A stretch of 49,451 nucleotides of DNA, counting the filler, from Bipalium vagum (Eukaryota), in the NCBI GenBank assembly GCA_037834085.1. It is 3 parts of 3 records of this genome, joined end to end, with 100 filler letters (N's around TTAATTAATTAA, not from the genome) between each part and the next. Parts side by side here need not be neighbours in the genome. Positions count along the whole stretch, not along the records: positions 15,878 to 32,519 come from JBBMKC010100885.1; 2 more parts are not named here. One strand, written 5' to 3'. Below are positions 1-49,451 of the stretch, piece after piece (the first letter of the stretch is position 1; every line of letters starts with the position of its first letter). A program made the position numbers and the translations under genes. The notes beneath the pieces are model-generated. The model did no database searches and was not told the origin of the DNA. It was given only the letters and a program-made list of their open reading frames with translations.

Positions 1-579
1 AATTAATAAATATAATATCAGTTATTTTGAGGTAGATGATTCCAAAATTTATCCAGTTAATACTCGATTATAACAATTTTTATTTCCATCCTATTATTAT
101 TTTTATCCATTGATAACAATCTTTTAATTGTTGTTCTTCCTAAGGTGAGTCACTGTTCTCTAGTAATCGTAAAGTAACCACATTTAACATTAGTTATTAA
201 AAATGTATTAATCACATGTTAATGTTTGGCATGTCTAATACGTCTAATTTGAGGACCGGGAGAGTTAGAAAATCCGTTCACACACTTTCTATAAATAAAT
301 TTATGTTATTGTTTTCTGGTGAATGAGAAAATACAATATTACAAGCCAGAAATAACGGTAACACAAAAAAAGCAAAACAGAAAAAGTATAAATGAAAAAT
401 CGAAATGTTTAAAATACCTTGAACCCAAGAAATAAAAACAAATGGAAAGAGTGATCTGTACACAGAAATTTTATCACAACACAACATTACGCTGGAACAG
501 TAATGAAGAAAAATAATAACAATAATAATCTGCACTTGTCTGGTACTGGTCAGTGATTGGTCATCAACATAATTAAATA

Positions 580-779
580 TCAAAGACTTTTAATTATCGT
601 CTCATTTCCGCCGGATCCATTTGTTGTTGCCGGAACTGACAAGTTTGGACCGTTACCAATTCGGTTGCTGACAAACATCGTTTCTTCCAAATCGGAAGAA
701 ATGTTTGAATCAGAATAGACAAACTTTTTCGATTCTGGATCGGAGAACATTCGTCCAGCTCCGCCGTTGGACAGAGGCT
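580..779 (-). CDS. KIAA0319L: KIAA0319L-like terminal exon
   Basis: KPLSNGG...FVYSDSNISSDLEETMF...IIKSL*; TGA at 580-582. Confidence 0.78.
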
Positions 780-3700
780 CTAAAAATAAATTGAATAAAA
801 AAGAAAAAATCGATGATTTTTTTGGAAAAAAATGAACTTTGATGTTTAATGGACGAATCGAGTTTGTATTTGGAATCGTATTCTGACAGCCTCATGTATT
901 TCGATTTGCGAACAGTCTTCACTTTCTTGCTTTTGCATTTTCTTTTTTGGAAAAATATGAATAAATATCAATAAAGACATGAAAATATTAACCATTAGCA
1001 AATCATTATTACATCGTCATACCTTCTTATAATAATAATAAAATAAATAAAAAAAATTATATATTCTATTAATATAAACTATTCTTGTTTATTAGTTATT
1101 TATTATTATCATTGATTTTATATCCATTTTTAAAATATTTTATTATATTTATTCATATCACCTATCATTTACAATTATTTATTAACTAATATTATGATAT
1201 TTATTATTTCTAATTTTCAAAATATAATTTTATTAATTCTTTAATTGTTTTCATACATTATTTTTTATATTTTTATTTATGTACTATTATTGATTTTCTA
1301 TTTATTTTATGATCCTAATCTTACTTTTATGATTATCATTATTAATACTGATGTTATCGTTATGTTGTATATTTTTAATAATAATTTATTTTTATTCTTT
1401 CTGTTACTGGTTTTTTAATTTTAATTTTTTATTTATTATTATTTTAACTACAATTTTTTTTAAAATTGTTATTTATTTAATTTACGATTATATTTTATAC
1501 ATTAATTTTGAGTTTATAAAATTTGGTTTTTAATTTATTCTTTTATTATTAGTATTTATTATTATTATTTATTTGTATCAATAATGAAAGGAAAACAATA
1601 AATAGCTGATATTACATATTTTAATTACTCAACTACAAAAATTACCTTCTCCTAAGCCACACTCCAAACCAAATGAAACCGATCAATAAAAACAGTATGA
1701 AGCAGAATATGGCAATCAAATAAATAACACTCCAATCTAAATTTTAAACAAAAAATGGGCACAGACATTTCAAATATCATGACTAAATCAATTACCGCAA
1801 TTTGGACGTCCGTCACCGAATTTGTCCCTTATTAAACTGCCAACCCAAAACGTGTCACACTCACATAATCGACTGATAACATTGCACCGTCCATGGCCAG
1901 AACAATTGTTTTGACAAACTGCACAAACGATAGTGAAAATCAATTTTATTTTTATTAAAAGAAGTTGTGACATCATGAGACAGACAAACACAAACATTAT
2001 CAAAAGACAAAAAAATAATCAGACAATAAAAGGACAAAAAAACTACATGGACCACCTACCGAATGTTTCGATTCGTAACAGCGGATAAGTGAGTGTGATA
2101 TAATCGTGACGAGCTTCACTAAGTGCCGCTACGACAAAAACTGAATCGAGATTGATAGATGACAATGGAGGCGGCGCCGCATTCGTTGAAGATGATTCTT
2201 TCTGCGGTGCCATTCCGACATTGTCTGATGGCGATTGCAAAGGCAACGTTCTGAGAACGGAAACCGAATTCGTCGCAGGCACACTGGAAGGCTGTATCTT
2301 TTGCTCCAGTGTAGCGTAAAACACCATTGCCATGCTGTTTATTTATATATTTTAATCAATGAGAAAACTTGTTTTATAAGCAGGCATTTGATCTCGTTTT
2401 CGACAAAATATAACAGAATAGTGAAAGTATGGGATTGTTGAATTAGAAATTTCGCTTTCTCTTACAAAAACATTTAAAATAGAAACAAGATTAATACACA
2501 TTTTCCGGTTGGTATTTTCCACTAATATCAATTATCTGTCAATATATACGTTTCTCAATGAATTCGGCTGATTGCGAATTACAGAAGTTGGAAACACAAT
2601 TTTTGATTTCCTTTCGGTTTTGAAAAAATAAGTGCTCCAACTGACACAAACGATAATCAAGGCTACAAGACAACTGAGACAGGCAGGGCTTGGTCCACTC
2701 GGATCAGTTGTTAGAGATCCGAATTGACCATCGGGTCCGATTTGAGCACATCAAAGTAGACCAATCCGCTAGTGTTTCAGGTCTGGTATTGGTGTCATTT
2801 TCGGGAGCGCACCTGAGCTCAACCACTGCTGCTTTTTTGCTTGTTAATCCGATAGTTAATTAATGTTTAAAAAAACTAGTTTTCGCAATGCAAAGAATTT
2901 CGGCCATGGTGACTCGTGTAATCTTGTTTGCACTCATGAACTGATGCGACACCTATTTTCCACACCATTTACTCTTTTCAATTGAATCTAAGTTCAATGT
3001 AATGATAATTATGACAACCAAATCCCTCCGCTAGTTGACAACCAACTGAGTTGATTCCATCTCAATGGTTGCCTTTAAATCTTCATTATAGAAGACTTCC
3101 GGACGTTTTCCATGTTTCATTTCTTCAAGGCTTTATCAACCTGTTCGAAACGTTGGTACTAGGACTGGCACTGACCCAATGTTGGAACATTTTTACTGAA
3201 TACATGACACAGTACACCCAGAGATTCTTTTGTATTTTGTTTATAGTCATATAGGAGTCAGATCCGTAAACCATATTTTTGCTCAATCATATGTATGTTT
3301 TTTTACATTTTTAAAATCAACTTGATATTGACATACTTCATAACAACAGATTCGCCAGAGATTGTCCTTCAAAATGAATATTAAACCAATTTATAAAGAT
3401 ATTTTTATAAACGAAAAAAAAGAAATAATATTAACGACTTTTCCAATTCATCAGCCTAATAATAACCATAGTAATTATTTTACGAAATCATTATTTTCTT
3501 CCCACATAACAATAAAATAATTAATGTTGATAATATAATAATAATAAATACAATCAATAATAATTTTAAAACTTAAAATTAAAATAATAAAATTATAAAT
3601 TTTCACCTGTTTGAAAAGGGAACTTGTGACAATTTCACAACATTTATTTTCACTCGAGAAGTATCTGAATCGATTTTCTTTTGAATTATGAGTTGTATAC

Positions 3701-5145
3701 TGCTGAGGAAGGCATTCTAAATAACCATTTTTTTCATAAAGATAAAAGATCATATATTACATATAAAGAAAAAATTCTACAATTATAAAACACGAAAACT
3801 GCAACTATTACTATGACACGAAAACCAACCTTTTTAGCCTCCGTAAAAGTGATATAGGAGCACACAAATTGCAATTCTATGAGATATGTTTCCAATTTAG
3901 CTAAAAGGACGAAAAAATAACAAAAAATCAATTTATATATCAATCAATAAAAATCACTATTTGACGGTCGTATGAGAATCATAATCGTGTCACTTACAAT
4001 GAAGAACAATCAATTTTGTCAACGCTGAATCAGACAACCCTTCGGCATCGAAAACAGTCAGTTTAAATTTGTAAATTCCAGGTGAAAAACCGGTGAGCAG
4101 CAACATTCTTTTTTCACTGGAGTTATACAAAACATCAGATTTCACCAAACTGTCATCTTCTGTAAATATGTATTAATTTATAAATTATTCTCAATAATAA
4201 TCTTATTTAAGTTCTAATTAAAACTTAAATTATTATACATTAATAATAATAATAATATCAAAAAAACTAATACTTATTAAAAAGTAAACACATTCCTTTA
4301 CTATAATTTCACACTTTCGGGACCGGAAAAAAGAAAATCTTTTGATTGTGAAATTATAAAATCATAACGTCAATGTGTAAATAACAATCGATAATTTATT
4401 ATCAATTACATAATGATAAATTATAAGTATTTAATTAAAATAATCCAATTTGTCTCTATTTCTAATCAAGTTCTCTTTGAATTGAAAGAAATCTTTTTCC
4501 ATTTTTTCTTCACATCACTGATTTTTTCATTTAATTTTATATTCTCGAGATCATTCTCTTCATTTTCACCTTCAGTTGATATTTTGTTCTATGAAGATAT
4601 ATTTACTTGCCTATTTGTTTATCAACAGGTAATTTATTTATCAATTCCCGAATCATATTCGTTTCACTGTTCATCTCAAATATAAGTTCTTCATTATTCA
4701 GGATTGAATATTGAGTCTCTTATTAAGCTTATAATGCATCCAACAATTATAAATCGTTAACGAGGTCACTTCATTCCAAGATCTTGTATTAAATCTAATA
4801 ACATCTAGTAAAATAAACTTTTATGGTTTGAATATAAGAGATATTTATTTATTTAGTTGATTTAATATTGATCTTATATTTAATTGATCTAACACGAACT
4901 TAACAACAAAGATCTATATTTTACCTTTAGTAAATGTATTATTCCATAATCTAATAGTTGAAGTCTTGTTCTTGTATTCGGTGGCAAAATAAAGAAACAA
5001 TACACTTAAAAACGAAAAAAACCATTAATTGCATGACCAGTCGCATTATTCTTTATCATTAAAATTTTTCGTTCTGATAATTTTAAAAATATCATATTAT
5101 CAACTCCAGTAATCCCCTCTGTGAATATTGAGCTCGTTATACATC

Positions 5146-5182
<37 letters not shown>

Positions 5183-8100
5183 GACATATTATTCATAATT
5201 TATTATTATATTTGTATCATTTTTAAAAACCTAGTCATAAAATGTTTAATCAAATGACGGGAATTTTATATTTCTGCACTTTTCTTTTGAATCGACAATT
5301 TCTCAGCATTTTCCAATAAATTTTCTGGACATTTCAAAGTTTTTTCATAAATTGTTAGGGAAGGCATTTATTTTGAGAGTTATTTAATTCTAAAATATTG
5401 CAAAACCTATTTATTATTTAAAAAAATAATATTTAAGTGTACTTAAAAATATGTGAATTTAAAAATCAATATTATAATCGTTAAGTTATAAATTCTTTTC
5501 ATATAAATTGTTAGGAATCAAATTTGGACTAGAAAATATGTGAAATTATGAATTTTTTGAAGCTATGGGTGGAGAATTTATAGTTGAGTGATTGTATACA
5601 TTTAATAAAATATATAAAAATAATATCAATAAAATATAAAATCATGATTAAAAATAATAAGTTTTGTTGGAAAAAATACAATGGAGGAAAAAATGAAACA
5701 CACCTCTGGTCCATTGAAACTTTACAATTTTGTGGTCATCATAAGATTTGGAACCATCGATTTTCACCAAATTATTTTCAAAATGATACACTTCGTGTAA
5801 TTCATTTACAATAGCCTTTGGATGTTGATTCTGACCTAAAATCGAAAATTATTGAAAGAGAAAAATTTGAGATATGCAATGAAACAAGAGATTGAGAGAA
5901 ACCTATAGAGAATAAACACGTAAAATTGTGAAATTAAAATAAATAACTATTATCTAACTATTATTATAATAATAATTATTATCGTCATCCATCATTTTCA
6001 ATGGAAAATAGAAAATAAAAATTAATCAATAGGAACACTAAGCAATGAGAATAAGTTGATCTTACTTTCTTCAACGTGTAAAGTCAAGACGTCGGAACTG
6101 TGCTGTTTCTCAATGTCCCATACAGTCAATTTGAATTGAAAAACACCAACTTTCAGTTTATTAACGTGAGCGATGCTTTTGTCTCCATCGACGAGATTTA
6201 ATAATTCAGGATTTTGTGGATTTCTGAAAACAAGAAATAAACGATTGAGATCCAATTTAAAACTCACGAAAAATCAATTTACTTATTATTTTGATATAAT
6301 ATAATCATTCATCTTTCATTATTCTAGTCAATATAAAATTATATTAAATAAAAAAAATCGGCCAAACAATAAATTTAACATAATAATTTTTCTTATAAAT
6401 AAAATTGATTTTTTATATTGATAAGACTGATTCAAGTGATCAAACGTGATCGATTAATTAATCCGTAATTATTAGTAATTATCAATTACCAGGCCACAAA
6501 CATATTGAAAAATAGACTAAAATTTAATTTCATTTATCTAATTTAAATTTATAATTTAATAAAAAATATTCATAATACAACTTTTTGTCGAAATATTGAT
6601 TTACTTCAATGTATCATCGTATCCATGAATCAATTTATTTTTAATATATTAACGGAAAAAACCAATATCATTATTCTGTTTCCTCTCGATTATTATTAAT
6701 ATTCTTTTATTAGTATTAATATTTTTATTGCTAGCAATTCTATTTTCTTGCATTTCCAGCTTTTATTACTTTTATCGAAATTTTTAATAGTGTTTCCAAG
6801 AACTAACGCCATAAAATATTACGCATTAAAAATATTTTTCCAGTATGTTCAATTGTGCTAGAAAATGATTGACAATGATATGATCAGTTATATTTTATAT
6901 TTCAAAAAATCATTCTAAACAGGTAATTTCATCGACCAAAAAATAAATTATATTATTGTTATTATTATTGAAATTAAAAAATAAAATTATGTTAAAAAAA
7001 TCAATTCACTCAAAATGTCAATTGAAACATTTTAATTAATTAAAAATTAATAACCATTCTATATCAGACTTTTGTCAATTGTCATAAGAATTCAGTCAAT
7101 AAACGAAATATTAAAAGATGATAAAAAATTGAGAAATTTAATATATATAAACACTTTAAATCACGAACACTCTGAAATAAGATAGATGCGAAAAATGAAA
7201 GCAATGTCACAATGTTGCTAAGTTACGAGACGTGAAAATAGAAAATCAGTCAGAAAATATGAAACTTGAAAATAAGAAATCACATAAATTGATATTGGTA
7301 CCCATTAAGATCAAAACATTTTAAAATTGACTTTTCGATTTAACTGAATACTTTGAGTTTCAAATAAAAATGATAAAAACTAATGAAATAAAATAAATCG
7401 ATTATTTAAAAAAAATCATCTTATATTGATTTTTAATGACAGAAAATGGAACTTTTAATATTAGATAAAAGTTGGATTGGTAATTTCAGCGAAATGTAAA
7501 TTGATAAGAGAAAATAATTACAGATTACACATTTTAAGACAAACCAATTAAATGATTAGAATTCTGCACTTTGGATGTATAATGAATATGTTTGACCAAT
7601 TAAATTTGAAGATTAAGGATAATTTATAATTCAGAATAACAAAAGCAACAATTACTGGAAGATTTTGAAAATTTATTTATTTTCCTAAAAAATACATTTG
7701 AAAATTCCTTTTTTTCGAGGACCCCTTTTTTCAATATTTTTGGTTGGTATTAGTAGGAAATTTATTTTTAAATTCAATAAATATTATTAATAAATAAAAA
7801 ATAATGTTAAAATTTTATTTTTATTATTATTATTATTATATTGATTTTTGTTTTAATCAATTATTTTAATTTAATATCAAAATTATCAAATCGATTTTAA
7901 TATATCGATATCAAAATTAAAATCAGGATACTCACGGAATCTGTTCCCATAGATATGTTACAATTTTGTCATCATCAGAACTCGACGATCCGTCCAATGT
8001 GGCTTCTGTGGCGGGCAATCGAATGGTGATCTGTTTGTCAGGTGACAAACCGGCTTTTGCGATGGGTGCTACATTGACTCGAGGCTTGACGAACACTTTT

Positions 8101-9961
8101 ACTTCTTTCTCTGATATCTGATTTTTGGAATCTGTGACTTTTAACTTGAAAGTGTACGTGCCTTCTTGAAGATTGCTCAATCGCAAAATCGGCTCTCTGA
8201 CACCCTATTTTACAAAATAGGAAAAAATATTGGATTTTGTATCTTAATTGCAGCACTAATTGATTATACAAGTCTAGATTAATTCTATAGCTATAACATA
8301 ACCTCATATAACTTGATGCGTAGATTTCAAATACTGTGTTTTAGCAACTATAGGACGCATCTTATACAAGTTTTAAACCATAATATTAGGTTGGAAACAA
8401 AGTTCTAGCACTATTTTTATTATGAATGATTTCATTGAAAATATAACAAAAATAAAATAAAATAATTCATCAAAAGTCCCATATCAGTCAATAATGTAGT
8501 AACCATTGTTCTCCAATACTTCCTTCCAACGACGCGGTAGATCTTGAATGCCTTTCTTTTAAAATTACATTGGTTTGCTAGCAAAGAAATTTCCAACTGC
8601 AGTTTCCAATTCTTTATCAGTCCTACACTCTTTGTCTTTCAGGAAGTTCTGCAGACCCAGGAATAAATGATAATATGAGGCGCTAGATCGGGTGAGTATG
8701 GTGGGTGACGCAAAACTTCCCATTTCAACTACAAAAGTTTTTGATCGTTGAGGTTTGAAACGTGTGGTTGGGCATTATCATGAAGTAAGATTACTTGATT
8801 CGATCATGTCCGACATTTTGCAAAGGCATCTGCTACTCGTTGCAGTTGTTGACAATATAAATAAATCTGAGTTAATGGTCTTATTACGTTCCAACACATA
8901 CCATGAGCTTCTTTTGATGCATTTCAGCCTTTGGCTGAGGTTGCGCAGTTGCTCCTTTGTCAGTCCAGCTTCTTTTGCGTGTGATATTAGAGAACAGACA
9001 CCATTTTTCATCTGAAGTAAGTAAGTTATTCAGCCAATCAGTCCGACGTTTACTTGAAATTAATGTTAAGCAGTCATCCAGACGGCGTTGCCGGTGAAAA
9101 TCAGTCAGTTTGTGGGGGACCCAAACGTTTAGTTTACCAACTTTCCCAATTTCTTTCAAATGGTGTAAAATGGCTGTATGACTGACGCAAAACTTCTGAG
9201 CTAGCTCTCGTGATGTCATATGTGCATCAGCTTCCACATAGGAGCGCAAGAGGTTATTGTTGATAATGGGGGGTCGACCACTCCTTGCATTATCTTGGTT
9301 GCCCATATGACCACTCTTGAACTTTTTGAACCAATGAAAGGCTGTACGACGACCAATTGTATCTTCTCCAAATGCTTCGTTGATACGATGATGCGACTGG
9401 CTTGAGTTTATACCGGATTTGATATCATATAATAAAAACATACACAATTTTTCGTGAGATTTTATCAGCCATATTGGATATTAAAATATGCACTAAAATA
9501 AAAAGTAATATTTAAACAATATATTGTATCTAATATATATCTATATTTAAATCAATTAGTTATAAATAATTTTAAAATAGGCATATAACAATAGTTCGAG
9601 AACTTTGTTTCCAACCTAATATTTTAAAAAATTTTAAACCGTCTTATACATACTAGATAAAATAAAAAAATTTCATTACCAAAATAAGAACATTTATTTA
9701 TTCGGAATAAAACCATTGGATAGCTTTCAAACATGTTTCTCAAAATTTTTTAGTTAACCGGAAAGCTACCGATTATAAAGAATTATTAGGAATATTGTTG
9801 CGGGAATTTAAGAATTTGGACTTTAATATGATTCTTAAATGGGCAAATGAATCAAAAAACAGTTAAATCTACATAAATTTTTTGTCATATACTTGAAAAT
9901 TTAATTGTTTTATTTGATGAGATTTTTAAAAAAAACTAAAATAATAAATGTAGTAAAAATT

Positions 9962-10009
<48 letters not shown>

Positions 10010-12193
10010 TGTATAAAAAACGATTTCAAAAAATAATTTTTGTAAATAAGAAAATAATAATTTCAACAAAAAGAACAGGAAAAACTGATATGAGTTTCAT
10101 GAAAGTATTTTTCGACATTCCTAACTTATGTTGCCAAACCTGACATTATTGACAAGAATGAATTGGTTGTAATTATTTTTAGAATCGTACAAAATTTCAA
10201 TGTTAATATGAGATTTTTTTTTTGATAAATTGTTGTTTCAACCAAAAAAAATATTTAAAAATTTATAAATTAAATGGAAATCAATAATAAATAAATAATT
10301 TCACAGAAATAAATGAAAATAAATAAATATATACATATATAATTTATAATAGTAATAATAATTAGGAATAATTATTTTAAAAATAAAAAATTAATACTTA
10401 TAACACATATAAATAAAATAAAAAATATTTATTAAATATAGAAATATAAAATAAAAGAAAAATAAATGTATATATAATAAACAATAAAATATTTTAAAAA
10501 TAAACAATAAATTTAATATCCATATTTATAAAAAATATTTCAATTAATTAAATCAATAAATATGTGAAAGTAAAAAAAAATCAATTGTCTGAAAATTGTT
10601 AAATTATTTTAAGTGTGTTTGGTTCTCCAAAAGAACAGAAACTACTAAAGGTCTATAATAATAATTATGATAAAAATATTAATAATAATACAAAAAATCA
10701 AAAATAAATAACAAATTAATTTAATAATAATAATAATAAGTGGATAAATTGTTATTTGAATAACAATTTATCTCGACATCGAGAAAATAATTAATAAATA
10801 ATTATAATAATAAAATACTAATATTCACTACGTCGATATAATTGAAAAATAATTTTGCAATTATTAGGCTAGTAGAGAAAATAGCCTTCCATAAGTAACG
10901 ATTGGTGGTTTTTACTACTATATAAGGCAAGGATTTCGTTTAAAAATTTGACGACGAAAATATATATAAGTCCAAGATTAACATTAAGCAAAAAAAAAAT
11001 TTCATAAGATACCAGTTCCCGAAAAGAAAAAAAATTTGTTCTAAATTTTTCTCTGCGACAACAGAAACTTCGTCGGAAGATTTACTTCAGTTTATTGATT
11101 TGTAAACATCTTTAACCTTCCAAGAATATGTTTCAACATGATTTTTCAATGGATGGGTCGAGTTAGTGAACCCCTAGACGGCCGAACAGGGCCTAGTGGA
11201 CGAACTACAGACCCATTAACCGCTCCGATGAGATAGTTAATATTGTATTTTATTTGTTTTTAATCGTTTCGATTTTTAAACATTTAAAACTTTTTATTAT
11301 TAATTTAAATATTTTGATCGAAAATTGAATAATATTTATTTAACATATTATTTTATTGAAATTATACCGACTTGATTTTGTTTTCATTAATTTTTAATCT
11401 GAAATTCAAATCGATTCTGTGATCGATTTGTTCTTCATTGTATCTTGTAATAAAACAATTGTGATTTTTTCTATTCACAATGTTAAATAAAGTTTACTAC
11501 TAATATTTTGATTCAACAACAGATGGGTATTTGGAGTAATTTAAATTTAACGAACATGTTGTCAATAAAGTGAGGAATTAATAAGTTTGAGCTAGAAATT
11601 ACACTTCGATAGAGGAAAATAGTAACAAGTGTTTTAATCTTTTCAAATTGAGAAAAATTTAAATCCAAATGAAGAGATTAATTTCTATCAAGATCACCAT
11701 GAAACACTAACAGCTAACTGAACATACCTGGATATCGGCCGTAAGACCGTCGGATATTTTCGACCATTCATAAGAAACGATTTCTTTGTCATCGGTTGAT
11801 CCGCTGCCATTGAGAATTGCAGAATTGAGTGGCAGATTGACAATCATGTTCGGCCCGGGATCTGCCTTGGGTGGATAATCTTTTTCTGGAAGAGATACGG
11901 TGAATGAGATGCCAAACAGTTCCCAATTCGATACAAGAAACAAAGTCAGAAAAAATATTTAAAAATCAAAAGAGCAGATAAAAAACCTGGCAACACAACC
12001 AAAGACGCCGTCGTGAAATTACTCAGTCCTTGAGCGTCTTTAACGGTCAATTTGAAAGTATAATTTCCAGCGATTATATTTTTGTCTAACTGAAACAAAG
12101 GTTGGTCGGAATTTTTCAGGTTTTTCTCTAATTCTATAGGACTCTGTACGGTTTCCCAATGGTAGGACACAATCTTATGGTCATCTGTGCTGC
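580..12193 (-). CDS. KIAA0319L: KIAA0319/KIAA0319L (AAVR)-like type I membrane protein, 5'-partial (mid-PKD2 to PKD5, SEA-like region, Cys-rich/EGF-like region, TM helix, cytoplasmic tail)
   Basis: Manual splice reconstruction: complement(join(580-779,838-941,1646-1736,1796-1918,2060-2334,3607-3716,3830-3900,3998-4159,5704-5835,6066-6223,7936-8204,11728-11885,11987-12193)). All introns are GT-AG and all phases are consistent (~686 aa). Motifs STDDHKIVSYHWE, DYPPKADPGPN, LDGSSSSDDDKIVTYLWE, CSGHGRC..CECDTFW..GDGRPNCDWSVIY and RKSKY follow the order known in KIAA0319-family proteins. The N-terminus (signal, MANEC, PKD1) was not found in the window. Confidence 0.93.
838..941 (-). CDS. KIAA0319L: KIAA0319L-like exon (juxtamembrane cytoplasmic)
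   Basis: KCKSKKVKTVRKSKYMRLSEYDSKYKLDSSIKHQ; the acceptor is a weaker AAG. Confidence 0.75.
1646..1736 (-). CDS. KIAA0319L: KIAA0319L-like exon (transmembrane helix)
   Basis: DWSVIYLIAIFCFILFLLIGFIWFGVWLRR. Confidence 0.9.
1796..1918 (-). CDS. KIAA0319L: KIAA0319L-like exon (Cys-rich/EGF-like)
   Basis: VCQNNCSGHGRCNVISRLCECDTFWVGSLIRDKFGDGRPNC. Confidence 0.92.
2060..2334 (-). CDS. KIAA0319L: KIAA0319L-like exon (SEA-like region with S/P/T-rich insert)
   Basis: MAMVFYA...PLLRIETF; matches the family pattern MVFFV...ALEVNT. Confidence 0.85.
2990..3330 (-). mobile_element. possible decayed RTE-like non-LTR retrotransposon 3' fragment (intronic)
   Basis: Stop-interrupted translation gives MVYGSDSYMT, VSNRL, HGKRP and EDLK, weakly resembling RTE C-terminal motifs. 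Confidence 0.3.
3607..3716 (-). CDS. KIAA0319L: KIAA0319L-like exon (SEA-like region)
   Basis: NAFLSSIQLIIQKKIDSDTSRVKINVVKLSQVPFSN; phase-compatible. Confidence 0.8.
3830..3900 (-). CDS. KIAA0319L: KIAA0319L-like exon (start of SEA-like region)
   Basis: KLETYLIELQFVCSYITFTEAKK; phase-compatible with neighbouring exons. Confidence 0.8.
3998..4159 (-). CDS. KIAA0319L: KIAA0319L-like exon (PKD5 C-terminal half)
   Basis: DDSLVKSDVLYNSSEKRMLLLTGFSPGIYKFKLTVFDAEGLSDSALTKLIVLH. Confidence 0.88.
5704..5835 (-). CDS. KIAA0319L: KIAA0319L-like exon (PKD5 N-terminal half)
   Basis: QNQHPKAIV...VKIDGSKSYDDHKIVKFQWTR; not in the ORF track. Confidence 0.88.
6066..6223 (-). CDS. KIAA0319L: KIAA0319L-like exon (PKD4 C-terminal half)
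   Basis: NPQNPELLNLVDGDKSIAHVNKLKVGVFQFKLTVWD...LHVEE. Confidence 0.88.
7936..8204 (-). CDS. KIAA0319L: KIAA0319L-like exon (PKD3/PKD4)
   Basis: GVREPILRLSNLQEGTYTFKLKVTD...APIAKAG...LDGSSSSDDDKIVTYLWEQI. Confidence 0.9.
8386..9619 (-). mobile_element. mariner (DD34D) transposon, near full length, defective; elegans-subfamily-like; in a KIAA0319L intron
   Basis: 21-bp TIRs TTAGGTTGGAAACAAAGTTCT with TA on both sides. Frameshifted transposase ~9472-8484 with WVPHKL, LTSDEKW, HDNAQPH and HPPYSPDLAP. Confidence 0.93.
9963..10007. repeat. (TAA)n microsatellite
   Basis: About 15 perfect trinucleotide units; similar tracts near 5147-5182 and 34276-34305. Confidence 0.9.
10744..11240 (+). repeat. 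unclassified dispersed element, copy 1 (hairpins, CCAAT/TATA-like motifs, GC-rich block)
   Basis: Collinear similarity to the reverse complement of 24845-25270. Confidence 0.6.
11728..11885 (-). CDS. KIAA0319L: KIAA0319L-like exon (PKD3 N-terminal half)
   Basis: EKDYPPKADPGPNMIVNLPLNSAILNGSGSTDDKEIVSYEW...ADIQ. Confidence 0.9.
11987..12193 (-). CDS. KIAA0319L: KIAA0319L-like exon (PKD2 C-terminal half)
   Basis: STDDHKIVSYHWETVQSP...AGNYTFKLTVKDAQGLSNFTTASLVVLP; AG/GT flanks. Confidence 0.9.
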
Positions 12194-12432
12194 CTATTTA
12201 ATTTATGAGTTAAATGAGTTTCACTCCAATAAATAATTAACCAAATAAAGGAAATAAATTTATACAAAATAATCAATTGTAAATGAAAGATTTACAATTT
12301 TTGAAAAAAATGTGAAATAATAAATCAATAAAAAGTTAATATTTACTTTTTATTAGATCAATTTTGTAATATTATATTTTAATTTTTTCTTCTAAATATA
12401 AACATGTATATTTATAATAAATACATGTATAA

Positions 12433-13200
12433 ACTGTGCGTCATAACAATGATTTGAAATTTAAAATTCCTATCAACCTTGTTAAAAACAAACATAAATG
12501 TCAACAAAATATTTATTGATAAAATTTCCATCAGTATGATCTATGACCACCATTCTTTTCAGCACATTCCGCAATTCAGTACGGCATATTGTCGAACAAA
12601 GACTTGACTGTTTCAAAATGAATACATTTTCACTGCTGTCTCAGTCTATGATTTAAAGATTCAGAGAATTTTGTGGTTCCACATACTTTGTTTGCAATCT
12701 TCTGCCAAGTACATCTAACAGATGCTCTTTAATAGATAGATCCGAAGAAAATGGAGGCCATGGAACAGCATTTATGTTATTTTTCTTTAATCAGCTTGAG
12801 GTCATCCGTTGTCATGCTGGAATCAGAAGTTGTTATTTCATGAAGGTACACAGTTTTTCTAAATGACTTCTTCGCCATAATTCTCATCATTCGAAGTCAG
12901 ATCAAGCATTATTTAAGGGCTTAATTATAGAAAAGACATAGCCACCATCACCATAATTCAGCTTTTGCGAAATTTGTGGTGTTGTACGATGCAACAATCC
13001 AAAAACCGTTCTGAAATTGGCCGTCTGACTCGAACTCTTTCATCCTGAATATCCAAGCAGAACCGTGATTTTTCGTTAAAAACCATCCTTTGACAACTTT
13101 CCTTAGACGAATGAAATCTTTCATTGCACAAAATTAACTGGTTAGAACGATTCATTGAAGTCAATGAAATTCTGATTGGCTTTGAAACCGGTAAAATATA
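12433..13200 (-). mobile_element. decayed Tc1-family transposon fragment
   Basis: VFNEKSRFCL..DERVRVRR (FSDESRF-like) and WPPFSSDL..EHLLDVLGRR motifs; multiple stops and frameshifts. Confidence 0.8.
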
Positions 13201-13363
13201 AATCTAGATTGCTGATTAGAATGATAAATTATAGCCGTAACTCATACATCTACGACTTGAAAAAAATAATGTTTTTTATCCCAAGAATAAAATAATAATA
13301 GTATTTTATAAAAATTACTTATTAATATTTAATAGTAGTATTTCACAGCTATGTATATTATTA

Positions 13364-14403
13364 CAGTAACCGCTCGATAAAAGCAAGCTCGACATAAGCA
13401 TGTTCTATATAAGCAAAGCTAAATTCGCTATAAAGAATAAATTAAAATTTATTAATTTATTTATTAATAATTCTAATTTTATTTAATTAATATTATTTTG
13501 TTTAATTTTAGTAACTTTATTTTACAATTTAAATTCAAAAGCTATGCAGAAAAATAAACGGAGCTCTATTTCTATCAAGACAAATTATCAATTTTAAAAG
13601 AGATTGAAAGTGGGAACAAGCCATACGATACATTTAAAAGATATTCTATCCATGAATCAACATTATCTAGAATCAAGATTAATAAGGGAAATATTCATAC
13701 TTTTGTGTCGAAATATTTGAAAGCTACGACTTTAATGAAACGAATGAAAGAATTCTGAATTAGAGAAAAGATTATACGCCTGGTTTGTAAATAGACGATC
13801 TATGCACGGCATAACTAATGATATGCTAAAATTAAAGACCTTAGACATAAATAAGTCTATGAATGGATCGAATGCTTTCATTGCAAGTGATGGATGGCTT
13901 ACAAAATTTAAAAATCGTTTTAGTATACGAATTTTGCAAATATTGGGTGAGAAATTATCATGCAATACCGAATCAGCCATTCTGTTTATAAATGACTTTA
14001 AAAGGATTATCTCAGAAAAAGAATTTGTACCAGAACAGATATATAACTGTGATGAAACTGGTTTAGTCTGCACAGCAAAACAAATGTTACCTATTTTGAA
14101 AAAACAGCTGCAGGTAGGAAATTAAAAAAAGAGTGACAATCATGCCATCTGTCAATGCTACGGGAACTCATAAACTAGAGTTGTTGATGATAGGGAAATC
14201 CAAATGTCCTGCTATTGAATGGGGTGAAAATAATAATATCTCGATCAATGAGATGTTTTTATTGCGTAGAATTCGAGAGAAGGCTGTAGTGAAAAAATAT
14301 TATATTAATTGTTAGTTTTATTCGTGTTTTTTTATTCAAAAATAAAAATTCGATATAAGAAATTTATTTGGTTCATTTTATTGCTTATATCGAGCGGTTA
14401 CTG
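13364..14403 (+). mobile_element. pogo/Tigger-family transposon, internally deleted
   Basis: TIRs CAGTAACCGCTCGATA with TA flanks; CENP-B-type HTH (ASDGWLTKFKNRF), EQIYNCDETGL and NATGTHKL..IGKSK; the DDE C-terminus is missing. Confidence 0.92.
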
Positions 14404-14414
14404 TAGTATACATA

Positions 14415-15718
14415 CACTATCTGCAAACATACGATCACATTTTCATAATAAAAGTTAAATTAAGAAAAGAGGAATAAATTTATGAAATGAAACAAAGTAT
14501 TTATATGCAGTACTGGTGTAACTGCTTACATCTAACAAAACTGCTCATAAAATTTAATTATAAAGCGAAATAAAATTACATAAATTAAATTTATGCAAAT
14601 ATTTGTATTATTCTATCAGTATTGTTCATATCACTTTGTTTTAATAATATTTGTTGACCCATATATTTAAAATAAAGGTAAATAGTTATTATTACCTAAT
14701 TATTAATTTTATATGCTAAAAACATATAATCTGAATTAACTCCAATTTCTTTCACCAATAAAAATATTATAATGGGCGTAGATCAATGCAATTCTAAAAT
14801 TAAGAAATGATGGAATCAGCTTTAGTCAGATCTCCACCATGTTGCAATGTCAACTGTTCAATTCATCGTGAGAGAATATTTCCGTGAGGGAACCTTCTTA
14901 TCTCTACCTAGGGGTGATCGGCGAAAAATAAGTACTATTAGAAAAGAAATTTAATGTATTTGGGAGACATGGAAAAGATACTGGGATGACTTCTGTGAAA
15001 GAAGAAATTAATGAAGAATGCCTCCGACCGTCATTGTATGGGAATATTTTGCGAGTTCTGGGGTGGAGATATTACATTTCATCGATGGCATAATTTCAAA
15101 AATCAGACTATAAAAAAGAAGAATTGGTGCAAACCCCCCAACTACATGATATTGAAAATTATTTCAAGTTTCAGCATGATAGGAATCCGAAACATACGAT
15201 GAAGATTGTGACAAAGTGGCTCAAATATACAGATATTGAGGTCATGAAATGAGTTGGTCAATCACCGGACATGAATAATAATAATCATAATTTATGGACC
15301 AGCTTGAATAGAAAAAACTCAGGGAGGGAAACTGAAAAGAAATATTAAAAGCATGTCTCAAAGAAGAATGGCAGAAAATTTCTACTTATTTTTGCAAAAA
15401 AAACTAATAGATTTCAAATGGTGCTTAATAGGAAAGGAAGATCAATAAAATATTAGATATGCCAGATACATTAATACTTTTCTATTTATATGTCATAAAT
15501 ACAATCGTATGTTATATTCTTGTGGTCATAATTTCCTTCGTTTTCCAAATTTAAGTCCATAGAATTTTGAAATTATATTTTTTATCTTTGTTATTTGATA
15601 CTTATAGATTAATATACTAGATTTTATTACAATTATTTTTCAGTAAGTGTCATACTGTTTTATGTATTGAAATATTTGAAAAATAAAGTGATCGTACGAA
15701 TACTTCTTGCAGATGGTG
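14415..15718 (+). mobile_element. decayed Tc1 (DD34E) transposon
   Basis: Imperfect TIRs CAC(T/C)ATCTGCAA with TA flanks; FQHDRNPKH and QSPDMN...NLW motifs. Confidence 0.85.
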
Positions 15719-15777
15719 TACATGTAATTATTTGAAAAATATATTACAATATTATGTAACATGAACAATAAATTATA

Positions 15778-15877
15778 NNNNNNNNNNNNNNNNNNNNNNN
15801 NNNNNNNNNNNNNNNNNNNNNTTAATTAATTAANNNNNNNNNNNNNNNNNNNNNNNNNNNNNNNNNNNNNNNNNNNN
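15778..15877. other. artificial assembly spacer (44 N + TTAATTAATTAA + 44 N)
   Basis: Exactly 100 nt with a six-frame stop linker. Confidence 0.97.
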
Positions 15878-15920
15878 TTAGATACCGTTATTTAGCGATT
15901 TAAAATGTAAATATGAAAAA

Positions 15921-15970
15921 CATTGACTGATGAAGAACTGAAAAATAAAAGTTCGAAACATGTTTATATA
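15921..15970 (+). ncRNA. minimal type I hammerhead ribozyme-like motif (Penelope-type), probably degenerate
   Basis: CTGATGA-A-GAACT(loop)AGTTC-GAAA-CATG-T with a palindromic stem III; stem I pairs poorly. Confidence 0.4.
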
Positions 15971-16094
15971 TATTTGAATAAATTTTAAATTCATTTAATA
16001 AAACACGTATATTCAAAAAATAAATATATATAATAAATAAATATATTAAATAAATGAATATTTTAATTTTACATTTGTAAATTTAATCATATAT

Positions 16095-16425
16095 TCCAAC
16101 TATAAGCTGTAGCTGAATAACAATAACAAGGATCTATTTCATAGTATTTTAAACATGTTTCTCTAAAATTTTCAAAAAAAATCTGCTAAAATTAAAACAT
16201 CTAATTTCTAATAAAAAATATAATCTAAAATTATTAAAATTCTTATCTTCATTACTAAAATAATTACTAAATATAATCATTTCAAGTTATAGTACAATTT
16301 ATTTTATTATCAAAATCATTTCTATTAAAGTCCATCTGTTTTGATAATTATCAACAACTTCTTTATAATAAGAACCTTTTATATATTCATAAGGATAAAA
16401 TTATTTCTTAGGTTTTAATTCTTAA
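16095..16425 (-). pseudogene. Polinton/Maverick (adintovirus)-type protein-primed DNA polymerase B fragment
   Basis: Frameshifted translation FYPYEYI ... LDVLILADFF/ENFRETCLKYYEIDPCYCYSATAYSW matches the pPolB pattern FPYEY...DVLLLADVFENFR..CL..Y.LDP.HY.TAPGLSW. Confidence 0.8.
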
Positions 16426-19400
16426 AATTATAAAATATACATATTACATATTACATTTTACATATAATATAATAATATAAAACATATAATAACATATTTT
16501 ACTTTATATCACGAGGTCTATCACGAAAAATTATTCATTATATTAACTTATTATTTTATTATCATTCTTCCAGAACTCATCTGCTATTATTTCCAGAACT
16601 ACACAAATGCTTCTAGAGTAAGGTTTAATTAATTATTTTATTATTAAAAATATTGTTTTTTAAAAAATTATTATATTCTTTTTAATAATTTTCACATAAA
16701 ACTTTTAATAGCTAAAATTTGTCTTTTTTAAGATAAAGATGATTTGATAACGCTCAGATTTTTTATTTTTGATGATGACTATAAGATTAACTTATAACCG
16801 CAACCTATATGATTAACTATTAGTAATGAATAAAAAATTCTAAAAAATTAAATAACTTTCCATAAATAAATGATGTTGGAGTAAAGTTACTAAATATAGA
16901 AAGTTATATAATATAATAACTTACTTAAAATAGTAACAACTCACGCATAACTATTAATTGGAAGTTTTATAATATAAAACTTACCTAAAATAGCAACCAC
17001 ACACAGATGAATCTATTATTGGAAAGTTAGAATTGAGCAAATAAGAAGCTGCAGAATGTGGAAAACAAGAGTTTATAAATTCTTGTTTCACATATTCAAA
17101 ATGTCCTTAAGAACTTAGAATACGATTTCATATCTATTTTAAAACGCTTTTAAGACGCCGGAAATAATAAAATGTAATGAATTTGTATTAATTCCAAATG
17201 TTTAACCTGTGGAGACTACGAGGACCAGGACCAACAACAGCAAAACCACCAGGTACAGTCCCAACCAATCCCTACAACCGGCAGTCATCGTGAAGGGATT
17301 ACTCCTTATCCTTCATAACATTCGTCCATAACTAACAATTATCCATGATATTTGTGCATGACTCAAATTGTGTATTTGTGAAATTTGAATATTATTTATT
17401 TGTGAAATTTTAATCGTTTTATTCTTTTCGGTTGTGAAAGAAAAATATATGTATATACATTGTAAACCAATTCTGACCAAAGATGAAGTAATAATTAAAA
17501 TAATTAAATAAAAAATTTTTTAAAAAAAAACCAAATAATAATAAATTAAAAATAATAATAAATTGAAAGAAGATCATATAATAAATAAGATATAGTATCA
17601 AATAATAGATTAATATGTGGGAATTATTATTATTAGGATGTAGTTTATATTATTATGTTATATATTTATTTATATTATTATGAGAGAAAAATTTTAAAGT
17701 AACATTAAGTTACTAAAAATAAAAAGTTCAAAAGAAATTTTATAGAAAAATGGTAAAATTGGAAAGAAAGCAGGCAAAGCAAATTAATTAAGAAAAAAGA
17801 CAGTTACTAAAAATAAAAATAAGGAAAAAATAATAGTATAAAAGAAGTTAAAAATTTTAAACAAGAGACAACAAAAAATATTTGTAATATTTGTAAAAAA
17901 AATTGTAAATATATTGATCCTTAGTTTAAAATTGATTTGAAAATTGTCTGGATTTTTAATTGTCAGATGTTAATATTTATTAAATATTGTAAATCTTTTT
18001 TGTATTGAAATAAATCTTTTTGTTGAATTTTATTATTTTAAACATTAATAAATATTTCATAATATTTATTTTGCGGAAAATTTTCATTTATTTTGATGAA
18101 TTCTTTTTCTGATAAATAGTTTAGGTTTATTTGTATGCTTTTTATTTTTATTTTTTTTTTCAGATTTTAATTTTATTATTTTTTGAAAAAATGTCCTAGG
18201 AACATAAGATATGTTTAAAAGAGTTTTATTTTTTGGAAAAAATTAGGAAAAAGGTAAAGAGAAATTTTTTTATTAAAGTCACACAAAGTGTATGATATTT
18301 ATAAACACCTTTTTTGATGAGATTTTTTTTTGTGAAGCACTAGCGAGTAAATAAAAATAGGGGTACACTTTATGTTACTTATTATTTTTTTAATTGAAAT
18401 TAAGCTTCAATCACTGATCTTATTTTCTAAAAATGGTGAATTCACTTCAAACTAAATTATATTTTATTAATTTATATTTTATAAATTAATTATTTTTATT
18501 TTTCTAAATTGTACACCTCTTTGTCTTTGAATCATCCTAATGCTGCCTGATCTATGATTGTAAAATTAAATCTAATTAATTAATAATTTTCCACAACATT
18601 TATTAGTGATTTTTTCATAATTTGGTTTTAAAGATCCAGCAAAGCTATTGTTAAGATCAAACTTGTGATTCTTTGGGTAGCACAATATATATAGAGCTTA
18701 TTTATTAAAATAAAAACTATTTTCCGTTATTTCTAAATATTTTTAAAGTATTTAAATCCAATCCAAATGAAATATTCTTTTAATAAAATTCCATGAAATA
18801 CCTCAAAGTTTTGTTAAACAATAAATACGTACAATCAAACTTTAAAAAGGTTAGTTAAATTTGACTTAACATTTTGAATTCAAAATAAGCCATGAAATTT
18901 CAGTCAAATTTCGCTAAAGCTTTTCAATTTCAACAAAAATGCTTACTGTAAAATAAAGTAAACAGAAAAACAAATATTTAACCACTGACACATCACAATA
19001 TTGTTTCTACTACTGCTCCCAAGCTATTTTTCTACAGGACTGGATTCCTGTGGAATTTATCGGTTCGAATTACTTTTGGTCTTGTACAAAGTATGAATAT
19101 GTAGTTGTCTTTCATAGTATCTAGCCTTGTGTCTTTGAGTTACCTTCATAATTATTATTTTGATTTTATTAATTACAATTAAACCTTTTTGTTTGAACTT
19201 TTGTCATTATTGGAGAACTTTCTTTCTTAGTTTGCTAGTTAAAATATTATATTTGAGTTACACATTTTTCAATGCTAATGGTTTTATCGTTTATGTTTAA
19301 CTTTTGGTCTAGATATTGAGGGCAGCTGAAATTAATTTTTCTCTTGTCTTGTTGATAATAACTAGGTAATGTTGAAGTTTACATTCGTAAATTCTTAATT

Positions 19401-19468
19401 TTAAATTTAAATTCAAATTTTTATTAAATATCCACTAATGTCCTAAACCCCTTTAAAAATTAAAAATG

Positions 19469-20722
19469 CAGTGCAACTTCTATTTTGGACTACAAAATTT
19501 CAAAAGTGGTCCAAAAATAGAAGTTCGTCCAATATTAAAAATTAAGACATAAAAAGGCTATAAAACATGTTTTATATGAACTTATATGGATGTAATAATA
19601 GAAATTTAAAAAACAACAATATGTCCAATAAATAATAATATATTTCAACGTTTTTGAATTAAATAATCCGTAATTAATAATGAATTAAATAATTCCTGAT
19701 TTTGAAAATGTTATACATACTGGTTGACATAATTATTTATACCACGATTAAAAAATGTTAATTAACTGTTTACTTTTATAAAATTGAATATGAAACCTGA
19801 AATATGATAACTTGATGTATTTATTTGTTAAGGATATTCAAATAAGTTAATTATAATTCTTTTTTTATTTAATTTACAATATTTATAATTTATCCTAACA
19901 ATTTAAAGGACATAATTGCTTATACCGTAAGTAGTTTTGATAATTAAATTCAAAAATTATAACTTAAAATATATAGATGTATTCTGAAGAAATTAAGAGA
20001 ACGGCAATTGACTTAAGAAAAAATGACAAGACATATACAGAAATTGGAAAGATTTTAGGATTAAAGAAGTCTGGTATTCAAAATTTAATTAATTATCAAA
20101 AAGTTTGGCACAAAAGGAAACAAGGTCCCAAATTCAAAATAAATAAAAGAAATTCAACAATCTTACGGCGGCACATATCAAAAGAAAACGAAAATGGTAT
20201 TAAGGTGAATGCCAACAACAATCTTAGAAATAATAATTTTACATTCTCCGCAAGAACCGTTTCCAGATGGTTGCAGCGACATGATTTCCATTACCAAAAA
20301 GAAAGCACAACGTATCATATTATTCACTAAACATAAAGCTGACAGAATTTTTAAAGTATCTTCATGGATATCCAAGAATATTGTATGGGAAAATACTGCT
20401 TTTGTTGAAGAAAAGTGGTTCTCCTTAGATGGTATCAATAATTAGTAAAATATTATTGCAATATTATTTTAATGCATGAAAATGAAAATTAGGTTTACAT
20501 ACAGTGCTGGGAAAAAAATTGTATACTGTATACCAAATAATATTTAAATAAATTATTAAATTTTTAAACAAATTATTTAAATTTTTGGACCAAGAATTTT
20601 ATTTTTTATATGAAAATATTTAGAAATATGATAAGTACAAATTATTGGTCCAACATATGGAGTTTGGTCCGATTATAGAAGTGGTCCATTTCAGAAATTG
20701 GTCCAAAATAGAAGTTGCACTG
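19469..20722 (+). mobile_element. TIR element (22-bp CAGTGCAACTTCTATTTTGGAC ends) containing a truncated Tc1-like transposase fragment
   Basis: Perfect TIRs with TA on the right end and subterminal TGGTCC..AGAAGT repeats. Internal ORF 19977-20445 has an HTH and FVEEKWFSLDG, preceded by its own Tc1-like left end at ~19715. Confidence 0.8.
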
Positions 20723-20913
20723 TAATAATAAGTTTAAAACTTTTATTTAATCCTACTTGGAAATTGGAATATTTACTATAGCACAAATATATAAGTAATG
20801 TCTTAAAGGTGCAACCTTTATAACTAATTAATAAACAATTTCGTTGTTGAAAAAAAAGAACAATGAAATAAAAATGAATTAATGATGTTATGAATCAATT
20901 ATTATTATTTTTA

Positions 20914-21730
20914 TAAGTGGTACAAATAAATAATGCGAATTTATTTAAAATAGATTTAGTGAGATTTCGAAATATAATTGTGAATTGAAATATAAATCAA
21001 TTCTTTTGAATAATATCTAATTAATAGGGTAATCATTTAAATTTTGATAATATGTTCATAATTTCAAAATTTTTAGATCTAAATATGTAAATATTTACAC
21101 CAAGCAAAGAACACTTGCGGGAAATTCTCATTCATTACTTCATAATGAACAAAACTGCCGCAGAAAGCTATAGGATATTATGCGATGTTTATGGAAAACA
21201 TGTAGTATTTCAGGACACATGCGAGTGTTGGTTTCACCGCTTCACAAGTAATGATTTCAGTATAAAGGATAAAGAACGCGCAGGCCGTCCTTTCAAATTT
21301 GAAAACTACGATTTACAAAATTTATTAGATGAAGATACCTTTCAGTCACAAAATCAACTTGTTAGGTGTTACTCAGCAAGCAATAAGCGCGCGTTTACAT
21401 GATATGGTCAGATTTTAAAGGAAGGAAAGTTGGTGCCTCATCAATTGAATGAAAGACAACTAGAAAATCGAGAAGTAGTTAGTGACATCCTCTTACAACG
21501 GCACGAAAGAAAGTTTTTTTCCATCGACTATTCTCATTAGATGAAAAGTTGATCTATTTTGAAAATTCCAAACGTACGAAAACATGGGTTAAGCCAGGTC
21601 AACCATCAAAACAAACTGCAAGAGCAGACCGCCTCAGAAATAAAACAATGCTTTGCGTCTGATGGGATCAAATCAGGTGAAAGTGTTAATTCGGAGAGAT
21701 ACCAAAACAAATAGTCCAGCTGAATCTTAT
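20914..21730 (+). mobile_element. mariner, mauritiana (Mos1-like) subfamily, truncated and defective
   Basis: FTPSKEHLREILIHYF..KTAAESYRIL, LVPHQLNERQLENR, DEK.IYFEN and KTMLCV.WDQ closely parallel Mos1 transposase; the ATG at 21085 is followed by a stop. Confidence 0.88.
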
Positions 21731-22217
21731 TATTAAAGTTTTAAAATTATATAAACAAATCAATTACTTTAAGATAGTTCGACTCGAGACTCTATAATCT
21801 ATACGAGTCATTGCGGTCACTCATTAGATATCAAACTCACTCATTGACAAGCGCAATCATTAGCATAAGCCAACATCGTAACAGAAATTACTTTTGAAAA
21901 TATTACGCCTTGAATCAGTTTCTAAGCAAGTCAGTCACATTATCAAACTGAATACACTACGGAAAATTAGTATATTTCGTGAGAAATGTTCACACTTACT
22001 CTATACATCACGAATTATATTGACCAATCTTTCTATCACTTGTTCTGCTATTCAAATCATTCGTCGTTACATACAGGCTGGCCTATTTCAGACAACTCAT
22101 AATAACACCCATATCTGAGATGTTTAGGGCAAAATTCAACGAGATAATCATGGTGAACAATAATAAACTCCAAGTATAAATCTTATATTTAATTTTGATT
22201 TATTATTTTGTAACATA

Positions 22218-23483
22218 TTAAGCTGTAACATAATTTTTCGTGATTTTTACAATATATAAAATGAAGTAACTAAAACTTAGTTTATTTAAGAATAATAATG
22301 AAAATCATTCGATAACATAATTTCAGTCATTATTTCGGACCTTCTCCTATCTTTCCATCAAGTTGTCAAAACCTTTATTTCAGAAATGTTTAGATTTGCT
22401 CTGAAAGAAATTTGTGATTCTTGTTCTGAAAAATAATACATTTCATTTGGTTTGACAGCGAGCGGAAAAGATAAAAATCGCTTGGCCAAGATCCGGAGAA
22501 TACACAGGATGTGAAAGAACCTTCCAATCGAGCTCTTGGAGGGTGGTTTTGGTAATATTTACTGTGTGCTACCTGGCGTTATCATGGAGAAGAACCACTT
22601 TTGCTCGTTTATACTGGTATTTTACTTTAATGATGTCGTTTACTCGACGCAATTGGTTTATCAGTAGGAGCCTGTCAACTGTTTTGTCTCTTGGAACCAT
22701 TTCCCAGTGTATCAGACCATCCCAATTCCACCAAACACCAATCATAATTTTGTTGGATGCAATTCTGGTTTAATTCTGGACGTACCTGTGAAACCAGGAT
22801 CCACTTAATTCTTCCTATAGTTTAAGTTTGTATACAGATACCATTTTTCATCCCCTGTTATGATTTGATGAAGAAAATGCTCTTTGTGGCCGCGTGTTGC
22901 TGGGTGTCTGGCAAGATTTTGAGCAGCAATTTTTAAACGACTTTCTCTTATTTTTTCATTGAGTCGATATGGTACACAAGAACTGATTTTTTGACAATAA
23001 CCATTTGATTTAGGTAGCGGAAGACTGACATTTGGTTGCTGTTCATCTTTTGTGACAATTCCCTGCATGTTTGACGACCGTCCACTTCTACCAGTTTGAT
23101 CAATTGGTTATCATCGAAATTGGATGGAAGACCGGTATGTGGCGTGTCTTGAAGGTCAAATGTAGCATTTTCAAATTTATTGAACCAATATTTTGCAGTT
23201 GTCCAGGCCAAAACATTTTTTCCGTAAACACTGAAAATTTCTGTGACAGCTTGGGCTACTTTGTTACCACGATTAAAATAAAATAATAATAGATGTCTAG
23301 AATGGTGCTTTTTATCAATTTGGTATTTCATCTCAAACTTGTGAATTTTTACAAAAAATTAAGTATCAAATTAATTAAATATATAATGTTTTAATTATTT
23401 TAAAATATTTAAAAAGAATGAATGAAATTTTAAAAATGACAAATTTAATAAAAATCGATTTTAAAATGATGTAACAACGATAA
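22218..23483 (-). mobile_element. mariner (capitata-like), defective
   Basis: ORFs 22948-23331 and 22805-23068 (RHLLLFYFNRG, IITGDEKW) with downstream HDNA and HPVYSPDL motifs; TIRs are degenerate, so the ends are approximate. Confidence 0.85.
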
Positions 23484-24844
23484 ACTAAAAACAAAATTGT
23501 TTACTAAATTATATTTTTACATAAATCAAACAAATTTATTATTATTGCTACAAAATAACTGTCAAAACTCGAGATGTACAGATTGCTAAGAAAAATCAGA
23601 TCACCCTTCGGTATCCTGCTCTCAAGGGCCCTCAGTAAAAATAAGGTTCTCCGTTTTACTAGGCGTAAAGAACACAAAAAAGAAGATATAGGAAATCAGT
23701 AAAAAATAAAAATAATATTTGATCTTAAAGTTTTGGAATAGCTGTTCAATCTTTAGTATTTTTTTAATGTAATTAATTAACTTTTAACTTATAATTCAAA
23801 ATTAAATTATAGTTAAAAGAGTTTATTTATTTTGGACCGGTTCACCTATTAATAGTGTGAATTCAAAGTTATTTATTTTTATTTAGGTAGTAGGATTTTT
23901 AATCAAATCCCATAATGAATAATTTAATAAAACAAAAAATTACTTACTGAAATATTTTACTTTTCTGCTTTAAAATCGTCTGGAATGGTCTTAGAATTGT
24001 CCGATGCTGATTCTCGTATTTGTTCTCTACTTTATACCGAAATTTGACGCTTCTTATATACTAATGAATATGCTGTTTGCTGGTTCTAGTCTGGTTACTT
24101 GCTGGTTTCTGGTAATTTGTTTCTTCTTCTTGAATACTGATAATTAAGACATTCTGTGGGTAGTTGGAATATTTTGCTGATATTTATTTTTCACTTGTTC
24201 AACAACTCGTAAATTTTTGTTTTTTTTATTTTAATTACTAATTATTTATATTATATTATTTTATTTTGGATAATTTTTGATTATTAAATAAAATTAAAAT
24301 TTTATAACCCTAAACATGCTTACTTTGAATATCAGTTCTACTTTTTTGTCTTTTTTGCTAGATTATACATTTTACAAGCAGAACATTCCCGAAAACCGGT
24401 CTAAGAACTTAATTAATTATTTGCAACATATTTTATAAATATTATTATTTAATTAATTTTAATGGAAATATTTTGAAAATAATGTAAATTATAATAATTT
24501 ACTGTTACTATTTCGAAATGTGTAACTTAAGCTCATATTTTCTAACTCCTCACTTTGCTGATAATAAGTGATCTTTAGATCTTAATTACTTCGAAAATCT
24601 ATCCGCTGTTGAATCATAACAATCACAAATAAATTTATCCTATTACCTTGAATCAAAGTAATCACAATATTTTGTATTCCAATTTGTTGTAATAAATCAG
24701 AACTAATCACAATAAACTTGATTTCTCAAATCGCTCACAAAGTCAATCACAAAATTTCAATCACAAAAAAAAATTTAAGTATTAAATTTCAATGTTTAAA
24801 ATTAATTGCTAAAATAAAAAAGAAATTAAGATTAAAACAAAACG

Positions 24845-25270
24845 GCAGGTCTCATTGGAGCAGTCAAGAGGTCCCGGGTCGTCCACAAATCCATTTTCGG
24901 TCGCCTACAGGAATCCGTAACTCGATGGGACCCTTGCATCATCACTGTCTGGAAAATGAAGTAGAATGCATACAAAAGTATAAAAACTTCTAACGAATTT
25001 ACAAAATTAATAATCTTCTAAAGTTCCCATAAAAAAATCAAGTCGTAAAAAAACAAAATCTATCTTTTATTTCGGTGAATTTCTTAAATTAAATCCTAGC
25101 CTTAAATAGATGTAGAGATTGGCAGATAATCGCCAATCGCAACTTTTAGAAGCCTATTTCTTTCGATAGCCTAAAATTCCTAAATTATGTTACAGTTATC
25201 TCGACAACGAGAATTACTACATAAGCTTTTTTATAAATTATTAATTATTATCTCGGTGTGATAAATCTGT
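24845..25270 (-). repeat. unclassified dispersed element, copy 2 (inverted relative to 10744-11240)
   Basis: Shared blocks TTAGGCTA, CGATTGG, TA(T)TAAGGC.AGGATTT, TCGAGTTA, GTGGACGA and GCTCC.ATGAGA. Confidence 0.6.
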
Positions 25271-25696
25271 TCACTAATTTTATTATAGGGAAATGTCAAT
25301 TCCCTTTTAGGATTATTAATCCTAAATCGGTCCCTCCTTCCGAACCCTGAACTAATCTTGCTAATTTAGGTTCGTCATTGTCAAAATTAGATCACAAAAA
25401 AATTTATTGCCTTTTTTCCTTTTTAATTAGCTAAAATTATTATTTAATTATTATTCTTAGTTATTATTATTATTATTCTTATTATGATTATTATTATTAT
25501 TTTGAGCACCCTTTTACAAATTTCATTTGGGACGGGTGGGTGTTTTGGGTAAACCCAACAAATCATTATTTTTATTTTAAGTCTATTGTTAATAATTTAT
25601 TATTATTATTATTGATCCTTAGTGACCGTGTCTTGGTGAACCAAACATTACTTAAAAACTAAAATAATAAATAACAATTTTGTTTAATTATAAATA

Positions 25697-27352
25697 CACT
25701 GCCTTCGGAAAGTATTTGTACATCCTTTAAGTATAACTTTGAACTCTAACAACTCTTACAAAAAAGCAATAAAATTTAAGATTTTTTCAACACATATTTA
25801 TTGATAATTACCAAACATAGTAACATAGAAAAAATTTTAAATAACTAATTAAGTGTCAAACCGAAGCTTCATCTATGTAACCCTGTTTTTCAATGATTAT
25901 CTGGCATAGCCTTGGCATCCTTTCTAATAAATTTCTTAAGATATCTGGTTTAATTTTTACCCATTCCTTCTGGAGTTTCTGCCACAGATCCTTCTGTGTA
26001 TTTGGGCAAGTTTTTCTAACACTTCGGTCAAATTCATCCCATAGTAACTCTGTGGGATTAAGGTCAGGTGATTGAGAGGGCCAGATCATTATTTTTATGA
26101 TTTTTTTTCCATCTTTTTCAAATAATCCTGACATAGTTTGGCTTTATGTTTGGGATCATTGTCCTGTTGAAAAGTAAAATTATTGCTGATAATTCTTAGT
26201 CCAGAAGGAATGGCGTTACTTCATAGTATATTTTTATAGCCTTCTTTGAATAGTTTCCCATCAATTTTGATTAGATCTCCTAATGATGGACCACCAAAAA
26301 AAACCCCAAATCATAACAGATCCTATAACAGATCCTAACAGATCATAACAGATCCTAACAGATCATAACAGATCCTATAGATAGTTATGATTATGCATTG
26401 ATCTGAGAACCTCTCACCAGTAGACCTGCGAGAAATACACACCTTCTTGATCCAAAAACTTCAAACTATGATTTATCCGACCAAAGTACCTGACACCAGT
26501 CTTCGGATGACCAGTTTTGGTGTTCTCTGGCTCACTCTAATCTTATCTTCTTATTTTTATGCCGAAGTAATGGTTTCCTAGTGGCAATTCTTCCAAATAG
26601 ACCAGCCTTTTAAAGCCGGTCTTTTACTGTTGTTATGATAATACATCTTTCTCGGGCATGGTTTATGTGAGAGTCAATTTCTGGTGCCGTTAGACGTTTA
26701 TTACGCTTGCTCGTTATTATAATTCTACAGTCTTCTGTATCAGTAGTTTTTCTTGGTCGTCCAGCTCTTTCATTGTTCTTAATAATGCCGGTATCATTGT
26801 ATTTCTTTATTATAGCGCTAACTGTTGTATACCATAATTTTAAATTTCTGCCAATTTAACGAGCACTGATATTCATTTTATGTTGGGAAATAATCATACA
26901 CCTTTTCTCCAACGAAATCTCATTAGTTTTAACCATACCTTAAATTTTTTTATATATTAAAATTATTAAGCAACATTAAAATTATTTCAAAAAATCTTAC
27001 TTAATTTAAAATTCCAACAAAAAACAAAAATGAATAATTAAAAAATTGGCTTTTTAACTAAGTTATATTAACAGTAATTTAAAAATATTAATTTAACTTT
27101 ACTTGCCTTAATTATATCCGAATAAAATGATAAAGCTTTTAGAAATATTTTTTAGCTAAATTTTATAAAAATCAAAATGTAGAAATTCATATTGTAAAAT
27201 TTATTATCTTTGTGTTTCATCGTTATATATATGTAAGGGTCCTAATAAATTTAAAATTACAATTGGTTTTTAAAGAAAACATTAAGCTATGTTAGAAAAA
27301 TTGATCATTTTGCATTTTAAGAAGGGTTTACAAATACTTTCCAACGGTAGTG
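25697..27352 (-). mobile_element. Tc1 (DD34E) transposon, full length, defective
   Basis: About 31-bp imperfect TIRs with TA flanks; transposase 26936-25856 with WSDKS, GSVMIWG, FQQDNDPKH and WPSQSPDLNPTELLW; contains stops and an internal tandem expansion. Confidence 0.93.
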
Positions 27353-27442
27353 TACATTCAATTGTTTATTAAAAGGTTACCATATTACTTTTTTTAATTT
27401 ATTCTATTATTAGCTGTAAATATTAGATTTCCAGAAAATGAA

Positions 27443-27500
27443 AGGATTTTTTACCGTTCTCGTACCCCCAAATTAGCGTTTGTTTTAATTGTTCAAAATC
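27443..27500 (+). mobile_element. solo terminus of the TIR family at 38538-39996
   Basis: AGGATTTTTTACCGTTCTCGTACCCCCAAA is identical to the left end at 38538. Confidence 0.7.
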
Positions 27501-27899
27501 ATCATTTGTTACTAGTAACAATCAAAATTCAAAAATTATAATTAATATAATATAATAATTATAATATTCCTAATTATATTAAATTAAATACTTAATTAAT
27601 TATTATAGATATTTCTTATTTCTTAAAATTATTTAATAGTTAAAAATAAAAAATTTATTATAGATACATAATACATTGTGGAATATCAATAATGAAGTCT
27701 TCTTCCAGATCCTTCATATATCATAAGACAGTTTCTAAAATTATACAAACTTTCTTAATAAAGTTTTTTGTAATTTTGAAAAAATATATTGATTTAGGAG
27801 TATTATCTGGATTTGTTTCAACACACTGGAACAGTGTCTACGATAAAGTGAAAGATTTAATAATGATATAGTTCGCTGAAAAAGAATTTAGATACTGCA

Positions 27900-28700
27900 A
27901 TTACTGCATTATAACCTATTATTGAATTGTTGAAAATTTAATTGCATATTATCAAAATACGGATCGTGATTCCATGGCAGATATAATTAGAAAGAGACAT
28001 TCCTTGATTAGAAATAATATAGTCGAGTTAATAATGTGGTTAATATATAAACTAGGTGTCTGAAAATTTGAAGGTCACCTATTGTTTATATAAAGTAAAT
28101 TTAATAAATTTGGAAATTTAATTTTGGGCCACATTTCATGATTGTTGATAATAAAAGTAATATTTTTTCAGAAATAATATTCTTATCAGAAAGGAATCTT
28201 AGTTATTCTCAACAGTGAATCTTTATATATCAATAGACAATTAGGAACAAAAGGAAAGCGATCTCATCTTGGAAGCAATGAAGTCACTTTTGACGTTTAG
28301 TTCCAAGTTTTCCATTGAACATTTTTATAATTTAAAATTTTTAAATCATGCGTTATAAATACAAAAGGAAAGATTTTGGCAGATTGAAAATGGAGATTAT
28401 TCTGATATTTTGTTGGTATGCTTAATAAATAAAAGTTTAATTATGCAGTCTTCTTAAATATTAAAAATTATTGTGTAATAAATTGTGCACTACTGTATTC
28501 ATTTGATGTGGCACATTGCGTAATATTTTTTAGTGTGCGGTTACCAAATTTACGAGAAGAAACCCAATTAGAACCCGCTAACCCGTAGCCAGTAAAATAT
28601 AAATCCAACCCATCGGGTCTCATTCCAGTTAATACATTAGTCAATTATTAATATAAAACGACCTATTCTGACACAGACATGTAATAATTCGCTTTTTAAG
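27900..28700 (-). pseudogene. probable decayed tyrosine recombinase (Crypton-like or virus-like)
   Basis: Frameshifted motifs in catalytic order: LTGMRP (28615-28632), WKT (28306-28314), PSNF/FRH (~28056-28075), SAM/NH (~27966-27981). Confidence 0.35.
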
Positions 28701-29458
28701 TTTCATTTGCTATTAAAGATATGAAATTGATTTATGGGCTTACTTTAAGGTAAGAATATCGAAATTTCACTTCAAATGTAAAATATTCAAGTGATAAACT
28801 TTAATAAGTTACTACTTTCAACACTTTGATTAACTTTCATTCAACAGTTGTCAGTAGTATTTCTGAAATTTCTCTTTATAGGCCTTAATGACTTCATGTC
28901 CGTGATTTAATAGTATGACTCATAATTCAAAATTGTTGAATCATAACCATTGAATGTTTCATGCTAAACAATGAAAATTTTTTATCTGATTCAACAAATC
29001 TATAATACATTTATTCATTGAAAATGTCGTGACTAAAACTTCAAAATAACTCCCTAATTTCTATTGAAGTGTCTCAAGATTAACAATAAAATCTCAATTG
29101 TTGTAATGCCACTTTTCATTCCACCTATTTTCATTGTTTTAATAACGAATTTACATTTCAAAGTTAGAAAAATAACTTCATTATCTGTTAAATAATGATT
29201 TTTATAATAAAACTTAAAATTATATAAATCAGTTTTTAAAAAGAAGTTATATTGAAAAATAATTCATCTGAAATAACACTCAAAACCAGACATTTAATAA
29301 TTAATTGTTCCTAAATTTAAATGTTAATCTAAAAAAATCGACTCAACCATGTAGAAATTATGAATACCGGATTTACAAATTATCGACCAAAAAATATGAT
29401 GGTATTAATGTGAACAAATATATTAACTAAATACAAATTTTAAAATTCCTGAAGCCAA

Positions 29459-30130
29459 TTATAAATCTGATTTAGTTCTCTGCTCTGCAGCAGCAGGATC
29501 ATGAATGGGCATTTTTTCGTTAATTAATTTGATAAAATCTTTTTTCTCTGTGCATCCCTTGCACTCCTCTCCCCAGCTCTCCAGGATTTTTTTCAGATCT
29601 TTTACTCTAGCCTTATTAAGATTCATTCCAATAAGATTGATTGGCTTTTCTAAAACATTAGATTTATTAAAAGAACCAAGCAGAAATACTTTTACCGTAT
29701 TTCAAATCGCAAATCTGTGAATCCATTGCTTTGAGCTTTTCACAAACTTTTTCGGCAGGCATTCCCCAACTTAAAGGCTCTGTTAAATGTTTAACGATGT
29801 ATGTAGCCGATGTTTCAAGGCCTCCGATGTAGTAACACTACAAGATAGTTTTAATAAGTTCCAATTAAAAACAATGTTACCAAGCTTTCGTCCTTATCTT
29901 TACTTGTCTTGCACATTTCTTTAAACTTTGCTTCTATTTTTTCTATTTTTGTGCTTTCGTCAGAAGTTAAGCTGTCTCTCAATTTTCTAACAAATTTTAC
30001 GCAAACTAAATATTAAAAGATAATATTAATTTAGTTCAATATCAATAAAAGTACCTTCGCAATTTTGCTCATTAACTGCACCTGATATTGAGTAAACATT
30101 TAATAATAAAATGAGTGATAAAAATTTCAT
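29459..30130 (-). CDS. MANF: mesencephalic astrocyte-derived neurotrophic factor / CDNF / ARMET homolog, 177 aa
   Basis: complement(join(29459-29649,29696-29837,29881-30005,30055-30130)). Signal peptide [67 protein letters not shown]-terminal KSDL. Introns of 43-49 nt, all GT-AG. Confidence 0.96.
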
Positions 30131-31870
30131 TGAAAACGATATAAACATATTTGTGAAAAATAAGTAATTGCTTTGTTGTAATAAAATTATTGGTTAAGGA
30201 ATTTTAAAATATCTCAGTGACGTATAATTGCTTGTTTAAAACTAATGTTCTACCAAAAATAATATCAATAATAAAAAATAAAAAATTTAAATTTTAAATA
30301 ACAGCATTTAGTAAAAATCAAAAATTCTTTTTCTCTATATTTAAGTTATAAATTTCTTTTAAAATTAATTTAAAATTTAAAGCAAGACTGGTACATAAAA
30401 TTTGAAATATTTTTAATAAAAAATTTCAATTTTATACTATAAATAAAAATTTTAATTTGATTTTATGATAAAAATTATTACATAAAGATTATTTTATAAT
30501 AAACAATGCTCAATAATGAAACTTTAATTATTGATGTCTTGTAAATAAAAATATAAATCAACATTTTCATAATTAAAATTAATCTAACAAATTTACGCTT
30601 CACAATGTATAAATGATCTTGACTATTATATCAAATCATTTGAAATTGTATTCCACTTTTGTCAAATACTAACAGTATATTTAGATTTTCGGTTTCCGCT
30701 TATGATAACTTCTAATATCACGAGTTCTTTTTAAGTTCACGACCACAACTGACTCAACTTGTAGTGGCTTAAGGCGAAGCCTGATTTTTCAAATAATTAT
30801 ATATTGTCATTATATTTCTTGTCCATCCATTTTAATGCTAATATACTTATTTTAAATAAATAAATAATCAGGTGTGCAGTACCAAAACCGACCAACCTTA
30901 TTATGGTACTCAAAAAATGATTTTGTAGAGACAGTATTCCGATGACCAACCGATAGATGATAATGTAGTTAGTGACTCTAGATTGCTTCTTTGGTAGGCA
31001 TAGTAGAACTCTCCTTCAATGGTCGCTTTGAAATTGCGTGTTAGGAGAGGAATCTCCTTCAGTGCACGTTTGCTCACCATTAAAGTGAGTTATTAAACTT
31101 AGGATTATTAAAATTGAAAACTTTTCTTACAGTTGATAATTATTAGAACATACATGAAAAACTTAAACCTATTGTTTGTTGATATTTTTATTGTATGTCT
31201 TTAACAGGAAATAGTATATATTCTGAAAACTTGGAAATCAATTTAACTAAGTTAGGGTATTTTATTGGAGAAAAAATTATTTTTAAAAAACAAATCTACA
31301 ATATTAATTGCAAATAAAAATGAATACACAATTAATAATGTTACAAATTTTGGATCAACAAATAATTATAATTTTTTCGGTTGGTATAATATTTATGCAA
31401 ATTATTTTATGTTTGAAGGAAAACCTTTACAGCAAACATCTGTTAAAAGTTATTAAGGAACATATATAATATTTTTACGATATATGATTTTGAAGAAACA
31501 GAGTTCACTTATAAGATATTACTTTGATTATAATTCTAAAGAAAGTGAATTTAGAGAAATTGTTAGTAAGGTTAAAGTTAAAATTCATTCAAGAGATATA
31601 AAAAATTTTTAAATTATATATTTCACCGTTTTTAAAGATGAAGAATTAAAAGAAATATAAATTTTTACTTCATATTTTTATCCTAATATACTTTACAGTA
31701 GTATGTAACATCAGACCTTGAACCTCGACTCTCAAATTCTCCCACAAGGTAAAAAAATCAAAAATACCAAATTACCAAATTACGACATACCAAAGTATGA
31801 CATTATAAAAATACCAAAATACCATAATAACAAAATACTTTTACCTTGTATTTATTTATTTTTATAAAAA

Positions 31871-32519
31871 ATGGATATAAAATGGTATTGTGAAATTTGT
31901 GATAAAAGTATTTCTAAGAAAAATAAATCTCATCATGATGATACAAGAAAACATGAAAAAAATATGAAAAAAATATGAAAAAAATATATGAAGAAAAATA
32001 TGAAGAAACAATGATATCAACGATAACAATGAGAAAACAATGAATAAAAACATCGAAAAAATAAGAAATGTAACGAAGATATTTATAAAAAATATCCAAG
32101 TTTTTTTTCTAAACAAGGTGGAGATTCAATATCTCATAGAGGTGGTAATTGGACAGAGTCCACGACGACTCATAGAGGCGGCGATATTCAATCAGCAATA
32201 ACAAATAATAAATTTCTAAACAAATTTACAACAGAAAAATATACAGGAGAATTAAATCTAAAATCTTTAAAACCTCTTAACAATACAACTCCTGTGTACC
32301 AATTTACTGGATCAGGCTCGAATATTGATAAAAGATTAGAAAAATATAATGAAATTATCAATAATTATAAAGAAACAGATAATTTAAACATTCCTCCAAT
32401 TCCTAAACCAGATTCAATACCAAATAAACAGAGTTGATCAAGCTGCAATGAAACATGATGTAAAATACATATCAAAAGATTTAAAAGATCGTCACGTTGC
32501 AGACATAGAAATGATACAT
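31871..32519 (+). pseudogene. C2H2/matrin-like zinc finger plus parvovirus VP1u-like phospholipase A2 (adintovirus/Polinton PLA2X-like), frameshifted, cut by the gap
   Basis: MDIKWYCEICDKSISKKNKSHHDDTRKHEKN; KQGG/HRGG/HRGG; GELNL; YQFTGSGSNIDKRL; P/INRVDQAAMKHDVKYISKDLKDRHVADIEM. Confidence 0.82.
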
Positions 32520-32619
32520 NNNNNNNNNNNNNNNNNNNNNNNNNNNNNNNNNNNNNNNNNNNNTTAATTAATTAANNNNNNNNNNNNNNNNNNNNNNNNN
32601 NNNNNNNNNNNNNNNNNNN
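32520..32619. other. artificial assembly spacer (44 N + TTAATTAATTAA + 44 N)
   Basis: Same 100-nt structure as 15778-15877. Confidence 0.97.
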
Positions 32620-32699
32620 TAATAATAATAATAGCAATAATAATAATAATAAATTATGCAGACATTTTTATCATTTTCATCAGATCTTATCCATGAAAA

Positions 32700-33550
32700 C
32701 TAAATAGAAAATCTACAAAATATTTTCGAAATAGCTTTTCTGAACAGTTTGAGTCTGAATTTTAGAGACTTCATTATGCATATCACACATCGTTTTTGTT
32801 AATTGTTTAAATGTCCACAATCTCTGGCCATGATTCTTTAATCTCAATGCCAATTTATCCGTGCCTTCATCATTAATCCAGACGACTAAAATGAGTAAAA
32901 TAAAACAAAAATTTTTCCTATTATTAATATAAATTATGTCAAGACATTTTAACAAAATACCATTCACATTTTAATAGTGTAAGTTGATTCGTTTATTGAT
33001 CAAACCATAAAAATTTATAGATAATAAATAAAAGCCAGTTTCTCGGTCAATAACCTTACCAGACCATTTAACCTATTAAAAAGAATTAAGCTATAAAATC
33101 TATGCTATCCTCAAACCAAAACAATCTTCTGATCATTCTTAATGCACGAAAATAAGCATTCCACTCGAATGCATCCATTGTTTATTTACCACATTTCAAG
33201 ACATCCTTTGGTTTCTATAATTAATCTGTAATAGATTGTCTGAACCAGTCTGGCACCAGGCTTCTTGTTACATCATCAACGTCATTTGTTTACTGTCTCT
33301 AATCATCAAAAGTCCAAAGATTTCAATGATAATTTGCCTTCTTTTATATGGTCTAATTGCGATTTTGCAGACAAATTTTAATTTTAGAATTTTCATTAGT
33401 TCAGATTATAACACAAAAGTCAAAGATTATTTTACCAACTCAACCATTATTCGTCGTTTAGTATATCTTGATACATCATCACAAGTGCATTAAACTCTCA
33501 TCATTAATACTCATGATCTATTTTTGTTGGACAACTTGTAAGAGTTATTT
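32700..33550 (-). mobile_element. heavily decayed Tc1-like transposase relic
   Basis: Traces WTFDD, LFWFEDSID and WPEIVDI in the order expected for Tc1. Confidence 0.4.
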
Positions 33551-35106
33551 TTAATTTTAAAAAATTTTGAATGATTAAAACAAAATAATATTTCCAACAA
33601 TACTGGAAAAAATGATCAGCAGCGTTTGTTTCGTTGTTTTTTTAACTATTAAAGATTAGAAACATATGTTTTTTACGATATGTGAACATTATTGATTGGT
33701 AATAATAATTGAGTGTAATAATTTTTTGGAACCAATTTTTATTTTTTTAATTTTATTTTTTAACCTTTTCAAAAACAATACTGGCTTTATCTGATGAAAT
33801 AGTAACTTAGTTGATTGCAACACCGACTTGATCAAATGAGAAATGACAGTTGGTTGCAACACTGTCATGTGACCACTTGCAAAATTGCCTTAATAGATCG
33901 AAAACACACTATATAAAAGTCAAAGTCAAGGAGATTGTTATTTGTTATATAACATATTAATTAATATATTTTATAAAGTAGTATATAATCCTAGTTATTA
34001 ATTTAATAAATTATTCTTTGGTCCACAAAGATACTTTCATATTACCTTCAACATTTAAGAGATAAGAATATATCTTATTCAGTGTTGATTGATTATGGTA
34101 TGGAGCTCTTTCATTCTATTTTTGAAATGTGGTCTTAAAAGAATTGAGTTAAATTCCACAACATTCATAAGCAAAATTAAGACACAGATCAAACTTTGTC
34201 TTCATTTATCGTCAAAAAAAACATTTTTTGTTGGATAAATATTTTTAATGTCAAAAATTTCTGTTTTGACATTTACAATAATAATAATAATAATAATAAT
34301 AATAATCTAAATTCTCTAGTCTGCAAACAAGACATGTGTCATGACGTAGATTGGTTTTCTTTTTTCTACTATTATTTTCTTTTTGATATATTATTCGACT
34401 CGTTTTTGTTACGACTGATCATATAATGAAATTCTGTTACATTCCGAAGGCCTTTTTTTAAGGCTGTAGTCTAATAATTATTGTATTTTAAATTTGACTT
34501 GAAAGGCACTAGAAATGTTTAGATTGAAATATTTTATATTATATTAAGATGGGTTTGAAAAAATTTCTCCAAAATATATTAAATTGGTTTTGGAATATTA
34601 CCGTGTCTATTCAGTGCAAATCCTTGCATTACTAAACACAGGACTTAATTGTATGAAAAGTTTATTACTGGAATAGGTCTACTTTCACACGGCCTGCTAA
34701 TTGAGTTTCGTTGAACTTAGACTTTTGACTTGAATTGAGAGATTTGAAGTGGCGAATCTATTTAGGCGTTGAGAGTTGTTCAATAACTATGTTTATTTCA
34801 ACAATGTACAAGCTTATCTCTCAATTACCAGGGAGACGATTTCAGACAGGTTTCATTTTATTGTTCTGTTGGTCTGTTGGCTATTATTAGTGGTAAAGTT
34901 CTCTTAAATAGAGATAGTCTCGGCAGTAAATTTTAATAATCTTGGAAAAAAATTGTCTTCATTAAAATTAAATTTATGTTAAGAGGTTTTGTTATAAATT
35001 GCATCTTCTCGGAAAGGAAAACTTTCTAATAATTTTTAAAATATTAGCTTGGTGTAAAGGGAATTGCAGTTTTTATGTTACTCGAATATTGTTGTAATAT
35101 TATATA

Positions 35107-35310
35107 ATATATCAATTGAATATTAATTATTGAATATTATATCAATTGAATATTAATTATTGAATATTATATCAATTGAATATTAATTATTGAATATTAT
35201 ATTAAATGAATATTAATTATTGAATATTATATTAAATGAATATTAATTATTGAATATTATATTAAATGAATATTAATTATTTAATTGTAATACATCAATT
35301 GAATATTATA
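35107..35310. repeat. 30-bp AT-rich minisatellite, about 6-7 copies
   Basis: Unit ATATCAATTGAATATTAATTATTGAATATT and a variant. Confidence 0.9.
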
Positions 35311-35609
35311 TCAATTTGAAACTTAATGTGATATTAACAAAACTTTTGACCTACCTTTTATTTTACATTAAATTCAGGCTCTAAAAATCTTGACAGGAAA
35401 GAAGGAAAATAGATGATTTTTGTATGAGTTCAAATTGAGCACTAAATCAGATTGCAAAATTAAATATACTTTCGGTACATATACCACTAATGAGCGTCTA
35501 TTAGATGAGACGCACCGCAGTTGACCAGTAACACTTGATAAGGGTAAACTGAAAGCTGTTACCATATCTGACCCGCGGTTTTGTAGTTAAAAATTTAAAA
35601 ATTGACACC

Positions 35610-35960
35610 AAAAAGTGGTTCAACATTTGAAGAAAATGGAAAAGGTAAAGAAGCTGAAAAGATTTGTCCAACATGGTATATAAGAAAGTAAAATTAGTAA
35701 AACATCTAAATCATCTTTAAATCCCATATTCTTTTCTATGAGTCAAAAACGAATTGTTTCTGGTTTTCATTGTAACATATGACAAGAACAACATGAAATG
35801 ATTTTAGTTTTTAGTTAGACCATGATGAAACTCCACATAACTTCCCAAAGCCTTAATTAAAAGAAAAGAAGATAATATTGAAGGTTTAGTGGTCACGAGT
35901 TGGTCTAGTCAATTTCACATTCCTAAAAAAAATAAGTGAAGATTTACTTACCAAAAATCG
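35610..35960 (+). mobile_element. decayed mariner fragment (cecropia-like)
   Basis: HLKKMEKVKKLKRFVQH, IVTYDK, LDHDETPHNFPK and KKIILKV.WS..GLV traces. Confidence 0.55.
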
Positions 35961-38199
35961 ATAAAAAAGATTTAAAAACATCAACGCCTAACTCCAAAAA
36001 AGGTCAAAAGAAAAGGTATAAATTCTGTTCCATGAAGGAGTAAAAGAACATTGTAAAAATTTTGACTTGAGATTATCCCTCACGCTTTTTATTTTCGAAA
36101 CCTTTTCCTTCAAATTATTTTTTTTAATATTATTTATTCTTTTAACAATTGGAATTGTTTTAATGGAAATTTATTATGTGATTTATTCAATTTTCATTCT
36201 CCAAAAAAATAAGATACGAATTAACAATGTTGACAGGGGTTCACAGTTGTTCTTATTGCTCAGTCTTCATATAAATCCTTGAATTCATAGAAAATAATGG
36301 TTTCATGATCTTTATTCCTTTAATCATTTTTCTTTAATTATCATCTCTTAAAAAGTTATTCATTTGTTTTCCCGTTTGAAAAAAGGAATTTCATCATTTC
36401 CAGAATCTGTTGACTTAGTGGAAGAATGAAAGTTTAGCACTTCTCTCACTTTTACTGATCTTAATTATAATTAAATGCCTTTGGTCCACGAAGTGTCACA
36501 GTTTAATTTCGATTGAATCATTAATTATATCAAATTAATGAGAGAAAATAATGAAAAGAATTGACAAAAAAAAATTGAATTTTACTTTCATTTATTGATA
36601 AACTAAAACTAAAGGAACTTCTGTTTCGAAAGATCACCATATTTACTAATCATTAAAAATACTCATTATTCTCACTCTTGTGTAATTTTTGTTTTAATCT
36701 TTAAAGTTTTTCACCCTGAAAATTTAAAATAAAAAATTGATTTGAAATGAAATTAAATCGAAAAAGAAAACGATTAATTAATTTTTTACATCAGATAAAT
36801 TTTTGGAAAATCTCATATTTAAATGAATAATTTTTTAGATTTCCAAATCCACCAGAGTTGCATTGCCTCCTCATGTGCACAGAGCAATTTCCCATCGTAA
36901 AGTGACAAATGAAGACAAATTATCAATTTTTAATGACAGAAAAATATTAGTCTTTAATAAATCTTCCACGGTTGAGAAAAATGCAGAAAAGTCAAATGTG
37001 CAAAATGACTTTTCACATCTTTCATATCATTTGACCAAGACATTTCATTCTCCCCCTCCAAATCGAAATCCATTTGATCTATCAGAAGCTCATTTTTAAT
37101 TTTAAAATTGAAATTTTATATAAATTCCGGTTTATAAAATATTTGCATAGAAATTATTTCTTGAAAAATAAAGATTGTTTAAATGAAACTTTTAATTAGA
37201 TTTCTATTAAAAAAAATAATTTTCTCATCCGTTTATCAATTAATTTTAATTATTCATTAAATTATTTATTTTATAAAATATTTTTGGTGGGAATGTCTTT
37301 TTGGAGTATTTTAGGATACATTAATAAAACATCACGTTGAAATAAATGATGTCAATTAGTTGAATTAAAACGAGCTCCCTAAAAAAACCATGTAAATAAA
37401 AAAATAAGTAATATATTATTTTTCATCAAAGATGTAATTAACTCGGTGATTGTATTGTAGGGAAATCCGAGAGGGAAATATTTACTTTTTGTATAATTAT
37501 TTTTCAAATGATTAATGGGTAAAAAACGTTTTTGTGGTTGTCCCAGAGTTTTTTTATCATTAATAAATTATCATTCAGTTTTATTATTAATTTATAAGCT
37601 TCAACATGAAAAAATGTCTTTTATTCTGAATGTGTAGAATAAATTAGTATACTTGAGAAACGTTGGAAGCCAAAAAATATTTCTTAGAAGCTTCATAGAA
37701 AAGACTGAAAATTAATTATTTTCCCAAAGAATTGAGAAATATTTCATTTGTTCAAATGCTTTAAAAAACATAAAGATCAATTATCAGTTAAAAGGTTGAA
37801 AATAGTTAATTATCAGCATTCCGTTGTGGTGATAAGTTTTTTATTCTCAGGCTATACTTACATTGTATAAAAAAAGTGTTAAACAGTTTAGAAGTTATTT
37901 TTGAATATATTATGTAATTGAAAATGTTATGTGTTCTCATATGAAAATGTAAAGTCCCTTTGCTATTTTAATAAGCAATAGAAAATCAACCATCAATCCT
38001 TTGGTATTGATATAATTATTTTTCCATAGTATATTATTTATTTCAAGAATTATCAATTTTAGTTTCAATTATTTGATAATTTGCAAAGAATGCTGATATT
38101 GAACGAAAGGGTTCAAATCATTTTATGGAAAAAGAAATTTGGTTCCTAAAGATTGTTTCAACCACAATGGAAATTTGATTTGAAGAATACATCTCACAG

Positions 38200-49451: not shown

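What the first reader, a model, noticed from the sequence alone, without database searches (positions are those of the whole stretch)
31871..32519. Endogenous virus-like gene: zinc finger, three GG motifs and a parvovirus-type phospholipase A2
Seen: a CxxC..H..H finger, a K/N-rich slippage-disrupted linker, KQGG-HRGG-HRGG, then YQFTGSG (YxGPG calcium-loop variant) and DQAAMKHD.KY...RHVAD (catalytic HD at 32454-32459). Known: VP1u-type PLA2 mediates endosomal escape in parvoviruses, and related PLA2X genes occur in adintoviruses/Polintons, whose adenain protease cleaves at GG motifs. Inference: a virion-packaged, protease-matured PLA2 with an N-terminal nucleic-acid-binding finger and a ~25-aa insert before the HD helix, from a probably undescribed Polinton-like virus of this host. 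The rest of the element is lost in the gap.
Basis: partly seen in the sequence, partly recalled or inferred. Interest (0 to 1): 0.72.

Follow-up and report, generated by a model that had tools for sequence, protein, structure and literature searches.

The report
Polinton phospholipase-integrase polyprotein, gag-pol style
This is the broken first gene of a virus-like Polinton element: in sister copies its phospholipase domain is joined to the integrase in one protein, which the viral protease likely cuts apart inside the particle, and many relatives likely make the same joined protein by a ribosomal frameshift, as retroviruses do.

Summary
The motifs are real, and the locus is the left end of a decayed Polinton (AGTAGT terminus at 31697). 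The gene is not PLA2X. In sister copies the PLA2 runs in frame into an rve integrase: zinc finger-GG|D-PLA2-GxG-integrase, without chromodomain; the pX-like motif is in another gene. The fusion is widespread: 44 of 120 listed homologues carry both Pfam domains, and the PLA2 catalytic residues are invariant in 40 of 40 aligned. Among 56 clean related loci, 27 are fused and 23 hold the integrase in the -1 frame (+1: 4; stop: 2). Of those 23, 15 have A_AAA_AAC in phase at the junction (0.2 expected; 1 of 27 fused) and 20 lack a Met before the first catalytic Asp. This points to programmed -1 frameshifting. Best reading: PLA2 is a virion protein that carries integrase into the particle, where the protease frees both; packaging and cleavage are inferred. 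The frameshift lies in relatives, not in this family. The scan noted a PLA2-integrase gene earlier in another genome. I found neither the fusion nor this frameshift in nine literature searches.

The parts
31697..31880 (+). Terminal inverted repeat of a Polinton, beginning AGTAGT (inner end approximate)
   Evidence: 43 distinct flanks among the own-genome loci fetched, 37 of 43 ends read AGTAGT, flanks at most 18 of 30 alike; two contigs hold both ends inverted (165-200 nt), one of the two with a 6-bp target duplication TTTATT
31871..31975 (+). Start of the gene and C2H2 (U1/matrin-like) zinc finger, 31889-31954
   Evidence: zf-U1 E 0.002, under cut-off; same finger in 7 of 40 fused homologues, a C4 ribbon in 2; in frame with PLA2 in C192837 and C217451
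31960..32047 (+). K/N-rich low-complexity linker, broken by five stops in this copy
   Evidence: length varies among copies
32111..32185 (+). Three GG motifs; the last (GG|D, 32177-32185) is the conserved predicted protease site ahead of PLA2
   Evidence: GG..D in 22 of 40 homologues; GG depleted in the integrase part, 4 seen against 16 expected
32297..32317 (+). Calcium-binding loop of the parvovirus-type PLA2
   Evidence: loop Gly invariant in 40 of 40 homologues; profile hits AAV VP1 at E 2e-5
32318..32435 (+). Loop-to-helix segment with a 16-aa insert over most relatives; the frame of this copy breaks at its end
32436..32519 (+). PLA2 catalytic helices (D..HD..Y, then AD), cut by the contig end; in sister copies followed by GxG, a 30-40 aa linker and the integrase
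   Evidence: PF08398 E 0.01; PF08398 plus PF00665 on one frame in C218821 and C121495; 10 of 10 junction-spanning copies in frame
31109..31690 (+). Left flank: fragment of an internal gene of the same Polinton family (fibre-like, concanavalin A/LamG-like head), so this copy sits in or beside an older copy
   Evidence: 16 other contigs match it; lies downstream of PLA2-integrase or protease in 7 fetched loci; Atlas feature hits to LamG clusters 0.95 (lead only)

Best explanation
The locus is the decayed first gene of a Polinton, and in this family the gene encodes one protein, zinc finger-GG|D-phospholipase A2-GxG-rve integrase, that is likely packed into the particle and likely cut by the element's own protease into an entry enzyme and a free integrase. 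Shown: element end, domain order, in-frame fusion, conserved catalytic residues, protease-type motifs on both sides of PLA2, a protease gene next door, a 6-bp target duplication. Inferred: (1) the finger and basic N-terminus bind nucleic acid or core and bring the precursor into the capsid; (2) the clan CE protease cuts at GG|D and Gx|G; (3) PLA2 helps the particle cross the endosomal membrane; (4) integrase arrives with the DNA and integrates it. Many relatives keep PLA2 and integrase as overlapping frames and likely join them by a programmed -1 ribosomal frameshift, giving much PLA2 and little PLA2-integrase; this family is the hard-wired, in-frame version.
For: Fusion: one natural frame carries PF08398 and PF00665; 10 of 10 own copies that span the junction are in frame; 44 of 120 listed homologues have both Pfam families. 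Both enzymes look maintained: PLA2 G, D, H, D, Y, D and two integrase Asp invariant in 40 of 40 at 37-58% identity; integrase part folds like the foamy virus intasome protein (E 1e-15). Cleavage motifs: GxG at the junction in 33 of 40, GG..D ahead in 22 of 40, against 2 GxG and 4 GG in the integrase parts where about 16 each are expected. Three protease-integrase fusions of the same group also have GG or GxG just before the integrase. Precedent: mavirus protease cuts GG|X and GX|G, and mavirus virions hold the rve integrase and a cleaved predicted hydrolase (PMC6048507, passages). Frameshift in relatives: 23 '-1' against 4 '+1' (p 3e-4); A_AAA_AAC in PLA2 phase in 15 of 23, in the other two phases 1 and 2, in 1 of 27 fused loci, 0.2 expected from shuffles; 14 of 21 clusters at 90% identity; 20 of 23 have no Met before the first catalytic Asp, whereas 7 of 7 IMG/VR integrases without adjacent PLA2 have an early Met.
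Against: No particle, cleavage product, activity or transcript was observed. No own copy fetched is open from finger to integrase end; the architecture rests on overlapping natural frames of different copies. The finger is absent from 31 of 40 homologues. The GxG may simply be the end of the PLA2 fold's last helix, and it precedes the stop in split genes too. The PLA2 fold match is middling (Foldseek E 0.2-0.5 to rice PLA2; VIA Z 6.0, rmsd 4.1, 92 aligned). Only 1 of 2 two-ended contigs shows a target duplication. For the frameshift: 4 of 23 '-1' loci lack a canonical heptamer (one, L069, looks like a fused gene with an error); 12 of 19 show no strong hairpin within 60 nt; covariation is weak (term 0.04; 2 of 12 pairs); at 70% identity the 23 loci are only 5 clusters. 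The own family has no slippery site.
Confidence: 0.72

Rival explanations
1. The fusion is not a packaging device: PLA2-integrase stays uncut and works inside the cell (for example at the nuclear envelope or on membranes), the GxG being only structural.
For: No cleavage shown; GxG also ends the stand-alone PLA2 frames; the element may move mostly within the germ line (many deleted derivatives).
Against: GG and GxG are depleted in the integrase part; protease-integrase fusions have the same motifs at the same place; the motifs equal the mavirus sites.
Confidence: 0.15
2. The split relatives join PLA2 and integrase by another route (splicing, transcriptional slippage, non-AUG start or re-initiation), or the splits are mutations and assembly errors in A-runs of fused genes.
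For: 4 '+1' and 2 'stop' clean loci and 17 broken ones show that noise exists; 3 of 23 have a Met before the first catalytic Asp; no RNA was examined.
Against: Phase-specific heptamer (15, 1, 2 in the three phases); an under-called A7 run would need that run in fused loci, yet only 1 of 27 has six As plus C in any phase; all 23 keep HD and D-D-E motifs and long integrase frames; a 12-bp stem 5 nt behind the heptamer in 7 hand-picked loci with varying loop length.
Confidence: 0.2
3. It is an ordinary adintovirus PLA2X gene (PLA2 plus C-terminal pX).
For: Same PLA2 family; PLA2X is the described Polinton form (PMC8502044 section 3.2).
Against: Sister copies continue into integrase, not pX; a pX-like motif lies in a separate downstream frame in own copies (motif recalled, no Pfam hit) and on a separate gene in relatives (PF05829 E 0.005-0.007).
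Confidence: 0.02
4. It is an endogenous densovirus or parvovirus VP1 fragment.
For: Best sequence hits of the PLA2 profile in PDB are AAV VP1.
Against: Polinton terminus, target duplication, integrase, double jelly-roll capsid, A32 ATPase, protease and pPolB in the same family.
Confidence: 0.01

Closest known systems
Adintovirus / group 2 Polinton PLA2X (PMC8502044; Sf Maverick CAP, PMC5803895)
   Same: Parvovirus-type PLA2 (PF08398) in a Polinton with hexon, penton, ATPase, protease, pPolB and rve integrase
   Different: PLA2X is described as a separate gene with a C-terminal pX domain; here PLA2 has an N-terminal finger and is joined to integrase, pX is elsewhere, and the integrase lacks the chromodomain
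Mavirus virophage virion maturation (PMC6048507)
   Same: Clan CE protease cutting GG|X and GX|G; rve integrase and a cleaved lipase-like protein are in the virion
   Different: Mavirus integrase and hydrolase are separate genes and the hydrolase is an alpha/beta fold; no fusion or frameshift reported in the passages seen
Retroviral and LTR-retrotransposon Gag/Gag-Pol expression (recalled; A_AAA_AAC as the MMTV and HTLV gag-pro site is recalled)
   Same: Integrase made as a C-terminal extension of a virion protein, in frame or by -1 shift at a heptamer plus hairpin, and freed by the viral protease
   Different: DNA virus with jelly-roll capsid and cysteine protease; the carrier is an entry enzyme, not the capsid precursor; no reverse transcriptase
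Predicted -1 sites in adintovirus penton and hexon-adenain (PMC11071296)
   Same: Programmed -1 frameshifting proposed in adintoviruses
   Different: Those are single-program predictions on other genes; the PLA2-integrase junction is not mentioned in the section and passages read

Membership tests
Polinton/Maverick | Terminal inverted repeats ending (AGT)2 (PMC8097293) | tested here: met
   37 of 43 ends read AGTAGT; inverted pairs in two contigs
Polinton/Maverick | 6-bp target-site duplication | tested here: met
   TTTATT in C192837; not matched in C30627: 1 of 2. The focal copy's other end is not on its contig
Polinton/Maverick | rve integrase | tested here: met
   PF00665 E 9e-13 on the PLA2 frame of a sister copy
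Polinton/Maverick | Protein-primed DNA polymerase B | tested here: met
   tblastn hits of a relative's polymerase-sized gene downstream of a terminus in L023, L024, L038; fragments only; PF03175 was confirmed in relative L068, not in own copies
Polinton/Maverick | Double jelly-roll major capsid, minor capsid, A32 ATPase, cysteine protease | tested here: met
   PF21738 in L013/L038; PF04665 26 matches; 150 of 150 scored protease matches (the probe is only PF00770 E 0.02); penton by similarity to relatives' genes, no Pfam hit
Adintovirus (definition in PMC11071296) | Integrase with C-terminal chromodomain | tested here: not met
   5 own copies that reach the end show no chromodomain, and five chromodomain probes gave no tblastn hit in 80 own sequences; closest relatives end alike
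Adintovirus (definition in PMC11071296) | PolB with N-terminal OTU-like domain; hexon reciprocally found by BLASTp with the reference hexons | not tested
   No reference sequence was fetched; own PolB is in fragments
PLA2X | C-terminal pX-like domain on the PLA2 protein | tested here: not met
   Integrase follows instead
Parvovirus-type PLA2 (PF08398) | Ca loop, HD dyad, downstream Tyr and Asp | tested here: met
   Invariant in 40 of 40 fused homologues; D, H, D, Y, D in 46 of 46 PLA2 domains; sister copies reach the cut-off 23.9
Parvovirus-type PLA2 (PF08398) | Phospholipase activity | not testable with these tools
   No assay possible
Programmed -1 frameshift site (relatives) | X_XXY_YYZ heptamer in the upstream phase inside the overlap | tested here: met
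   19 of 23 (1.9 expected), A_AAA_AAC 15 of 23
Programmed -1 frameshift site (relatives) | Stimulatory RNA structure 5-9 nt downstream | tested here: inconclusive
   z at or below -2.7 in 7 of 19; mean z -1.37 against +0.16 in control windows; weak covariation; pseudoknots not tested
Programmed -1 frameshift site (this family) | Split frames and slippery site | tested here: not met
   10 of 10 own junctions in frame, none with a heptamer

The most novel reading that the evidence does not exclude
A broad group of Polintons loads its integrase into the particle the way retroviruses do: as the C-terminal part of a virion polyprotein (PLA2-integrase, or protease-integrase), made in frame in some lineages and by a programmed -1 frameshift at A_AAA_AAC in others, with repeated switches between the two, and freed by the maturation protease. 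Integrase genes of the split type would be mis-annotated, starting behind their first catalytic Asp.
Probability: 0.55. Interest if true: 0.8.

Novelty: new variant of a known kind. Interest (0 to 1): 0.66.

Why it matters
How Polinton integrase reaches incoming DNA is open; one 2026 preprint notes that no Maverick-Polinton virion has been observed (10.64898/2026.06.19.733378, passage). A protease-cleavable PLA2-integrase precursor gives a concrete answer and is itself evidence of selection for particles, since an entry enzyme is kept intact and tied to the integrase. The -1 site would be a gag-pol-like control in a DNA virus, testable with a simple reporter, and it would correct gene calls that begin the integrase behind its first catalytic residue (20 of 23 split loci). 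The focal copy itself is a dead repeat and has no evident function.

Tried and rejected
Single-protein scan of IMG/VR found nothing; the alignment scan did. Atlas first hits for the fusion scored 0.82-0.85, under 0.9, so a lead only; its automatic names show that the two-domain clusters exist in databases. Foldseek of the PLA2 model gave no match at E 0.001 or better. No RNA holder was listed, which is no evidence on expression. Four public runs labelled as four organisms hold pieces of the family (2280, 77, 32 and 9 contigs laid); the best may be the window's own source, and contigs give no copy number. Rejected: densovirus EVE; PLA2X; a frameshift in this family; 'three conserved GG sites' (only the last is conserved); the '+1' class as a signal (4 loci; by eye L143 looks like a one-base error). 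Dropped before the frameshift count: 17 of 90 loci without a detected PLA2 and 17 broken or partial ones; L112 was moved by hand to clean fused. The metagenome scan kept the best 80 of 430 matches. Two proteins (P0035, P0050) fell out of the tree. The host was not identified (26% GC, 441 Mb, intron-split MANF/ARMET gene nearby; probably an invertebrate animal, inference). Literature: nine searches; 14 papers seen as passages, two also as a section; none describes the fusion or this frameshift. Figures, Repbase entries, GenBank maps and most supplements were not seen (one supplement file of PMC8502044, cut when stored), and they may annotate such fusions.

Full report
Observation. The copy is broken: five stops lie between finger and GG motifs (31976-32047), and the HD helix is in another frame from the calcium loop. 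The window's pieces score under Pfam's cut-offs. The stretch ends at the end of contig C100885, followed by the pack joint.

The element. A search of the own genome with 31000-32519 found 24 other contigs for the gene part at 75-92% identity and 16 for the piece upstream (40 of 3038 candidates scored). Many matches begin at 31697, which reads AGTAGT, the common Maverick end motif (PMC8097293, passage). Among the loci fetched there are 43 distinct flanks, at most 18 of 30 letters alike; 37 ends read AGTAGT. Two contigs carry both ends inverted, one with a 6-bp duplication and one without. Mapped contig by contig, one end leads into this gene, then protease, a fibre-like gene and a membrane-type gene; the other leads into penton-like, ATPase and hexon genes; polymerase fragments lie inside. 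This is a Polinton family, not a densovirus. It fails one adintovirus feature: the integrase ends without a chromodomain.

The gene. Natural open frames of sister copies overlap to give the order. Finger to PLA2 helix is open in C192837 and C217451; PLA2 to integrase core in C218821, C221394, C121495 and C196498. One frame carries PF08398 (E 5e-5) and PF00665 (E 9e-13). All 10 copies that span the junction are in frame with a 30-40 aa linker and no slippery site. None fetched is open end to end. So the gene is finger-GG|D-PLA2-GxG-integrase, not PLA2X, which is defined by a C-terminal pX domain (PMC8502044 section 3.2).

Relatives. A protein search gave 180 homologues; 44 of the 120 listed carry both Pfam families, and 79 of 120 by my own profiles, which were built from 40 of them. 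In those 40 (37-58% identity) the PLA2 loop Gly, Asp, His-Asp, Tyr, Asp and two integrase Asp are invariant. A model of one homologue (pLDDT 82) matches the foamy virus integrase at E 1e-15 and MELD-virus and mavirus integrases. The PLA2 profile hits AAV VP1 at E 2e-5; its model (pLDDT 88) ranks rice PLA2 first in two searches, but weakly. GxG sits at the junction in 33 of 40 and GG..D ahead of PLA2 in 22 of 40, while the integrase parts hold 2 GxG and 4 GG where about 16 each are expected (sequences not independent). Mavirus protease cuts GG|X and GX|G, and mavirus particles contain the rve integrase and a cleaved predicted hydrolase (PMC6048507, passages). Three protease-integrase fusions have the same motifs before the integrase. 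The finger is variable: C2H2 in 7 of 40, C4 in 2.

The split form. DNA scans gave 90 loci, with hexon, ATPase, protease and polymerase genes around the longer ones. 17 show no PLA2, 17 are broken or partial, 56 are clean: 27 fused, 23 with integrase in the -1 frame, 4 in +1, 2 behind a stop. In the 23, a canonical heptamer lies in PLA2 phase in 19 (1.9 expected) and A_AAA_AAC in 15 (0.2 expected; 1 and 2 in the other phases; 1 of 27 fused loci, Fisher p 5e-6). The 15 are 47-90% identical in the integrase; the heptamer is in 14 of 21 clusters at 90%, 12 of 17 at 80% and 4 of 5 at 70%. 20 of 23 have no Met before the first catalytic Asp; 7 of 7 IMG/VR integrases without adjacent PLA2 have an early Met. 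All 23 keep HD and D-D-E motifs. A strong hairpin follows in 7 of 19; 12 show none in 60 nt; covariation in seven hand-picked sites is weak. Four loci lack a canonical site. Under-calling of an A7 run is unlikely, since only 1 of 27 fused linkers has such a run. Splicing was not excluded, as no RNA was available.

Tree. On a quick IQ-TREE tree of 92 integrase rows, three own copies lie in a branch of 32 rows, all fused (SH-aLRT 100); most of these rows come from a protein search that can only see fused forms, but its four DNA-derived rows are fused too. Elsewhere fused and -1 forms interleave, with at least 5 changes forced by starred branches. The root is not inferred, so which state is older is open.

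Mechanism. Shown: element end, domain order, fusion, conserved active sites, flanking motifs, adjacent protease, one target duplication, phase-specific heptamers in relatives. Inferred: packaging through the N-terminal part, cleavage at the two motifs, PLA2 action at entry (by analogy with parvoviruses, PMC8502044 and PMC4642659, passages), delivery of integrase with the DNA, and ribosomal shifting. It works like Gag-Pol (recalled), but it is not a retroelement.

Novelty. Polinton PLA2 genes are known as separate genes (PMC8502044, PMC5803895). Predicted -1 sites in adintoviruses are reported for penton and hexon-adenain only (PMC11071296 section read). Nine searches and passages of 14 papers showed neither the fusion nor this frameshift; figures, Repbase and most supplements were not seen. 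Two-domain clusters exist in the ESM Atlas under automatic names, and this scan's notes mention a PLA2-integrase gene in another genome but no such frameshift. Verdict: a dead copy of a known class of element that exposes an apparently undescribed way of expressing and probably packaging Polinton integrase. New variant of a known kind; interest 0.66.

Noticed in passing
L093:4458-5957, L103:7459-8925, P0116: Protease-integrase-chromodomain fusions with GG or GxG just before the integrase: a second virion-protein carrier for the same integrase group (PF00770 E 5e-5 in P0116, only 0.1 in the two loci).
   Followed up: partly
window 31109-31697; L021, L022, L029: Several termini, the focal one included, are flanked by pieces of the same family, which suggests nested insertion into older copies.
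   Followed up: partly
L022:810-3367 (C192837): 2.6-kb internally deleted copy with both inverted repeats and a perfect 6-bp duplication, so probably moved in trans after deletion.
   Followed up: partly
L070, L141, L146, L088 and others: Many relatives carry a C4 zinc ribbon (DUF5679, PF18930) where this family has a C2H2 finger: two unrelated zinc modules at the same place.
   Followed up: partly
L127, L130, L139: Short contigs whose integrase frame has no Met before the first catalytic Asp and an A6C run just upstream; PLA2 lies off the contig, so they were not counted.
   Followed up: no
window 29459-30193 (-): Host MANF/ARMET gene in short exons (PF10208, PF20145).
   Followed up: partly
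window about 16093-16225 (-): Short match to a Polinton polymerase-sized gene at the start of the same contig.
   Followed up: no
genome-wide: At least 150 protease-like matches (782 candidates): a large, mostly decayed Polinton load; mariner- and pogo-like transposase fragments flank some copies (recalled identification).
   Followed up: no
another genome (scan notes e1-8577919, e1-8577721): AI notes report a group I intron inside a PLA2-integrase gene of an animal Polinton. The own copies that span the gene are uninterrupted; no intron search was run.
   Followed up: no
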